From Thalassospira sp. (lineage in GTDB: Bacteria; Pseudomonadota; Alphaproteobacteria; Rhodospirillales; Thalassospiraceae), in assembly GCF_048059015.1 (NCBI RefSeq), contig NZ_JBLLNT010000005.1, positions 172,034 to 236,033 of the forward strand: 64,000 nucleotides of DNA. Reading direction: 5' to 3'. Both the position numbers and the translations under genes were made by a program. Numbering within the stretch: position 1 is the stretch's first letter; every line of letters starts with the position of its first letter. The notes below the pieces were generated by a model. It did no database searches. It saw nothing but the letters and a program-made list of their open reading frames with translations, and had not been told where the DNA came from. Shown one piece after another: positions 1-64,000 of the stretch.

Positions 1-1305
1 GGCAACAAATTCAACCAATTGACCTTCGGCGCAGAGGCCCTGTCGCTTGATTGGGATTTTCGCGCCAATGCCTATGTCCCGATCGGCACGACACAATACT
101 TCGAGGACAGCCTCAGTACTGTTGATGTGAGCGGCACCACATTGATGTACAATCAAGGCGAAGAACTTGCATTACATGGTTTTGACGGGGAAATTGGTTG
201 GCGCATTCCGTTATTTGCGGCTGATGCCGGACAGCAACTCCGTGCATATGCCGGTGGTTATCGCTTTACGGAAGACGGTGTTGATACGGTACAGGGTCCG
301 CGTGGGCGACTGGATCTGACCTTTGATGAAGTTCCTTTTTTATGGGAAGGGTCGCGCTTCTCTCTCGGGGCGGAAATTCAGCATGACAGCCCACGGGGCA
401 CGCAGGGCTTTGCCAGTTTCCGCCTTCGTATCCCCTTACAAGGTTTTGGCGATACCCCGAAACCACGCCTGACAGCGATGGAACGACGCATGACCGATCC
501 CATCATTCGCGACATTGATGTGGTCAGTCAGGCGGGACAGTTTTCAGAAGCAAGTGAAATCACCCAAACAGCGGACGGCGAAACGATCACGCTTTTAAAC
601 AGCAATTCAACGTCGGCGGGCGATTTTGCCACCGCCATCGCCAATGCAGGTGCCAATTCCACCGTCGTGTTGAGCGGGAACTACACAAATGTCAGTTCCA
701 TCACCACTGTTCAGAATGGGCAAACAATTGTCGGCGGCGGTGCACTCGACATCAAAACACCGACAGGACGTTCGGTTACGGTCGCCATCCCAGATTCCTC
801 AATCTCGGGCCCGGGTGACAGCGGCGGTGGCAGTGGCGCCGGTCGCTTCTTTGACATGGCCGATAACAGCAGCCTGATTGGTGTGACGGCAAACCTTACC
901 CGGTCATCAAGCTCAACCATCGCGAGAATCGCCGGCAAGAACAATGTCACAATTCGCGACAACAAACTGACAACGACCGTCAGCGGGTCAACTGCATCCA
1001 CTTTTGATATCGAAGACGGTCAAAATATTACAATTGAAAATAATGACATATCCATAATTGCCAATGGCAGCACTTCTCACTTCCTGGCGATCCGTGGCGC
1101 CAACTCAAACATCAGCGTCAACGACAACAAGATTTCCACAACAGGGACGGCCGCCACCAAACGTTACATTTTGCTCGCTGGAAGCGTAAATATATCCAAC
1201 CTGTCTGGTACAGGTAATACGTCCAACATCACAACGTGTTACATCGGTGGCAGCCTTGGCACCGTTACAGGAACAATCACGACAAGCGGCACCAATTGCC
1301 CCTGA
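1..1305 (+). CDS. Inverse-autotransporter/intimin-like beta-barrel protein with beta-helix-like passenger (5' truncated by window)
   Basis: Frame open from base 1 (GNKFNQLTFGAEAL...). First ~145 aa are amphipathic strands like the invasin/intimin barrel (DFRANAYVPIG, GFDGEIG, AEIQHDSPRG); C-terminal half is Asn/Thr/Ser/Ile-rich with NN-x-I repeats. Confidence 0.65.
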   Translation, partial: GNKFNQLTFGAEALSLDWDFRANAYVPIGTTQYFEDSLSTVDVSGTTLMYNQGEELALHGFDGEIGWRIPLFAADAGQQLRAYAGGYRFTEDGVDTVQGPRGRLDLTFDEVPFLWEGSRFSLGAEIQHDSPRGTQGFASFRLRIPLQGFGDTPKPRLTAMERRMTDPIIRDIDVVSQAGQFSEASEITQTADGETITLLNSNSTSAGDFATAIANAGANSTVVLSGNYTNVSSITTVQNGQTIVGGGALDIKTPTGRSVTVAIPDSSISGPGDSGGGSGAGRFFDMADNSSLIGVTANLTRSSSSTIARIAGKNNVTIRDNKLTTTVSGSTASTFDIEDGQNITIENNDISIIANGSTSHFLAIRGANSNISVNDNKISTTGTAATKRYILLAGSVNISNLSGTGNTSNITTCYIGGSLGTVTGTITTSGTNCP

Positions 1306-1347
1306 GCTGATACTTCGCAAATTTATGCCATCGCCTTTCACTTGAAT

Positions 1348-1362
1348 GTTCTGCTTTTGTTC
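1348..1362 (+). promoter_or_regulatory. Alphaproteobacterial LexA (SOS) box
   Basis: GTTCtgcttttGTTC is a perfect GTTC-N7-GTTC, 14 nt before the radical SAM start. Confidence 0.8.
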
Positions 1363-1376
1363 TTTATTGTGTCTGC

Positions 1377-2540
1377 ATGAAGAACAGTATCGAACAGACG
1401 CCCGATCCAACCCCTACCGCCATTTTTGATGATGGATGGTCAAACGCGGGATGTGATCCGAACATATTGCCCGCCCGAGGACAAAAGGGGCGCGGTGCGG
1501 TGTCCAATATTGACGGGCGATTTGAGCGGCACATCCATCAGGGGGTTGATGATGGATGGCTGGGCACATTGGTGGAAGTTCAGGATGCCCCACATACCAA
1601 AACCACCCTTGGTATCGATGGTGCACGGTCTGTCATTACAAAGAACCAAAGTCCGGATGTTCCATTTGATCGCTCGATCAACCCCTATCGCGGCTGCGAG
1701 CATGGCTGTGTGTACTGTTTTGCCCGACCAACGCACGCCTATCTCGGTCTGTCACCGGGGCTGGATTTTGAAACCAAACTGTTCTGGAAACCGGAAGCCG
1801 CCAGTCTGCTGCGCAAGCAACTGTCATCGAAAAGCTATCAGCCCGAACCGATTGTGATCGGCACCAGTACTGATCCCTATCAGCCGGTTGATCGCGACAA
1901 GAAATTAACCCGGTCGATCATTGAAGTCCTGGCCGATTGCCAGCACCCGTTTTCCCTGATCACGAAAAGCGCGCTGGTCACCCGTGACATTGATTTGATC
2001 GCACCGATGGCCGCAAGAAACCGCGCATCGGTTGCAGTATCGGTCACAAGCCTTGATCATCGTCTTTCAAACCTTTTGGAACCACGTGCATCCGCCCCGC
2101 ATCGCAGACTGGATGCGATCCGGAAATTGTCTGAGGCCTGCATTCCGGTAACCGTTCTTTGCGCGCCAATCATTCCCGGTTTGAATGATATGGAAATCGA
2201 AAAGCTGGTGGCCGCCTGCAAGGATGCTGGCGCGCAATCGGTCAGCCATATTGTGTTACGCCTGCCGCTTGAAATTGGCGGGCTGTTTGAGGAATGGCTT
2301 GAAGCGCATTACCCGGATCGCAAGGCAAAGATCATGTCACTGATCCGGCAAATGCGCGACGGGGAAATATATCAATCAGAATTTGGCAAACGCATGCGTG
2401 GTACCGGCCCAATCGCCGATCTGATTACTCATCGCTTTAATGCGGCGCGCAAGAAACATAATCTGACCGGACGATCATTGAACCTTGATTGCAGCGGGTT
2501 TAAACGGCCCAGCGCCGATGGGCAGATGTCACTGTTCTGA
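1377..2540 (+). CDS. PA0069/Rv2578c-family radical SAM protein (SplB-like, putative DNA repair)
   Basis: CxxxCxxC in RSINPYRGCEHGCVYCFARPTH; GRGA N-terminal motif; C-terminal QMSLF. Confidence 0.9.
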   Translation: MKNSIEQTPDPTPTAIFDDGWSNAGCDPNILPARGQKGRGAVSNIDGRFERHIHQGVDDGWLGTLVEVQDAPHTKTTLGIDGARSVITKNQSPDVPFDRSINPYRGCEHGCVYCFARPTHAYLGLSPGLDFETKLFWKPEAASLLRKQLSSKSYQPEPIVIGTSTDPYQPVDRDKKLTRSIIEVLADCQHPFSLITKSALVTRDIDLIAPMAARNRASVAVSVTSLDHRLSNLLEPRASAPHRRLDAIRKLSEACIPVTVLCAPIIPGLNDMEIEKLVAACKDAGAQSVSHIVLRLPLEIGGLFEEWLEAHYPDRKAKIMSLIRQMRDGEIYQSEFGKRMRGTGPIADLITHRFNAARKKHNLTGRSLNLDCSGFKRPSADGQMSLF

Positions 2541-2569
2541 CACCTGCCCCATGCGATAACCCATATCAA

Positions 2570-3889
2570 TCACCCGACCCGTTTGATTGCGGCATGGCGC
2601 TTTTTGCCAACCGAAAGTCTCAGCAACTCGCCATCGTCAAAGGCGTAGCTAAGAACGTGATGTTCTGGATCATCGACTTGCTTGTCTTCAATCCGCACAG
2701 CACCAGCCAAAACAAGCCTTCTGGCTTCGCTGTTGGATTTGGCAAACCCGGCCATCACGATCAGGGCTAAGACCCCCAAACCGTCTTTAAGTGCATCTGC
2801 GGTGAACTCGATGGTCGGAAGACCTTTGAGGTTTCCGTTTGCACCAAACACACCATCGACCGCCGATTTGACCGCATCGACGGCATCGTCGCCATGCGCA
2901 AGCCTTGTGGCTTCGTCGGCCAAAACGATTTTGGCTTCGTTCAGACCTGCACCCGACAGGTTTTCAAGCTGCTCAACATCCAAAAGCGGCAGATCCGTGA
3001 ACAGTCTCAGGAACCGGCCAACATCGCCATCCTCGCAATTGCGCCAGAACTGCCAGTAATCAAATGCACTCAGCCGGTCTGCATTCAACCAAACAGCACC
3101 TGCTGCTGTTTTTCCCATCTTCACGCCTGATGACGTGGTCAGAAGCGGTGCAGTCATGCCAAACACCTCATTGCCATCGACGCGCCGAACCAGATCAACG
3201 CCATTGATGATATTGGCCCACTGATCACCACCGCCCATCTGCGCACGGCAGCCAAAGCGACGCGAGAGCTCAAGAAAATCAAACGCCTGCAGGATCATGT
3301 AGTTGAACTCAAGGAAACTCAGGCTTTCCTGACGCTCAAGACGCGTGCGAACAGAATCAAATGACAGCATCCGGTTCACGGAAAAATGGCGTCCGACGTC
3401 ACGCAAAAGATCAACATATCCCAACTGATCGAGCCATTCGGCATTATTGACCAGCACGGCATCGGTCGGGCCGTTGCCAAACTTCAAGAACCGGTCAAAC
3501 ACCTGGCGGATACCTGCAATGTTGGTTGCGATCTGTCCATCGTTCAGGATCGGCCGGGCGTCCGAACGGAAGCTTGGATCGCCAATGCGCGTGGTCCCGC
3601 CACCCACCAGCACAATCGGCTTGTGGCCATGGCGCTGAAGCCAGCGCAACGTCATAATTGGCAGTAAATGCCCGACATGAAGGCTGTCAGCGGTTGCATC
3701 AAAACCGATGTAAACCGGAACGGCCTCGGATTTGGCAAGTACGGCATCAAGGCCATTAAACGAGGTGCATTGATGCACAAAGCCACGCGCGTGGAGGCTT
3801 CGCATCGCTTCAGATTCAAAGCTTGTCGCCGCGACTTCACTGGCGTTTTGCGGCGTTCGGATTTCTTCGATGGTATTTTCGATCTTCAT
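2570..3889 (-). CDS. tyrS: Tyrosine--tRNA ligase
   Basis: YIGFDATADSLHVGH (HIGH), QMGGGDQWANI, KMGKT (KMSKS), C-terminal S4 domain; ATG at 3889 follows AAGGA. Confidence 0.97.
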   Translation of the reverse strand: MKIENTIEEIRTPQNASEVAATSFESEAMRSLHARGFVHQCTSFNGLDAVLAKSEAVPVYIGFDATADSLHVGHLLPIMTLRWLQRHGHKPIVLVGGGTTRIGDPSFRSDARPILNDGQIATNIAGIRQVFDRFLKFGNGPTDAVLVNNAEWLDQLGYVDLLRDVGRHFSVNRMLSFDSVRTRLERQESLSFLEFNYMILQAFDFLELSRRFGCRAQMGGGDQWANIINGVDLVRRVDGNEVFGMTAPLLTTSSGVKMGKTAAGAVWLNADRLSAFDYWQFWRNCEDGDVGRFLRLFTDLPLLDVEQLENLSGAGLNEAKIVLADEATRLAHGDDAVDAVKSAVDGVFGANGNLKGLPTIEFTADALKDGLGVLALIVMAGFAKSNSEARRLVLAGAVRIEDKQVDDPEHHVLSYAFDDGELLRLSVGKKRHAAIKRVG

Positions 3890-3935
3890 TTCGGTTGGTC
3901 CTTTTAAGCGGACCACCACCGGGAGACCGGGTTAT

Positions 3936-3965
3936 GGAAAAACAAAAGGCCGCCCCGTGGCGGCC
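3936..3965 (-). terminator. Intrinsic terminator (attenuator) in tyrS leader
   Basis: Minus strand GGCCGCC-ACGG-GGCGGCC then UUUUGUUUUU, ~50 nt before the tyrS ATG. Confidence 0.85.
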
Positions 3966-4000
3966 GATCCTTGATTTTTACATATCAAAACGCGCCGCAC

Positions 4001-4051
4001 TTATGTGTGCAGCGGATAATAGGCGTTGTGATGTGCAATTACGTTTTCCAT
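4001..4051 (-). CDS. Putative tyrS leader peptide MENVIAHHNAYYPLHT
   Basis: Hand-translated ATG..TAA ORF with tandem TAT TAT directly before the first leader hairpin; too short for the ORF track. Confidence 0.8.
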   Translation of the reverse strand: MENVIAHHNAYYPLHT

Positions 4052-4058
4052 ACCCAAA

Positions 4059-4087
4059 GGCATATGGCGAAAATTTCCCGCGGTCAA
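4059..4087 (-). promoter_or_regulatory. Putative sigma70-type promoter of the tyrS leader
   Basis: TTGACC-N17-TATGCC, 7 nt before the leader ATG; -10 element is non-consensus. Confidence 0.45.
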
Positions 4088-4204
4088 GCCACTTTGATTT
4101 AACCCCTGGAATTCCGGTAATGCTCCCGTGCCAAAGCCACCATCAAACGAAAACACCCGCTGGAATGCCAACGGGTGCCTAAAGGATCGATGTTTTAAGT
4201 CGGC

Positions 4205-4738
4205 TTAGCTGACAACGCGGTAACGCGCGTGAAGTGCCGGATTGTTCATCATGGTGGCACTGATCATTGGCTTGCCTGCGACCTCGTCGGCATTCTCTGA
4301 TGCCTTGACCTTCGCGCGGTCATCGCTGCTGATATTGCCAGTTTCGCTAAGCGCCAGATCGCGTGCCGTTTCAAAGAAACGAAGGCCACGCTTCTCCATG
4401 ACATACAGCGTTTCACCACCCCATTCCCCGGTCCAGACAAGACCAGAAAGGCCCGCCATTTCCTTTTCAATGCGGGTCGGCGAAATCGGCATGCCAAGGC
4501 AGGTGGTCAGAAGGAAGGAAAGTTCAGCTGCGGTAACACCGTCTTCGCAGCATTCATCGGCAAGAACGGCCATAACAGCCATGGTGACGACCTTTAGCGA
4601 AACCTTGTCCGTTTCCAGTCCCGGAAAACGGTTTTGCTGAAGCTCGACAATGTCATTGGCAATACGATCAACGTCCCCACGGATCACATATCGCCCACGC
4701 CATACGCGACAACTTGTTCTGACTTCCCATTCTCGCAT
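4205..4738 (-). CDS. Hypothetical protein with probable winged-helix domain
   Basis: ORF from ATG 4738; GVTAAEL...ISPTRIEKEMAGLSGLV...TLYVMEKRGLRFF looks like helix-turn-helix plus wing. Confidence 0.55.
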   Translation of the reverse strand: MREWEVRTSCRVWRGRYVIRGDVDRIANDIVELQQNRFPGLETDKVSLKVVTMAVMAVLADECCEDGVTAAELSFLLTTCLGMPISPTRIEKEMAGLSGLVWTGEWGGETLYVMEKRGLRFFETARDLALSETGNISSDDRAKVKASENADEVAGKPMISATMMNNPALHARYRVVS

Positions 4739-4825
4739 CTGTTTGTCCCACCCGTTTTTATTTGTCCCTGGGTGAAACGATACATCAACCATACATCACG
4801 TCAACATATTTTTCGACATTTTGTA

Positions 4826-5497
4826 TCATTTAGTACACTCAGAACGAAACCATTGATATCCAGCGGGGGAAACAGCGAATCCGTCTTCGTTTTCAATTGG
4901 ATCGAGATAACCGCGCGTCACCGCCACATGGAAATCACGGCTGAAGTTTTTAGGCATGCGCAAGTGATCCTGACGGCGCAGGATTCGACGAATATCATCA
5001 CGGCTCACAAAGCCCCGCCCATCACGATAATGCAGCCAGATCGCCGCAATCAGGATCGTTTCAGCAAAGCCACGCGGCTGCAAACGCCCGATCAGATCGC
5101 CAAGCGATCCCATGAAGCTTGTGATGAAAGCACCTGGATCAATGCCAACGCCGGGATCGGCCGAATAAGCAGCGCCACCAACAGCCTGTCCCTGCACGAA
5201 GTCAACCGAACGGGCAGCGCCCTGCCCGTCACTTTCCGCGCGTATCAGGGACTCATCAGAAGCCATCGCACCAGCATCCTGCCCACACAATGAATGCACA
5301 GAACCTGTATTTTGCGCAGCAGAACGCTCAGAACCAGTAGTGATATTTGACGGCATTTGCCCTGCCTGCATCTGCAACGGCTGACCAAACAAAGCCGCCA
5401 TCACAACAGGCAGGCGTGCAGGCGGGATCGCGCATTCGAGATCCACCGGCCCGAAATCCCCCTCGCCCGTCAGTTTGACGTGAATTATTGCTGCCAA
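4826..5497 (-). CDS. Hypothetical protein with C-terminal probable winged-helix domain
   Basis: Open frame; TTG at 5497 follows AGGAG (start uncertain); VSRDDIRRIL...PKNFSRDFHVAVTRGYL...GFAVSPAGYQWF. Confidence 0.55.
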   Translation of the reverse strand: MAAIIHVKLTGEGDFGPVDLECAIPPARLPVVMAALFGQPLQMQAGQMPSNITTGSERSAAQNTGSVHSLCGQDAGAMASDESLIRAESDGQGAARSVDFVQGQAVGGAAYSADPGVGIDPGAFITSFMGSLGDLIGRLQPRGFAETILIAAIWLHYRDGRGFVSRDDIRRILRRQDHLRMPKNFSRDFHVAVTRGYLDPIENEDGFAVSPAGYQWFRSECTK

Positions 5498-5780
5498 GGT
5501 TGCTACCACTCCTGATTTACACAACCGCAGTAACATACATTTTGTATAATATACAACACTATTTTTCCAAACATGTATCAATCAATACATTTTATGTTTT
5601 GTACGCAGACAATTTTGCCCTCGACAATCGGGCCACGCAGACCACACCATGAATGCAACAAATAAGGTACGGGCAGCCGACCCGTGCCCGACCCAAAATC
5701 AAGATCAAAGCGCCCTGCTACCCGCCCCCAACGCCCGGAAATCAGCAGGCCGATGCCACCAACAGGGAAGGACAAGATGA

Positions 5781-6491
5781 ATGACACGCCTTTTGTTTCG
5801 TGAAGACGCCTATGCCAAAAGCTGTGACGCGGTTGTAAAAAGCATTTCTGATCGCGGTATCGAACTTGATCAGACCGTCTTTTACGCAACAGCAGGCGGA
5901 CAGGCCGGCGACATTGGAACATTGAAGACCGCATCAGGCGCAAGTATCCCCATCGCAACCACGGTGAAGGATCGAGAAACCGGTCGCATCTTGCACATCA
6001 TTGCTGATGATCACCCCCTGCCCCAGATTGGCGATACAGTGACGGCTGAACTTGATTGGGATAATCGCCATAAACTGATGCGCTTTCACACCTGCCTGCA
6101 TTTGCTGTGCGCTGTGATCGAAGGCGATGTGACCGGCGGCAACATTGCCGCCCACAAGGCACGGCTTGACTTCAACCTGCCGGAGCTCAGTCTTGATAAG
6201 GACGAGATCACTGAAAAGCTGAATGAGCTGATCGCGCGCAATGCAGAGGTTTATGACGGTGAAATCAGCGTCGCAGAACTCAAAGCCAATCCGGAACTGG
6301 TGCGCACCATGTCGGTTCAACCGCCAATGGATGGCAATTCAATCCGAACCGTGACGATCGAAGGGATCGATTTTCAGCCGTGCGGCGGCACCCATGTCCG
6401 CAAAACCGGGGAAATCGGCAAGGTATCCGTCGCCAAGATTGAAAAGAAAGGTCGTCAGAATCGCCGCATCAATATCGTTTTTGCCGACTGA
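5781..6491 (+). CDS. alaX: Alanyl-tRNA editing protein AlaX
   Basis: DQTVFYATAGGQAGD, HxxxH (FHTCLH), QPCGGTHV. Confidence 0.93.
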   Translation: MTRLLFREDAYAKSCDAVVKSISDRGIELDQTVFYATAGGQAGDIGTLKTASGASIPIATTVKDRETGRILHIIADDHPLPQIGDTVTAELDWDNRHKLMRFHTCLHLLCAVIEGDVTGGNIAAHKARLDFNLPELSLDKDEITEKLNELIARNAEVYDGEISVAELKANPELVRTMSVQPPMDGNSIRTVTIEGIDFQPCGGTHVRKTGEIGKVSVAKIEKKGRQNRRINIVFAD

Positions 6492-6524
6492 CCGCCCCAT
6501 CACATAAAGCACCAATATCCAATC

Positions 6525-6563
6525 AAATGCGTAGCGGACGAAAATCTGCTGCGCATTTTGTTT
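6525..6563 (+). terminator. Intrinsic terminator after alaX
   Basis: AAATGCGTAGCGGA-cgaaaa-TCTGCTGCGCATTT then TGTTT. Confidence 0.6.
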
Positions 6564-6740
6564 GCAAAAGCATGCCCATACACGGTCTGCTGGTTGCCAG
6601 TTCAGTTCAGGACCGTTACAAATTTGAAGAACCGGACATTACATAAACCGGACGCCACCACAAAAAGATCGACACAATAACGCATTCAGGACCCCAACCT
6701 GGATCATGCAATACCCACCATTGCCAACCGGAGCTTGTCC

Positions 6741-7598
6741 ATGACCAACCCACTTTCCGATGCACTGGTTTCCACCCAGTGGCTGGCGGATCACCTCGAC
6801 GCACCGGATGTGCGCGTCGTTGATGCAAGCTGGTACATGCCAGCCGACAACAAAAATGCCCGCGAGATCCATGATGCGCAGCATATTCCGGGTGCCGTCT
6901 TCTTTGATATCGATGACATCGCAGCCGACGATAGCGCGCCTCTGCCACACATGATGCCAGATGCAATCAAGTTTTCTGCCAAGGTCCGCAAGCTTGGCCT
7001 TGGTGATGGCGTGCGCATTGTTGTCTACGGCCAGACCGGATCAGCACTTGCGGCGTGCCGCGCATGGTGGATGCTGCGCCATTTTGGTCATCACGATGTT
7101 GTTGTGCTTGATGGTGGCCTGCCCAAGTGGCTTGCGGAAAACCGCCCGGTGACCGACACCCCGACCCCGCCGCGCGAACGCCATTTCACCGCGCGCGCCA
7201 ACAGCTTCTTGCTGCGTGAAATCGATCAGGTCATGTCAAACGTCAAGACCAAGCGCGAACAGCTTGTTGATGCCCGCGCTGGCGAACGTTTCCGCGGTGA
7301 GGTTGATGATCCATGGGGCAAATCGGGCCACGTTCCGGGCTCCTACAACCTGCCTTTCAACATGCTTTTGAATGCGGATGGCACCTTTAAGGATGCAACC
7401 GCGATCAAGGCCGAGTTTGAAACAGCGGGTGTTGATCTGGATAAGTCGGTCGTCACCACCTGCGGGTCTGGCGTGACAGCATGCGTTCTGGCCATGGGTG
7501 CTTATATCGCTGGCCACAAACAGGTCGCCGTCTTTGATGGATCATGGGCACAATGGGCCACCACCGAAGACAGCCCGGTTGATACCGGCCCGGCATAA
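6741..7598 (+). CDS. sseA: 3-mercaptopyruvate sulfurtransferase
   Basis: Tandem rhodanese domains, HIPGAVFFDID, catalytic CGSGVTA, FDGSWAQW. Confidence 0.93.
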   Translation: MTNPLSDALVSTQWLADHLDAPDVRVVDASWYMPADNKNAREIHDAQHIPGAVFFDIDDIAADDSAPLPHMMPDAIKFSAKVRKLGLGDGVRIVVYGQTGSALAACRAWWMLRHFGHHDVVVLDGGLPKWLAENRPVTDTPTPPRERHFTARANSFLLREIDQVMSNVKTKREQLVDARAGERFRGEVDDPWGKSGHVPGSYNLPFNMLLNADGTFKDATAIKAEFETAGVDLDKSVVTTCGSGVTACVLAMGAYIAGHKQVAVFDGSWAQWATTEDSPVDTGPA

Positions 7599-7628
7599 AC
7601 AGACTTTCAGATATAGACTGAGACATAA

Positions 7629-8159
7629 ATGCCCGCATCGTCCCCTTATGGCCAGAACCTTGCTGATAACAGTCAAGATCGAACCGGTGACGAGGCGGGC
7701 ATTTTACTTGAACAGCTTAAATCCCCGACAGATATCGATATCGCTGCCATCACACGGCTTTGGATATCCACCGGCCTGATCCCGGCCATCCGCGATGCCA
7801 GACAGGATATCGAAAACTGCATCAATGCCGATCACGGCAGCCTCATCATCGCCCGCCACCCTGCGGATCAATCGATCATCGCCACCATGATGACCGGCCA
7901 TGATGATATCTATGGCTGGATCCATTATCTGGCGATTGACGCATCGGCCCAAAGCCTTGGCATCGGGCGTGAGCTGGTAACACTGGCCGAGGATATCTTG
8001 CGTATTTCGGGCCTTTCAGAAGTCCGTGTGACCATCGAGAACCCCGCAGCGGGTGATTTTTACGCCAAATTAGGCTATGACTTGGTGGAAAGCGCCACAC
8101 CACAGGCAGCGCCTGAAGCAAATCAAAACATCATTATGCGCAAGAGCCTAACCCAATGA
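7629..8159 (+). CDS. GNAT acetyltransferase
   Basis: YLAIDASAQSLGIGRELV and FYAKLGY motifs. Confidence 0.8.
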   Translation: MPASSPYGQNLADNSQDRTGDEAGILLEQLKSPTDIDIAAITRLWISTGLIPAIRDARQDIENCINADHGSLIIARHPADQSIIATMMTGHDDIYGWIHYLAIDASAQSLGIGRELVTLAEDILRISGLSEVRVTIENPAAGDFYAKLGYDLVESATPQAAPEANQNIIMRKSLTQ

Positions 8160-8842
8160 CCCCATCTAATCCGCGCAAGCTCGAAGTTGTTGTCAGCTTC
8201 CTTGAAATGCACAATCCGCCCGACCGCGCACCGGCCGTCGTCCCGCCGGGCAAGGTTGCCATCATCCGGGCAGAAAACCCGACCCTGTCCTTTTATCGCT
8301 ACTTATATAATACAGTCGGCGAGCCGTGGCTTTGGTGGCAACGCCGCCTGATGAGCGACGAGGAACTAGCACCACTGATCGCGCAGCAGGAAACACATGT
8401 TTATGTGCTTTATGTCGCAGGCGTGCCCGCAGGCTATGCCGAGCTTGATCTGACCGCACTTGAGACAGAGCGCGTTATTGACCTGCATTACATAGGTTTG
8501 ATCCCCGATTTCATCGGCAAAGGCTTTGGCAAATACCTTCTAAACTGGGCGATTGATACCGCCTGGAGCCTAAAGCCGGCCCGGGTTACGGTAAATACCT
8601 GCACTTTGGATCATCCAAGTGCATTGGGGGCTTACCAAAAGGCAGGCTTTGTTGTATACGACCAGCGAACGGACATTGTTGATGATCCGCGCGATATCGG
8701 GCTGATCCCGCATATTGACCATCATGTTGATCATGCGGGTCATAACCGTGGTGACGCGCCGGATAGCGAAAGTGCAAAGGAAAATGCAAATAATGCAGAT
8801 TCTGGCACTTTGATCGTTGACTTTCCCGACCGCGCACGGTAA
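8156..8842 (+). CDS. GNAT acetyltransferase
   Basis: GLIPDFIGKGFGKYLL, TCTLDHPSALGAYQKAGF; ATGA overlap with the previous gene. Confidence 0.85.
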   Translation: MTPSNPRKLEVVVSFLEMHNPPDRAPAVVPPGKVAIIRAENPTLSFYRYLYNTVGEPWLWWQRRLMSDEELAPLIAQQETHVYVLYVAGVPAGYAELDLTALETERVIDLHYIGLIPDFIGKGFGKYLLNWAIDTAWSLKPARVTVNTCTLDHPSALGAYQKAGFVVYDQRTDIVDDPRDIGLIPHIDHHVDHAGHNRGDAPDSESAKENANNADSGTLIVDFPDRAR

Positions 8843-8883
8843 CAAGCGCGCCTGAGTTTACCCAAGCCAGAGGATGATGACCC

Positions 8884-9063
8884 ATGGCAGTGCCAAAGAA
8901 AAAAGTGACCAAGTCCCGTCAGGGCATGCGTCGCTCGCATGACAAGCTCGCCAAGGGCTCGTACCGCGAAGACAAAGAGACCGGCGAACTGCATCGCCCG
9001 CACCACATTGACCCGAACACCGGTATGTACCGTGGTCGTCAGGTGGTCGAGCCGAAGATGTAA
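8884..9063 (+). CDS. rpmF: 50S ribosomal protein L32
   Basis: Hand-translated [20 protein letters not shown]...[17 protein letters not shown] (59 aa), absent from the ORF track. Confidence 0.97.
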
Positions 9064-9147
9064 TTCCGTCCCGGAGAGCTCTTGCTCTTTGGCGGTTTGC
9101 GACGCTACAAAATTCCACGCAATCTGATTTCAGATGGCGTCTGGTTT

Positions 9148-9183
9148 AAAAAGGGATGAAGCCCAACGGCTTCATCCCTTTTT
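9148..9183. terminator. Bidirectional intrinsic terminator
   Basis: AAAAAGGGATGAAGCC-caac-GGCTTCATCCCTTTTT between convergent genes. Confidence 0.85.
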
Positions 9184-9289
9184 ATTTGTCTGAATGCTAA
9201 GCGTTCGTGGGTTTGGCAAACTACAAACGAAACGGGCGGCACAGTTCCCTGCCCGCCCGCATATATGTGCCGTCCGGTTTTAAGCGATC

Positions 9290-10246
9290 CTACTTGATCC
9301 CATCGGTCCCCGTACCACACACAATCACACCAACCCGACCCGGATCAGAAACGCCCAGACGATCCGTCATGATCGCGGCAATGCCTGCTGCCGCTGACAG
9401 CTCGACGGACAGACCAAGCTCCTTCCAAAGCCAGCTTGCCGCCTTTTGCATTTCCTCGTCCGTGACAAGGGCGATGCGATCGACGTTCTTGCCAATCAGA
9501 TCGACATTAAGTGCGGATGACTGACGCGGGGCCAGGCTTGTTGCTGCCGTATTGACACTTGGCAAAGTCACGACCTCATTGGCCTTAAGGCTTTCAAACA
9601 ATGTCGCAGCCCCGGTTGGCTCAACGCCGATGATGCGGATCGACGGGCGCAAAAGCCGTGCTGCCGTGGCGACACCAGAAATAAGCCCACCTCCACCGAT
9701 CGCCACCACAAGGGTATCAAGGTCTGGTTGTTGCTCCAAAAGTTCCAGCGCGATGGTGCCCTGGCCTGCGATGACCTTGGGATCGGCAAAGGGGTGGATA
9801 TAGGCCATGCCGGTTTCGCGCGCATGATCCATGGCCGCACGGTTGGCGTCATCCCACACAGCCCCGATCAGGGCGACATCAACGCCCTGTGCACGCAGCC
9901 TCTCTACCTTGGGCTTTGGGGTGTTGGTTGGGAGGAATATTTTAACCGGCACACCAAGTGTGCGGGCAGCATGGATAACCCCCATGCCATGATTACCGCC
10001 CGATGCGGTGCACAGCCCCTGAGATCGTTTGTCATCATCAAGGGCCAGTGCCGCATTCATCGCACCGCGTGCCTTGAACGATCCGGTGACCTGCATATTT
10101 TCAAGCTTTAGGAACATTTCCGGAATGGTCTTAAGGGCCGTAAACCCCGACATGTCGGTGAAACTATCAGCCTTCATCACGGGTGTTAGACGCATATGGC
10201 TGGAAATGGCGCGACGCGCAGCACGGAAATCCTGAAGTTCGATCAC
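9290..10246 (-). CDS. Threonine/serine dehydratase (PLP, fold type II)
   Basis: LKLENMQVTGSFKARGA, ASGGNHG, IAGQGTIALE, IGGGGLISG; GTG start. Confidence 0.9.
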   Translation of the reverse strand: MIELQDFRAARRAISSHMRLTPVMKADSFTDMSGFTALKTIPEMFLKLENMQVTGSFKARGAMNAALALDDDKRSQGLCTASGGNHGMGVIHAARTLGVPVKIFLPTNTPKPKVERLRAQGVDVALIGAVWDDANRAAMDHARETGMAYIHPFADPKVIAGQGTIALELLEQQPDLDTLVVAIGGGGLISGVATAARLLRPSIRIIGVEPTGAATLFESLKANEVVTLPSVNTAATSLAPRQSSALNVDLIGKNVDRIALVTDEEMQKAASWLWKELGLSVELSAAAGIAAIMTDRLGVSDPGRVGVIVCGTGTDGIK

Positions 10247-10463
10247 GGGGCCCCCTTAACGTTATCTGTCATTTGGCCCATCGGTTCTGGTGGCGCGCCG
10301 ACGGGCAGTCTCACAGAAATAACCCGGATCACTGATTTCACAATGGCTTTTGCGCAAAAAGCCTTGAAGCTGAGCGGCCAAGATGATTTGTCTTAGTTCG
10401 ACAAATAACGGGCACACGCCCCGGCCCGAATATAAGATCGCCCATCAAGGAGTAGCACCACCC

Positions 10464-11648
10464 ATGTCTGCCAAAAGCCCCAAAAAACCTGCAACCCAGC
10501 TGGTTCATGCCGGCCGCCGTTCGAGCCAGTATCACGGCGTGGTCAATCCGCCGGTCCTACACGCCTCGACCATCTTGTTTGACAGTCTCGAACAGCTGGA
10601 AAAAGAAGGCTCCCCTGCATCGGGCAAGGTGACTTATGGCAGGCACGGCACCCCGACCCGCTTCCTGCTTGAAGAAGCCGTTGCAGAACTTGAAGGCGGC
10701 TATGGCACGCATTGCGTGTCGTCAGGTGTTTCAGCGATCACCAACTCGATCCTGGCATTCGTAAAGCCCGGCGATCATATCCTGGTGACAGACAGCGCCT
10801 ATTACCCAACTCGCCACCTGTGCAACAGCTTCCTCAAGAAGTTTGGTGTGGAGACCGAATATTACGATCCCACCATCGGCGGTGATATTGCGGGCCTGAT
10901 CCGCGATAACACGGTTCTGGTGTGGTGTGAAAGCCCGGGATCGCTGACCTTTGAAATGCAGGATATCCCGGCGATCGCCAAAGCTGCCCATGCACGTGAT
11001 GTTAAGGTCTTGCTTGATTCTACTTGGGCATCGCCAATCCTGTGCCGCCCGTTCGAGCTTAGCGTCGACATCTCGGTTCAGGCCGGGACGAAATATATTG
11101 TCGGTCATTCAGACGTGATGCTCGGCACGATTACCACCGCAACACCCGAAGACCTCCTGACCATTAAAAAGCAAATCATTATCTCTGGCGATGCGGTTGG
11201 CCCGGATGATTGTTATTTGGCGCAACGCGGGTTGCGTACACTTGCCGTGCGCATGCGCCAACATCACGAAAACGGCCTTAAGATCGCCGAATGGTTAAAA
11301 ACCCGCTCGGAAGTCAAACGCGTCCTCCATCCTGCCCTGCCCGATGATCCGGGTCATGCGATCTGGAAACGTGATTTCAGCGGTGCCAGCGGCCTGTTTT
11401 CATTTGTGATGCAGCCAGTTGAGAAATCCCAACTCGCCAATATGGTCGATAACATGGAACTGTTTGGCATGGGCTTTAGCTGGGGCGGCTTTGAAAGCCT
11501 GATCCTGCCGTCCGATCCGAAAAACATCCGCTCCGCGACAAAGTGGGACGAAGACGGTCAGTTAATCCGTCTGCATATCGGCTTGGAAGATCCGGATGAT
11601 CTGATTGCTGATCTGGAAGCCGGATTTGAGCGGTTGAAAACCGCCTGA
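10464..11648 (+). CDS. metC: Cystathionine beta-lyase
   Basis: YGRHGTPT, QAGTKYIVGHSD (PLP Lys), GFSWGGFESL; SD AAGGAG before ATG 10464. Confidence 0.92.
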   Translation: MSAKSPKKPATQLVHAGRRSSQYHGVVNPPVLHASTILFDSLEQLEKEGSPASGKVTYGRHGTPTRFLLEEAVAELEGGYGTHCVSSGVSAITNSILAFVKPGDHILVTDSAYYPTRHLCNSFLKKFGVETEYYDPTIGGDIAGLIRDNTVLVWCESPGSLTFEMQDIPAIAKAAHARDVKVLLDSTWASPILCRPFELSVDISVQAGTKYIVGHSDVMLGTITTATPEDLLTIKKQIIISGDAVGPDDCYLAQRGLRTLAVRMRQHHENGLKIAEWLKTRSEVKRVLHPALPDDPGHAIWKRDFSGASGLFSFVMQPVEKSQLANMVDNMELFGMGFSWGGFESLILPSDPKNIRSATKWDEDGQLIRLHIGLEDPDDLIADLEAGFERLKTA

Positions 11649-11667
11649 TCAAAGCGGCAAGGCAAAC

Positions 11668-11698
11668 AAAAACGGCGCGGATATCCCGCGCCGTTTTT
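11668..11698. terminator. Bidirectional intrinsic terminator
   Basis: AAAAACGGCGCGG...CCGCGCCGTTTTT between metC and the cupin gene. Confidence 0.8.
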
Positions 11699-12090
11699 CA
11701 TTTAGCTGTGATCTCAAACTCGACCGTGACAAACACCAGCTCCGTCTCGCCGGTATTTTCCAGATCATGGACAAAACCCGTTTCGGGCGCGAGATCAAAG
11801 GACTTGGTGTCACCTGCCTTGTATTCGATATCGACGATGCTGCCATCAGCGTAGCGTGATCGACCAAAACCATCTGTCATAACGGTCCAGAAATATGGTT
11901 TGTCATGGCAGTGGGCAGCAATGCGATCGCCAGGTGCCAGATGCATGTGCCAGACAGTCATCGTGCCTGTTTGATGCACCATGCGGGTTCCGATCGCGTG
12001 ATTATTAAAACCCGCGGCAAATTCCGCCCGCAATTCGGGCGGAATGTCACCAAGGACGGTTAAGCCATCAGGCTGCTTTGGCCGGGACAT
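11698..12090 (-). CDS. Cupin domain protein
   Basis: HCHDKPYFW and FVHDLEN cupin motifs; start uncertain, overlaps the reductase stop. Confidence 0.75.
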   Translation of the reverse strand: MSRPKQPDGLTVLGDIPPELRAEFAAGFNNHAIGTRMVHQTGTMTVWHMHLAPGDRIAAHCHDKPYFWTVMTDGFGRSRYADGSIVDIEYKAGDTKSFDLAPETGFVHDLENTGETELVFVTVEFEITAK

Positions 12091-13168
12091 AATCAGTATA
12101 ACCCTTATCATCGCCACCAAACAGCGTCGCACCATCAAGCTCATCCAGTGCGACATCATTCTCGAACCGCGACACCAGATCCGGGTTGGCGATGAACGGG
12201 CGGCCATAGGCGACAAGATCGGCATAACCGGCCTTCAGGATAGCTTCACCGCGTTCTTTGGTGTACTTGCCCGCTACGATGATAGAACCGGAATATGCCG
12301 CGCGCAGGTCTTTGCGGAACTGTTCGGGAATCTCCGGAGCATCGTCCCAATCAGCTTCTGACAAATGGATATAGGCCAGTCCGATACGATCAATTTCTGC
12401 AGCGGCCTTGATGATCGTATCAATAATGGTCGGGTCATTCATGTTGCGCTGCGTGATGAACGGAGCCAGTCGAATGCCGGTGCGACCGGCACCAACTTCA
12501 CCAGCAACCGCTTCGCAAACCTCGCGCAGGAAGCGAATGCGGTTTTCCTGCGATCCGCCATAGTCATCGTCGCGCTGGTTTGAGGTCGTCCGAAGGAACT
12601 GATCCACCAGATAGCCGTTGGCACCGTGAATTTCGACACCATCAAAGCCAGCCGCGATCGCATTGGCCGCACCTTTGCGGAAGTCTTCGATGATGTCCTG
12701 AATGTCTTCGCGGGTCAGTGCACGTGGCGGAGTACAATCAACCATGCCACCTTGCCCGGTTTTGGGGTCCACCACCCAAACCTGCGCATCGGGTGAAAGA
12801 GCCGAAGGCGCAACGGGCGTGCCGTCTGCGTGGAAGCTTTCGTGGCTCATGCGCCCGACATGCCAAAGCTGCAGGAAAATTCGACCGCCTGCATCGTGAA
12901 CAGCCTTGGTCACCTTGCGCCAGCCATCAATTTGCGCATCGCTATAGATGCCCGGCGTAAAGGAATATCCCCGCCCCTGCTTAGAGATCTGGGTCGCTTC
13001 GGAAATGATCAGGCCGGTGGTTGCGCGCTGTGCGTAATAGGTTCCCATCATCTCGTTGGGAATGTCGCCCGGCTGATCGGTGCGGCAGCGGGTCATCGGA
13101 GCCATCACCATCCGGTTTGGCAGATCGAGACCACGCAGGTCATAAGAGGTGAAAAGTGGGTTGGTCAT
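12068..13168 (-). CDS. Alkene reductase (Old Yellow Enzyme, NemA/XenB type)
   Basis: VMAPMTRCR, QLWHVGRMSH, EIHGANGYLVDQF, YGRPFIANPDL. Confidence 0.93.
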   Translation of the reverse strand: MTNPLFTSYDLRGLDLPNRMVMAPMTRCRTDQPGDIPNEMMGTYYAQRATTGLIISEATQISKQGRGYSFTPGIYSDAQIDGWRKVTKAVHDAGGRIFLQLWHVGRMSHESFHADGTPVAPSALSPDAQVWVVDPKTGQGGMVDCTPPRALTREDIQDIIEDFRKGAANAIAAGFDGVEIHGANGYLVDQFLRTTSNQRDDDYGGSQENRIRFLREVCEAVAGEVGAGRTGIRLAPFITQRNMNDPTIIDTIIKAAAEIDRIGLAYIHLSEADWDDAPEIPEQFRKDLRAAYSGSIIVAGKYTKERGEAILKAGYADLVAYGRPFIANPDLVSRFENDVALDELDGATLFGGDDKGYTDYVPAKAA

Positions 13169-13414
13169 CGCATTCATCCTGTCATTCAAACAAGGAGGCC
13201 CCGGTCACGATGACATGCATTCGTTTGGCATATGCAATGGCGCGGAGGGGTTTGGCGAACAGTAAACCGACTTGGGAAATACTGTTGGTTCAATCACATA
13301 CACCAGGTTGCACGCTCATGACCGGAGCGTTGGGGTCATTGAGATCACCCTATCATTGCGGAAATTCAGAATAATTCCTAAATTCAGACATTATCTTTTT
13401 GGGAATTCCGAACA

Positions 13415-14356
13415 ATGGACCTATTGACCAACCTTTCGCTGTTTATCCGGATTGTCGAAAAAGGTGGCCTTGCCGCCGCCGGGCGCGATTTCGGCTTTTC
13501 CCCGGCGTCTGTTTCCGAACGGGTCAGTGCTCTTGAAGATCATTATGGCGCCCGTCTTTTAACCCGCACCACGCGGGCAATCAGCCTGACGGACGAAGGA
13601 CGCACATTGCTTGATGGTGCACGCCAACTGGTAAGCGAAGCCACAGATCTTAGATCACAGGTCCGCCATGGCGCGGATCATTTATCGGGGCGTATCCGCA
13701 TCAGTGCGACTTTTGATCTGGGGCGGCATCGGATTGACCCGATCATCAATGCCTTCATCGAACAGCATCCTGATATCGAGATTGATTTCCTGTTATCGGA
13801 CGGATATGTCGATCTTGTCGGACAGGGCATTGATCTTGCCGTGCGTTATGGCAAGCTTTCCGACAGTAGCCTGAAACGCCGCAAACTGGGTGATATCCAT
13901 CGCTTTGCCTGTACGGCGCCAAGCTACATTGCCAAACACGGCGAACCGCAAACGCCCGCAGACCTTGTTGATCATAATTGCCTTGTCATGCGCTTTGGTG
14001 ATCAGCCCGAACAAGAATGGCCATTCACGATCGATGGCAAGAAACAGATGGTTCAGGTGCGTGGCAACCGCACGACGAACGAAGGCGCATTGATCCGGCA
14101 ATGGGCGGCAGAGGGATATGGCATCTGCATGAAATCGCACTGGGACCTTGAAGAAGATGTCAAAGCCGGTCGTCTTGTTCCGATCCTGACCGATTTCGCC
14201 CCGCCAACCAATGACCTGCAACTGGTCTATGCCGCCGGACGCAGCATGCCCAAACGCGTGCGGTGCCTGATGGATGCAATTTCAGCCTATTTCGCGGATT
14301 CCAAAGTATCCCGGGAACCGCTTGACCACTTCGCCATCAGCCAAAACAACAGTTAG
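13415..14356 (+). CDS. LysR-family regulator, divergent from the alkene reductase
   Basis: N-terminal HTH (LLTRTTRAISLTDEG) and LysR substrate domain. Confidence 0.93.
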   Translation: MDLLTNLSLFIRIVEKGGLAAAGRDFGFSPASVSERVSALEDHYGARLLTRTTRAISLTDEGRTLLDGARQLVSEATDLRSQVRHGADHLSGRIRISATFDLGRHRIDPIINAFIEQHPDIEIDFLLSDGYVDLVGQGIDLAVRYGKLSDSSLKRRKLGDIHRFACTAPSYIAKHGEPQTPADLVDHNCLVMRFGDQPEQEWPFTIDGKKQMVQVRGNRTTNEGALIRQWAAEGYGICMKSHWDLEEDVKAGRLVPILTDFAPPTNDLQLVYAAGRSMPKRVRCLMDAISAYFADSKVSREPLDHFAISQNNS

Positions 14357-14371
14357 CCTGCGCACACCTTA

Positions 14372-15172
14372 TCAGGCGGCTTTGCGCATCAGTGGGGAAA
14401 GACCAGCAGAAACGATAAAGATCGCGGCGGCTGAGATAACGATGCTGGGTCCGGCGGGCGTATCGACATGCCATGAAAGCGCGATGCCAGCCATTACAGC
14501 AGCCGCACCAAACAATGCCGCACCGATTGCCATTTGCTCCGGCGTTCTGGCAAAGAAGCGCGCGCTGGCCGCTGGCACGATCAAAAGCGCTGTAATCAGA
14601 AGAACACCGACAATCTTGATCGCCATACCGATCACAAGCGCCATCAGAAGCATAAAGATCAAACGCAGCCGTTCGACCGGGATGCTTTCGGCTGCTGCAA
14701 TTTCCGGACTAACAGTCAAAGCCAGAAGCGGCCGCCACATCCAGGCCAGCATGGAAAGCGCAAACGCCCCGCCAAGAGCCAGAAGCCAGATATCAGCAAC
14801 ATTGACCGCCAAGATATCGCCAAACAGATAAGCCATCAGATCAACAGCCACCCCCTGCACAAAGGCCAGTGCCACCATACCAAGCGCAAGCGTTGAATGG
14901 GCCAGCATGCCAAGGACAGTGTCATTGCCAATCCGTGATTGCCGTTGACCATAAGCAAGGATCAGGGCGGCGGCCAGACAGGTCGCAATCATGCCGATAC
15001 GGACATCAACGCCAATCAGAAGACCAAGCGCTACACCGAGCAACGCGGTATGGGCGAGCATGTCGCCAAAAAACGCCATGCGACGCCATACGATGAAAGC
15101 ACCGAACGGCCCGCAAACCATTGCCAGCAAAACACCGCCCAATACGGCACGGAACAGGAAATCATCCATCAT
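14372..15172 (-). CDS. znuB: Zinc ABC transporter permease
   Basis: WRRMAFFGDMLAH, YLFGDILAV; operon with znuC and zur. Confidence 0.92.
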   Translation of the reverse strand: MMDDFLFRAVLGGVLLAMVCGPFGAFIVWRRMAFFGDMLAHTALLGVALGLLIGVDVRIGMIATCLAAALILAYGQRQSRIGNDTVLGMLAHSTLALGMVALAFVQGVAVDLMAYLFGDILAVNVADIWLLALGGAFALSMLAWMWRPLLALTVSPEIAAAESIPVERLRLIFMLLMALVIGMAIKIVGVLLITALLIVPAASARFFARTPEQMAIGAALFGAAAVMAGIALSWHVDTPAGPSIVISAAAIFIVSAGLSPLMRKAA

Positions 15173-16032
15173 TTGCTGGTTCCTGCCCCTTCTTTGACGG
15201 CATGGTCGTGGTTATGATCGTGATTGTGCTGATGACCATCATCATGGTGGTGATGATGGTCATGCGTGTGATCATGGCTGTGATCATGCCCGCAACCGCC
15301 AACAACATGCCCCGAAAGATCATGTTCGTGATCATGTTCGTGGTGATAAATGCCAATCGCATCTGCTTCACGCACACCAAACAATGATCGATATTCAGGG
15401 TGCTGCCGCACAGTTTCGGGAATGCCCGAACAACAAACATGACGGTTAAAGCACACCACCTGATCGGTCTTCGCCATCACCAGATGCAAATCATGCGAGA
15501 TCATCAAAACCGCGCAGTTCAGCTCCTTGCGGATATCATCGATCAGGCGATAAAGCTCCGCCTGCCCGCTGACATCAACGCCTTGTGTCGGTTCATCAAG
15601 CACCAACAATTCAGGCCGCAACAACAATGTGCGCGCCAGCATGACGCGCTGTGTCTCGCCCCCTGAAAGGCGGCTCATCTGCGCATCAATGACGTGCCCG
15701 GCGCCAACCTGCTCAAGCACCTTTTCACATTCGGTCCAACTGGCGGAGCGGGTCAGCGTCAGGAAACGCTTCACCGTCATTGGCAAAACCTGATCAATGG
15801 CAAGTTTTTGCGGCACATAGCCGATCTTGAGCCCGCGCTTGCGCACGACGTCGCCGCTATCAGCCTGCTGCAAGCCCAAAAGGGTTTTAACCAGCGTCGA
15901 TTTACCCGCCCCGTTCGGGCCGATCAGCGTAATGATTTCACCGGGATGGATGGAAAGCGACACCTGATCAAGCACACGTTCATTGCCAAATGACAGGGTC
16001 AGCTCCCGCCCCTCAATGAGCGGCGCAGTCAT
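15169..16032 (-). CDS. znuC: Zinc ABC transporter ATPase with His-rich tail
   Basis: GPNGAGKST, LSGGE, SHDLHLV, HVCCSGIPE; long H/D-rich C-terminus. Confidence 0.93.
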   Translation of the reverse strand: MTAPLIEGRELTLSFGNERVLDQVSLSIHPGEIITLIGPNGAGKSTLVKTLLGLQQADSGDVVRKRGLKIGYVPQKLAIDQVLPMTVKRFLTLTRSASWTECEKVLEQVGAGHVIDAQMSRLSGGETQRVMLARTLLLRPELLVLDEPTQGVDVSGQAELYRLIDDIRKELNCAVLMISHDLHLVMAKTDQVVCFNRHVCCSGIPETVRQHPEYRSLFGVREADAIGIYHHEHDHEHDLSGHVVGGCGHDHSHDHTHDHHHHHDDGHQHNHDHNHDHAVKEGAGTSK

Positions 16033-16489
16033 GGCAAAGCCCCTTGATCTCGACTGTGGTTGCCTCAATCGTGAAACCGACGCCACTGGCGGCCTTGCGC
16101 ACCGCATTGCTCATATCTTCATTCACGGCCTCGGCCACACGGCCACATTTCGTGCAAATGAAATACTGGCCCAGATGTTCGCAGTCAGGTCGGTCACAGC
16201 CGAAATAGGCATTCAGTGATTCAATACGATGCACCAAGCCAAGCTCGGTCAGGAACTCAAGTGCGCGATAGACCGTTGGCGGCTGCACGCGCTGTCCTTC
16301 GGCGGTTAGCGCATCAAGCAGCTCATAGGCCGTGACCGCCTTGTGCGATTGCCAGATCAGCGTGAACACCTTGCGGCGCATATCGGTAAAGCGCGCATTT
16401 TCGGCCTCACAGACTTTCTCTGCCTGCACAAGTGCGCTATTCACACATCTGTCGTGATCGTGGCCCTTTTTCGGGAAAAGATCGCTCAT
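16013..16489 (-). CDS. zur: Zinc uptake regulator (Fur family)
   Basis: HDHDRC, PPTVYRALEFL, HRIESLNAY, CTKC and CHDC; heads znuCB. Confidence 0.9.
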   Translation of the reverse strand: MSDLFPKKGHDHDRCVNSALVQAEKVCEAENARFTDMRRKVFTLIWQSHKAVTAYELLDALTAEGQRVQPPTVYRALEFLTELGLVHRIESLNAYFGCDRPDCEHLGQYFICTKCGRVAEAVNEDMSNAVRKAASGVGFTIEATTVEIKGLCHDCAAH

Positions 16490-16570
16490 ACTTGAATATC
16501 TCATATCAACGGCGAGCTAGCGGCGCTCAGGGTCAAAGTCAATTTGCCCTAAAAAGCCATGGCATCTGAT

Positions 16571-16593
16571 GAAGTGTTATAATATATCATTTT
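16571..16593. promoter_or_regulatory. Zur box between zur and hisI
   Basis: GAAGTGTTATAATATATCATTTT has 3 mismatches to the 23-bp consensus GAAATGTTATANTATAACATTTC. Confidence 0.75.
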
Positions 16594-16641
16594 CTGACGT
16601 GCCGAACGTAAAAAGTCAACCATCATCGACCGGAGCATCCC

Positions 16642-17052
16642 ATGACGGCCGCGCAGATCACAAGCAATGACCAGATTGCCGATAAACTGAAATTCAATGA
16701 AAACGGCCTGATCCCGGCAATCGCCCAGCAACATGACACAGGCGAAGTTCTGATGATGGCCTGGATGAACCGTGATGCGGTGCTTGAAACCCTGTCGACC
16801 GGGCGGGTTTGCTATTTCTCACGTTCGCGCGGAAAGCTTTGGCGCAAGGGCGAAAGCAGCGGTCAGGTCCAGAACCTTGTCGATTTTTGCTATGACTGCG
16901 ATCAGGACACCATTCTGGTGCAGGTAGATCAGCTTGGCGTTGCCTGCCACACCGGGCGTCGCAACTGCTTTTACTTTGCCGCACGTGATGGTGCTGAAAT
17001 CGTGATTTCCGAACCGGAAGTCTCGGTTGATGAGCTTTATGGCAAAAAATAA
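16642..17052 (+). CDS. hisI: Phosphoribosyl-AMP cyclohydrolase
   Basis: GLIPAIAQ, LWRKGESSG, DCDQD, ACHTGRRNCF. Confidence 0.96.
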   Translation: MTAAQITSNDQIADKLKFNENGLIPAIAQQHDTGEVLMMAWMNRDAVLETLSTGRVCYFSRSRGKLWRKGESSGQVQNLVDFCYDCDQDTILVQVDQLGVACHTGRRNCFYFAARDGAEIVISEPEVSVDELYGKK

Positions 17053-17071
17053 CGGATAAGACGCGAACACC

Positions 17072-18211
17072 ATGGCCCTTTCAGACGAACAGTTCGAACG
17101 CATCGCAACCACGGTCATTACCGGCTTTTTGGGCAGTGGCAAGACCACGCTTCTCAATGCCCTTCTGACCCAGGATGGCATGGATAAAACTGCCGTTCTG
17201 ATCAACGAGTTTGGCGAAATCGGGCTTGATCATCTGTTGGTGCGCGAAGTGTCCGAAGATGTGGTGTTGCTCAATTCCGGCTGTATTTGCTGTTCGGTGC
17301 GCGGTGATTTGATTTCGGGCCTGCGCGATTTGTTTATCAAACGCACGCGCGGCGAAATCCCCGAATTTGATCGGGTGATCATTGAAACCACCGGCCTTGC
17401 CGATCCGGCACCGATCCTTCATACGCTGATGACCGACCCGTTACTCACCACCAAGTTCCGACTTGATAGTGTTGTCACCACGGTCGATGCGATCCATGGC
17501 GCGGGGCAGCTTGATCACCATCCAGAAAGCGTCAAACAGGCCGCCGTTGCTGATCGCATCCTGATGACCAAGTCCGATCTGGTCGATGATGAAACACGCA
17601 CAAACCTTGAAGCCCGCCTGCGTGCGCTTAACCCCGCAGCACCAATCTATCCGGTGGTGAATGGCGATATCGTGGTTGCCAAGCTGTTTAATGCCGGGCT
17701 GTATGACCCAAGCACCAAAAGCATGGATGTGCAGAAATGGCTGCGTGATGAAGCCTATGAACAGCATGGCGATGAGCATCATAATGATCATGCGCATCAT
17801 CACGACCACTCCGACGATCATGGCCACAGCCATGACCAAGCGCATGACCACCACCATCACGACGTAAACCGTCACGATGACCATATCCGGTCGTTCTGCA
17901 TTACTTTTGAGGAACCGCTGCATTGGGATGCATTCGTCACCTGGGCGGAGATTTTCACCCAGATGCGCGGCGAAAGCCTTCTGCGCGTCAAAGGCATCCT
18001 TAACCTTGTCGGCGAAGACGCGCCGGTGGCCATTCACGCGGTTCAGCATATCTTCCACCCGCCGGCATCCCTGCCCGCCTGGCCAAGTGATGACCATCGA
18101 TCAAAGATCGTTTTCATCACCAAAGATCTGGGCCCACAGGTCATTCGGGACTCCCTGTATCATCTGAATGCGGCGGTCAGCGAAACCAGTGAAAACGGAC
18201 CGACTGCGTAA
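17072..18211 (+). CDS. COG0523/CobW-family metallochaperone GTPase
   Basis: GFLGSGKTT, NEFGE, GCICC, ETTGLADP, His-rich insert, LRVKG. Confidence 0.93.
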   Translation: MALSDEQFERIATTVITGFLGSGKTTLLNALLTQDGMDKTAVLINEFGEIGLDHLLVREVSEDVVLLNSGCICCSVRGDLISGLRDLFIKRTRGEIPEFDRVIIETTGLADPAPILHTLMTDPLLTTKFRLDSVVTTVDAIHGAGQLDHHPESVKQAAVADRILMTKSDLVDDETRTNLEARLRALNPAAPIYPVVNGDIVVAKLFNAGLYDPSTKSMDVQKWLRDEAYEQHGDEHHNDHAHHHDHSDDHGHSHDQAHDHHHHDVNRHDDHIRSFCITFEEPLHWDAFVTWAEIFTQMRGESLLRVKGILNLVGEDAPVAIHAVQHIFHPPASLPAWPSDDHRSKIVFITKDLGPQVIRDSLYHLNAAVSETSENGPTA

Positions 18212-18546
18212 AAAGCCGATCGATTTGAGCCACATCAAGGATATGCGACCCGGCTTGGGGCAATCTCGTACTTGGCTTGATACAGCCTCACTCTAAGTCC
18301 TGAACTCAGGGCGGCCCAACATACCCGGTCGCCCCTTTTCTTTGTCCAAAACTCTTTTGACACAAAGACTTCTGTCCAGCGTCCTTCCCCATTGAACAGC
18401 AGCAACCATCCAAGAGTACAGGTTGCAGCGCGATGACGACGGATTAAATCAGGCACATGTTGGGCAAACTGAAACCTTATCGTCATTTGATCATGACAGT
18501 GACAGCATCCAAAATGACAACAATCAAACACAGGGGGTAAACCATC

Positions 18547-19377
18547 ATGATTTACCGAAACTGGCAGGGTACGGAAATTCCGGCTCTCGGATTTGGGACC
18601 TACGAGCTTAACAATGACGAAGCGGCCGCAATGGTCCTTGAGGCCGCCAAAATCGGCTATCGCCATTTCGATACGGCCCAGATGTATCACAACGAAGAAG
18701 GCGTCGGCCGCGGACTTAAGGCATCAGGCCTTGCGCGTGACGACTATTTCCTGACCACCAAGGTCTGGTACGACAAATTCCAAAGCGGCGATTTGCAAAC
18801 ATCAGTCGTTGAATCCCTTCGCAAGCTTGATCTTGACCATGTTGACCTTCTGCTTTTGCATTGGCCAACCGATGAAATCCCGCTTGAAGAAACGCTGGCC
18901 GCTTTGAACGAGGTCAAAAACCTTGGCATGACGCGCCTGATCGGGATTTCAAACTTCCCGACGGCCCTGATTGACAAGGCCGTTGCGCACAGCAACCTTC
19001 CGCTCACGGTCAATCAAGTGGAATACCACCCCTATCTTGACCAATCGAAGGTGATTGAAAGCCTGCGCGCGCATGACATGCTTCTGACCGCCTATTGCCC
19101 GATTGCACGCGGCACGGTGATGAAAGATCCGATCCTAAAAGCGATTGGCGAAAAATATGACAAGTCAGCGGCCCAGGTAACCCTGCGCTGGTTGATGCAG
19201 CAAGATGGCGTGATGGCAATCCCGAAATCGGGCTCGCCCAAGAATGCGGCGGCCAATTTCGACATCTTTGATTTCGAATTGTCTGAAAACGATATGGCAG
19301 CGATCCATGATCTCACCAATCCGGAAGGCCGATTGATCGATCCATCCTTCGCCCCGAAATGGGACGAAGCTGCCTGA
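18547..19377 (+). CDS. Aldo/keto reductase
   Basis: GYRHFDTAQMY, LLLHWP, IGISNF, NQVEYHPY, IPKS. Confidence 0.93.
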   Translation: MIYRNWQGTEIPALGFGTYELNNDEAAAMVLEAAKIGYRHFDTAQMYHNEEGVGRGLKASGLARDDYFLTTKVWYDKFQSGDLQTSVVESLRKLDLDHVDLLLLHWPTDEIPLEETLAALNEVKNLGMTRLIGISNFPTALIDKAVAHSNLPLTVNQVEYHPYLDQSKVIESLRAHDMLLTAYCPIARGTVMKDPILKAIGEKYDKSAAQVTLRWLMQQDGVMAIPKSGSPKNAAANFDIFDFELSENDMAAIHDLTNPEGRLIDPSFAPKWDEAA

Positions 19378-19571
19378 TCCTCGCACCACCAAGCAACTTA
19401 TCAACGCATAAAATCACCAAGACCGGCTGCATTCGCGCCGGTCTTTTGCGTTGGCAAACAGGCCCGTATCAAAAACGGGCGAATTAACGCCCGCACATGC
19501 CACCAACTTGTTTCGCACATGCGAAAAGCGTAATCTGATCACATTCATCAGACAAAAGACTGTCGCGCGAA

Positions 19572-20228
19572 ATGACCCAGACCAACGCCAACACCACAGA
19601 ACAAGCAACCGCCAACACCCCCAAAAAAGACGATATTTCACATCGCCTTTACGAGGATGTTCTGGCTCTTTTGCTTGGCACTATGGTGGTCTCCCTTGGT
19701 GTGACGCTTTATAGCGAAAGCGTTCTGGTCACCGGCAGCACGGCCGGTGCGGCGCTTTTGGTCGAACATGCGACGGGCTTGTCATTTGGCCTGATCTTCT
19801 TTGTGATCAACCTGCCCTTTTACTGGCTGGCTTTTAAGCGCATGGGCACGGCCTTTACGGTCAAAACCTTCATCGCGGTTGGTCTTGTCTCGGGCTTCTC
19901 CAAACTGACGCCGATGATGATCGACTTTCAAATGCTCAATCCGGTCTATGCCGCAATTGCCGGTGGTGCGCTGATGGGGATCGGCCTTCTGATGCTGTTC
20001 CGCCACCGTGCAGGCCTTGGCGGGATCAATATCCTCGCCCTTTACCTACAGGAACATTTCGGCATCCGCGCAGGATATTTCCAACTCGCCGTCGACCTCG
20101 TCATCCTCGTCTGCGCGTTCCTAACACTACCGTTAGACAAGGTCCTACTCTCGATCCTCGGCGCGGTTGTGCTGAACCTGATCATCGCATTGAACCATCG
20201 TCCGGGGCGATATTTAGCTGCGAGATAA
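19572..20228 (+). CDS. YitT-family membrane protein
   Basis: INLPFYWLA, LFRHRAGLGG; multiple hydrophobic helices. Confidence 0.85.
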   Translation: MTQTNANTTEQATANTPKKDDISHRLYEDVLALLLGTMVVSLGVTLYSESVLVTGSTAGAALLVEHATGLSFGLIFFVINLPFYWLAFKRMGTAFTVKTFIAVGLVSGFSKLTPMMIDFQMLNPVYAAIAGGALMGIGLLMLFRHRAGLGGINILALYLQEHFGIRAGYFQLAVDLVILVCAFLTLPLDKVLLSILGAVVLNLIIALNHRPGRYLAAR

Positions 20229-20290
20229 AATATCATTTGAATTCGTAGCGTCGGCGTAAATACTGCTATCTCAAGATAGTAGGAAACAGC

Positions 20291-21049
20291 ATGCCACCAC
20301 ATTTTATCATTCTGAGCTTGATGATCGTCTTTTTCATCGTAGGCTGTTTGACTGGCGGAATTATTGCGCAAGGACTGGAAGCCAAAACATTTCTGAATGA
20401 AATAGAAAAGTGGCAAACGCTGGTTTCCACTTTTGCTTCCGTCCTAGTCGGCGGTGCCTCCGCATACTTGATCTACGCTCAAATCCGCTCGAATGCCGAA
20501 CTAAATGAGAGAATTAGGGCATCTGCAGAGGAAAAGGCAAAGGCTACTATGCCGAACCTATTGAGCGAAATTGCACACTATACAGAGTCGCACTTATTTT
20601 CTCTGACCAACCACACTCACCTTATTAACAGTCTACCTAACCCTACTTACAGCTTTGCGCCAAATTTCCAACTTCCGAAAATAAACCAAAATACTATCAC
20701 CAAACTAGAAAACTGTATCGAGTATTGCCCTAATGTATGGGCAGTAAAAATCCATCGCTTATTACGAACGATACAAGTTCATGAATCCAGATGTAAATAC
20801 TTCGTGGAAAGCAAGAAACAACTTAACCGACTTGACCGAAGAAGTTGGATCATGACGGCACTAGAGATTCGCGCAAGATGCAACGCACTGCATAAATACT
20901 CAGATGTCGGCGTCATACAGAAGAGTTTGTACGACGATTTAACAATTCGTGAGGTTCAAGGTGCACTCACAGTGTCATGTAACTATTTGAATGGCACAGA
21001 TTACAACGACGCACATGAGTACGCTGAACGGATATACAGCATTAACTGA
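20291..21049 (+). CDS. AT-rich hypothetical protein with two N-terminal TM segments
   Basis: 252-aa ORF with SD (AGGAAA); visibly lower GC than its neighbours; next to the tRNA-Arg 3' end. Confidence 0.7.
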
Positions 21050-21119
21050 AAGAATTCCTACTTCGCGAAGAAATTCATGCACCGCCGTTCAATTGCGAAA
21101 GCAAGGTACTGGAAGAAAA

Positions 21120-21196
21120 TGGCGATCCCTGCAGGACTCGAACCTGCAACCTACAGATTAGAAGTCTGTTGCTCTATCCAGTTGAGCTAAGGGACC
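21120..21196 (-). tRNA. tRNA-Arg(UCU)
   Basis: 77-nt cloverleaf GGTCCCTTAGCTCAACTGGATAGAGC...GTTCGAGTC...CCA; anticodon TCT. Confidence 0.97.
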
Positions 21197-21341
21197 GCTG
21201 GGTGGGGTGGTTTGCTTTTCCCCGGGGCATGGCATTGGGCGCCTGCCCGATATGATTTCAGGATTTAACGTCCCCTGTCAGACGAAACGGGGCGGATACC
21301 CGCCCCGATGATTTGGTCTTGGCTTACAGATCAGACCGCGA

Positions 21342-21635
21342 TCAGACGACGCGTTTGAAAGCGAAGTTGTCAGCGTAGGATTTGATCTGGACCTTGCGCG
21401 GCTTGGGCTGTTCGATATCAGCGATCAGCTTGTGTTTAGCTGCGAAGGCCTGAGCTTCTTCGAGGGTTTCGAAATACATGCGGACCTGGCCACGGGTATC
21501 GGTCGAACCGATCCAGCCCATCAGCTGATCAGCGACTTTTTTCGCACCCGGTTCAAATTCCATGACCCAGTGCTTGGTCGCAGCCTGACCGGACTGCATG
21601 GCGTTCTTGGCAGGTTTGTAAACACGGACCTTCAT
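21342..21635 (-). CDS. ETC complex I subunit (NDUFS4-like) protein
   Basis: RVYKPAKNAMQSG, LMGWIGSTD, SYADNF. Confidence 0.9.
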   Translation of the reverse strand: MKVRVYKPAKNAMQSGQAATKHWVMEFEPGAKKVADQLMGWIGSTDTRGQVRMYFETLEEAQAFAAKHKLIADIEQPKPRKVQIKSYADNFAFKRVV

Positions 21636-21780
21636 CGGGACCCTCGTCTTGACCGTCGGGATAAGATGGTGATGGCAGTTAAGCGGGTCTCTCTAACCCC
21701 TGCTATCACATCATCTTTTACACCCTTTGCCGCAAATTGAAAATCCCGTGTGGGATCAGATACTGCAACAAAGGGGGAAA

Positions 21781-21857
21781 TGGTCGGGAAGGCGAGATTC
21801 GAACTCGCGACCCCCTGCTCCCAAAGCAGGTACGCTACCAGACTGCGCTACTCCCCG
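21781..21857 (-). tRNA. tRNA-Pro(UGG)
   Basis: 77-nt cloverleaf CGGGGAGTAGCGCAGTCTGGTAGCG...GTTCGAATC...CCA; anticodon TGG. Confidence 0.97.
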
Positions 21858-22016
21858 ACGCGGATGTGGATTTAGCACCATCTTGCTGGGTGGGCAAGAC
21901 CGCATTACACGATTTTGTCGAAAAAAATGCACAAAAACCAAAGGCCGCAGATATCCTCTGCGGCCTTGCTATTGCTGATTGATCTTTTGTGCTGTGCGGC
22001 ACTGTCTTGCAAAGGC

Positions 22017-22463
22017 CTAGCGCGGCAGGCCTTCGACTTTCTCGCCGACCTCAAAACCCATCCTGTCAGACGCACCACCATTCAGCTCCAGCACAAAGCG
22101 CACAGGCTTTGGCGACGGAATGATGGTTTCTGATTGCGGCACGGTGCGTTTTTCAATGCCGACAATCGTGCCATTGGCATCAATGAACAACATATCGAGC
22201 GAAATGAAGGTGTTCTTCATCCACATCGAAATGTTATGCGCGCCGCCGAAATCAAACAGCATCCCCGCATCATCAGCCATTTCTGTTCGGAACATCAAAC
22301 CACGCGAACGTTCTTCGGGTGTGATGGCCATCTCGACATTAAAGACTTCGCCATCGACCAGAATGCGTGATCGTTCAAACCCGGTTGCCTTTGCGTTCAG
22401 CCCGGCAACGACCGCCGCGCTGATAAAGCACACCACCAAAGCCATCTGAAAGAACGACTTCAT
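22017..22463 (-). CDS. DUF192 family protein
   Basis: RGLMFR, GMLFDF, MWMKNT...LDMLF, FVLELNGG. Confidence 0.9.
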   Translation of the reverse strand: MKSFFQMALVVCFISAAVVAGLNAKATGFERSRILVDGEVFNVEMAITPEERSRGLMFRTEMADDAGMLFDFGGAHNISMWMKNTFISLDMLFIDANGTIVGIEKRTVPQSETIIPSPKPVRFVLELNGGASDRMGFEVGEKVEGLPR

Positions 22464-23674
22464 ACCCCATATCCTCTTAGTCTTCTGACGCGTTCGCGAA
22501 CCTCATCGCGAATTGCGCCACCCCGCCATGGATCAGCAAGAGTTGTAAACATCTCTGATGCTGGCTGTCTGCCACGGCTATGCGACCATTTTATGACACG
22601 CAGGATATTTTCCGCTGTGATGGGTAACACAGATGGTATTTCGATCCCGTTAATGGTTGCCCAGACACCGGACCAACAGCGTGCGACCCCATATGGACTA
22701 TATCCTCCGCCACCCAAAACAAGAGCCCTTGGTGCCAAACGGGTCATCGCCCCCACGACTTCCCAGATCGACTGATTGCCCAAAAGCTGTCTTGAGAGTG
22801 GATCTTCGGCAAGCGTATCACATCCACATTGCAAAACAATAGCTTGTGGCGCATAACTTAATGCAAGAGGAATCAAATATTCATGCAGAACAAAGCGCAT
22901 TTCATCGTCATGCATCTCGCCTGGCATCGGTAGATTGCGCGCCATGCCGCCCGCCACATCCTCGATTAATCCGGTCTTTGGCCATAAATCTTCCTGATGC
23001 ATCGAGACGGTCAAAACCCGGTCATCATCGGCAAAGGCATATTGCACGCCATCGCCATGATGGGCATCAATATCGACATAAAGCACCCGATCCAGCCCCA
23101 AATCGAGAAGCGCATATATCCCCAAAGCCGGGTCATTGAAGTAGCAAAAGCCCGATGCACGGTCGCGCAATCCATGATGGGTGCCCCCCGCCGGATGATG
23201 GATGATGCCGCCATCGGCAATTAGCTTTGCCGCCATGATGGATGATCCGGCCGCAGTCGCCGGACGCCGGAAAATTTCCGGATAGATCGGGTTGCCGTTT
23301 TTACCCAGACCGAACCTGACCATCATGTCTTCTGGCAGGGCCTGATCGCGTTCGGCCTGCATCACCGCATCGACATAATCGGGATCGTGGAAGCGTGAAA
23401 GCTGATCGGGTGTTGCGACCGGTCCGGTCAAATAGGTGTTTTCGTCCACCCAGCCCAGTGCATGAACCATATCAACCACCAGCGACACCCTCGGGATCGC
23501 CAAGGGGTGTTTGGGGCCGTAGCTTGAACCACGGTAAATCTCGGCCGCAATCATGCGCGGGGTGATCGCGCTTTGGCGATGGTCAGGAAGGCTATTGGTA
23601 ATCGTCACGATATCAAGCTGGAAGGGGTTGCATGCATGGCAAAGAGGATTGACCGTTTCCCCCTGCTCTTTCAA
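22460..23674 (-). CDS. acuC: AcuC/histone-deacetylase-family Zn-dependent deacylase (start uncertain)
   Basis: GGTHH, SGFCYFND, DIDAHHGDG, QCGCD, GGGGY. Confidence 0.85.
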   Translation of the reverse strand: MKEQGETVNPLCHACNPFQLDIVTITNSLPDHRQSAITPRMIAAEIYRGSSYGPKHPLAIPRVSLVVDMVHALGWVDENTYLTGPVATPDQLSRFHDPDYVDAVMQAERDQALPEDMMVRFGLGKNGNPIYPEIFRRPATAAGSSIMAAKLIADGGIIHHPAGGTHHGLRDRASGFCYFNDPALGIYALLDLGLDRVLYVDIDAHHGDGVQYAFADDDRVLTVSMHQEDLWPKTGLIEDVAGGMARNLPMPGEMHDDEMRFVLHEYLIPLALSYAPQAIVLQCGCDTLAEDPLSRQLLGNQSIWEVVGAMTRLAPRALVLGGGGYSPYGVARCWSGVWATINGIEIPSVLPITAENILRVIKWSHSRGRQPASEMFTTLADPWRGGAIRDEVRERVRRLRGYGV

Positions 23675-23709
23675 GTTCTGTTTTTATTGCAACGGGACGG
23701 AGCTTTGAA

Positions 23710-24012
23710 ATGTCGCTTTCAAATTATGCCTTTCTGATCAAGGCCGATGGATATCCCGCATCCGGGCAAGCCATGACACTTCCCGGGGATGGTTTCACCA
23801 CGCATATCTTTGCCGCGTCCGATATCAATACCCTGATCAATGTCGCCAACACGCTGATCGAAGATGGCATTTAACTGATAGAAACATGCGGCGGATTTGG
23901 CCCGGATGATTTTGCGGCCTTGTCCGATGCGATTGGCGGGCGCGTCGCCCTTGGTCAGATGCATTTTGACGAAACCAATAAATTGCTGCTGGGCCAGTTG
24001 ATCGCCGATTGA
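23710..24012 (+). pseudogene. DUF6506-like gene interrupted by an in-frame TAA
   Basis: Hand translation MSLSNYAFLIKADG...LIEDGI*LIETCGGFG...; stop at 23872-23874 and the frame continues 45 codons. Confidence 0.7.
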
Positions 24013-24094
24013 CCGATCAGGTGCCTTGGCGCAATCTGTGATTGCCACATCATAATTCGCTGCCACCACACTACATCATTACAAAGGACATCCA

Positions 24095-25162
24095 GTGCCT
24101 CCGCCCCGTCCTTCCCGATTTCGCGCGCGCCTGACGGCGGCTGTCGTTACATTTGTCGTCCTCGTTGCCATTGCAGCAAGCCTGGCCTTGCGCGGGTTGA
24201 CCGACTTTGATCTGTCTGGCCGATATATCGAGAACCTGACATTTGAAAGTGCTGGCAACAGCTTATCAGGCACGCTTGTCCTGCCCGATGCAAACCATGA
24301 TGGACCAATTGCCATTATGGTGCATGGCGATGGGCCGCAGGATCGCTTTTCGTCTGATGCCTATTTGCCGCTGATCAATGCGCTTCTGGAACGCGGTATT
24401 GGTATCTATAGCTGGGATAAGGCCGGTATCGGTCACAGCACGGGCAACTGGCTTGATCAGTCCATGACAGACCGGGCGGTTGAGACCAAGGCAGCCTTTG
24501 ACATGGTTTCGGCCAAACGCCCAACCCAACAAGGCAAGATCGGCTTGCTTGGCTTCTCACAAGCTGGCTGGGTGATCCCGAAGGCATCACCAATGATTAC
24601 CAACAATGCGTTTAACGTCATCATTGGGGGCGCTATCAATTGGCAGGATCAGGGTGCGTTTTACACCCGACAACGCCTTCTGGCTGAGGGGTTAAATGAC
24701 ACGGAGATATCTGAACATATCGCAGAAAGCCTGAAGCGCGATGAGATGACATTCGCATCTGATGCAGATTACCAATCTTACATCGCAGCAACCAATGACC
24801 CGCACCCGATGTCAGAAGACCGGTTTGGCTTTGTGAAACGCAATATCAATAGCGACGCAACAGCCGATCTAAAACGCCTGCGCGCGCCAACACTGGCTAT
24901 TTTCGGAGCTGATGATCTTAATGTCGATGCCCGCAATGATGCCGCGATCTATCGCGATCTGCTGGAAGGCCGACATCCGCAAAATGAAGTCACATTGATC
25001 GCGGATGCCACCCACGGATTGCTGCGCGCAGGATTGTTCAATTATCAACTCGCCCATCAGATGCCGCTTGATCGCCAGATCCTGTTTTTGACGATGGGGC
25101 AATATGCCTATGCATCAGGCGCCCTTGATCACATTTCCGATTGGATCAACCGCGCTGAGTGA
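24095..25162 (+). CDS. Membrane-anchored alpha/beta hydrolase
   Basis: N-terminal TM, HGDG, nucleophile GFSQAG, ATHGL; GTG start. Confidence 0.85.
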   Translation: MPPPRPSRFRARLTAAVVTFVVLVAIAASLALRGLTDFDLSGRYIENLTFESAGNSLSGTLVLPDANHDGPIAIMVHGDGPQDRFSSDAYLPLINALLERGIGIYSWDKAGIGHSTGNWLDQSMTDRAVETKAAFDMVSAKRPTQQGKIGLLGFSQAGWVIPKASPMITNNAFNVIIGGAINWQDQGAFYTRQRLLAEGLNDTEISEHIAESLKRDEMTFASDADYQSYIAATNDPHPMSEDRFGFVKRNINSDATADLKRLRAPTLAIFGADDLNVDARNDAAIYRDLLEGRHPQNEVTLIADATHGLLRAGLFNYQLAHQMPLDRQILFLTMGQYAYASGALDHISDWINRAE

Positions 25163-25330
25163 CCGAGCCGCCACATAAAAACATAATATTGCGGTGCAAG
25201 GGTCAAAATCTGGAATCAACATCCCCAAATGCGGATGGTCGAAACTATACGATCAGCTAATACGGGCCATAACAACCTGTGGCCTTGGCCGGTCAATCTG
25301 ATCGGCCTGTATTGATGAGAGACCAGAGCA

Positions 25331-26509
25331 TTGCACTTTTCCAAACCGGGGCAGGTAAATGTCCTGATCATTGATGACGAAGCCGATATGAGCGAATTCG
25401 TTGCCGATGCTGCTTCTGCGCTTGGCTATACCGCGATTTCCGTATCGGATGCGGACGAATTCGTTCGTGCCTACTCCACCGCGTTTGACGTGATCATCCT
25501 TGATCTGTTCATGCCAAAATTGGATGGCATCGAGATCATCCGTTTCCTTCATGAAAATCGATCCGGGGCTTCGATCATTTTGATGAGCGGCAAGGACAAA
25601 TCGATCCTGCATTCCGCATCCGAGCTGGCAGCCGAGCGCAATATCGAGGTCTTGGGCGTTCTGGAAAAACCCTTCACCATTGATCAGCTGGAAGTCATTC
25701 TGGGCAAATTCACGGTCCGCAAACGCGTACCCAATGATGAGCAAGGATCAATCTCGGCCGCGCCCACGGTTGAAGGCATGCGTCGCGGCATCGCCAATCG
25801 CGAATTCTTTTTGGTCTATCAGCCGCAATTTGACCTTAAGACCGGCAAGGTATCGGGTGTTGAGGCATTGGTGCGCTGGCAACATCCGACACGCGGCTTG
25901 ATCCACCCTGCACTCTTTATCCCGCTGGCCGAGGAAAGTGGACTGATCAACAAGCTGACCGAGTTTGTTCTTGAAGAAGCAATGAGCCAGCTAAAACGTT
26001 GGCAAGCACACGACATCACGATGTCGATCAACGTATCGCCAACCACGGTTGTTGATCTTGATATGCCTGAACGTCTTGATGCACTGACCAAGGCACATGA
26101 CATTGATCCCCACAAAATCGTGATCGAACTGACCGAAACGGCGCTGATGGAAAATGTCGGTCTTTATATGGATATCCTGACCCGTCTTCGGATGAAGAAC
26201 TTCAATCTGTCGATTGATGACTTCGGCACGGGCTATTCATCCATGCAGCAGCTTGTACGCGTGCCGTTTAACGAGCTTAAGGTCGATCAGTCCTTTATCC
26301 GTCAGGTGATGAATGACGCGGAATGCCGGGCTGTGGCGCAGATGTCGATTTCACTGGCGCATGGCCTGAATATGAAGGTTGTCGCCGAGGGTATTGAAGA
26401 TCAGGAAACCTATGACTGGCTGAAAGAACTTGGCTGCGAATTGGGTCAGGGTTTCTTGATGTCACGTCCGATTTCCGCCGAAGAATTGGAAATGCGCTTC
26501 CTTTCCTGA
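25331..26509 (+). CDS. Response regulator REC-EAL c-di-GMP phosphodiesterase
   Basis: IIDDE/ILDLFMP receiver; EALVRW, DDFGTGYSS, KVDQSF, AEGIE, QGF all intact. Confidence 0.93.
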   Translation: MHFSKPGQVNVLIIDDEADMSEFVADAASALGYTAISVSDADEFVRAYSTAFDVIILDLFMPKLDGIEIIRFLHENRSGASIILMSGKDKSILHSASELAAERNIEVLGVLEKPFTIDQLEVILGKFTVRKRVPNDEQGSISAAPTVEGMRRGIANREFFLVYQPQFDLKTGKVSGVEALVRWQHPTRGLIHPALFIPLAEESGLINKLTEFVLEEAMSQLKRWQAHDITMSINVSPTTVVDLDMPERLDALTKAHDIDPHKIVIELTETALMENVGLYMDILTRLRMKNFNLSIDDFGTGYSSMQQLVRVPFNELKVDQSFIRQVMNDAECRAVAQMSISLAHGLNMKVVAEGIEDQETYDWLKELGCELGQGFLMSRPISAEELEMRFLS

Positions 26510-26555
26510 TCGTGCAAATCCCTAATTCTGCAAGTGAAAGTGCGAGTGCCCAACC

Positions 26556-29519
26556 ATGAACAAGCCACTGCTGGTCACAAAAATTCTTGCGCCCTTTGTG
26601 CTGGTCGCCCTGATCATCGGCATTGGTGGGTTGCATGTTCTATATAAGGAATTGATTGAAGAACGGCGTGCGTCACTTTTGCGGCTGGCGGCGACCAACG
26701 CCGAACTGATCAATGCAGTTGCCGAATATGATCAAACACACACGCTTGAAAAAGGTGATGGCGCCGCGTTTACGGCCACCTTGTCCCAGCTCCGCAATGC
26801 GTTTGGTACGCTTACAACTCTTGATGCGGCGGGTGAACTTCTGATCGTTCGCCGCAGTGGCGACAAAATTGACATTCTGATCCATCAGAATACCCGCCAT
26901 TTGGGCGAAGATCATCCAGCCCATCTTCACATTTCCGACGGCTACGCCCAACCGATGCTTGAAGCACTCGCCGGTCGCAGCGGAACCACTTGGACGAAGG
27001 ATTCCCATGACCGCGAAGTCCTGATTGCTTACGCACCTGCCCCGGCGATGGGGGTTGCAGTGATGATTGAAGTTCACCGTGATGAACTTCTTGCCCCGTT
27101 TATTTCCACTGCCGTGATGCTGGTGACAATCGGTATCGCGGCCATTGCGGTTGCCGCATCCTTTACTTATTCCCAAACGGTTCGGGTTGTTGAAAATGCC
27201 TTGTTTGACCGCAAGCAAAGCATTGAAGCACTTGAAAAGGCAGAAGAAGCGCAACGAACCCTTGAGCATGCCCTTAAATCGACGGGTGAAGGCTTTGCCT
27301 TGTTTGACGCGGAAGACCGGCTGGTTGCGTGCAATGATGTTTATCGCGACATCTACAAATCCCACAGCGATGCCATCAAACCCGGCAACCGGTTTGAGGA
27401 TATTCTGCGCACCGGCCTTTCGCGTGGTGCGTTTCCCGATGCGATTGGTGTGGAAGAAATCTGGTTGGCGGACCGACTGCGCGAACACAAAAAAACGCGC
27501 AGCAAGATTGAACAACAGGTCGGCGACCGCTGGCTCTTGATTTCGGAACATCGCACCGAAGATGGCGGCACGGTCGGTGTACGAACCGACATCACCGAAC
27601 TTAAGAACAAGGAACGTGAACTGCGTGAAAGTGAAAAGCGGTTCCGTGACTTTACCCTGACGGCATCAGACTGGGTCTGGGAAACCGACCCGGAACATCG
27701 GATCAAACGAACAAGCATTCGAACCGACGAAGTCCCAAGTTTTGATCTCAATAGCATACTTGGGAAACGCCGCAGTGAATTCGCAGCCGAGGAAACCGAC
27801 AATTTCAAATGGCGCAAGCACAATGAAACGCTCGAAGCTCGGCTGCCATTCCGGGATTTCCAATATCAAATCGCTCTCGATAAGGATCGGGTAAGAACCA
27901 TCTCGATTTCGGGGGTTCCGATCTATGACGACGATGGCCAATTCTGCGGCTATCGGGGCACCGGTCGTGACCTTACTGATATCATCGAAAGCCGCGAGCG
28001 TTTCCGTGTCGCGTTTGAAAGTGTCACGGTCGGTATTATCTTTGCCGATGAACGTGGCGTTATCGAAGGGTTCAATCCCGAAGCAGAGCGCATTTTTGGC
28101 TATCACGCCGATGAGGTCCTTGGCCGCAATGTCTCAACGCTTATGCCCAACCCGGATCGGGAACGCCATCATAGCTACATGAACAATTATCTTGGCGGCG
28201 GCCCAGCACAGATCATCGGCAAAGGGCGTGAGGTCAAAGGCCTCAACAAGGACGGCACCGTCTTTCCGATGAACCTTGGCATCGCGGAAATGAATGTTCA
28301 GGGGCGCCGGCACTTCATCGCTTCCATCACGGATTTGACGGTCGAACATGCGCTTGAACATCAACTACGCCGCTCCCAGAAAATGGAGGCGATTGGCCAG
28401 CTGACCGGTGGTGTTGCGCATGATTTCAATAACTTGCTGGGCATTATTGTCGGCAATCTTGATCTTGCACGTCGTCGCCTCGAAGGCGATTCTCCGGTTG
28501 CAAAGTTTGTCGGCAAGGCCATGACCGCGGCCGAACGTGGCGCGACTTTGACCAGACGTTTGTTGAACTTTTCCCGCCAAGCCCCAGAAGAAAACGCACC
28601 GATCATCATCAATCATGTTCTGCGCGATTTGCGCGATCTGATTGGCAAATCCATCACATCCAAAATCTCGTTCGAGCTGGTCCTTGAAGAAGCAATTCCG
28701 ACCGTTCAACTTAATCAAGGAGATTTCGAGGATGCGGTTATCAATCTTGCGCTCAATGCCCGTGATGCCATGCCCGATGGCGGTCAGTTGATCATTGAGA
28801 CCCGCGTCACCCATATCGACGATTTACCGCCCCCCGCCATTCAACGTGTCCCCAGCGGCGACTATGTCGAACTGATCATCAGTGACGATGGCGTTGGCAT
28901 GAATGCCGATTTGACCGATCAAATATTCCAGCCGTTCTTTACGACCAAGGATCAGGGCAAGGGAACGGGACTAGGTCTTGCCATGGTTTATGGCTTTGTG
29001 AAGCGATCAGGTGGCTATATTTCGGTTTATTCCGAACTGGGCCTTGGCACGACGTTCCGGATTTATTTGCCGATTGCGCCAACTGTTATGCAAACCGCCT
29101 CGAACAGCAGCTTTGATACCGCTGCCGAACCGAAATCGGGCGATGAAACCATTTTGATTGTCGATGACGAACAACAATTGGCCGAAGTCGCATCGTCTGT
29201 TTTGGAAGAATACGGCTACACAACCCTGGTCGCCCATAGCGGGATCGAAGGCCTGGAGGTTCTTAAAGACCATCCCGAAATCGATATGGTGTTTACCGAT
29301 ATTGTTATGCCCGGTGGCATGAACGGCATGGAGCTTGGCGATCAGGCCCGTGAATTGCGCCCCGAAATCGCAATTTTAACATGCTCGGGCTTTACTGCGG
29401 GCATCTTGCATGAACGCGGTGAAGATAAACCGATCTATCCCATGATCAGTAAGCCCTATAACAACCGGGAACTTGCCAATGCCATCCGAACAACACTTGA
29501 TCAGGCGGCTGAGTCCTGA
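26556..29519 (+). CDS. Membrane hybrid histidine kinase (PAS x3, HisKA, HATPase, REC)
   Basis: Two TM helices, PAS repeats, GGVAHDFNNLL, NLALNARDAM, GTGLGLAMVYG, receiver FTDIVMPG. Confidence 0.93.
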   Translation: MNKPLLVTKILAPFVLVALIIGIGGLHVLYKELIEERRASLLRLAATNAELINAVAEYDQTHTLEKGDGAAFTATLSQLRNAFGTLTTLDAAGELLIVRRSGDKIDILIHQNTRHLGEDHPAHLHISDGYAQPMLEALAGRSGTTWTKDSHDREVLIAYAPAPAMGVAVMIEVHRDELLAPFISTAVMLVTIGIAAIAVAASFTYSQTVRVVENALFDRKQSIEALEKAEEAQRTLEHALKSTGEGFALFDAEDRLVACNDVYRDIYKSHSDAIKPGNRFEDILRTGLSRGAFPDAIGVEEIWLADRLREHKKTRSKIEQQVGDRWLLISEHRTEDGGTVGVRTDITELKNKERELRESEKRFRDFTLTASDWVWETDPEHRIKRTSIRTDEVPSFDLNSILGKRRSEFAAEETDNFKWRKHNETLEARLPFRDFQYQIALDKDRVRTISISGVPIYDDDGQFCGYRGTGRDLTDIIESRERFRVAFESVTVGIIFADERGVIEGFNPEAERIFGYHADEVLGRNVSTLMPNPDRERHHSYMNNYLGGGPAQIIGKGREVKGLNKDGTVFPMNLGIAEMNVQGRRHFIASITDLTVEHALEHQLRRSQKMEAIGQLTGGVAHDFNNLLGIIVGNLDLARRRLEGDSPVAKFVGKAMTAAERGATLTRRLLNFSRQAPEENAPIIINHVLRDLRDLIGKSITSKISFELVLEEAIPTVQLNQGDFEDAVINLALNARDAMPDGGQLIIETRVTHIDDLPPPAIQRVPSGDYVELIISDDGVGMNADLTDQIFQPFFTTKDQGKGTGLGLAMVYGFVKRSGGYISVYSELGLGTTFRIYLPIAPTVMQTASNSSFDTAAEPKSGDETILIVDDEQQLAEVASSVLEEYGYTTLVAHSGIEGLEVLKDHPEIDMVFTDIVMPGGMNGMELGDQARELRPEIAILTCSGFTAGILHERGEDKPIYPMISKPYNNRELANAIRTTLDQAAES

Positions 29520-30109
29520 AGATCAAGATGCATTGTCGTTGAGGATTGGAATCCGAACAGGTGCTTGAATGGGCCAATGTCATTGGTTTCAATCGCGCGA
29601 AAACCGCATCGCTCATAAAGCGCGCGGGCACGCGGATTGATATCAATGACATCCAGCCGAACTTTTGACAGCCCGCGTTGATGTGCCGTGTGCGCCACCG
29701 CGTCCAAAAGTGCGGTACCAACACCCTGCCCGCGTGCCTTGGGATCGACAAAGATGCCATCCATCAAAAGAATGTCATTGGTCAGTTCACGATCAAGCAT
29801 CGCCAATAAAAGACCGCGCCAAAACCCACCCCATGATCCATAGATCGCGCGCAAGTCATCAAGGTCACCGCCAACAAAGGCACCCTGTTTGGTCTTGAAC
29901 CCGGCAACGCCCAGCAAACTGCCATCATCGGCAATCGCACTGATCGCGTGATCAGGGCCGATGGCACTTTTAACAAACGCCAATGCCTTGTCTTCGGGTT
30001 TCAAAAGGATGGTCAGTTTCTGACGAAAGGCTTCCCAGAACAGGTCGCAGGCCTGATCAATATGACCCGCCGCCAATCCCGGGCGAATGGTAAATCCCTG
30101 ATGGTTCAT
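29501..30109 (-). CDS. GNAT acetyltransferase
   Basis: DGIFVDPKARGQGVGTALL, RALYERCGF; 19-bp tail overlap with the kinase. Confidence 0.88.
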   Translation of the reverse strand: MNHQGFTIRPGLAAGHIDQACDLFWEAFRQKLTILLKPEDKALAFVKSAIGPDHAISAIADDGSLLGVAGFKTKQGAFVGGDLDDLRAIYGSWGGFWRGLLLAMLDRELTNDILLMDGIFVDPKARGQGVGTALLDAVAHTAHQRGLSKVRLDVIDINPRARALYERCGFRAIETNDIGPFKHLFGFQSSTTMHLDLQDSAA

Positions 30110-30198
30110 ATCTGTATTCCGCTTTAAGATCCCAGATTACAGATAGAGAAAACATCAAAAATCACAAGCAATAGATGTGATTTAATTCACCAAGGCGA

Positions 30199-31329
30199 TT
30201 AGCCAGAACTGGCCCGTGGGCGGATGATCTTGCCGCTTTTGCGCTGCTCAAACAGATGCGCGATCCAACCGGTCATGCGCCCCACGGCAAAAATGCCAAG
30301 CCCCGCCCCCTTTGGTAGACCAAGTTCGCGTTCCACCAACGCCAACCCGAAATCAAGGCTGGGATGAAGCCCGGTTTGCTCTGTGACTTTCTTGGCAACG
30401 CTTGACCAAAACGCTTCACCGGTTTGACCACACGCCGCCATCAATGCCCGCGTTCTGGGATCCCCATCAGGGTAAAGTGGATGACCAAAGCCGGGCGGAA
30501 CCAGATCAGAATCAAAGTCACCCCCTGCCTTTTCCACCTCGTCCATCCACACCCGGCATTTGGGCGTCAATCCGCCATGGCGCGTGCCGGAAAGTGTCGA
30601 AAGACCGGCCATCAAGGATGCCGGGATCGTCGCCCCGGCCGATGCCGCGACACGCACTGCATAGGCCGATGCATTCAATTCGTGATCGGCACACAGTACC
30701 AGTGCACGCCGCAAGATATCGGGTGCGTTTTCATGGCTGGACCAAGCATTGGCGAGCAATAGATGCATGGGACTTTCCCCGTCATCACAAAGGCCAGCCG
30801 CCGCCAGCGCACCCAGCCGCACAATCTTGGCGGCAAACGGACGACCATCCCCGCGCACAGAACCGGTCACAAGGTCTGCCATCATCATTACCATGCGTTC
30901 GAATGGCATGGCATGATCGGTCGGAATGAAATCGATCGCTGCGTTCAACGCCGGATCACATCGCAACCCGGCCAAGTGCCCCGCCACATCTTCGAGTGTC
31001 ATCGTCGCGGCAAGATCGACCGCATTTTGACCGCGATAGTAAAACTGCCCGTCTGCAATCCGGGTGAGGTTCGACACCAGGATCGGCTCGCCCCAATCAA
31101 TGGTCGATGCCGCCACTGACTGGCGGGAGCGCCCGCGCTGTTTGCGATCATGCAGCTTGGCGACATCGCGCCGATCATACAGGCTTTTGCGCGCATCGCT
31201 TGGATGGGCAATAGCGCGCACAATGCCGCGGCTGACATAGGCATATAACGTGTCGCGCGATATGCCGACCTGCGTGCAAACGTCCGCCGCCGACAAAGTA
31301 CAAAATGATCCGTCATCGATTTTTTTCAT
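30199..31329 (-). CDS. HTH-citrate synthase family fusion protein
   Basis: N-terminal HTH (LSAADVCTQVGISRDTLYAYVSRG); ADHELNAS, GTRHGG, GFGHPLY, SLDF. Confidence 0.85.
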   Translation of the reverse strand: MKKIDDGSFCTLSAADVCTQVGISRDTLYAYVSRGIVRAIAHPSDARKSLYDRRDVAKLHDRKQRGRSRQSVAASTIDWGEPILVSNLTRIADGQFYYRGQNAVDLAATMTLEDVAGHLAGLRCDPALNAAIDFIPTDHAMPFERMVMMMADLVTGSVRGDGRPFAAKIVRLGALAAAGLCDDGESPMHLLLANAWSSHENAPDILRRALVLCADHELNASAYAVRVAASAGATIPASLMAGLSTLSGTRHGGLTPKCRVWMDEVEKAGGDFDSDLVPPGFGHPLYPDGDPRTRALMAACGQTGEAFWSSVAKKVTEQTGLHPSLDFGLALVERELGLPKGAGLGIFAVGRMTGWIAHLFEQRKSGKIIRPRASSG

Positions 31330-31330
31330 A

Positions 31331-31354
31331 TTGATTATCTTGATCAAGATTGAC
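31331..31354. promoter_or_regulatory. Palindromic operator candidate between divergent genes
   Basis: Perfect 14-bp palindrome ATCTTGATCAAGAT (31337-31350) within three TTGAT/TTGAC units. Confidence 0.5.
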
Positions 31355-31421
31355 CATTTGTCCAGTCCCGCATGATGCTTTGGGCCTTAGTCGCTCCGCC
31401 CCATGAATAGGAAACGTCATC

Positions 31422-32777
31422 ATGCAAAACCGCTTTATCCCTCAGATCGCCACCGCCCTTGGTTTGTCAGAAGCACCTGACATTCAGGTGATCGGAGCTG
31501 AGAGCCTTCCGTCCTATTTTGCCGTATCCGAACTTGCATCCGCCTCAATCGAAATGGCGGCATCCATGATTGCCAAATGGCGCCCGCTTGAGACTGGTAC
31601 TGGCGGACAGATCAACATTGATCAAAGACTGGCATCGAAATGGTTTGATATGACCATTCGCCCACAAGGCTGGGACCTGCCCAGCATTTGGGATCCATTG
31701 GCCGGTGATTATCAAACCCGCGATGGCTGGATCCGTTTGCATACCAACGCCCCGCATCACCGTAAAGCCGCTCTGTCCGTCCTCGGCGACTACGAAACAC
31801 GTGATGACCTTGCCATGGCCGTGCGGGACTGTAACGCGGATGACCTGGAAAGCTCGATTGTCAGCGCCAACGGATGTGCAGCTGCCATGCGCAGCATCAC
31901 GGACTGGCAAAATCATCCGCAAGGCAAAAGCATCGCGGCAGAACCATTGATTGCTTGGCAGCGGCACGCAAAGACATCCGTCACGCCAAAGCAGATTGAT
32001 CCGACAAGACCGCTGCGCGGCATTCGCGTCCTTGACCTGACGCGCGTGTTGGCTGGTCCCGTTGCCGGACGGTTTTTGGCGGCTTATGGCGCGGATGTGT
32101 TGCGCATTGACCCGCCGGGTTGGGATGAAGGTGCGGTTATTCCCGAAGTCACGCTTGGCAAACGCTGTGCTGGATTGGATTTGCGGGCAACAGAAGACCG
32201 GAAAGTGTTTGAGGATCTGGTCGCCAGTACCGATATCCTTTTGCATGGCTATCGCCCCGATGCCCTGCCCGATCTCGGGTATGATGCCAAAACGCTCCGC
32301 GCGATCAACCCCGCCCCGATTGATGTGACACTGTCGGCATATGGCTGGACCGGTCCATGGGCAAAACGGCGCGGCTTTGACAGTCTTGTTCAGATGAGCT
32401 GCGGGATTGCCGATTGGGGGATGCAGCATGCAAAGGCGAGCAACCCCGTGCCGTTACCAGTTCAAGCACTGGATCACGCAACGGGATACCTGATGGCGGC
32501 CAGTGCCGTGCGTGCTTTGATCCTGCGCCAGACCATTGGCGAAGTCACCAGCGCGCGCCATTCATTGGCCAGAACCGCACATATGCTCTGCCAGACCGCA
32601 ACACCGGATCTGGTTGGCGAGATCGCGGCAGAGCATCTTGCAGACATCGATCCACATATCGAGGAAACAAGCTGGGGCCCTGCGCGTCGCATCGCCTTCC
32701 CGGTCGCGATTGAAGGCGTTTCGCATCATTGGGATCACCCGGCCGGGACGCTTCATCGGCATGATCCGTGCTGGTGA
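31422..32777 (+). CDS. CaiB/BaiF family III CoA-transferase
   Basis: LRGIRVLDLTRVLAGP, LLHGYRPDAL, RRGFDSLVQ. Confidence 0.9.
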   Translation: MQNRFIPQIATALGLSEAPDIQVIGAESLPSYFAVSELASASIEMAASMIAKWRPLETGTGGQINIDQRLASKWFDMTIRPQGWDLPSIWDPLAGDYQTRDGWIRLHTNAPHHRKAALSVLGDYETRDDLAMAVRDCNADDLESSIVSANGCAAAMRSITDWQNHPQGKSIAAEPLIAWQRHAKTSVTPKQIDPTRPLRGIRVLDLTRVLAGPVAGRFLAAYGADVLRIDPPGWDEGAVIPEVTLGKRCAGLDLRATEDRKVFEDLVASTDILLHGYRPDALPDLGYDAKTLRAINPAPIDVTLSAYGWTGPWAKRRGFDSLVQMSCGIADWGMQHAKASNPVPLPVQALDHATGYLMAASAVRALILRQTIGEVTSARHSLARTAHMLCQTATPDLVGEIAAEHLADIDPHIEETSWGPARRIAFPVAIEGVSHHWDHPAGTLHRHDPCW

Positions 32778-32846
32778 GGTGTGATCCCGATCAAGTACAA
32801 GAATTGTTACAAAACTTGACGGGAGCGATTTGTCTGCGCATAGTCC

Positions 32847-32946
32847 CGTCATCTCCGGGGGGGCCAATCGTGAATTGGCTGAGAGGTTCGGTGTTGCCGA
32901 ACGACCCTTTGAACCTGAACCGGTTAAGACCGGCGTAGGAAGGATC
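32847..32946 (+). ncRNA. TPP riboswitch
   Basis: GGGG..., GCTGAGAGG, ACCCTTTGAACCTGA, CCGG-TTAAGA-CCGGCGTAGGAAG directly upstream of the ABC operon; ends approximate. Confidence 0.93.
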
Positions 32947-32948
32947 GA

Positions 32949-33731
32949 ATGCGCGACACAGAACACGCGTCCCAGCTGGGGCAAAATCCAACCCGATTTG
33001 ATATTTATCTGCGCTCTGCCCGCGTGGCATTTGGTGGTGCGGATATTTTCCATGACCTTGACCTGACACTGCGCGCAGGAAGTTTCACCTGCTTGCTGGG
33101 GCCAAGTGGTGTCGGCAAAAGCACACTTTTGCGCTATCTCGCCGGTCTGGTGGAAGGCGATGTCAGCGGCAATATCACCTGTTCGGATGACAACCCCCTT
33201 GACGGCCGGATCGCTTACATGGCGCAGCAGGATTTGCTACTGCCCTGGCGGAGTGTTCGGGAAAATGTCGAACTTGGTGCTGCCCTTCGTGGCGAACGTC
33301 CAGATCATGAGAAATCGGAACGCCTGATCGCCGAAGTCGGTCTGACCGATGCTGCGCATTTGCGCCCGGCTGAACTATCAGGCGGCATGAAGCAACGCGC
33401 AGCCCTTGCCCGCACATTGATGGAAGACCGCCCGGTCGTCTTGATGGATGAACCGTTTTCGGCCCTTGATCCGGTCAATCGGCTGCGGCTTCAGGAACTC
33501 GCAGCAAAAGTCCTGCGCGGCAAGACCGTGTTGCTGGTGACCCATGATCCGCTCGAAGCACTTCGTCTGGGTGATCATGTCTATGTGCTTTCAGGCGCAC
33601 CGGCAAACCTTCGTGATGCGGTAACGCCCATGGGGCCAAGCCCGCGCAATATTACCGATCCGGAAATCCTCGCCCAGCAGGCAGAACTGCTTCGCCAATT
33701 GGGCGCGGACATGTCGGAGGGTGCGCTATGA
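32949..33731 (+). CDS. ABC ATPase of a thiamine-precursor (HMP) transporter, ThiZ-like
   Basis: GPSGVGKST, LSGGM, LMDEPF; follows the TPP riboswitch. Confidence 0.88.
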   Translation: MRDTEHASQLGQNPTRFDIYLRSARVAFGGADIFHDLDLTLRAGSFTCLLGPSGVGKSTLLRYLAGLVEGDVSGNITCSDDNPLDGRIAYMAQQDLLLPWRSVRENVELGAALRGERPDHEKSERLIAEVGLTDAAHLRPAELSGGMKQRAALARTLMEDRPVVLMDEPFSALDPVNRLRLQELAAKVLRGKTVLLVTHDPLEALRLGDHVYVLSGAPANLRDAVTPMGPSPRNITDPEILAQQAELLRQLGADMSEGAL

Positions 33732-34540
33732 GCCAGCCGACCCTAAACCCAGCGAAACGCAAACCGCTTTCCGAACGGCGCTGGCTGAAACTTGCCCGGC
33801 CACTGATCATCGTCGCGGCGCTGATCATCACATGGCAATTGCTGGTCATGATCACCGGTGCGCCGAAATATATGCTGCCAACACCGGCCGATGTCTGGAA
33901 AACCTTGATCGCGCGCCACGCGGTGTTGCTTGATCATGCGCAATATACGATTGCGGAAACCGTAATCGGGCTTTTTGCCGGTGCAGCCCTTGGCACGCTT
34001 GCCGCGATCCCGATGGCGCTCTTTACCCCGGTTCGCTTCTGGTTGATGCCGATCCTTTTGGTGTCGCAAGCCATTCCGTTCTTTGCCTTGGCCCCGCTTT
34101 TGGTGTTGTGGCTGGGCTTTGGTCTGGCATCCAAAATCGCCATGGCGGCATTGATCATTTTCTTCCCGGTAACCGTGGCCTTCTTTGACGGGTTGGCACG
34201 GACCGAAACCGGCTGGCTTGATCTGGCGCGTACCATGGGGGCAAGCCGTTGGCGGCTTTTGACCCATATTCGTTTGCCGGCGGCCCTTCCGGCCTTTGCA
34301 TCGGGTTTTCGTGTTGCCACCGCTGTGGCCCCGATCGGGGCGGTGATTGGTGAATGGGTCGGGTCAAGTCACGGGCTTGGCTATTTGATGCTGCATGCCA
34401 ATGCGCGCGTTCAGATTGACATGGTTTTTGCCTGCCTTCTGATCCTGTGTGCGTTTTCGATCACGCAATATTTCATTGTCGACCGGGTACTACGCGCGGC
34501 CCTGCCCTGGCAACCAGATAGCCTGAAACCGGTATCGTAA
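33728..34540 (+). CDS. ABC permease, ThiX-like
   Basis: SsuC-type permease, IGAVIGEWVGSSHGLG. Confidence 0.88.
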   Translation: MSQPTLNPAKRKPLSERRWLKLARPLIIVAALIITWQLLVMITGAPKYMLPTPADVWKTLIARHAVLLDHAQYTIAETVIGLFAGAALGTLAAIPMALFTPVRFWLMPILLVSQAIPFFALAPLLVLWLGFGLASKIAMAALIIFFPVTVAFFDGLARTETGWLDLARTMGASRWRLLTHIRLPAALPAFASGFRVATAVAPIGAVIGEWVGSSHGLGYLMLHANARVQIDMVFACLLILCAFSITQYFIVDRVLRAALPWQPDSLKPVS

Positions 34541-34620
34541 TACAAATTGCTGCAGCCCGATTGGCTGCGCCCGCAATCCTCATACTTATAAAATTGGCGC
34601 TTAAATACGGAGGTTCTTCC

Positions 34621-35574
34621 ATGTCACGCCTTAAATCCATGATCACAGCAGCCACACTTGGTGCTGCGGTTCTTGGCACTTCCACTTCGGCCTTTGCCGC
34701 AGACAAACTGGTTATTCTTCTGGACTGGTTTGTAAACCCCGACCACGCGCCGCTGATCGTTGCCAAGGAAAAGGGCTTCTTTGCCAAGCATGATCTTGAT
34801 GTCGAGCTGATCGAACCGTCTGATCCGTCCGCACCGCCGCGTCTTGTCGCTGCGGGTCAGGGTGACGTTGCCGTAAACTATCAGCCGCAGCTTCACGTTC
34901 AGGCAGCAGAAGGCCTTCCGCTGACGCGTATTGGCACCCTGGTTGCCACCCCGCTTAACAGCCTGATTGTCCTTAAAGACGGTCCGATCAAGGAGATCGC
35001 TGATCTTAAGGGCAAAAAAATCGGCTATTCGCTGGCTGGTTTCGAAGATGCGCTTCTGGGCACGATGCTGGGCAATCACGGTGTGTCGATGGATGATGTC
35101 GAGCTGATCAATGTGAACTTCTCGCTCTCGCCGTCGCTTTATTCCGGTCAGGTCGATGCGATCATCGGCGGTTACCGTAACTTCGAGCTCAACCAGATGG
35201 AAATCGAAGGTAAACCGGGTAAGGCATTTTATGTCGAGGAAGAAGGCGTTCCGCCTTATGACGAGCTGATCATGACGGTCCGCAATGACAAAACCGACGA
35301 TCCGCGCTTTGCGCGCATGCTTCTTGCCCTTGAAGAAGGTGTTCAGTACCTGATCAACCATCCCGATGACAGCTGGCAGGCCTTTATCGGTGCGTATCCG
35401 AACCTTGATGATGAACTGAACATCAAGGCATGGGCAGACACCCTGCCGCGCTTTGCCCTGCGTCCGGCGGCCCTTGATAAGGCACGCTACAATCGCTTTG
35501 CCGATTACATGGTCAAGCAGGGCCTGATTGAAGAAAGCCCGGCACTTGAGACCTATGCGACCGTGATTGAATAA
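34621..35574 (+). CDS. NMT1/THI5-like substrate-binding protein, ThiY-like
   Basis: Signal peptide, LDWFVNPDHAP, GGYRNFE; SD GGAGG. Confidence 0.9.
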   Translation: MSRLKSMITAATLGAAVLGTSTSAFAADKLVILLDWFVNPDHAPLIVAKEKGFFAKHDLDVELIEPSDPSAPPRLVAAGQGDVAVNYQPQLHVQAAEGLPLTRIGTLVATPLNSLIVLKDGPIKEIADLKGKKIGYSLAGFEDALLGTMLGNHGVSMDDVELINVNFSLSPSLYSGQVDAIIGGYRNFELNQMEIEGKPGKAFYVEEEGVPPYDELIMTVRNDKTDDPRFARMLLALEEGVQYLINHPDDSWQAFIGAYPNLDDELNIKAWADTLPRFALRPAALDKARYNRFADYMVKQGLIEESPALETYATVIE

Positions 35575-35767
35575 TTAACAGCCCCCCCCTGCTTCCGCAA
35601 CGCGTTCCCGGTGGATGCGGAAGTATGGTCTGTGTATCCGCATGCACAGACCACCCGGAAGGCCGGAACGTGCGCCCCTCGTTCCGGCCTTTCACTTGCG
35701 TATCTGCAACTGGCGCTTACCTTATGGTCACCCGCACATGAGTCAGTGATAATGTGTCGTTCCATTT

Positions 35768-36838
35768 TTGCGTCAGGACAACCACGTGCAGATCAAAGCT
35801 ACGCCCGCACATCACACCGAAACCGGATTTGAAAACCGTCATCCGTTGCCCGATCCGGTCAAGCGGTCGTTCTGGCGTTTTCTGCGCCGTCGTTTCTTTG
35901 GGCAGGATAACTGGCCAAAGGCAAAACATCAGATCGGCAAAATCCCGACCGAAACGCCCGATCATGACGCAATCCAGAACCCTGACCCAAAACGCTTGCA
36001 AGTTACATGGGTCGGCCATGCCACGGTTCTGGTGCAATATGGTGGGCTTAATATCCTGACCGATCCGGTCTTTTCCCAGCGCGTATCGCCGTTCAAACAT
36101 ATCGGCCCGAAACGTTATAGCCAGCCGGGCATTTCGATGGATCAATTGCCGAAACTTGATCTGGTGTTGCTGTCCCATAATCACTACGACCATTTCGATC
36201 TGGAAAGCCTTGCCGTCCTTGGCAATGTACCGCGCTATATCATCCCGCTTAAAAACGGATCGCTTTTGGAAAAGGCCGGGATCAGTGCCGATCGCTATGA
36301 AGAAATGGATTGGGATGACACCCTGATGCATGGGGATTTGTCGATTACCCATGTGCCATCCAACCATTGGTCCAGCCGCACCACCAAGGACCGCAAGGAA
36401 ATGCTTTGGGGTGGATACATCCTGGAATTTGGAGATGGCTATCGGTTCTATTTCGTTGGTGACACCGGCTGGAACGAGGCGCTGTTTACCGAGCTTGGTG
36501 CCAATCATGGCGGGATTGATTTTGGCCTGATCCCGATCGGGGCCTATGACCCGCGCGATTTTATGAAAAATTCGCACTGCAATCCCGAAGAAGCGGTTCA
36601 AATCATGCAGGTGATGGGTGTCAAACAGGCACTTGCCATTCACTGGGGCACGTTTGTCTTAACGGCCGAGCCGGTTGATGAACCGCCCGTGCGTTTGGCA
36701 GCAGCCCGCAAGGATGCCGGACTTGGCGAGGATGATTTCATCGCCCCACCCATCGGCGCAACCCGGTTCTTTGATCGTCAACTGACCGAGACACAGACAA
36801 CTTCGCAAAAGGTCGAGCCCACAGCGTCCCCGGCATAG
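35768..36838 (+). CDS. MBL-fold hydrolase (NAPE-PLD/RomA-like)
   Basis: TWVGHAT, TDPVFS, LSHNHYDHFD, GDTG, PIGAY, IHWGTF. Confidence 0.9.
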   Translation: MRQDNHVQIKATPAHHTETGFENRHPLPDPVKRSFWRFLRRRFFGQDNWPKAKHQIGKIPTETPDHDAIQNPDPKRLQVTWVGHATVLVQYGGLNILTDPVFSQRVSPFKHIGPKRYSQPGISMDQLPKLDLVLLSHNHYDHFDLESLAVLGNVPRYIIPLKNGSLLEKAGISADRYEEMDWDDTLMHGDLSITHVPSNHWSSRTTKDRKEMLWGGYILEFGDGYRFYFVGDTGWNEALFTELGANHGGIDFGLIPIGAYDPRDFMKNSHCNPEEAVQIMQVMGVKQALAIHWGTFVLTAEPVDEPPVRLAAARKDAGLGEDDFIAPPIGATRFFDRQLTETQTTSQKVEPTASPA

Positions 36839-36929
36839 CAGCCCCTATCAGAGCGGTTTGGTGAAATTGATCAGCCCGTGATAAGCATCAGTGATTGCGT
36901 CATAAAATCGTAACATTGGTTGCCCCGCC

Positions 36930-37781
36930 ATGAGTCTGACTGTTTTTCTTGCCGTTATGGGTGCTGCCCTGATGCATGCCGTTTGGAATGCATTGGTCAA
37001 GGGTGGTGCTGACAAGCTTGTGAATATGACGGCGATTGTGCTGGGTCATATTCCGATTGTTTTGATCTTGCTTCCGTTTGTCGATATTCCAGCCAAGGAA
37101 AGCTGGCTGTATCTGATCGGCTCCATCGGACTTCATATCGGCTATCAGTTGTTTTTGATCCTGGCCTATCGGCTTGGGGATCTAAGTCAGGTTTATCCGA
37201 TTGCGCGCGGGTCATCGCCGCTGATCGTGGCAGCAGTATCCGTCCTTGTTCTCGGCGTGACACTCCATGTCAGCGAATGGCTTGCGATTGTTGTCATCGG
37301 ACTTGGCATTTTAAGCATGTGCATTGTCCGCCAAGCCGATGGCATGCGAAACCGCAATGCGGCGATTGCCGCCATCGTGACCGGGTGCTTTATCAGCAGT
37401 TACTCGCTAGTCGATGGCACGGGCGCGCGGTTGGCTGGCAACGCGCTTGATTACTATACCTATCAGACCATCGGTGATGTGGCGATCTTTGGGATCATCG
37501 CAAGCTTCATGCGCCCTGGCATTGTTGTTGCCATCGCCAAGCGCGCAAAAAAGGTCTTCTTCATTGGTGGCACCGCATCCTTTGTCGCCTACGCGACCGT
37601 GATGTGGGCCTTTACCCAGGCACCGATCCCGCTTGTTGTCGCCCTGCGTGAAACCGGGATTGTCTTTGCCCTTCTGATTGGTGTGTTTTTCATGGGCGAG
37701 AAGCTGAACCTTGTGAAGGTTTCATCGACCATGATGACGCTGGGCGGTGCCATCATCCTGCGTCTAAGTCGCCATATCTGA
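36930..37781 (+). CDS. DMT/EamA-family transporter
   Basis: AALMHAVWNALVK, GDLSQVYPIARG, ALRETG. Confidence 0.9.
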   Translation: MSLTVFLAVMGAALMHAVWNALVKGGADKLVNMTAIVLGHIPIVLILLPFVDIPAKESWLYLIGSIGLHIGYQLFLILAYRLGDLSQVYPIARGSSPLIVAAVSVLVLGVTLHVSEWLAIVVIGLGILSMCIVRQADGMRNRNAAIAAIVTGCFISSYSLVDGTGARLAGNALDYYTYQTIGDVAIFGIIASFMRPGIVVAIAKRAKKVFFIGGTASFVAYATVMWAFTQAPIPLVVALRETGIVFALLIGVFFMGEKLNLVKVSSTMMTLGGAIILRLSRHI

Positions 37782-37927
37782 GCGCTCACCTCGGCCGATC
37801 CCAAAATGAAAGAGCCGACAGCAAATAAATGCTGCCGGCTCTTCAAGCTCTGTGATCCCAAGTTGGGAGACCGGGGATCAAGAACCCTAAGTGCCAATCG
37901 GAAAACGCCTATCCGACTGACGATTTA

Positions 37928-37945
37928 GCAATGTTATAACATTAC
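37928..37945. promoter_or_regulatory. Zur-type palindrome in a convergent intergenic region
   Basis: GCAATGTTATAACATTAC with perfect 14-bp core AATGTTATAACATT. Confidence 0.45.
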
Positions 37946-38031
37946 ATCTTATTAGCAACCGAAAAATGCACGACGGATGCCAAAGCCCTGCCCCGACATC
38001 CGGTTGATGGTTTTGATGATTGCCCGATGTT

Positions 38032-39345
38032 CTAAACGCGGGTGCGTGGTCGGCGGCGTGTACCATCTTCAAAGCGTGAAAGTTCCATCCCTGCCAAGGT
38101 AACGGATGGCTGGCCGGTCGTGATCCAGTCTGCCAGCACCTTTCCAACAACCGGCCCCATTGCAAAGCCATGCCCGGAAAAGCCGGTGGCGACAAAGAAG
38201 TGTTTGGGATTATCAAACTGATCAATCACCGGAACCGCATCCGGGGTGACATCAATATCGCCTGCCCAACGATCCACCACGCTGACATTTTTGATCTGTG
38301 GCAGGACTTTTTGCAGGTTCCGCATCGCATTACTGACCCGCACATCATAAGGCTGCGCCTGATTGGTGCGCCGTCCGATCATGGGGTTCTTGGCGGCATC
38401 CGATCCGGGCATGCGATCGACCAGATCATCAATGAACCGCTTGTTAAAGTGGAACTTGAAGGTCGCCCAGTTATCAAACAGTCCGGGACCAAAATCGCTG
38501 GCATATTTAAACCGGCCCAAGGTCAGGTCGATATCGGTCATGAATTCGTCAGCAATGTTCATCGAACCGTCTTTTCTCTGACGAAATGCAAGACCCGCGG
38601 CAAGCGTCCCGGCGGCAGAAACATCCGGGACCGGTGATGTGCGGATCACGGTGCCGCGCGTGGTTTGTTGCGGCAGACGGCGGCCAAATTTGGCAACGAA
38701 TTTATGGGTGGCGGCACCCGCCGCACAGATCACGTATTTGCATTTGATCTCGCCCTGTTCCGACACGACCGAGCTGATGGCACCGCCGGTCGTTTCAATT
38801 GAAAGCGCACCGCAGCCTTCGGCAATGACAGCGCCCAGTTCCGACGCGCGCTTGGCAATGGCAGGGGCTGCTTTTTTTGGTTCGGCCTGCCCGTCTGATG
38901 GGGTGTAAATACCACCGACACCCGGTGTTGTGATGCCCGGTGTCAGACGTTCCACACCCTTGGGATCAAGAACCTGCGTTTCGATGTCAAAGCCCTTGGC
39001 GTCATCGATCCATTGTTCGAATTCCGACATTTCCTGATCATCACGCGCAACAAACAAGACCCCGCCCTGCCGCCATTCAAGATCAGCGTTCAGTTCCTTT
39101 TCCAGCCCCTGCCAGATGCGATTGCATTCAATCATCAAAGGCAGTTCAACAGGATCGCGTCCCTGTTGACGCACAAAGCCCCAAGCACGCCCTGATTGGT
39201 GTGATGCAATGGTGTCCTTTTCCAAAAGGACGACCTTCATTCCGGCCTTGGTCAGGTAATAGGCGCTTGAGGCACCATGAATGCCGCCGCCGATAACAAC
39301 GACGTCGCATTCCTTTGGCAGGGTGATTTTGGGGTAATTCGTCAT
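38032..39345 (-). CDS. FAD-dependent oxidoreductase (DAO/DadA family)
   Basis: VIGGGIHG, QSGRAWG, GFSGHGFAMGP. Confidence 0.9.
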   Translation of the reverse strand: MTNYPKITLPKECDVVVIGGGIHGASSAYYLTKAGMKVVLLEKDTIASHQSGRAWGFVRQQGRDPVELPLMIECNRIWQGLEKELNADLEWRQGGVLFVARDDQEMSEFEQWIDDAKGFDIETQVLDPKGVERLTPGITTPGVGGIYTPSDGQAEPKKAAPAIAKRASELGAVIAEGCGALSIETTGGAISSVVSEQGEIKCKYVICAAGAATHKFVAKFGRRLPQQTTRGTVIRTSPVPDVSAAGTLAAGLAFRQRKDGSMNIADEFMTDIDLTLGRFKYASDFGPGLFDNWATFKFHFNKRFIDDLVDRMPGSDAAKNPMIGRRTNQAQPYDVRVSNAMRNLQKVLPQIKNVSVVDRWAGDIDVTPDAVPVIDQFDNPKHFFVATGFSGHGFAMGPVVGKVLADWITTGQPSVTLAGMELSRFEDGTRRRPRTRV

Positions 39346-39459
39346 GTGGGGACCTTGTATTCCGGGCATTCAGGTGCTTATACGGATTTCAGTTTGGTGT
39401 GTGGCACCAACCAAGTTATGGTGCGCGGCAACAAATCACAACAAAATCAGGTAGCCACC

Positions 39460-40614
39460 ATGTCTGATCACGCAAAGAAACAATCCCCTGCCACCATCAC
39501 CGCACAGGCCCTTGGCTGGGTTGATGAGGCAACCAAATCGGTCACCCCGCCGCTTTATCCGTCAACCACGTTCGAACGTAATACGGATCTGAGCTATCAC
39601 GACGGGCGTTGCTACACGCGCGCTGATAACCCGACCTATGATCAGGCGTGCGAGGTTCTCAGCACCCTTGAAGGCGGCAGCGAAACCCGTCTGTTCGCAT
39701 CAGGCATGGCAGCAGCCGTTGCCGTCATCCATGCGCTCAGCCCCGGTGATCATGTCGTCGCGCCAAAAGTTATGTATTGGGCGCTTCGCAGCTTCATGCT
39801 TGATAGCGGTGTGCGTGCAGGTCTTAGCTTTGATTTCGTCGACAATGCCGACATTGCCGAGTGGGAAAAACACATCATTCCGGGCAAAACCAAGATGGTC
39901 TGGCTTGAAACCCCGGCCAACCCGGATTGGCAGATTACCGATATCGCGGCCGTTGCTGAAATCGCGCGTGCGGCTGGCGCGCAGGTCGTGGTTGATAACA
40001 CGGTTGCAACCCCGCTCCTGACCCGCCCGATTGAACTGGGTGCGGATATCGTCATGCATTCGGCTACCAAATATCTGAACGGCCATAGCGACGTTTTGGC
40101 GGGTTCGCTGACCACTGCAAAGGATAGCGAGTTCTGGCAGCGCGTTTGCAAACAGCACGCATCAGGTGGTGCTGTGCTGGGTGTGTTTGAAACATGGCTT
40201 TTGCTGCGCGGGATGCGTACCCTTTCGATCCGGGTTGAGCGTGCAAGTGCCAATGCCATGGCCATTGCCAAACATTTCGAGAACCACCCGGAAATCGAAC
40301 AGGTCCAGTATCCCGGCCTTGAAAGCCATGCGGGTCACGAGATTGCCAAAAAGCAGATGCAGGGTGGCTTTGGCGGGATGCTGTCGCTTCGCGTCAAAGG
40401 CGGTGAAAAGCGCGCGGTCGATTTCCACAACCAGTGCAAATTGTTCAAGCGCGCAACATCCCTTGGCGGTGTAGAAAGCCTGATCGAACATCGATCATCT
40501 GTTGAAGGTCCGACAAGCCCGGTACCGGGTGATTTGCTGCGCCTATCCGTCGGGATCGAAGACGCCAATGATCTCGTTAACGACCTGGAAACAGCACTGC
40601 GGTTAAGCAAGTAA
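39460..40614 (+). CDS. PLP-dependent trans-sulfuration enzyme (cystathionine gamma-synthase/lyase family)
   Basis: YTRADNPT, FASGMAA, HSATKYLNGHSD, ATSLGGVESL. Confidence 0.9.
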   Translation: MSDHAKKQSPATITAQALGWVDEATKSVTPPLYPSTTFERNTDLSYHDGRCYTRADNPTYDQACEVLSTLEGGSETRLFASGMAAAVAVIHALSPGDHVVAPKVMYWALRSFMLDSGVRAGLSFDFVDNADIAEWEKHIIPGKTKMVWLETPANPDWQITDIAAVAEIARAAGAQVVVDNTVATPLLTRPIELGADIVMHSATKYLNGHSDVLAGSLTTAKDSEFWQRVCKQHASGGAVLGVFETWLLLRGMRTLSIRVERASANAMAIAKHFENHPEIEQVQYPGLESHAGHEIAKKQMQGGFGGMLSLRVKGGEKRAVDFHNQCKLFKRATSLGGVESLIEHRSSVEGPTSPVPGDLLRLSVGIEDANDLVNDLETALRLSK

Positions 40615-40649
40615 CATAGGATTACTTTCAACCCGGAATTTGACGATCG

Positions 40650-41690
40650 ATGCCAAAGCATCCATTTCATAGGTTCTCTTCGCGCAGCACATCATTGCGC
40701 ACCTGTGTTCTGGCTTTGGCATCGACTGTTTTTACAGCAAACCTTCCGATGCCGTCATCGGCACAAGACACCGGCACGACCATCAAACCCGTTTTGGATG
40801 TGAACACCCTGCCCCCGGCACCTGGTCTGATTTTTGATCTTCGGGCGGGTGAATACATCATGTTTGATGAAATGGTCAGAAGGCTTGCGGATCGGAAATA
40901 TGTTCTGATCGGTGAAAAGCACGACAATCCCATCCATCATCACCATCAGGCCCAACTTGTTGATGCGCTGACCAATCGGGACGGTCGCAATCGTGCCGTT
41001 GTGTGGGAAATGTTTACCCGCGACCAGCAAGTCACCCTTGATCAAAACTGGATTGATGTTCCCCTATCCGATCTTGGACCGGCATTGGCATGGGAAGATC
41101 GCGGCTGGCCGTCTTGGCATGACTATGCCCCGATTGCGCAGGCCGCCAAGGACAATGATCTTTTGATGATTGCAGGCAACTTGCCCGATGATTTGTTGCG
41201 CCCCCTGATTTCGAATGGCGTCGCTGCCCTTCCTGATGATCTGGCGCAACAGTTGGCCCTGCCGGACATTCCGCAAGACATGCTTGATCAGTTCAATGTT
41301 GAGATTGCCGAAGGTCACTGCAACATGCTGCCGCAAAGCATGTTGCCTGCCTTTTCCATGGTGCAGTTTGCCCGCGATGCGTCATTGGCCAGTGCCATGA
41401 CCGAAGCTGCTGACGGCAACGATAATGATGGCGCGTTTCTGATTGCCGGCAACATGCATGTACGCACGACCATCGCCGTGCCGTGGCATTTGCGCCGCTT
41501 TGATGCCGCGTTGAATGCAGAAGACATTGCCGTTGTCAGCATGATCGAAGCCGATGACCCAAGCGATAACCCGCCAAGCGTTGATGATTACGCCAACCGA
41601 TATGGCAACCGCGATGATATTGACTTCATGTGGTTTACCAACGACATCGCACGTGGCGATCCCTGCACGGATTTGACTTTCGGACAATAA
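40650..41690 (+). CDS. ChaN-family secreted protein
   Basis: Signal peptide, LIGEKHDNPIHH, WEMF, QFARD, IAGNMH. Confidence 0.8.
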   Translation: MPKHPFHRFSSRSTSLRTCVLALASTVFTANLPMPSSAQDTGTTIKPVLDVNTLPPAPGLIFDLRAGEYIMFDEMVRRLADRKYVLIGEKHDNPIHHHHQAQLVDALTNRDGRNRAVVWEMFTRDQQVTLDQNWIDVPLSDLGPALAWEDRGWPSWHDYAPIAQAAKDNDLLMIAGNLPDDLLRPLISNGVAALPDDLAQQLALPDIPQDMLDQFNVEIAEGHCNMLPQSMLPAFSMVQFARDASLASAMTEAADGNDNDGAFLIAGNMHVRTTIAVPWHLRRFDAALNAEDIAVVSMIEADDPSDNPPSVDDYANRYGNRDDIDFMWFTNDIARGDPCTDLTFGQ

Positions 41691-41723
41691 GCCCGACTAT
41701 CCAACCCCTTGAAAATGGCGGGC

Positions 41724-42266
41724 TTACTTGATGCGGCGTGGCAGCCAGTCGGTGGTCGCAACCGGCTTGCCCTTGTGCGAGCGCATGACGCGCGGGCGGA
41801 CAACTTCCTTGGCTTCTGGTGTTGTCGCACTTTTGCGGACAGACGCATAAAACTCGACCAGTTCGGTGAACGGAATGATCGTCCCGATACCTTCCTTATA
41901 GGCCTTGGTAAATGGCGGATGGTTGCGCACGGTCATGCTGAGATGCTCGACCGTGTGATGGCCAAACTGCGACCAGATGCTTTCAAGGAAATGGGCGGTC
42001 TTTGGATCAATCGGTTTTAGGCGGACGTCAGGACGGCATTCTTCCATCACCGCATAAAGGTTTGGTTCAACCGGCCCGAATTCCTCGGCAACGAAGATGG
42101 CGGGCATCAGCATATTACCGTGATAATTGGCACCGTAATATGCCTGCGCCAGATACAACAAGCGGTGCAGCTTTTGCGGCTGTAGATATTCGTTATCATT
42201 CAGGGCAAGGTCGATCATCCTGAATGCGGCTTCGAATACCGTGTGTAGAACCGGCTTGTTCTTCAT
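41724..42266 (-). CDS. Panacea (DUF4065/SocA/GepA) domain protein
   Basis: QKLHRLLYLAQ, FVAEEFGPVEPNLY, LSMTVRNHPP fit the family pattern (KLQKLLY, AW-x-GPV, L-x3-TH). Confidence 0.7.
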   Translation of the reverse strand: MKNKPVLHTVFEAAFRMIDLALNDNEYLQPQKLHRLLYLAQAYYGANYHGNMLMPAIFVAEEFGPVEPNLYAVMEECRPDVRLKPIDPKTAHFLESIWSQFGHHTVEHLSMTVRNHPPFTKAYKEGIGTIIPFTELVEFYASVRKSATTPEAKEVVRPRVMRSHKGKPVATTDWLPRRIK

Positions 42267-42368
42267 TGCTGGGTCCGATGGTCTGATATTTTAGCGATCC
42301 GTAATCATACGGGCTCAGCCCGATGACAACAAGCATCGGCACTAAGGATTTCACGAAATGTGGAGATA

Positions 42369-42815
42369 TTAGACCGTCGCGTCAAGCTGCGTGCCGCGGA
42401 TGCCAAAGCCATGTGCGACGGCATTGACTACCGCGTAAAACGACGTTCCGCTGTTGCTTGAAAGATCAAACGGGATTGAAGGATCAAGCATCTTGGCAAA
42501 TTCGCCGTCGCCCTGAACCTCAACCGCACCTTCGCGATCACTTGATCGGCGCGCGGCCGACAGGTTGCGTTGTTCGGTACGCTGATCTTTTTGTTCGCCG
42601 GGATTGCCATTTCCAGACTGGCGCTGATTTTTGCCATCGATATAGGCATTAAACAGAATGCCGTCATCGTCAGGATCATATGTGTAATGCTGCGAGGAAG
42701 CTTCGACCTGGTTGTTGCGGTCAACCGTCGCCACACCGCGCGCACCCGCAGCCGCAAGCCGGCCATACTGGCTGACCTGTGAAACTGTCTGAGTGGTTTG
42801 GACCGGTGTGATCAT
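42369..42815 (-). CDS. Hypothetical low-complexity protein
   Basis: 148-aa ORF preceded by GAGGA; no motif recognised. Confidence 0.55.
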   Translation of the reverse strand: MITPVQTTQTVSQVSQYGRLAAAGARGVATVDRNNQVEASSQHYTYDPDDDGILFNAYIDGKNQRQSGNGNPGEQKDQRTEQRNLSAARRSSDREGAVEVQGDGEFAKMLDPSIPFDLSSNSGTSFYAVVNAVAHGFGIRGTQLDATV

Positions 42816-42930
42816 TTTCCTCTGCCTTGCCGGAATGCGGCAATCGATGAAACCTAATTCAACTCATGCATTATACATTAATATTGCGGAAAATGGCAAG
42901 AAAATCGCAAAATCGCAGGGATCGCAGCGA

Positions 42931-43458
42931 TTAGTCGCCTTCGAACTCGACCAAATGGAACTCATCCACGCCACGATCGCGAATTTTCCTGGCTCCGCCC
43001 AGATCTGGAAGATCAATGATAAAGGCGCAACCAGCGACCTCTGCACCGACCTTTTCAATCAGATCAATTGCGGCCAATGCCGTACCGCCCGTTGCAATCA
43101 GATCATCCATGATCAGAACGCGGCTGCCCGGTTTGACTGCATCCTTGTGAATTTCAATCACGTCCGAGCCGTATTCAAGCTCATATTCCACGCCGATGGT
43201 CTCGGCAGGCAACTTGCCCTGTTTGCGGATGGTGACAAAACCAACACCAAGCGCAAGTGCGACAGCCGGGCCGATGATAAAGCCACGGGCTTCGATCCCG
43301 GCGATCATATCGATTTTCTTGTCCTGAAACTCGGCAGCAAAGGCGTCGATCACTTCGCGAAGGCCTTCGGCATCCTCGAACAGGGTCGTGATATCCCGGA
43401 ACATGATACCCTTTTTCGGGTAGTCGGGAATGGTACGGATCAACGACTTAATCGACAT
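42931..43458 (-). CDS. apt: Adenine phosphoribosyltransferase
   Basis: IPDYPKKGIMFRDITTL, EARGF, MDDLIATGGT. Confidence 0.96.
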   Translation of the reverse strand: MSIKSLIRTIPDYPKKGIMFRDITTLFEDAEGLREVIDAFAAEFQDKKIDMIAGIEARGFIIGPAVALALGVGFVTIRKQGKLPAETIGVEYELEYGSDVIEIHKDAVKPGSRVLIMDDLIATGGTALAAIDLIEKVGAEVAGCAFIIDLPDLGGARKIRDRGVDEFHLVEFEGD

Positions 43459-43616
43459 GGGATACTCCGGCCAGATGTCAGGTTCAGAACGCGCACGTAC
43501 CAATATCCGCAAACATCACGGTTTGGTCACGTACGGCGACACTTGATGCCTGAAACCGTCCGGAATGGCAAGGCAGATCACGAAAACCTGCCCTGTCGTC
43601 TGATATCGTTTTGAGG

Positions 43617-43859
43617 TCAGGCCGCGTGCAACGTGGTGCCGCGAACGATGGCCTGTGGTGCCGGTTTGGACGTGGCAACGAAATCATTTGCCAGCTTCTT
43701 GCTGATTTCGGCGCGCGTACCACGCGACAGGCCTGTTTGGGCTGCCTGTCGGTTACCCCAGACAGCGCGGTACAGGCGATAATCATGGTCATTGATCTGA
43801 CCGAATACTTTTTCGACTTCCATTAGAGTTTGGACATAACTCTTTTTCATGTCAGCCAT
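43617..43859 (-). CDS. Small hypothetical protein
   Basis: 80-aa ORF with host-like codon usage; no motif recognised. Confidence 0.5.
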   Translation of the reverse strand: MADMKKSYVQTLMEVEKVFGQINDHDYRLYRAVWGNRQAAQTGLSRGTRAEISKKLANDFVATSKPAPQAIVRGTTLHAA

Positions 43860-44192
43860 CCTGTTGCTCGTATGATTTTCGGCAGCTTTTCCGCCGAAGT
43901 GCGCCACACCATTTTGTCGACGCGTCGTTCACAGCAGCCATATAGTCCGAACTTCATGGCCTCTCAACTGCAGCACGGTGACAAGATCGGGAAGATTTTG
44001 TGACAGATTGCCCAATTCGCCTGATGCCAGAGAATTAGCCTCTGCTGACATTAGAAGATTTCTGCCAAGTTTTGCGGCGTTCCCAATAGAAAACGGCCTG
44101 CCCTCCGATTTGGAAAGCAGGCCTCGATCTTATTTCTGTGTTCGGAAACAGCGCGCTGAATTTGCAGCGATTTTGCCTATATCAACCGGGGA

Positions 44193-44459
44193 TCAATTCA
44201 GCTTCTTGGCAGCTTCCGCCTGTTTGGCTTCTTCGTCGATCTGCTTTTGCAGCGCATCGCCGTACTCGCCGTAAATCCGCCCTTCGAGCGAGAGTTCGAG
44301 AAAGCGAACATAGTCGGTCGGATCGGTGATTTTGCGGCGGGCAACCTCGATCACTTCAAACGGGCTGGCGGCATCAAGATCATACTTGCGGATCAAGCCC
44401 AGCATCTCAGCGGTGATCTGATCAAGTTTCTTGCGCGTGTCGCTATAGGAAAGCGTCAT
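44193..44459 (-). CDS. Small helical hypothetical protein
   Basis: [19 protein letters not shown]...; strongly host-like codon usage; preceded by AGGA. Confidence 0.7.
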
Positions 44460-44696
44460 CTGACCGTCCTGTCGTTCAACTGTTTTTTCTGGCGAATACA
44501 ATTTCTGGCGCGGTTATGCCTGTTTGCGGCATTACTGACAAGTCCTAGCCGGGATTGCGCCGTTCCCTATACCAATGTTCCCGTGTCGCTTGAGCCATAT
44601 CAAGGCAGCGATATTTCGATCAGGCATGGTGTCCTATTCGTGACAACACTGATCGGCCCGGGCATGCGGGCTTCAATCGGCGACCGGGGAACAAAA

Positions 44697-46409
44697 ATGG
44701 GTATTCTGTCTGCCTTCAACGCCATGAGCATTCGCAAACGTTTTATGTGGGCGTCCGCGTTTGGCGTTTCATCGACCGTGATCATCGCCCTTTTGATGAT
44801 GACCTTCGTTGAAGAGAAAGCAATGGATGCGAAGCTCCATCAGCTTAGTGAAAACGAACTGACATCCTTGCATGCCCTGATCGTTAATGTGATGGCAGCC
44901 CGGCCCGATGATGTCGATGATATCGGCATCAATGTGTTCAATAACTGGTTTGACAGCCGCAATGCCGACTACCCGGGCGAGCTTTGGTCTGTATGGGGCC
45001 CTACCACCACCGCCTATATGAAGGAATATGGTGACAAGCCGATCAAGACCCCGCGTGACGATATCGATCTCGAAGCGATTGAAACCGGACAGATGATTGG
45101 CCGTTATACGGAAAACGGCACCTATCGCCTGTCGATGCCGATTGTCTTGGGCGAAACCAAGGGCGCAGAAGCGGAAGTTTGCTTTAGCTGCCATGGCGCG
45201 ATGAACGCCCAAAAAGGCGACGTGATTGCCGTTCTGTCCTCAAGCCTTTCGGTTGCACCGGAACAGGCCAAAACCAATCGCATTCTTCTTGGCATTCTGA
45301 TCGGGGGGCTGGCGATTGCGATTGCCACCATCATTGGCATGCGCGTGCTGTTGTCGCGGATTGTCACCGGTCCGCTGACCGATCTTGGCCGGGATATGAC
45401 GGCCCTTGCCGACGGGAATACGGATTTTGACATCAATGCCCTGTCGCGCCGTGATGAAATTGGCGAGATGGCGAAATCGGTTGATGTCTTCCGCACCAAT
45501 GCGATTGCCAAAAAGCGCATGGAAGCCGAGCAACAGGCCGAAAGCCGCCGCCGCGAAGAACGCATGCAAAACCTTGAACGTCACATTGACGGGTTTGAAG
45601 GCGTGATCGCCAAGATCGTGACCGCCGTTTCCGGATCGGCAGATCGCATGCAGAGCACGGCACGTGGATTGGTGGACTCAGCAGACCGCGCAAGCAAAAG
45701 TGCAACCACCGTTGCCGCCGCATCCGAACAGGCAACGGTTAATGTCAGAACCGTTGCCGATGCAGCAGATCACTTGTCAGCATCAATTTCCCAGATCGGC
45801 GAGCAAGCACAACAATCCACCCAGATTGCCGCAGAAGCATCACGCGAAGCAGCCCAGTCTTCGGAAACGGTCGAAGGCCTGTCTGAGGTCGCCAATCGCA
45901 TTGGCGAGATTGTCGAGCTGATCAGTGACATTGCCGGTCAAACAAACCTTCTGGCCCTTAACGCAACGATTGAAGCCGCACGCGCAGGCGAAGCTGGCAA
46001 AGGCTTTGCCGTGGTCGCGGCAGAGGTCAAAAACCTTGCCAACCAGACAGCGCGCGCAACCAGCGAGATTTCAGATCAGATTGCAGCCATTCAGGAAGAA
46101 ACCGGCAAGACGGTGACATCCATCGGTGACATTTCAGCCGTGATTTCACGGATCACGGATATGGCCAATACCATCTCAACTGCGGTTGGTGAGCAGTCCG
46201 AAGCAACCAACGAAATCGCCCAGAATGTCGAACAGGCAGCAATTGGCACGCAGGAAGTCAGCAGTAATATCGAACGGGTAAGCAATACCGTGGCCGATAC
46301 CGATCAGGCCGCCCATCTTGTGTTGGATGTTGCAGAAGAACTTGGTGCGCTATCGAACGATTTGCGCAAGCAGGTTGATAACTTCCTTGCTGATATTCGA
46401 AGGGCCTAA
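44697..46409 (+). CDS. Methyl-accepting chemotaxis protein with periplasmic CxxCH
   Basis: TM1, CFSCH, TM2, [31 protein letters not shown]. Confidence 0.93.
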
Positions 46410-46511
46410 GCACTCAATCAAATAGCCTTTTTTGCCGGCGACATCACAACCTGGATGGTTGTTTTGTCGCCGGACTTGTATTTGCCCCAAGGCAGGCAAA
46501 AATGATGAAAG

Positions 46512-47342
46512 ATGCAGTATGTTGCTTTTTCATATGCCCGCATTTCGCGACAGATCACAGGCCTTGCAATCACGGTTCTGATTGCAACACTGATCACGCT
46601 TATCCATCCAACGCCTTTGCACGCGCAATCTGAAGATGCCCGTACAAGCTGCGATCAGCTTATTGTTTCGGGGCACACCGGCTACCCGCCCTTTAACTTC
46701 ACCGATAATGGCGTTTTTCGTGGTGCCGCTATTGATCTTATTCGGATGATTGCCCGCGACATTGGCATCCATGTTGAAATCCGCAATGTCGGCCCGTGGA
46801 TCCGTGCTGTCAAAAACCTGACTGACGGTGATATCGATCTTTTGGTTGCGATCTATCACACGCCTGAACGCGAAGAAGATTACGTCTATAGCGATCCATA
46901 TGCCGAAGACCCGATTGTCATGTTTACCATGGCGAAAACGGAGTTCCCCTTTAACGACTGGTACGATCTTGTTGGGAAAGTTGGCGTCACCACGCGTGGC
47001 GACAGTTGGGGATCGGATTTTGACCGGTTTATAGAACAATACCTAACCATGATGCGGGTCAATACGACCGATCAAATGATCGACATGATCGCCCAGGACC
47101 GCGCCAATTATGGCGTACAGGGGCTTTACACGCTGGAACGTTCCAAACGGCGGATCGACTTTGCCAATGACATCAGCATATCAAGCACGCCGATCAAGTC
47201 CGAGAACATGTATATGGCCATATCGCGCAAGTCGCCCTGTCGCACTCTGATTGACCAAATCAATCAGGAAATCGCCCGTCACAAGGACGCTGGCACCATT
47301 GATAAGCTGGTTGCGATTTACGTCCGGCCAGACGGGTCTTAG
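46512..47342 (+). CDS. Family-3 periplasmic substrate-binding protein
   Basis: Signal peptide, YPPFNF, PWIRA, MYMAISRKS. Confidence 0.82.
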   Translation: MQYVAFSYARISRQITGLAITVLIATLITLIHPTPLHAQSEDARTSCDQLIVSGHTGYPPFNFTDNGVFRGAAIDLIRMIARDIGIHVEIRNVGPWIRAVKNLTDGDIDLLVAIYHTPEREEDYVYSDPYAEDPIVMFTMAKTEFPFNDWYDLVGKVGVTTRGDSWGSDFDRFIEQYLTMMRVNTTDQMIDMIAQDRANYGVQGLYTLERSKRRIDFANDISISSTPIKSENMYMAISRKSPCRTLIDQINQEIARHKDAGTIDKLVAIYVRPDGS

Positions 47343-47454
47343 AATGGTTCCAGATTTTGACCAACAAGCTCGTTCGTTTTGCCTGACTAAAACCCGCTGA
47401 CTTGTACTTGCCTTCAATCTTGCAATTGCTGCGGGTTCGACAAAGATACAGATT

Positions 47455-48261
47455 ATGTTTGAACATTTTGCCCCACGGTCTTTGCGGCGTTTTGCCGCGG
47501 CGGGCCTTTTTGCCGCAGCACTTGGATTTGGCACCCTGCCCTTGAGCGCATCTGCACAGGAAGCAGCATGCGACACCATCACTGTTTCAAGCCATAGCAA
47601 CTACCCGCCCTATAGCTACCTGAAGGATGATGTTTTTCAGGGGGCTGCGATTGAACTTATTCAGCTGATCGGCAAGGACATCGGGGTAAAAATCGATGTG
47701 CAAAACATCGGTCCTTGGATGCGTGCCATCACGACTTTGCGCCACGGTGGCATTGACCTGCTCACAACGGTGTATCTCGTACCTGAACGGATGGGCGATC
47801 TGGCCTATACTCGACCCTATGTCGAAGATCCGATTGTTGTGTTTACTGTTGGCGATACTCCACCTTCACATCATGAACGCAATGACCTGATCGGACTTGT
47901 CGGCGTTACGACACGCGGCGAAAGTCGGGGTGAAGAGTTTGATGCCTTTATGGCAAACTCCCTGAATATGATGACGGTCAATAGTGCAGATCAGATCATC
48001 AACATGCTTGATCAGAAGCGTGCCGACTACGGATTACAGGGGCTTTATTCGCTTAAGGAAGCGCAGAAAAGAACATCACCGCGAAGTAAACTTTGGATCA
48101 CGGATGTTCCGATCAGTTCAGCAAAGATGTGTATGGCATTCGCACGAACATCGCCCTGCACAAAGTGGATACCAGCAATCAATGCCGAAATTGAACGGCG
48201 GATTGCCGACGGAACGGTAACTGGTTTGATGGCAAAACACGCTGCACTGACAGGCTATTAG
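47455..48261 (+). CDS. Family-3 periplasmic substrate-binding protein (tandem paralogue)
   Basis: YPPYSY, GPWMRA, PYVEDPIVVFT, GVTTRG shared with the previous gene. Confidence 0.82.
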   Translation: MFEHFAPRSLRRFAAAGLFAAALGFGTLPLSASAQEAACDTITVSSHSNYPPYSYLKDDVFQGAAIELIQLIGKDIGVKIDVQNIGPWMRAITTLRHGGIDLLTTVYLVPERMGDLAYTRPYVEDPIVVFTVGDTPPSHHERNDLIGLVGVTTRGESRGEEFDAFMANSLNMMTVNSADQIINMLDQKRADYGLQGLYSLKEAQKRTSPRSKLWITDVPISSAKMCMAFARTSPCTKWIPAINAEIERRIADGTVTGLMAKHAALTGY

Positions 48262-48390
48262 TGACCAAATTAACCGGACAGAAATGATTTACGGGCCTAT
48301 TCTTACGAAAAAAATTATAGACTGATGATCAATTTGGGCCATTTCATTGATTGGAATCCCAATTAGACGACCCGGGGGATTGGGGGAATA

Positions 48391-49185
48391 ATGTCGTTTA
48401 CGACAATTTTAGGCATCATGGTTGGCCTTGGACTATTTATCGGATCGATATTGATCTCGACCGATAATTACTTGGTCTTTGTCAGCCTTTCGAGCGCACT
48501 GATGGTGATTGGCGGAACGCTTGCGGCGACCTTTATCGCCTATGAAGCGCGCTATGTGCTGCTTGCCTTGAAACTGATATTCAAAATTTTTCGTGCCCCA
48601 CAGATGGGACGTGGCCAACTGACAGGGGAAGTTGGCCGTGTTGTCAAATGGGGCTATCTGCTTCAGAAAAAGGGCATCAACGCCCTTGAGCAGGAAGCAG
48701 AACGTGTTGGCAAGGATGAGCCTTTTCTGGGCTGGGCCATGGAAGTGATCATCACCGGCTATGACGGTGAAGAAACCGCCGAAATGCTCCATAACGCGAT
48801 TGATAACTCGTTTAACCGTAACCTTGTGCCTGTTGCGATCCTTAAAAGCATGGCTGCTGCTGCACCGGCATTTGGCATGATCGGGACACTGGTTGGTCTC
48901 GTCATCATGCTTGATAAAATGGCGGATGATCCAACGTCACTTGGCGCAGGTCTGGCAATTGCACTGATCACGACGTTGTATGGCATTGTTGCTGCGCGCT
49001 TTTTCTTTATGCCAGCTGCCAGCAAGATCCAGCAGCGCGAAGAAATCATGCGGTTTCGCAACTATCTGATCGCAGAAGGCCTGATCATGTTGGCCGACCG
49101 CAAGGGTCCGCGCGCCATTCAGGACAGAATGAACTCGTTCCTTGATCCTGCCATCCACTTCAATATCGACAAATCGTCGAAATAA
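48391..49185 (+). CDS. motA: Flagellar stator MotA/PomA
   Basis: APAFGMIGTLVGL, ALITTLYG. Confidence 0.88.
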   Translation: MSFTTILGIMVGLGLFIGSILISTDNYLVFVSLSSALMVIGGTLAATFIAYEARYVLLALKLIFKIFRAPQMGRGQLTGEVGRVVKWGYLLQKKGINALEQEAERVGKDEPFLGWAMEVIITGYDGEETAEMLHNAIDNSFNRNLVPVAILKSMAAAAPAFGMIGTLVGLVIMLDKMADDPTSLGAGLAIALITTLYGIVAARFFFMPAASKIQQREEIMRFRNYLIAEGLIMLADRKGPRAIQDRMNSFLDPAIHFNIDKSSK

Positions 49186-49196
49186 GGGGTATCGCA

Positions 49197-49892
49197 ATGG
49201 CACGCCGCAGCAAATCACGCATGCAACCGGTCGAAGAAGAGGAAGTCAACGAAGACTGGCTTGCCACCTATGCCGATGCCATTACGCTTCTGATGGCGTT
49301 CTTCGTGATGCTGGTAAGCTTTTCAAAAATCGAAATTCCGATCTTTGAGAAGGTTCAGGCTGGTATCGCAGAAGAAATCGGTAAACGCGATGTTGTGCGC
49401 CCGACACAGGTGCTTGAGACCGATCTCAAGGACGTTGTCTTTAACATGGCGATGGACAGTGCTGTGTCGGTTTCGACCGATGACGAAGGCATCCTGATGG
49501 AGATGGGCAGTGGATCATTCTTTCAGCCGGGCTCAGCCAATCTGACCAACGATGCTGTTCTGTTCCTTAAGGATATTGGCGATCTGTTACAGGAACCAAG
49601 ATATCTTGGCTTCCAGATTGAGGTAACTGGCCATACAGATGACAGCCCGATCAGTTCGCCACGTTTTCCGTCAAACTGGGAACTTGCTGCTGGCCGCGCG
49701 ATTGCGGTTGTCAGGTTCTTCCACGCACTGGGTGTAGACCCGGATGGCAAACGCATGCGTGCGATTTCTTATGGTGACACCAAACCAAAACTTCCGAACC
49801 GCGATGATTTTGGCAATCCGATCCCGGAAAACCGCGAAGCAAACCGACGCATTGAAATCAGGGTCTTCCCCAAATATTCGCGGGTCTTCTGA
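49197..49892 (+). CDS. motB: Flagellar stator MotB/PomB
   Basis: WLATYADAITLLMAFFV, GHTD, SNWELA, NRRIEI. Confidence 0.9.
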   Translation: MARRSKSRMQPVEEEEVNEDWLATYADAITLLMAFFVMLVSFSKIEIPIFEKVQAGIAEEIGKRDVVRPTQVLETDLKDVVFNMAMDSAVSVSTDDEGILMEMGSGSFFQPGSANLTNDAVLFLKDIGDLLQEPRYLGFQIEVTGHTDDSPISSPRFPSNWELAAGRAIAVVRFFHALGVDPDGKRMRAISYGDTKPKLPNRDDFGNPIPENREANRRIEIRVFPKYSRVF

Positions 49893-49902
49893 TCGACGTC
49901 AT

Positions 49903-49932
49903 AAAAAAGGGAGCCTTGCGGCTCCCTTTTTT
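49903..49932. terminator. Bidirectional intrinsic terminator
   Basis: AAAAAAGGGAGCC-ttgc-GGCTCCCTTTTTT. Confidence 0.88.
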
Positions 49933-49950
49933 AGTTCGATCGCTTACCAT

Positions 49951-50775
49951 TTACTCAACATGCAGAACCATCTCATCACGTGCGGCAAAGGCGCCAGACC
50001 AGGTTGATCGGGCCTTTTGCTCAATCACGGTCATGGCAGCATCATTGTGGTCCGGGTCATGATGGAACAGTGCAAGTTTCTTGGCATTCGCCGCCCGGCA
50101 CAGACGAATGCCTTCTTGCCAGGTTGAATGCCCCCATCCGACTTTTTGCGGGAATTCTTCGTCGGTATATGTGCTGTCGTAAATCACCAGATCGGCATTC
50201 TGAATGAAATCAAGAATGACCTCGTCGGGCTTGCCAGGTTCATGCTCTGTATCGGTGACATAACACACCGCATTGCCATCATGCTCGACCCTGAATGCCG
50301 TCGCACCGTTGGGATGACGCAAGGGGGCTGTCTTGATCTCAATGCCATCCGCCGGGCGCAAAACAGCGCCGACCTTAAAATCTTCAAAGGTCAGCTTTGA
50401 TTGCATCGCTGACAGCGGTACTGGAAATGTCGGATTGGCCATCTGGGCGGAAAAGACGCTTTCGACCCCGCCTTGATCGGTCAGATGCCCTGCCATCACA
50501 TGGAAGGACGCATTGGGGTTATAAGCCGGGACAAAGAACGGAAACCCGTTGATATGGTCCCAATGGGTATGGGTCAGAAAGATCGTCGCGCTGGTGACCT
50601 TACGGCGGATTAAATCCTTACCAAGGTTGCGAATGCCGGTTCCCGCATCAAAGATCAACACCTCATCCCCGATCCGCATTTCAAGGCAGCTGGTATTCCC
50701 GCCATAAACAACGTGATCAGGTGACGGGCATGCGATGCTGCCACGCACCCCCCAGAATTTAACCTCAATCGCCAT
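49951..50775 (-). CDS. MBL-fold hydrolase (phosphodiesterase-like)
   Basis: FWGVRGSIACP, YGGNTSC, THTHWDHINGFPFF, GWGHS, FHHDP. Confidence 0.9.
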   Translation of the reverse strand: MAIEVKFWGVRGSIACPSPDHVVYGGNTSCLEMRIGDEVLIFDAGTGIRNLGKDLIRRKVTSATIFLTHTHWDHINGFPFFVPAYNPNASFHVMAGHLTDQGGVESVFSAQMANPTFPVPLSAMQSKLTFEDFKVGAVLRPADGIEIKTAPLRHPNGATAFRVEHDGNAVCYVTDTEHEPGKPDEVILDFIQNADLVIYDSTYTDEEFPQKVGWGHSTWQEGIRLCRAANAKKLALFHHDPDHNDAAMTVIEQKARSTWSGAFAARDEMVLHVE

Positions 50776-50884
50776 TCAATAGGTCCCGTCCAAGGATTAA
50801 CAGTTCGATACGGATCACTGCTGCAACGTCATTGAAAGATAACATTTTATCGTCACAAACCAACCAAGGATTGCGTCAATGAAG

Positions 50885-51619
50885 TTAGCGCGCGTTTACC
50901 GGCGTTCCGATACGCGCACCAAACACCTGATCAGCCCGTCCGCAATTAACTGCGACTTCACAAAGGCCAATCGAATTACAGTAATGGAAACCCTCCCCCG
51001 GGCGGACATCAGAAAATGTACGGGCCTTTGATATCAGATGATCACCAATCATCAGTTTTTCTTCGCCTTCTCGCGCCATCATCCCGGTCATGAGGTTGCC
51101 ATAGGTATCGATATAGATCACCTCTGACAGCTGATCAGGCCATGACTGGGGCTCTGCACAACGATCGGTAATGGCAAGATCCTTGGCCGCAAACGTCCGC
51201 TTGGTCGCAAGCATTGCTGCCACCGGCGCAAAAATGTCGCGCCCATGAAAACTGGCCGATGTCTCATTGGGTGACCAAACAATTTCCTGGATCGAAATAT
51301 CCGACGATCGACGAATGATGATTTCAAACAACCCGTTGTCCGGGCCGACATATGTAACCCCATCAGCCCGCACCACCAGACCCTTTCGCACACTGCCGAC
51401 GCCGGGATCAACGACCGCAAGAACCACGTCACCCTTTGTAAATTCGCGGGTCAATGCGGCGAGAAGATAACTCGACGCTTTCGGGTTTCGATCCGGCGCA
51501 TCAAGCATCAACTCACAAACAGCAACATCTGGCGCATTGCGCATCACAACAGAACGCATCGTCCCGCTATAGGGCCCATTCACGCCAAAATCGCTGAAGA
51601 TAAAGATCATCTGTCGCAT
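50885..51619 (-). CDS. SAM hydrolase/halogenase (DUF62) family protein
   Basis: SDFG, VVDPGVGS, GPDNG, SFHGRDIFAP, IDTYGN. Confidence 0.9.
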   Translation of the reverse strand: MRQMIFIFSDFGVNGPYSGTMRSVVMRNAPDVAVCELMLDAPDRNPKASSYLLAALTREFTKGDVVLAVVDPGVGSVRKGLVVRADGVTYVGPDNGLFEIIIRRSSDISIQEIVWSPNETSASFHGRDIFAPVAAMLATKRTFAAKDLAITDRCAEPQSWPDQLSEVIYIDTYGNLMTGMMAREGEEKLMIGDHLISKARTFSDVRPGEGFHYCNSIGLCEVAVNCGRADQVFGARIGTPVNAR

Positions 51620-51709
51620 GTCCTTTGATGGTTGCTTGTCGCGGAGACAAAAACGCCGGTGGAAATGTGATCCCCACCGGCGTTTATATGGGTCGTCAGA
51701 TCAGAAGTT

Positions 51710-53122
51710 CTATTTCACTTCGCAGAACTGTCCACGACGTTTCAGATCAGCACAAAGTGACTGAGCAGCACTGTCGCTCAGCCCGGTTGCCATCAGTCGG
51801 TAATAGGTCCCTTTACCGGGAATGGCCGCACGGGTAACACTATGCTGAAGTGGTGATAATTGGGTGTAGCGACCTTTCAGTATCTGCCAACCGCGCTCTG
51901 CCTGACCTTCGTTACGATATGATGCAAGGTGAACAGAACGCCCACCCGATGACATTGCAGAACTTGCAGATGCCATTGTATCCGGCTTTGCCATTTCATC
52001 GGCCGACTGAACCGGGCGACTTTCACCCGTTGCAACACGGCGGACCGGCTCACCGGCATTGAGCGTCATGACGTTGCCTTGTGCTGGCTCAACAATCGCT
52101 GCCTCAATCGCATCACGTTCACGTTTAAACTCGTCTGCTGTGACCAGCTTCATCTGTTGCAGATCTTCAATACGTGCAATCTGGCGTGCTGCGTCCATCA
52201 AGCCCTGTGGTGCTGGAAGCGGCGTTGCGCGCTGACGCGGTTGCGCTGGCAAAAGCGCATCAAGGATGGCAGTGCGTTCCGCAACATGTTCCTGCACGGT
52301 GATCGCACCAATTTGCAGATTGCGGTTCAACTGGTTCAAACGTTGTTCGACCTGCGATCCTTCTGGCGGCGGGTTATTTAGAAACGCCGAAGGTGCAGGC
52401 TGGCTCATTGGCAGAAGCGCACCAAGGTTTGCAGAGCGACGTGCGGAATATTCTTCTGGTGTCACAAGGCCATTGGCCTGAAGGTTGCGCAGGATCGCAA
52501 AACGTTTGGCAATCGCCTCATCACTTGCGTTGAGCGCCGCACCAGCCGGAATATCCATCGACTTTGTGGCGCTGCTTGTCATCATTGGCGAAGCAGCTGG
52601 CTGGCTCATTCCTGCGGAAGATGCAGGGCCTGCATTTCCGAGCCCCGATGGTCCCGTTACAATCTGATCATTGATACTAAGAGAACCCGGCAAGCCGCGC
52701 TGAAGGCGCATCAGATTAAATTCTGCAGCATCACGCAGCGGCCGTGGCTGTGTACCAGATGCCGTCGACATCAATACAGTCCCAGCCGGGTTCATCGCAA
52801 TAAGCGTGTCGTAACCATCGCGCGCGCGATCCGGGCGGTTGGTGTTTTGATATAGAACCGAGCGCCAGAGCATCGCATGACCGTCTTGCGGATTCTTGCG
52901 AAGGGCTTCGTCAAAAAGCTTTTCGGCTGAGGCATAGTCACCGGTCGCCAACTGCTGCAGACCCAAAGCAGTGTAGTTATCATCTGCGAAGGAAGTCGCT
53001 TCGTCCCAGAAGTCCTGATCCAGCAGCGGCGCACAGGCCGACACCCATGAAACCATACCGATCACAGCAATCCCCTTGCCGATCTTCAGCCAGTTTCCGG
53101 TCCGCTTTGCGGATACCTGCAT
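51710..53122 (-). CDS. Lipoprotein with TPR, SHOCT-like repeats and C-terminal SPOR domain
   Basis: Lipobox WVSAC; TPR-like helices; VHLASY...GTYYRL SPOR pattern. Confidence 0.78.
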   Translation of the reverse strand: MQVSAKRTGNWLKIGKGIAVIGMVSWVSACAPLLDQDFWDEATSFADDNYTALGLQQLATGDYASAEKLFDEALRKNPQDGHAMLWRSVLYQNTNRPDRARDGYDTLIAMNPAGTVLMSTASGTQPRPLRDAAEFNLMRLQRGLPGSLSINDQIVTGPSGLGNAGPASSAGMSQPAASPMMTSSATKSMDIPAGAALNASDEAIAKRFAILRNLQANGLVTPEEYSARRSANLGALLPMSQPAPSAFLNNPPPEGSQVEQRLNQLNRNLQIGAITVQEHVAERTAILDALLPAQPRQRATPLPAPQGLMDAARQIARIEDLQQMKLVTADEFKRERDAIEAAIVEPAQGNVMTLNAGEPVRRVATGESRPVQSADEMAKPDTMASASSAMSSGGRSVHLASYRNEGQAERGWQILKGRYTQLSPLQHSVTRAAIPGKGTYYRLMATGLSDSAAQSLCADLKRRGQFCEVK

Positions 53123-53439
53123 GGCGCCAATCCCCTATTCTCTTACATCTGTTTTGGAAACCCGATCGTGCTGCTGTCCCGATAGCTTATGCAACTCGAC
53201 ACCAGTTTCCCCCATACCGCATTGATTTTGCACTCTGCTTGCCAACAATTCGTTAAAACAAAAACATCTGTCAATTTGATGGCGCACTTGTCCTAGCTTA
53301 CAGATCATTCATATAAAGAAGAGCGGATAGGATATTAACCTGACCTTCAGAACATTATGATTTGATAAGGCTCCGCCGTTCAGTGTAATGAACGAGCCGA
53401 TAAATACGAAAAAACACTACTTTCTTTCAGGGGTCGCGC

Positions 53440-54693
53440 GTGATTGAACCGCAGCAATATGGCCAACAGGCCCTACAGGAATATCTGTTGCTGGATTATG
53501 TACAACGACTGGAAACCCGTAAATACGGGCACCGGGCTGTGCATATTCACCTGTCACGCATGAAGCCGTTCCATCGTCGCGACTATCACATTCGCGTGGC
53601 GACCAATACCTTTGAAAGCTATGTTAAGCTTTATGTCGGGCGTATTTTTGTTCTGACCAACAACGACCTGATCTTTGTCTGGAAAGACAAATCGATCGCC
53701 GACGTTGAGCCCGCAGTTGATACGCTGCGTTATCTTTTCCGCGATGATCCGCTCTCGCAGGATGAAAGCGAAGAAACCGGTTTCTGCACCTGGTACAACC
53801 TTAATACTGAATTCCAGGAATTCCTTCTGCTGTGCCAGCACCTTGATGAGCGCGCAAAGAAGTTGCAGCAAAGCAGCAATATGCGTACGGCAATTCAGCG
53901 AGAAAAAGACGAAACTCTTCGTCCGATTGATGCAGAAAACCTCGCTCAGCTGGAAGAAACCATTCACTCCGCAGACCTCTCTGAACATATCCGCCAGCAG
54001 CCGGTTTGTGTTTTTGCGCATGGCAGCTCCAGGGAGCTCCATCCGGTTTTTGATGAGTTCTTTGTCTCGATTGCTGATTTGCGTAATGCGTTGATGCCAA
54101 ATATCGATCTTGCATCAAACCGCTGGCTGTTCCAGCACATGACCGAAGTTCTCGACAAACGCATGCTGAACTATTTGTGCAAGCGAACGTTCAAGACACA
54201 TGCGAGCTCGTTTTCGATCAATCTCAATCTTGGCACCTTGACTTCGCGGGACTTTGACAAGTTCGATGAAACAGTCCGCAGTAAATGGCCTGGCAACGTG
54301 ATCATTGAGCTTAATCAGGTTGATCTGTTTTCAAACCTCGAGACCTATCTCAAGGTACGTGACGATTTCCATAAACGTGGTTACCGCATTCTGATCGACA
54401 ACCTCACGGTTGAGTTGCTTTCATTTGTCGACCGCAACAGCCTGAAGGCAGACTTCATCAAGGTCGCATGGCGCGAAGAGATGACCGATAACGTCATCCG
54501 CAAAAAGTATTCCGAGATGGATACGCTGGTGAAGAACTCGGGCCGAGAACGCGTAATTCTCTGTCGCTGTGATACCCCGACCGCAATCAAGTTTGGCCAG
54601 TCGCTTGGCATCACCTTGTTCCAGGGACGCTATATCGACCACATGATGGCCCGTCAGCGTCGCGCCAAACGGGCTGCCCAGCAAAAGAAATAA
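53440..54693 (+). CDS. Degenerate EAL-domain protein
   Basis: EAL order retained (QQPV, SINL, IEL, FIKV, QGRY) but catalytic motifs replaced; GTG start. Confidence 0.7.
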   Translation: MIEPQQYGQQALQEYLLLDYVQRLETRKYGHRAVHIHLSRMKPFHRRDYHIRVATNTFESYVKLYVGRIFVLTNNDLIFVWKDKSIADVEPAVDTLRYLFRDDPLSQDESEETGFCTWYNLNTEFQEFLLLCQHLDERAKKLQQSSNMRTAIQREKDETLRPIDAENLAQLEETIHSADLSEHIRQQPVCVFAHGSSRELHPVFDEFFVSIADLRNALMPNIDLASNRWLFQHMTEVLDKRMLNYLCKRTFKTHASSFSINLNLGTLTSRDFDKFDETVRSKWPGNVIIELNQVDLFSNLETYLKVRDDFHKRGYRILIDNLTVELLSFVDRNSLKADFIKVAWREEMTDNVIRKKYSEMDTLVKNSGRERVILCRCDTPTAIKFGQSLGITLFQGRYIDHMMARQRRAKRAAQQKK

Positions 54694-54723
54694 GTCATTC
54701 AAGCACTGACACCGCATTAACAG

Positions 54724-54753
54724 AAAAGGTCGGCCATTGCGTCGGCCTTTTTT
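54724..54753 (+). terminator. Intrinsic terminator
   Basis: AAAAGGTCGGC...GTCGGCCTTTTTT. Confidence 0.7.
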
Positions 54754-54832
54754 CATGTCAGCTCCTGACAGAAACTGACAGCAGTCGCGTCGACCGCCCC
54801 ATCAATCACATTTTCGCCCCTTGGCAGAACAG

Positions 54833-54847
54833 GAACAAAAACAGTAC
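54833..54847 (+). promoter_or_regulatory. LexA box upstream of dinB
   Basis: GAACaaaaacaGTAC matches GAAC-N7-G(A/T)AC, 8 nt before the ATG. Confidence 0.7.
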
Positions 54848-54855
54848 AAATAGAC

Positions 54856-56223
54856 ATGATCTATGCGCTGTGCCCCGATTGCCATCACAAGTGGCGACTG
54901 AACATTGACAGGCCGCTTCCCAAAAGCGGTACCGGTTCATATGTGCCCTGCCCGATCTGCAGCGGCAAACGGGCCATAGCACACGCAGAACTGCCAGATC
55001 TGTCGATCGGGCATCTGGATTGCGATGCCTTTTATGCCTCAATTGAAAAACGCGACAGGCCGGAGCTAATGGATCAGCCTGTGATCATTGGCGGCGGGCA
55101 TCGCGGTGTGGTTTCGACCTGTTGCTATGTGGCGCGTAAGTTCGGAGTGCGGTCTGCCATGCCCGCATTCAAGGCCCGTGAACTATGCCCGGATGCTGTG
55201 TTTCTGAAGCCTGACATGAAGAAGTATCAGCAAGAAGGCTATCGCGTGCGGGACATGATGCGCGCCCTGACACCTGATATCGAACCGTTGTCGATTGACG
55301 AAGCCTTCATGGATCTTTCAAACGCCTTTGAACACCGTGGAAAGTCTGCGGCTGAATGCCTGATTGAGCTTCAAGCCGATATCCGACGTGAAGTCGGCAT
55401 CACCGTATCGATTGGCCTGTCTTACAACAAATTTCTGGCAAAGATTGCATCCGATCTTAACAAGCCATTTGGCTTTTCAATGATTGGCGCGGCCGAGGCC
55501 GTGGGCTTCCTTGCGGACAAGCCCGTGCGCATGATGTGGGGTGTTGGCCCGGCGATGGAGCGGAAGCTTCATGCCGATGGCATCACAACCATCGGCCAAA
55601 TGCAGGAATATGACATCCATGCCCTTCAAGGGCGCTATGGCAGCATCGGCAAACGGTTCTATTACTTCTCACGCGGGCAGGACAATCGCCGGGTCGAGCA
55701 AAGCTCAGAACGGAAAAGCCTGTCATCCGAGACGACCTTTAACGAGGATATTGCAAGCTTTTCAGAACTGTCTGACATCGCAACCCGCCTGACTGCAAGG
55801 GTTGCCAGTGATCTTGCACGCAAGGAAACAGCAGGCCATACCGTAGTTCTGAAACTGAAATCGTCTGACTTCAAAATACGCACACGCAATATGCGTCTGA
55901 CCTATCCCACCTTACGCGAAGACGTCATCCGCGAGGCTGCACTGACACTTCTGAAAAAGGAAGTGGATGGTACGAAATACCGACTGCTGGGTGTAGGCGT
56001 TGCTGATCTGTTTGCTGCGGACCAGGCCGATCCGGTCGATTTATTTGCCGAGGCACAAGCAAATGAGCCTGACATCCGCCAAGACATCGATACGAACGAA
56101 GCAGTATTACCGCGCAAAATCATCGAACTGCCGCGTCCAACGGCTGAGCAAATTCGCGAAAGCCTGACCCGGCGATACAGGCAACACAAAAAGAAACCTG
56201 CACAAAAGCGATTTCCCTTCTGA
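54856..56223 (+). CDS. dinB: DNA polymerase IV with N-terminal Cys4 motif
   Basis: HLDCDAFYASIE, CYVARKFGVRSAMP, SIDEAFMD; CPDC...CPIC. Confidence 0.95.
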   Translation: MIYALCPDCHHKWRLNIDRPLPKSGTGSYVPCPICSGKRAIAHAELPDLSIGHLDCDAFYASIEKRDRPELMDQPVIIGGGHRGVVSTCCYVARKFGVRSAMPAFKARELCPDAVFLKPDMKKYQQEGYRVRDMMRALTPDIEPLSIDEAFMDLSNAFEHRGKSAAECLIELQADIRREVGITVSIGLSYNKFLAKIASDLNKPFGFSMIGAAEAVGFLADKPVRMMWGVGPAMERKLHADGITTIGQMQEYDIHALQGRYGSIGKRFYYFSRGQDNRRVEQSSERKSLSSETTFNEDIASFSELSDIATRLTARVASDLARKETAGHTVVLKLKSSDFKIRTRNMRLTYPTLREDVIREAALTLLKKEVDGTKYRLLGVGVADLFAADQADPVDLFAEAQANEPDIRQDIDTNEAVLPRKIIELPRPTAEQIRESLTRRYRQHKKKPAQKRFPF

Positions 56224-56368
56224 GAAGTCACATAAAACCTATCCCAAACCTATACGATAGGATTATATATTACATCATATCGTTTAATCGATAATCAAAA
56301 GAACACCACCGCGCCCGCACCCAAAAACAAATCAAGCGGCGCGCACTATACTCAGATGGGAGTCTGAA

Positions 56369-57745
56369 TTGTTCGGCGTCGAATTGGATATCCGCACGCT
56401 TGCGTTTATCGCAACGCTGTCTGCGATTGTGCAGGCTATTGCCTTTGTTTCGCTGTCGATGGTTTCACGTCGCGGATTGGGCACCACACTTTGGGCGGTT
56501 GGCGGCGTCTCGATGGCAATTGGCTTTGTGCTTTTGGGCCTGCGCGGCGCAATTTCTGACGTCGCATCCGTGATCATCGCCAATACCCTTCTGACAGCTT
56601 CACACGCATTTTACTGGTTGGGGTTGGAGATATATACCCGCCGCAAGCCAAGCTTCTGGATCAGCGGCACAGTGATCAGCACCCTTGTCCTGTTCTTCAT
56701 CTACTACACAGAAGTCAACAACCACGTGCCGACACGCATTGTAGTGTTATCGGCTGCGTTGTCCTTCCTGTCTCTGGCAAGCGCATATACCCTTTGGTTC
56801 CAGCGCCGTGGGCGTCGTGCTGCACCAGAAACCATTATGGCGGTCACGTTTGCCTTACATGGCTTCTACCACGTGTTTCGCGCGATCTATACCCTTCTTG
56901 ATGATCGCGAAATTGCCAATTTCATGAACGCATCCACCGTTCACATGGTCGCCTTCCTTGATGTGATCCTGTTCCTGCTTCTCACCGCTGTCGGCTTTAC
57001 CGGCATGATCATCATTTCACTCAATACATCGCTACGATCAGAAGTTAAGGCGAAAAACCGGTTATTCACAGTTCTGGCCCACGACCTGCGCGCACCGTTT
57101 GGCGGACTTGCCGGACTATCGCTGCATGCGCAACAAGATCTCGTTGCAGGCAACCCCGGCCAGGCACTTGGCAATATCCGCAAATTGCATTCCTCCACGT
57201 CAGAAACGCTGCGGTTTCTGGATGATCTGTTGATCTGGGGCCGAACATTGTTTGACGACGGCCGACCAGAGCGCAGCGCTGTCAGTGTTGATCAGCTGAT
57301 CGACAATACGATCAAGGCAGTCCGCCCCCTGCTTGAAGCAAAATCTGTAACCATCGCCTATGACCCGCAAAACCTGATGGCACATTGTATTGTTCCGCAT
57401 TCGGAAATGATCTGCAGGAACCTTTTGGTCAATGCGATCAAATATTCCAATCCGCGTAGCACGGTAACGATCACAACGTCTTCGGTCGGCAACCGGATCA
57501 ATGTGCGCATCATTGATCGGGGTACCGGCGTTCCAGATAAGATGATTGCGGATTTCGCCGTGACAAACGCGTCTTATGAATCGACAGAAGGCACGTCTGG
57601 TGAATTGGGTGCGGGTGTTGGCTTGTCGCTTTGTCGCGATTTATGCCGCGAAGATGGCGAGAATATCTGGCTTGAACACAATCCGGATGGCGGCCTGATT
57701 GCGACCTTCACGCTTAGAACTGATGCTTTGGAAAATGCGGCCTGA
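56369..57745 (+). CDS. Membrane sensor histidine kinase
   Basis: About 7 TM helices, LAHDLRAP, NLLVNAIKYS, DRGTG, GVGLSLC; TTG start. Confidence 0.9.
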   Translation: MFGVELDIRTLAFIATLSAIVQAIAFVSLSMVSRRGLGTTLWAVGGVSMAIGFVLLGLRGAISDVASVIIANTLLTASHAFYWLGLEIYTRRKPSFWISGTVISTLVLFFIYYTEVNNHVPTRIVVLSAALSFLSLASAYTLWFQRRGRRAAPETIMAVTFALHGFYHVFRAIYTLLDDREIANFMNASTVHMVAFLDVILFLLLTAVGFTGMIIISLNTSLRSEVKAKNRLFTVLAHDLRAPFGGLAGLSLHAQQDLVAGNPGQALGNIRKLHSSTSETLRFLDDLLIWGRTLFDDGRPERSAVSVDQLIDNTIKAVRPLLEAKSVTIAYDPQNLMAHCIVPHSEMICRNLLVNAIKYSNPRSTVTITTSSVGNRINVRIIDRGTGVPDKMIADFAVTNASYESTEGTSGELGAGVGLSLCRDLCREDGENIWLEHNPDGGLIATFTLRTDALENAA

Positions 57746-57815
57746 ATCAAAAAACGCCCGCCGATAAATCGAACGAGCATTTAGTGATAACGGACAAATC
57801 TTTCCTAAAGAAAGA

Positions 57816-57891
57816 TGGCGTCCCCTAGGGGATTCGAACCCCTGTTGCCGCCGTGAAAGGGCAGTGTCCTAGGCCTCTAGACGAAGGGGAC
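57816..57891 (-). tRNA. tRNA-Glu(UUC), copy 3 in transcript order
   Basis: 76-nt cloverleaf, anticodon TTC, CCA end. Confidence 0.97.
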
Positions 57892-57928
57892 ACAAGCACA
57901 AAGTGCAAATGTCGTGACTTTCGGTTGG

Positions 57929-58004
57929 TGGCGTCCCCTAGGGGATTCGAACCCCTGTTGCCGCCGTGAAAGGGCAGTGTCCTAGGCCTCTAGACGAAGG
58001 GGAC
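57929..58004 (-). tRNA. tRNA-Glu(UUC), copy 2
   Basis: Identical 76-nt copy. Confidence 0.97.
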
Positions 58005-58036
58005 ATAGCACCAATCGAAGTCATGTCGTTAACGAG

Positions 58037-58112
58037 TGGCGTCCCCTAGGGGATTCGAACCCCTGTTGCCGCCGTGAAAGGGCAGTGTCCTAGGCCTCTA
58101 GACGAAGGGGAC
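58037..58112 (-). tRNA. tRNA-Glu(UUC), copy 1
   Basis: Identical 76-nt copy. Confidence 0.97.
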
Positions 58113-58347
58113 GCAGCGCGTTAACGAGGCCGGTTTTTAGCGATTGGGTCGGGATAGGTCAAGCGGCTTTTTCACCCCTGTGACGTTTTTTTTAATCCCC
58201 CACCAAAAAAGGGGCCTTAACCCGCCAAAAGCCGGAAAAACCACGCCTTGATGTTTAACCGGACGGTTTATTTAACCACCCTCCCCTCAAAAGAGGGCGC
58301 ATCGGCAGTCCTTCAAGGCATCGATTTGGGCAAAAATAAATTTTGGA

Positions 58348-59598
58348 TCAACGACTTTTGCGTCGCGCACCGAACCAGAAGCTGACCCCCGCTACACCAA
58401 GGCCGATTCCCAAAAAGATGAACATCATGCGATATCCAACTGGCGATCCGGCTTCAAACTGGCCAATGATCAAGCCGGCGATGCCTTGCAAGACAAAAAG
58501 CCCGGCAAAGGTCGCAAGATTGATCGTGGTCAGAGCCCGCCCGATTTGATGTTCAGGAACGGCTTCGCGTGATGCGGCATAGTTCAATGTTGCACTTGAT
58601 CCAAGGAAGCCGTGCAGCAGCAGCAACAAGGCCGCTGCCCACACGCCCACTGGCCCAATGAAGGCCTGCAGCAAACAGGCGACAGCGCCTACCAGAACCG
58701 CAAATACAATCAGCTCATGCGTCTTGCCAGGCAACATGCGTTTAAGTTGGCCATAAGTCGGCGGCCCAACGATCATGCCAATCGTCATAACCAAAAGAAC
58801 GTTACCGACTTCCACAGCACTCAGATCAAACACATCATGCAAATACGGTCCGCCCCAAAGTCCACGAACCGTCAGGATCGCCGGATAGCTAAAGAAAGCC
58901 ACCCCAACCAGAAGCCAGACTTGCCTGTTCTTCCAGACCGAGACCATGCCGCGCAGCACATCAAGCACGGTCTCGCCTTTTTGGTCATGCGCCTCTTTGC
59001 CCGGCGGGGTATCGCGCACAAACAAAAAATCGAGTACCACCGCAAGCAAGCTTAAGCCTGCCAAGCCGTAATAGACCGTCCGCCAACCATGCGTTTCAAC
59101 CAATGCCGCCAGTGGGGTTGCCGATGCCAACACCCCCATGAGGCTGAAGGATACGATCAAGCCGGATGCAGCAGCAAACTTTTCGGGTGCTGTCCAGCGC
59201 GCTGCCAAAACGAGCGCCGCCATAAAGGCCGCAGAGCAACCAAGGCCAATCACCGCTTGTCCGACCATCAATCCAAGCACACTTTGCGCATTGGCAAAGA
59301 TGATCACACCAATCACGGTCACCATCATCAGCATGCCATTGGTCAATCGCGGGCCGTAGCGATCCAGCATCACACCAACCGGGATTTGCATCAGGGCAAA
59401 GGCAAAATGGAAGCTGCCCGAAATCAGACCGATCTGTTCTGGGGTAACGGCCAATTCATCGCGAAGCGGTCCTGCCAGAAGTGCCTGAGCTGAGCGGAAA
59501 AACTGGCTTAGCGAGAATGCCAGCAAAATGGGCGCAAGCACCCGAAGGAAGGTCAGCGTCGTGTGGGACGGTAAGCTTGGTTTTGCGTGATCTGTCAT
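58348..59598 (-). CDS. MFS transporter
   Basis: About 12 TM helices, motif A GVMLDRYGPR. Confidence 0.92.
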   Translation of the reverse strand: MTDHAKPSLPSHTTLTFLRVLAPILLAFSLSQFFRSAQALLAGPLRDELAVTPEQIGLISGSFHFAFALMQIPVGVMLDRYGPRLTNGMLMMVTVIGVIIFANAQSVLGLMVGQAVIGLGCSAAFMAALVLAARWTAPEKFAAASGLIVSFSLMGVLASATPLAALVETHGWRTVYYGLAGLSLLAVVLDFLFVRDTPPGKEAHDQKGETVLDVLRGMVSVWKNRQVWLLVGVAFFSYPAILTVRGLWGGPYLHDVFDLSAVEVGNVLLVMTIGMIVGPPTYGQLKRMLPGKTHELIVFAVLVGAVACLLQAFIGPVGVWAAALLLLLHGFLGSSATLNYAASREAVPEHQIGRALTTINLATFAGLFVLQGIAGLIIGQFEAGSPVGYRMMFIFLGIGLGVAGVSFWFGARRKSR

Positions 59599-59703
59599 GA
59601 TGTCTTCTGGGATAATCCCATCCCGACACAACGGCAAGCAATTGCGCGACATGGCAAATATGCACGCAAGGCGGGATCATGACCGTCTTACGAAAAATCG
59701 GCG

Positions 59704-60561
59704 TCACTGACTGACAGAAAGGCTTTCGGAAATGCGGGGCTGCTGCCCCTGTATCACGCCATACTGCGACATGACGCGATCAAACTGTCCGTGGCTGCGA
59801 ATGTGGTCATAGGCGTCCTGCCAGACTTTCACAACGACATCAGATGTATTCTTGGAAAAGGCCAGATACAGATCACCGCTTGAGAACTGATAGACCATTT
59901 CAATGTCGCTTCGTGTCAGCGGACTTTCGACAAGTTGCTCAAACAGTTCGACATCTGAGGACACCAGAAGATCAATGCGCCCGGTCGCCAACATATGAAC
60001 ACCACCACGCGGATTATGGATCGGTTCCAGGTTTTCAAATCCATAGGACCGTAATGCCTGTTCATCCGCACCACCGGCCTGCACCCCAATCGATCCGGCA
60101 TTGCGCAGATCATTAAGGCTTTGAACCGGATGCGGCGTATTTTCCAGCTGATAGATACCTGCATTGGCAGGAACGATCGGGCCAACCCAATGATAACTGT
60201 CTTCGCGTTGTGGCGTGCGGGTCATGGAAAAGACAGCGATGTTTTCTTCTTCGTCAATCCGTTGCAGAACGCGCTTCCAAGCCATCGACTGGATTGGTTT
60301 GCCATATCCAATATGGGCCGCCATCGCCTGAACCACCTCGGCACCAATACCGCGCAGATGACCATTTTCATCAAGATAGTTAAACGGTCGATATTCTTCG
60401 GTCAGAAGCGTGACAGTTAGTGCCTGCACAATGGCGGATGGTTCATCAACCACGACTTCATGCGCCAACGCAGGCGCAGGTACAGATACAGCACCAATGA
60501 CCACGCCAAAAATGGCGGATCTCAGACCACGAAGAATGGATGTTTCGATACTGTGAAACAA
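59704..60561 (-). CDS. Family-3 periplasmic substrate-binding protein
   Basis: TEEYRPFNY, WKRV, MTRTPQRE, YLAFSK; TTG start. Confidence 0.85.
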   Translation of the reverse strand: MFHSIETSILRGLRSAIFGVVIGAVSVPAPALAHEVVVDEPSAIVQALTVTLLTEEYRPFNYLDENGHLRGIGAEVVQAMAAHIGYGKPIQSMAWKRVLQRIDEEENIAVFSMTRTPQREDSYHWVGPIVPANAGIYQLENTPHPVQSLNDLRNAGSIGVQAGGADEQALRSYGFENLEPIHNPRGGVHMLATGRIDLLVSSDVELFEQLVESPLTRSDIEMVYQFSSGDLYLAFSKNTSDVVVKVWQDAYDHIRSHGQFDRVMSQYGVIQGQQPRISESLSVSQ

Positions 60562-60666
60562 TAGCGCGACCGGATCAATTCAAGGGAACAGCCTATCCAC
60601 ATGAATTATCAGCATTCCCGGTATTTGGCAATGCAACACGTTAAACCATTGTATAGACAGATTACC

Positions 60667-62457
60667 TCAAACAGGCAGTGCGACATCGTCAATGATCAGC
60701 TGAACACCATCGCGTCCCTGCCAGGTATCACGCCTGAGATGGCCCAGAACATGTAACGGACGCCCGCCATGCTTGATCAGGGTCTGGCCCATATCATTAT
60801 CGAGACAGCGGAACGCAATTGCCTTGAGCCGTCCCTGCCCGTTTGCCCCGGTAAGGATACAGCGCACATGATCAGCGCCAACAACATCGGCCTTCACCGC
60901 CCGGCAATCAACAAACACAAAGCGTGGCTCGGCATTACCCGCCCCAAATGGCCCAAGCTTTTCAAGCGCATCAATCAGATCAAGCGTCGCACCATTGGCA
61001 TGAAGTGCCCCATCAACTGTGATGGTCGGTCGGATATCGTTTTCAGCAATGATTTTGGCAAAGCGTGCTTCAAGAAACGCTTCAAACTCATCACGCTTTT
61101 CCGGATCAAGGGTAAAGCCCGCCGCCATACCATGCCCGCCACCATTAACCAGAAGCCCCGCCTGCCGTGCCGCAATGATGGCAGCCCCAAGGTCAATACC
61201 ACGCACAGAACGGGCTGATCCCTTATAGACCCCATCGACAAGCCCCATCACAAGGGATGGCAGGTGGTAGCGGTCCTTAAGGCGGCTTGCAACAATACCG
61301 ATCACGCCGGGATGCCAGTCATCCCCGCCAACCAGGACCATTGATCCGACTTTTGATTTGCCTTCGACCGCACTGATCGCCTGATCCAGAACGATATCTT
61401 CGATCGCTTTACGTTCGCGATTGTATTCATCAAGCTTGCGCGCGATATCAAGCGCCTGCGCCGGGTTTTCACCCGAAAGCAGGGTCGTACCCAGAAAACT
61501 CTCGCCAACGCGCCCACCGGCATTCACACGGGGCCCCAGAACATATCCAAGATGATAGGCACTGGGCGTTTCATTCACCCCGGCAATATCAGCAAGCGAC
61601 GTCATGCCGATATTACTGCGATGCTTCATCACCTTCAGACCCTGCGTCACGAACGCCCGGTTCAGCCCACGCAACGGCACCACGTCACACACGGTACCGA
61701 GTGCAACCAAATCCAGCCAGTTGCGCAAATCCGGTGCACGAACGCCCGCCTTTTCCAGCCAGCCGCGATTACGCAGTTCCCGCAACATCGCCACACATAA
61801 AAGAAACGCCACACCAGCCGCACATAAATGGCCAAGGCCACTATCATCATCCAGACGGTTGGGGTTCACAACGGCAACAGCGGGCGGCAATTCCGGCTCT
61901 GCTGCGTGGTGATCAACCACAATGATCTCGATCCCGGCATCCTTGGCTTCTTGCAGCGGGGCATAGGCCGTCACACCACAGTCAACCGTCAGGATAAGGC
62001 TTGCCCCTTTGCGCTGCAGTTCCAGCAACGCTGGCGCATTCGGGCCATAGCCCTCTGTCATACGATCAGGGATATGCACCGGGACATCCGCGCCAAGCGC
62101 TCGGAAAAATCGTTTCAGAAGGGCTGTGCTGGTTGCGCCATCGACATCGTAATCGCCAAAAACGGCAATCTTTTCGCCCTTTTCGATCGCATCGGCGATG
62201 CGTGCGGCGGCCTTGTCCATATCCTGCAAGGAAGATGGATCGGGCATCAAATCGCGCAAGGTCGGGGACAGGAAGCTTTCAGCATCGTCAAGGTCGATGC
62301 CGCGCGCGGCCATCACACGTCCAACCACCTCGGGCACGCCAAAGCGTTGCGAGATGGTTGTCGCCAGACGTTCGTCATTCTCGCGTTCGCGCCACCATTT
62401 TCCGGTAACGGATCGCTCGATCCCCATAAAGGTCTTTTCTTGCGCATGATCTGTCAT
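60667..62457 (-). CDS. recJ: ssDNA-specific exonuclease RecJ
   Basis: GDYDVDG, TVDCG, VDHH, GSARS, GGHGMAAG. Confidence 0.96.
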   Translation of the reverse strand: MTDHAQEKTFMGIERSVTGKWWRERENDERLATTISQRFGVPEVVGRVMAARGIDLDDAESFLSPTLRDLMPDPSSLQDMDKAAARIADAIEKGEKIAVFGDYDVDGATSTALLKRFFRALGADVPVHIPDRMTEGYGPNAPALLELQRKGASLILTVDCGVTAYAPLQEAKDAGIEIIVVDHHAAEPELPPAVAVVNPNRLDDDSGLGHLCAAGVAFLLCVAMLRELRNRGWLEKAGVRAPDLRNWLDLVALGTVCDVVPLRGLNRAFVTQGLKVMKHRSNIGMTSLADIAGVNETPSAYHLGYVLGPRVNAGGRVGESFLGTTLLSGENPAQALDIARKLDEYNRERKAIEDIVLDQAISAVEGKSKVGSMVLVGGDDWHPGVIGIVASRLKDRYHLPSLVMGLVDGVYKGSARSVRGIDLGAAIIAARQAGLLVNGGGHGMAAGFTLDPEKRDEFEAFLEARFAKIIAENDIRPTITVDGALHANGATLDLIDALEKLGPFGAGNAEPRFVFVDCRAVKADVVGADHVRCILTGANGQGRLKAIAFRCLDNDMGQTLIKHGGRPLHVLGHLRRDTWQGRDGVQLIIDDVALPV

Positions 62458-62529
62458 GACCAATGAAATAGCGCAATCCGGGGCCTGCTTAAACCTGATA
62501 ATTTTCATGCATGGGAAGTTTCGCGCAAA

Positions 62530-63069
62530 CTAGCCCCGCGGATTATCCCCGCACCATTTCAAAACGTTTTCCGCATCTGCTGCCGGGTCGTCGACCGGAT
62601 AGAACACCTTGGTGATTTTGCCATCGTCAATCACCATGGTCAGGCGTTGAAACAGGCGCATGCCATCGGCTTTGAAATCGGGCATGGCCATCAATTCCTT
62701 AAAGCGATGCTCGCTATCTGACAGCAAGGCAAATGGCAGGTGCAAACGTTCTGCCGCTTCTTTCTGATAATCTGTCGTCTGGCTTGAAAGCCCAAACAGG
62801 TTCTCAACACCAACAGCACGGAGTTCTGCCGCGTGATCGCGGAACGAACAGGATTGCGGCGTACAGCCCTTGGCACCTGGGATTTCATCCCAGCCTTCCG
62901 GTGATGGCACACCGGGCTCCGCTGTGCGGGGATAGGCATATACAACCGTGCGCCCTGCCACCGTCGAGAGGTCAACCGATACGTCATTGGTGGCAGGTAA
63001 CGCCATTGCAGGCAGCATCTGCCCCGTCAGACGTTCAATCACATGTGCAGCACTTTCCGAACTCATCAT
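62530..63069 (-). CDS. Peroxiredoxin (BCP-like)
   Basis: YAYPRT, PGAKGCTPQSCSFRD, RLTMVI. Confidence 0.9.
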   Translation of the reverse strand: MMSSESAAHVIERLTGQMLPAMALPATNDVSVDLSTVAGRTVVYAYPRTAEPGVPSPEGWDEIPGAKGCTPQSCSFRDHAAELRAVGVENLFGLSSQTTDYQKEAAERLHLPFALLSDSEHRFKELMAMPDFKADGMRLFQRLTMVIDDGKITKVFYPVDDPAADAENVLKWCGDNPRG

Positions 63070-63264
63070 GATCCTCCCAGGATGCCAAGCGGGCCTTTAT
63101 CACAGAGATGGTCTTTAGACCCTTTGACATTGAAGATAAGTCTGATTTCAGCCCGGCAAAAGATCGAGTGATTTCGCATCGTGAAAAACAATCAGAATAC
63201 GCGCAGCATTTGCACACCCGCCAAAGTTGTGCAAACTGGCGAAACAACAAAACGGATACGAGCA

Positions 63265-63582
63265 ATGCCCCACAAAAAAGGCCTTCGGATCGGATTAACC
63301 ATCCTGTCCGTGATCGGTGCCGTGATTTCGATGCCATTGGTGATGTTTTCGCCAATGATGTTTGACGCACCGGGATCAAATGAAAACGCCCTCACCCAAT
63401 TCCTGTTTTTCAGCGTTTTGGCATTTCCGGTGCTGTGCCTGATGGGCGGCATTCTGCCCTGGAAATTCAGACACAACCCGAAATCAATCTGGCTGTATGG
63501 GCTCAGTGGCCTTGCCATCGCATTAATCGTAGTGGCGGCGGCATTGCTGGAACTTCAGTGTGGTGGCGATTTCTCGTGTTAA
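63265..63582 (+). CDS. Small membrane protein
   Basis: Three hydrophobic segments, PMMFDAPGS; start uncertain. Confidence 0.6.
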   Translation: MPHKKGLRIGLTILSVIGAVISMPLVMFSPMMFDAPGSNENALTQFLFFSVLAFPVLCLMGGILPWKFRHNPKSIWLYGLSGLAIALIVVAAALLELQCGGDFSC

Positions 63583-63631
63583 ATTACGTAACAGTTAGAC
63601 TGTCTATGACTGACTACGGAGATCGTCAACA

Positions 63632-64000
63632 ATGTCGATAACATCAACAATTCCCACTTTAGAAGTTAAAGGTTTGGGAAAACATGAGTGGGGTATTTCT
63701 CGCGCAAGATTGAATATCAAGAATCGAAACGGTGTAAACCGTTATGAAGTCGCGAAACTCACCAATCTAAACAATAACAAGAGTACATTAGTACTCCTAC
63801 TTGGACATGACGATGAAACAGGGATTTATCTCGACTTTGATACCAGAGACGAATTAGGTCTAGAGAAAGGCGAAAAAGTTCAAATTTCAGCTACCAAAGT
63901 ACGCCTGTTCAGTAAGCTACTATGGTATCTAAAAACAAAAGATCCGATGATCCATATCCCAGCATGCTTAGCGGTTCTCTCCATCGCGCTAAGTATTATA
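63632..64000 (+). pseudogene. AT-rich frameshifted hypothetical gene (3' truncated by window)
   Basis: ATG 63632 (SD GGAG) reads MSITSTIPTLEVKGLGKHE then stops at 63712; a second frame is open from 63688 to the window end. Confidence 0.5.

Follow-up and report, generated by a model that had tools for sequence, protein, structure and literature searches.

Leader-peptide attenuation is the textbook mode of control for Trp, His, Phe, Leu, Thr and Ilv genes. In Escherichia coli pheM-pheST, trpL, pheL and hisL, a short upstream open reading frame (uORF) with tandem cognate codons is combined with mutually exclusive 1:2, 2:3 and 3:4 helices and an intrinsic terminator; in pheST, the regulated gene encodes the matching aminoacyl-tRNA synthetase. 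Auxiliary synthetases can also be controlled in this manner: Vecchione and Sello reportedly described, in 2010, ribosome-mediated attenuation of trpRS1 in Streptomyces coelicolor, which is said to encode an auxiliary, indolmycin-resistant tryptophanyl-tRNA synthetase. In Bacillus subtilis, the tyrosyl-tRNA synthetase (TyrRS) genes tyrS and tyrZ—including a second copy—are coupled to uncharged tRNA-Tyr by T-box antitermination. T-boxes were the sole form of tyrosine control listed in a survey from 2005 (PMC1262725). Among Alphaproteobacteria, the trpL RNA of Sinorhizobium meliloti starts with the ATG of its leader ORF, which encodes a 14-aa peptide with tandem sensor codons (PMC7298713), and both the rnTrpL RNA and the peTrpL peptide act in trans (PMC7298713, PMC6614838).

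Here we describe a leader in front of a TyrRS gene on the minus strand of a 64,000-nucleotide stretch of Thalassospira DNA (the window), which is very probably a ribosome-mediated leader-peptide transcription attenuator that senses charged tRNA-Tyr and acts on an accessory tyrS. It shares with the E. coli systems the short uORF, the tandem codons, the exclusive helices and the terminator, and with pheST the matching synthetase as cargo. In contrast to pheM-pheST, trpL, pheL and hisL, it appears to sense tyrosine through two sensor codons, its uORF is apparently leaderless rather than led by a Shine-Dalgarno (SD) sequence, its cargo is a spare paralogue, it has extra helices at the 5′ AUG and the SD sequence, and no Rfam leader family matches it. 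The likeness to S. coelicolor trpRS1 lies in a second, non-housekeeping synthetase reportedly induced via a cognate-codon leader peptide when charged tRNA falls; phylum and amino acid differ, and inhibitor resistance is a reported feature of trpRS1. With S. meliloti trpL-trpE(G) the leader has in common its alphaproteobacterial host, small peptide, tandem sensor codons and, probably, a leaderless start, whereas the trpL system senses Trp, controls a biosynthetic gene, has demonstrated trans functions and shows no detectable sequence homology to the leader described here. The B. subtilis T-boxes differ in binding tRNA directly, with translation unneeded; neither T-box features nor a match to RF00230 were found at our leader (cmscan, E up to 10).

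The mechanism is classical; within the searched literature, the pairing of amino acid and gene (Tyr, tyrS) has not previously been described in proteobacteria. A preliminary description of this DNA knew of no characterised case on an alphaproteobacterial tyrS, and our search of freely accessible full-text literature likewise turned up no proteobacterial tyrS under a tyrosine leader-peptide attenuator, nor is there an Rfam family for one.

Locus layout and the accessory tyrS

The gene upstream of the leader (4205–4792) has its own intrinsic terminator on the minus strand (4180–4145), a 13-bp stem followed by UUUUCGUUU, with a folding energy of −20.3 kcal/mol (z = −4.1 against shuffles), so that the leader and tyrS form a separate transcription unit. 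Downstream on the same strand, the sequence reads as a −35 hexamer TTGACC (4087–4082) and, 17 nt past it, a −10 hexamer TATGCC (4064–4059), which lies 7 nt before the leader ATG. A TTG(A/C) −35 element stands at a constant distance from the ATG in 15 of 16 aligned leaders (in leader alignment A3, T10 is invariant and T11 and G12 nearly so), and the TA of the −10 element is kept at the same spacing, 6–7 nt before the ATG, in all of them. The TATGCC hexamer is weak: a sigma-70 consensus scan listed no promoter site at the leader because this hexamer lacks the final T. The scan detected both the 1:2 and the terminator hairpins. Folded as a 127-nt leader, the region reaches −48.3 kcal/mol (z = −4.6), equalled by none of 200 shuffles. 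Comparison of the site with Rfam using cmscan at E values up to 10 gave nothing above threshold; sub-threshold matches were sRNA look-alikes driven by the terminator, such as Hrs13 at 20.2 bits against a gathering score of 52.

The downstream gene, tyrS2 (2570–3889, minus strand, ATG at 3889), encodes an accessory TyrRS of 439 aa. The product is complete, with matches to Pfam tRNA-synt_1b (1.8e-72) and TIGR00234 (352 bits), an S4-like C-terminal domain and intact HVGH and KMGKT motifs. A housekeeping tyrS is present in the same genome (G000:C3:399197-400450) and is about 55% identical to the window copy; KMGKT occurs in both, whereas tyrS2 has HVGH and GGGDQW where the housekeeping enzyme has HVGS and GGSDQW. 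Two tyrS genes were found in all eight leader-carrying genomes tested (G000, G005, G018, G041-G044 and G401), which include Nitrospirillum, Asticcacaulis, Parasphingorhabdus, a Thalassospira MAG and the Azospirillum-like G401. The window type of tyrS occurred in 2 of 24 other Thalassospira genomes in a first sample.

We compared 197 tyrS loci from genomes and metagenomes, 13 of them encoding a TyrRS at least 60.7% identical to the window protein and 184 a TyrRS below 60%. All 13 of the former carry an ATG-initiated ORF of 16–17 codons with two tyrosine codons (YY) at positions 11–12, or at 12–13 in the 17-codon Xanthobacter leader. Four further members fetched by protein identity—from Ensifer adhaerens, Azorhizobium, Hohaiivirga/Microvirga and Cohaesibacter—all have the leader, making 17 of 17 at this level of identity, and a covariance model of the RNA alone recovered two more YY-tyrS loci, L204 (17 codons, YY at 12–13) and L238, bringing the total to 19 of 19 loci of this tyrS paralogue. 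Leader-carrying genera comprise Thalassospira, Nitrospirillum, Asticcacaulis, Ensifer, Azorhizobium, Xanthobacter, Parasphingorhabdus, Cohaesibacter and the betaproteobacterium Variovorax. The leader is missing from all 184 housekeeping tyrS loci in the group under 60% identity, two of which contain unrelated YY ORFs of other length and position. The metagenome scan returned housekeeping tyrS almost solely and added one leader (L120). The RNA model finds the element in distant genera with E values down to 1e-22, and the element occurs once in the genome from which the window was taken.

A maximum-likelihood tree of 66 TyrRS sequences places all 17 leader-bearing proteins on one side of a branch and 15 of the 17 in a single clade with 100/100 support, which mixes Rhodospirillales, Rhizobiales, Caulobacterales, Sphingomonadales and the betaproteobacterium Variovorax. 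Housekeeping copies, including those of the same genomes, track taxonomy; taken together, these patterns indicate that leader and tyrS2 are an accessory, horizontally spread module. The preliminary description placed the attenuator in front of tyrS and proposed an alignment across Rhodospirillales and Rhizobiales. The gene does encode a TyrRS, albeit an accessory, mobile paralogue and not the housekeeping enzyme, and conserved YY codons and compensatory changes are found within the paralogue clade, whereas the housekeeping orthologues of those orders have no leader.

Leader ORF and helices

The leader ORF MENVIAHHNAYYPLHT extends on the minus strand from the ATG at 4051 to the TAA at 4003–4001 and has 16 codons plus stop. 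Its candidate sensor codons, TAT TAT (Tyr11 and Tyr12, 4021–4016), correspond to a TATTAY that is invariant in 16 leaders; also invariant in the aligned leaders are a stop codon in or beside the 1:2 loop, GCGG in segment 2 and GCGGC in segment 4. With numbering from the AUG, YY falls at nt 31 and the stop codon at nt 49 in all 15 sixteen-codon leaders among the 16 that were folded. The codons preceding YY drift freely, as in the first ten residues MENVIAHHNA, MTQMNRHNQG, MVTTPPLCCT and MIKNAPIAAN. The peptide is better conserved in its C-terminal part (YYPLHT, YYAPSS or YYATFP) than towards its N-terminus; most leaders have NCA as their last sense codon, and CAUA ahead of the stop is nearly invariant. 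No SD sequence precedes the leader ATG in the aligned leaders. Given the succession of −35, 17 nt, −10 and 6–7 nt to an ATG that lacks an SD sequence, the leader ORF is most likely leaderless, and promoter spacing places the transcript start most likely on, or immediately beside, the A of the leader ATG (4051). The possibility that UAU acts as a sensitising rare codon was set aside as uninformative, since a crude count over ORFs shows TAT to be the more frequent Tyr codon in most of these genomes.

Segment 1 (CGCUGCAC, 4014–4007) begins 2 nt past Tyr12 and pairs with segment 2 (GUGCGGCG, 4000–3993), which can pair alternatively with segment 3. Segment 2 begins 1 nt past the stop codon and would therefore be covered by a ribosome that has reached the stop; the footprint sizes used for this masking are general knowledge. 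The window 1:2 hairpin has 8 bp and −13.8 kcal/mol, and its inner stem, GCAC:GUGC in Thalassospira, is CUCC:GGAG, CCC:GGG or UCUU:AAGA in other lineages. Next comes a spacer hairpin (3990–3969), UUUUGAU (3990–3984) with AUCAAGG (3975–3969), which forms the apical part of the antiterminator and whose place is filled in other leaders by helices of different sequence. The terminator (3965–3948) has a 7-bp GC stem made of segment 3, GGCCGCC (3965–3959), and segment 4, GGCGGCC (3954–3948), with the loop ACGG, and is directly followed by the U-tract UUUUGUUUUU (3947–3938). The preliminary description had located the promoter, ORF, hairpin, terminator and U-tract on the minus strand correctly, base for base, and its geometry for masking segments 1 and 2 agrees with these distances. 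It had also drawn an antiterminator between segment 2 and the 5′ arm of the terminator, extended by UUUUGAU/AUCAAGG; this structure indeed forms when segment 4 is withheld, GUGCGGC pairing with GCCGC(C)AC around the spacer hairpin at −15.9 kcal/mol and occupying GGCCGCCAC and the entire 5′ arm of the terminator.

All three helices are present, in the same places, in 16 of 16 leaders folded singly, with energies of −11.7 to −15.9 kcal/mol for 1:2, −10.7 to −21.7 kcal/mol for 2:3 and −12.1 to −19.7 kcal/mol for 3:4. The covariance model (R1), built from the terminated state, was used to align 21 leaders. In this alignment 82% of cells are paired, a value reached by none of 500 shuffles and compared with 38–62% in slid controls, and there are 16 double-sided changes (again 0/500 shuffles). 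The terminator and the 1:2 hairpin covary: over the 21 sequences, 95.9% of terminator cells are paired, and the closing pair is AU in nine, GC in five, UA in three and CG in one. The base helix of 2:3, GCGGC:GCCGC, is 97% paired, against 22–58% for slides of −3 to +2; the +3 slide, at 87%, corresponds to the GCC-GCC repeat register. This base helix had no double-sided covariation in the model-based leader alignment, because its sequence is nearly invariant, and its backing is conserved complementarity. Folded alone, the window 2:3 stretch did no better than shuffles (z = −0.7).

The antiterminator was assessed on transcripts without segment 4, since the equilibrium fold with segment 1 masked is still the terminator. 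The folding of both states called for by the preliminary description thus had a divided outcome: 2:3 folds in the absence of segment 4, whereas the complete transcript adopts the terminator at equilibrium even when segment 1 is masked. The switch must therefore be kinetic, as is the choice in the trp attenuator.

Three features go beyond the preliminary description: the putative leaderless start, a helix that pairs the 5′ AUG and a hairpin that sequesters the SD sequence of the cargo gene. In the window, the 5′ helix (P0) is formed by AUGGAAAA (4051–4044) and a partner just after the terminator, UUUUCCAU (3941–3934), on the minus strand, and is predicted to sequester the leader start codon; none of 300 shuffles equals its 8 bp. 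In other lineages, the first 5–9 nt of the transcript pair instead with the spacer between segments 2 and 3, as AUGAUC/GAUCAU, AUGGUC/GACCAU, AUGACC/GGUCAU, AUGACCGA/UCGGUCAU, AUGACAAAG/CUUUGUCAU or AUGACACA/UGUGUCGU. The predicted 5′ AUG helix covaries across lineages. It was equalled by 0–2 of 300 shuffles in the 8–9-bp cases and by 11–22 of 300 in most 6-bp cases, and is weak in four leaders. The helix starts at A+1 of the leader, and nt −1 is also able to pair in many leaders. Its role is perhaps to limit the leader to one round of translation or to protect the 5′ end.

The SD sequence of tyrS2 (AAGGA, 3903–3899) is covered by a hairpin, GGUGGUCC/GGACCAACC, at 3918–3892 on the minus strand. 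An equivalent hairpin, placed between the terminator and the start codon of the cargo gene and holding its SD sequence in the 3′ arm, occurs in 16 of 16 leaders (mean z = −2.6), and it may provide a second, translational brake. A relay in which free segment 4 opens this hairpin was considered and dropped, because enforcing 2:3 left the hairpin intact in each of the 15 leaders examined, G005 having been left out as a duplicate of the window. Because the modelled ON state retains the SD hairpin, expression may require more than read-through.

Homologous leaders ahead of other genes

The RNA model was run over 400 alphaproteobacterial genomes, over one order and over the genus Thalassospira. Homologous leaders were found before genes for GNAT acetyltransferases of 137–191 aa; these leaders have 15–16 codons, with W-Y-F as codons 10–12 in the 16-codon ones. 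Two such W-Y-F leaders (L203 and L205) came from the class sample. In the single order, 29 loci drawn from 89 of 138 genomes were read; W-Y-F precedes GNAT at 28 of them, the 29th being the YY-tyrS2 leader L238. A Y-Y leader stands before prephenate dehydrogenase (L213), and Y-F leaders precede a free-standing copy of the S4-like C-terminal domain of TyrRS; at least 19 Thalassospira genomes have this Y-F arrangement, as does L111. In these swapped leaders TGG-TAT-TTT or TAT-TTT replaces TATTAY. The putative sensor codons have in effect been swapped by nature: they differ from one cargo to another on a scaffold that stays, which argues that codons 10–12 are read as codons. Class-sample matches below about 31 bits resemble generic terminators, with the exception of L213 (29.7 bits). 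A candidate scoring just under the three strongest matches in that sample, L206 (33.9 bits), proved to be a false positive made up of the end of rpsD and its terminator.

Proposed mechanism and rival explanations

The fixed length of the ORF and position of YY, the three helices, their covariation and the codon swaps together support a ribosome-dependent tyrosine attenuator, and this reading, put forward in the preliminary description, fits every comparative test that was run on these sequences. Transcription would begin with the A of the ATG at 4051 or with a neighbouring nucleotide, and the 16-codon leader would be translated as a leaderless mRNA. With Tyr-tRNA plentiful, the ribosome would reach the stop codon (4003–4001) and cover segment 2 (4000–3993), 3:4 would form, and RNA polymerase would halt in the U-tract (3947–3938); if no ribosome loads, 1:2 and 3:4 should form and termination should follow as well. 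With Tyr-tRNA scarce, a ribosome stalled with Tyr11 or Tyr12 (4021–4016) in its A site would mask segment 1 (4014–4007), segment 2, left free, would join segment 3 through GCGGC:GCCGC, stacked on the spacer hairpin, before segment 4 has been transcribed, and the terminator would be blocked, allowing tyrS2 to be transcribed. The gene is thus most likely switched on when charged tyrosine tRNA runs short. We infer the transcription start, the translation of the leader ORF, the ribosome footprints and the response to tyrosine from sequence.

The conservation of the peptide tail could be read in another way, with the switch driven by the nascent peptide or by slow termination—through the YY(A/P)(P/T/S/L) tail, or a Pro or Ser as the last residue of the peptide—so that it would report translation status or a small molecule and not the supply of Tyr-tRNA. 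The tail is indeed better conserved than the N-terminal part, NCA is the usual last codon and CAUA is nearly fixed; its codons, however, coincide in part with segment 1 and the 1:2 loop, and constraints on the RNA therefore account for its conservation, mainly through the overlap with segment 1. Moreover, the WYF and YF swaps occur exactly where the downstream gene changes and the tail stays similar, and YY also stands ahead of a tyrosine-biosynthesis gene, and we regard a peptide-driven switch as improbable. It is also hard to credit that the real product is the terminated leader RNA of about 110 nt, or the 16-aa peptide, acting in trans with control of tyrS2 secondary, even though the RNA is preceded by a promoter of its own, ends in a strong terminator, shares its architecture with the leaderless trpL attenuator, which gives rise to a trans-acting RNA and peptide, and bears a weak, sub-threshold likeness to Hfq-type sRNA models (the Hrs13 match). 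The element always accompanies a downstream gene whose function matches the sensor codons, is single in the genome and belongs to no Rfam family at threshold; a trans role would in any case supplement attenuation, not replace it.

Synthetase genes are often controlled by an RNA that binds tRNA or the enzyme itself, and the conserved hairpin over the tyrS2 SD sequence would suit such control, by tRNA-Tyr in the manner of a T-box or by TyrRS in the manner of the autoregulatory thrS operator, with the small ORF incidental. We consider this very improbable: neither a T-box nor any other Rfam family was found above threshold at E values up to 10, the length, frame, ATG and stop of the ORF are kept across very divergent sequences, and the same SD hairpin and scaffold stand before GNAT and prephenate dehydrogenase genes, so the hairpin is not specific to TyrRS. 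An ordinary terminator and a spurious short ORF might have come together by chance in an intergenic region, given how common short ORFs and GC hairpins are and that no consensus site was listed by the promoter scan. The comparative data have already refuted this explanation, to which we attach next to no probability: a separate terminator closes the upstream gene, the leader is found in 19 of 19 loci of the clade versus 0 of 184 outside it, the helices covary, and the RNA model reaches E values of 1e-22 in distant genera.

Beyond the ribosome-dependent tyrosine attenuator itself, a broader and more doubtful proposal is that it belongs to a modular, horizontally mobile family of leaderless aromatic attenuators with Y-Y, Y-F or W-Y-F at codons 10–12, in which a three-layer switch governs, here, a back-up TyrRS as cargo. 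The 5′ AUG would be hidden once the spacer or U-tract has been made, leaving a single deciding ribosome; the trp-type choice between terminator and antiterminator would follow; and a constitutive SD hairpin would silence leaky read-through. If this were so, the accessory TyrRS, which has spread in both Alpha- and Betaproteobacteria, would serve as a back-up whose induction coincides exactly with failure of the housekeeping TyrRS, and would have different properties, for example resistance to an inhibitor or analogue, or a higher affinity for Tyr.

The leader supplies an annotation rule for a widespread second tyrS, flagging it as a gene that is probably inducible by starvation or inhibitors, and this rule bears on natural resistance to compounds that target TyrRS. 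The presence of YY, YF and WYF on one scaffold provides a natural series for exploring the minimal number of sensor codons, and one suited also to the coupling of leaderless initiation with transcription and to the role of the helix that sequesters the 5′ AUG. In the tyrS2 leader, the sensor codons number just two, fewer than in pheL or hisL and equal to E. coli trpL.

Leaders ahead of GNAT acetyltransferase genes

The RNA model, a covariance model of the terminated-state leader used to find homologous leaders, had matches in 89 of the 138 genomes from one alphaproteobacterial order. Leaders of 15–16 codons that share the scaffold of the window leader and carry Trp-Tyr-Phe (codons 10–12 in those of 16 codons) were seen at loci L203, L205 and L239–L266 (the order of genome G288), where the downstream cargo is a GNAT acetyltransferase of 137–191 aa. 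These acetyltransferase leaders appear to sense Trp, Tyr and Phe, all three.

Tyr-Phe and Tyr-Tyr leaders with other cargo

Full-length tyrS2, the accessory tyrosyl-tRNA synthetase gene, is absent from most Thalassospira genomes, which instead hold a homologous attenuator unit with Tyr-Phe at codons 11–12 (example leader, MENAIIHHNAYFTSYT). The gene that follows encodes a stand-alone protein of ~92–101 aa that shares 58–66% identity with the S4-like tRNA-binding domain at the C-terminus of the window TyrRS. Such units lie at L111:4516–4962, G001:C2:16922–17338 and G007:C2:125029–125442, and were counted in at least 17 further Thalassospira genomes; locus L111 and genome G587 carry the unit in tandem with a tyrS2 unit. 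At another locus (L213:1477–2420, minus strand), a Tyr-Tyr leader, MTKAPFIAGLYYPSLS, precedes a prephenate dehydrogenase family gene, with a divergent terminator and a poor U-tract.

The accessory synthetase and its surroundings

The accessory TyrRS (window 2570–3889, minus strand) has an N-terminal extension of ~21 aa and carries HVGH and GGGDQW, as against HVGS and GGSDQW in the housekeeping copy; KMGKT is common to both. Convergent with its gene lies a radical SAM gene (window 1377–2540, plus strand), an arrangement also noted for L111 and L113. Upstream of the leader and co-oriented with it are minus-strand ORFs of 195 aa (window 4205–4792) and 251 aa (window 4826–5581), neither of which matched any Pfam or NCBIfam family; the C-terminal ...RYRVV(S) of the 195-aa product recurs in G018, L031, L111 and L113.

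Neighbours kept at Thalassospira-type loci comprise a rhodanese, an AlaX-like tRNA_SAD editing protein, two family-less ORFs, tyrS2, the radical SAM gene and an intimin-like IAT_beta protein. The surroundings of tyrS2 are wholly different in other genera, so the mobile unit consists of the leader and tyrS2 only.

Follow-up and report, generated by a model that had tools for sequence, protein, structure and literature searches.

The locus considered here raises the question of why a citrate synthase fold should carry a DNA-binding domain, and whether the resulting protein acts as an enzyme or as a regulator of the CoA-transferase gene that faces it. It lies in a 64,000-nucleotide stretch of DNA from Thalassospira sp. 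(GCF_048059015.1 NZ_JBLLNT010000005.1:172034-236033), hereafter the window, in which all positions are counted. The reading that we favour, with somewhat better than even confidence, is that of a two-gene cassette in which a helix-turn-helix–citrate synthase (HTH-CS) protein senses a citrate-type acid and controls the CoA-transferase. An earlier note on this DNA had assigned the pair to an undefined pathway; what the locus holds is the two-gene cassette and no multi-gene pathway.

Domain organization of the HTH-CS protein

The putative one-component transcription factor is encoded at 30199..31329 on the minus strand (376 aa, ATG at 31329), and a divergent gap of 92 nt separates its gene from that of the CoA-transferase. 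A longer gene call, from a TTG at 31347, was rejected, as this start falls within the operator described below and close orthologues have 376 aa. An Xis/BldC/MerR-type DNA-binding domain with the invariant motif TLYxYVSRG spans residues about 8-66 (31132..31308, minus strand), and a citrate synthase (CS) fold spans residues about 75-376 (30202..31107, minus strand). The predicted structure has a pLDDT of 89.6, with low confidence in linker residues 66-81. Residues 8-66 of the model align with Pukovnik Xis (Z 7.3), GIsul2 Xis (Z 6.8), and BldC (Z 6.7), and residues 75-376 with CS and PrpC over ~300 residues (Z 28-31.5), which bears out the earlier description of an excisionase-like HTH fused to a CS fold. 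Across BldC, Xis, RacA, and MerR, the DNA-binding fold is shared at Z 5.8-7.3 over 52-58 residues; unlike these proteins, HTH-CS is fused to a 300-aa enzyme fold and has no MerR coiled coil.

At the level of sequence profiles, residues 12-60 gave weak matches to HTH_17 and MerR_1, both under the Pfam cut-off, and SoxR was the sole match when the HTH profile was compared with PDB sequences (E 0.046). The recognition residues of the HTH are nevertheless invariant among homologues. The remainder of the protein matches PF00285 (E 6e-47), and the His/His/Asp motifs that had been noted before, GTRHGG (H251), GFGH (H283), and SLDF (D326), are all present.

A conserved putative operator in the divergent gap

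The putative operator is a 25-bp box (31330..31354) that reads GTCAAT-C-TTGAT-N7-ATCAAT on the regulator strand. It contains three alternating TCAA/TTGA half-sites, which form two inverted repeats, TCAA-N2-TTGA and TTGAT-N7-ATCAA, with the middle half-site common to both. Its conservation was assessed in 115 homologous genomic loci and in 80 metagenome loci kept as a held-out set, both being the best matches listed and not a random sample. The motif RTCAAT-M-TTGAT-N7-ATCAAY was present upstream of the HTH-CS gene with more than 15 bits in 104 of the 115 listed genomic matches. Among these 104 sites, the core columns are 90-99% invariant, TTGAT-N7-ATCAA is kept in 93, and TCAA-N2-TTGA in 99.

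When a spacer of N6 or N7 and two mismatches were allowed, the box was found at 184/195 loci among the matches listed (105/115 genomic and 79/80 held-out), so that ~6% of these loci were without it, and in 0/188 downstream control stretches. Its hosts include alpha-, beta-, and gamma-proteobacteria, Acidobacteriota, Chloroflexota, and Bacteroidota. The earlier note had named absence of the site from orthologous loci as a refutation of its proposal; the count of 184/195 among listed matches does not refute it, and the idea of an enzyme-fold one-component regulator whose operator lies between the two divergent genes is supported. In the held-out set, again among the matches listed, the spacer was N7 in 59 loci and N6 in 20. 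The N6 variant was seen in L065, L096, and L108 and in 20 of L170-L249, within Chloroflexota, Acidobacteriota, and Bacteroidota. In two Comamonas loci (L060, L067), both with long-branch regulators, the operator is reduced to its TCAAT-C-TTGAT half. Tractable hosts of the operator include Caulobacter and Agrobacterium C58, in the latter on plasmid At.

Within the 4.8-Mb genome, the box is the single full site (42.4 bits). The next matches, of 22 and 20 bits, were partial and lay inside ORFs, and no wider regulon was found in this genome. Loci of the same CoA-transferase subfamily provide a further comparison: the box was present in 4/4 loci with an HTH-CS neighbour (32-43 bits) and in 0/21 loci without the HTH-CS gene (4.5 bits or less; one locus is incomplete upstream). 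The box therefore follows the regulator and not its target gene. Strong although indirect, this pattern of sequence conservation makes it very probable that HTH-CS is a regulator that binds the box at 31330-31354.

A perfect 14-bp palindrome, ATCTTGATCAAGAT (31337..31350), lies inside the box, 7 nt from the ATG, and occurs once in the genome. It had been proposed, with flanking TTGA(T/C) repeats, as the operator. The palindrome is real and close to the ATG as described, but its exact form is kept in only 12/104 homologous sites among the matches listed, and six perfect 14-bp palindromes were seen in the 64-kb window where about 4 are expected, so that a palindrome of this length is not by itself beyond chance. 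It was accordingly rejected as the operator in favour of the conserved box and is, judged by the aligned sites, a lineage-specific by-product within it. The span given before, 31331-31354, coincides almost exactly with the conserved box, whereas the symmetry axis named with it differs from the conserved one. Rfam yielded no structured RNA match in the intergenic gap, and neither a repeat finder nor a consensus promoter scan picked up the box region.

The CoA-transferase and other divergent partners

The gene that faces the regulator (31422..32777, plus strand) encodes a family III (CaiB/Frc) CoA-transferase of 451 aa, as had been recognized (PF02515, E 3e-47). Its order is permuted: residues 93-176 correspond to positions 229-311 of PF02515 (E 0.023) and residues 198-395 to positions 1-208. 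The sequence thus does not show the canonical large-small-large order that gives the interlocked dimer. Rv3272 (5yit), CaiB, Frc, YfdE, and SUGCT share the Rossmann domain and the catalytic Asp, but in the protein described here the small-domain segment precedes the Rossmann domain. Solved structures align with residues 193-451 only (Z 20-23); residues 1-192 have no in-order counterpart among them (TM about 0.38). An internal duplication, the N half compared with the C-terminal part, was considered and gained no support (hhalign probability 0.3%), and our claim is therefore limited to the permuted order. D351 is invariant in 81 sequences and corresponds in the alignment to D175 of Rv3272, which is replaced by Ala in PDB 5yiy; the CoA-transferase is therefore probably active. 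It scored under every equivalog cut-off, and no characterised member was found. Because 21 of 25 loci of its subfamily are without an HTH-CS regulator, the CoA-transferase is not firmly tied to citrate.

The CoA-transferase is one of several divergent partners of the regulator. Among the 115 genomic matches listed, 56 have a plain CS as partner, 45 have this CoA-transferase (one further copy is truncated where its contig stops), 3 have prp genes, and the rest have other genes; beyond this divergent partner, no neighbours are conserved across genera. At L165, a full prpB-prpC-acnD-prpF operon faces the HTH-CS gene. The clade that faces prpB/prpC/acnD/prpF, where it apparently replaces PrpR, comprises L165 (2687-10997), L166, and L167, with metagenome members L224, L241, and L248. 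By eye, the partners behind the same operator at L032, L052, and L082 are methyltransferase-like, DUF2332-like, and 2-hydroxyacid-dehydrogenase-like, respectively. At L079, the regulator and the operator are kept and the CoA-transferase is lost. On a regulator tree built by a quick method, in which L079 was wrongly carried as CoA-transferase-partnered, the CoA-transferase label changes 9 times, with at least 7 changes forced by well-supported branches; gain or loss of this partner has thus been a repeated event. By analogy with the CS and Prp partners, with which it is interchangeable, the CoA-transferase may remove a citrate-like acid or excess short acyl-CoA, an assignment that we make tentatively.

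Within the genus, a search of 25 Thalassospira genomes found the two genes together in 12 and neither of them in 13. Two of the 13 cassette-less genomes keep the 3' ends of both genes only. These remnants are a deletion scar, and the cassette is accessory. The two genomes (L168 in G019 and L169 in G002) belong to two species and show nearly the same deletion, about 30290-32672 in window positions. In three Thalassospira genomes (L010-L012) there is a second, distant clade of the cassette (40% identity) that shares the operator, which suggests that it was acquired separately. A search of the source genome matched GltA and did not match PrpC, so the cassette would not control a methylcitrate cycle here. 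A citrate-synthase-like ORF of ~290 aa, which is the size of a citryl-CoA lyase, is matched in most relatives of the same genus; G000 gave none with the query used.

The putative ligand pocket

The seven conserved pocket residues of HTH-CS match the citrate ligands of CS (PMC6386500; PMC10534831). Among the 115 genomic matches listed, H216 is kept in 115, H251 in 115, H283 in 112, R292 in 114, D326 in 113, R351 in 115, and R370 in 114, and in the held-out matches listed each of the seven is kept in 77-80 of 80. The side that would bind CoA is different. The small domain of CS forms the acetyl-CoA pocket (PMC6386500), and in the whole HTH-CS family it is about 13-16 residues shorter than in the enzyme paralogues; the H283-D326 segment has 44 aa here, with a family median of 43 vs 56 in partner CS and 59 in GltA. 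Positions 277, 284, 287, 324, and 367 are basic or amide residues conserved in both enzyme groups, and they are changed or variable in HTH-CS. Single substitutions on the CoA side are not diagnostic, since the active S. enterica PrpC likewise has GFGH-P. The xPGxGH loop of HTH-CS also resembles that of eukaryotic CS, and the assignment of CoA-contact residues is in part provisional.

With the citrate pocket near-invariant and the acetyl-CoA domain shortened, the effector is more likely to be a citrate-type acid than an acyl-CoA, and the acyl-CoA sensing put forward in the earlier note is not favoured, given that it is the citrate/oxaloacetate pocket that is conserved and the acetyl-CoA-binding small domain that is shortened and divergent. 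Judged by the residue pattern, we consider it a little better than an even chance that the effector is a citrate-type free acid. An acyl-CoA, citryl-CoA, or a ternary complex is possible at clearly lower probability, and something else altogether is unlikely.

The best-surviving alternative retains the same regulator and operator and takes acetyl-, propionyl-, or citryl-CoA, or oxaloacetate with acyl-CoA in a ternary complex, as the signal. As CS, the Prp operon, and the CoA-transferase all consume acyl-CoAs, the choice of partners is in keeping with it, as is the retention of the acyl-gripping triad H251/H283/D326, and with this triad fully kept, catalysis or acyl-CoA binding by HTH-CS would be possible. 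It also gains from the acyl-pocket neighbours 213 and 324, which vary with partner type. Among the matches listed, Cys213 occurs in 44/46 loci with a CoA-transferase partner vs 6/56 with CS (held-out 15/17 vs 20/50), and Asn324 in 4/46 vs 44/56 (held-out 3/17 vs 44/50), with kin not independent in either comparison. Position 213 corresponds to Tyr197 of PrpC, a proposed but unsettled acyl-specificity site. The shift at 213 and 324 hints at ligands that would be related but different between partner types. Against an acyl-CoA signal stand the family-wide deletion in the small domain and the loss of the basic or amide residues at the five positions named above, and as a complete account we regard it as rather unlikely, with sensing of a citrate-type acid preferred.

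A second alternative is a bifunctional trigger enzyme following the logic of PutA and BirA, in which DNA binding would depend on the catalytic state of a slow but real citrate or methylcitrate synthase, or of a lyase or hydrolase acting on citryl-CoA. In one version, HTH-CS might cleave a CoA ester made by the partner CoA-transferase, and a CoA-transferase together with a citryl-CoA lyase would constitute a complete two-step route. The conservation of the catalytic triad (97-100%) and the match of citryl-CoA lyases to the fold (Z 15.9 in structure; NCBIfam PRK06224 under its cut-off in sequence) speak for it. However, HTH-CS remains far under all CS and lyase equivalog cut-offs (no curated equivalog or subfamily cut-off was reached, the best score being 111 bits vs 421), and about half of the family has as its neighbour a genuine CS that carries out the reaction. 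A further point against it is that a family member failed to complement, as described below, and the trigger enzyme is improbable.

The Caulobacter homologue CitC

The locus with the published citC primer sequences (L139) encodes a 392-aa HTH-CS protein with 41% identity over residues 12-373, and the operator lies between citB and citC. L139 is from a near relative that is not proven to be NA1000, as the citB primer mismatches. CitC has GFDH where the protein described here has GFGH. By sequence and gene arrangement, Caulobacter CitC is a member of the HTH-CS family. CitC (CCNA_03758) with CitB (CCNA_03757), reported by Berge et al. 2020, thus resembles the present cassette in its HTH and CS domains, its operator, and its divergent partner; the partner of CitC is a CS, whereas here it is a CoA-transferase. 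In the available text of that report, complementation of E. coli ΔgltA succeeded with CitB and failed with CitC, and non-complementation by CitC is a negative result for which that text gives no expression control (PMC7083601). The same text treats CitC only as a putative citrate synthase, with no mention of an HTH or an operator (PMC7083601).

Promoter geometry and proposed mechanism

An inferred sigma-70-type promoter of the CoA-transferase (31350..31379, plus strand) has the -35 element TTGACC (31350-31355), which is the third half-site of the operator, and the -10 candidate GATGCT (31374-31379). This -10 is weak, the spacer is 18 nt, and the consensus scan did not find the promoter. Across the family, an nAnnnT signal resembling a -10 in the partner direction occurs at a spacer of 16-17 in 55/101 sites and of 18 in 10/101, with no more than 1 site at each of 19-21. 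HTH-CS partner promoters thus differ from MerR-type promoters, in which a long spacer of 19-20 nt holds the operator: theirs is 16-18 nt, and the site lies on and upstream of the -35. In the regulator direction, the inferred promoter (31337..31364, minus strand) comprises a -35 TGGACA, a spacer of 16 nt, and a -10 CAAGAT inside the operator, with the start at or near the ATG; motif columns 12-17 (YAAWWT) likewise resemble a -10. The ATG directly follows the box in 25/104 loci, this one included, which suggests a leaderless, autorepressed transcript; there is no Shine-Dalgarno sequence here, and the HTH-CS transcript is probably leaderless. The box would hence overlap both promoters, at the -10 and start of the regulator and at the -35 of the CoA-transferase. 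That it is bound by a global regulator or represents overlapping promoters, with a vestigial HTH on a minor citrate synthase, is highly improbable, for although its half-sites coincide with a TTGAC -35 and a TATAAT-like -10, there is one site per genome, always beside the HTH-CS gene, across phyla, and gone when the gene is gone, its 15 near-invariant positions exceed promoter conservation, and the HTH residues are invariant.

In the model of a regulator that senses a citrate-type acid, HTH-CS would form a dimer of the CS type and contact TCAA/TTGA half-sites within 31330-31354 through its two Xis/BldC-like heads. With the box over its own -10 and start, HTH-CS would repress itself, and the -35 of the CoA-transferase would lie under the same box. 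The CS cleft would not work as a synthase but serve as a pocket for citrate, 2-methylcitrate, or a closely related compound, perhaps as its CoA ester. Binding of the ligand could close the CS domains and alter DNA binding, thereby turning on the CoA-transferase; a possible switch is that the dimer leaves the TCAA-N2-TTGA pair, which overlies the -35, for the upstream TTGA-N9-TCAA pair. The CoA-transferase would then shift CoA between an acyl-CoA and an acid, clearing the inducer or its acyl-CoA precursor. As to the sign of control, we lean slightly towards derepression; activation is a weaker candidate, and repression by the ligand is doubtful.

Relation to known systems and implications

Enzyme folds serve as sensors in several one-component regulators, such as MocR/GabR (GntR with an aminotransferase), NrtR (Nudix with a wHTH), CoaR (MerR-like with a precorrin isomerase), and the ROK repressors. 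Like HTH-CS, these join a DNA-binding domain to an enzyme fold that acts as ligand sensor and control a divergent gene; they differ from it in HTH class and sensor fold. To our knowledge, no regulator family with a citrate synthase fold has been described. In the literature covered, which leaves out most subscription journals, we found no description of the HTH-CS family as regulators or of the permuted CoA-transferase. Salmonella PrpR is a sigma-54, 2-methylcitrate-responsive regulator, and HTH-CS occupies its position at the three genomic loci where it faces prp genes. In some gamma-proteobacterial loci, HTH-CS is like PrpR divergent from prpB-prpC-acnD-prpF, but the two are unrelated, as HTH-CS is without an AAA+, GntR, or Fe-S domain. 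PrpR of M. tuberculosis is reported as a regulator of the 2-methylcitrate cycle (PMC6765138).

HTH-CS homologues gave 6311 database matches and were present in 26/301 sampled Pseudomonadota genomes. The wider proposition that they are widespread mis-annotated regulators, which sense citrate-type acids, slide between half-sites, and have repeatedly recruited the permuted CoA-transferase in place of CS or prp genes, is advanced here as a tentative one. If they are regulators, thousands of "citrate synthase" annotations are wrong, metabolic models would be corrected, and the non-complementation by CitC would be explained. The model would also imply an unrecognised route for citrate, methylcitrate, or acyl-CoA overflow and a function for the CoA-transferase subfamily; the ligand of the regulator offers the most promising lead to the substrate of this large permuted subfamily. 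The prp-facing clade is a good system for ligand identification, and a single protein that senses citrate or methylcitrate would be useful in building biosensors.

Surroundings of the cassette

Downstream of the CoA-transferase, a TPP riboswitch (RF00059, 67 bits; 32847-32958, plus strand) precedes an ABC transporter with an NMT1/THI5 binding protein (32949-35574). Both persist in relatives without the cassette; this is ordinary thiamine-precursor uptake, outside the cassette. On the other side, a GNAT acetyltransferase gene (29501-30109, minus strand) lies 89 nt downstream of the regulator in the same orientation. It is kept in the cassette-less genome G002 and is therefore probably unrelated to the cassette.
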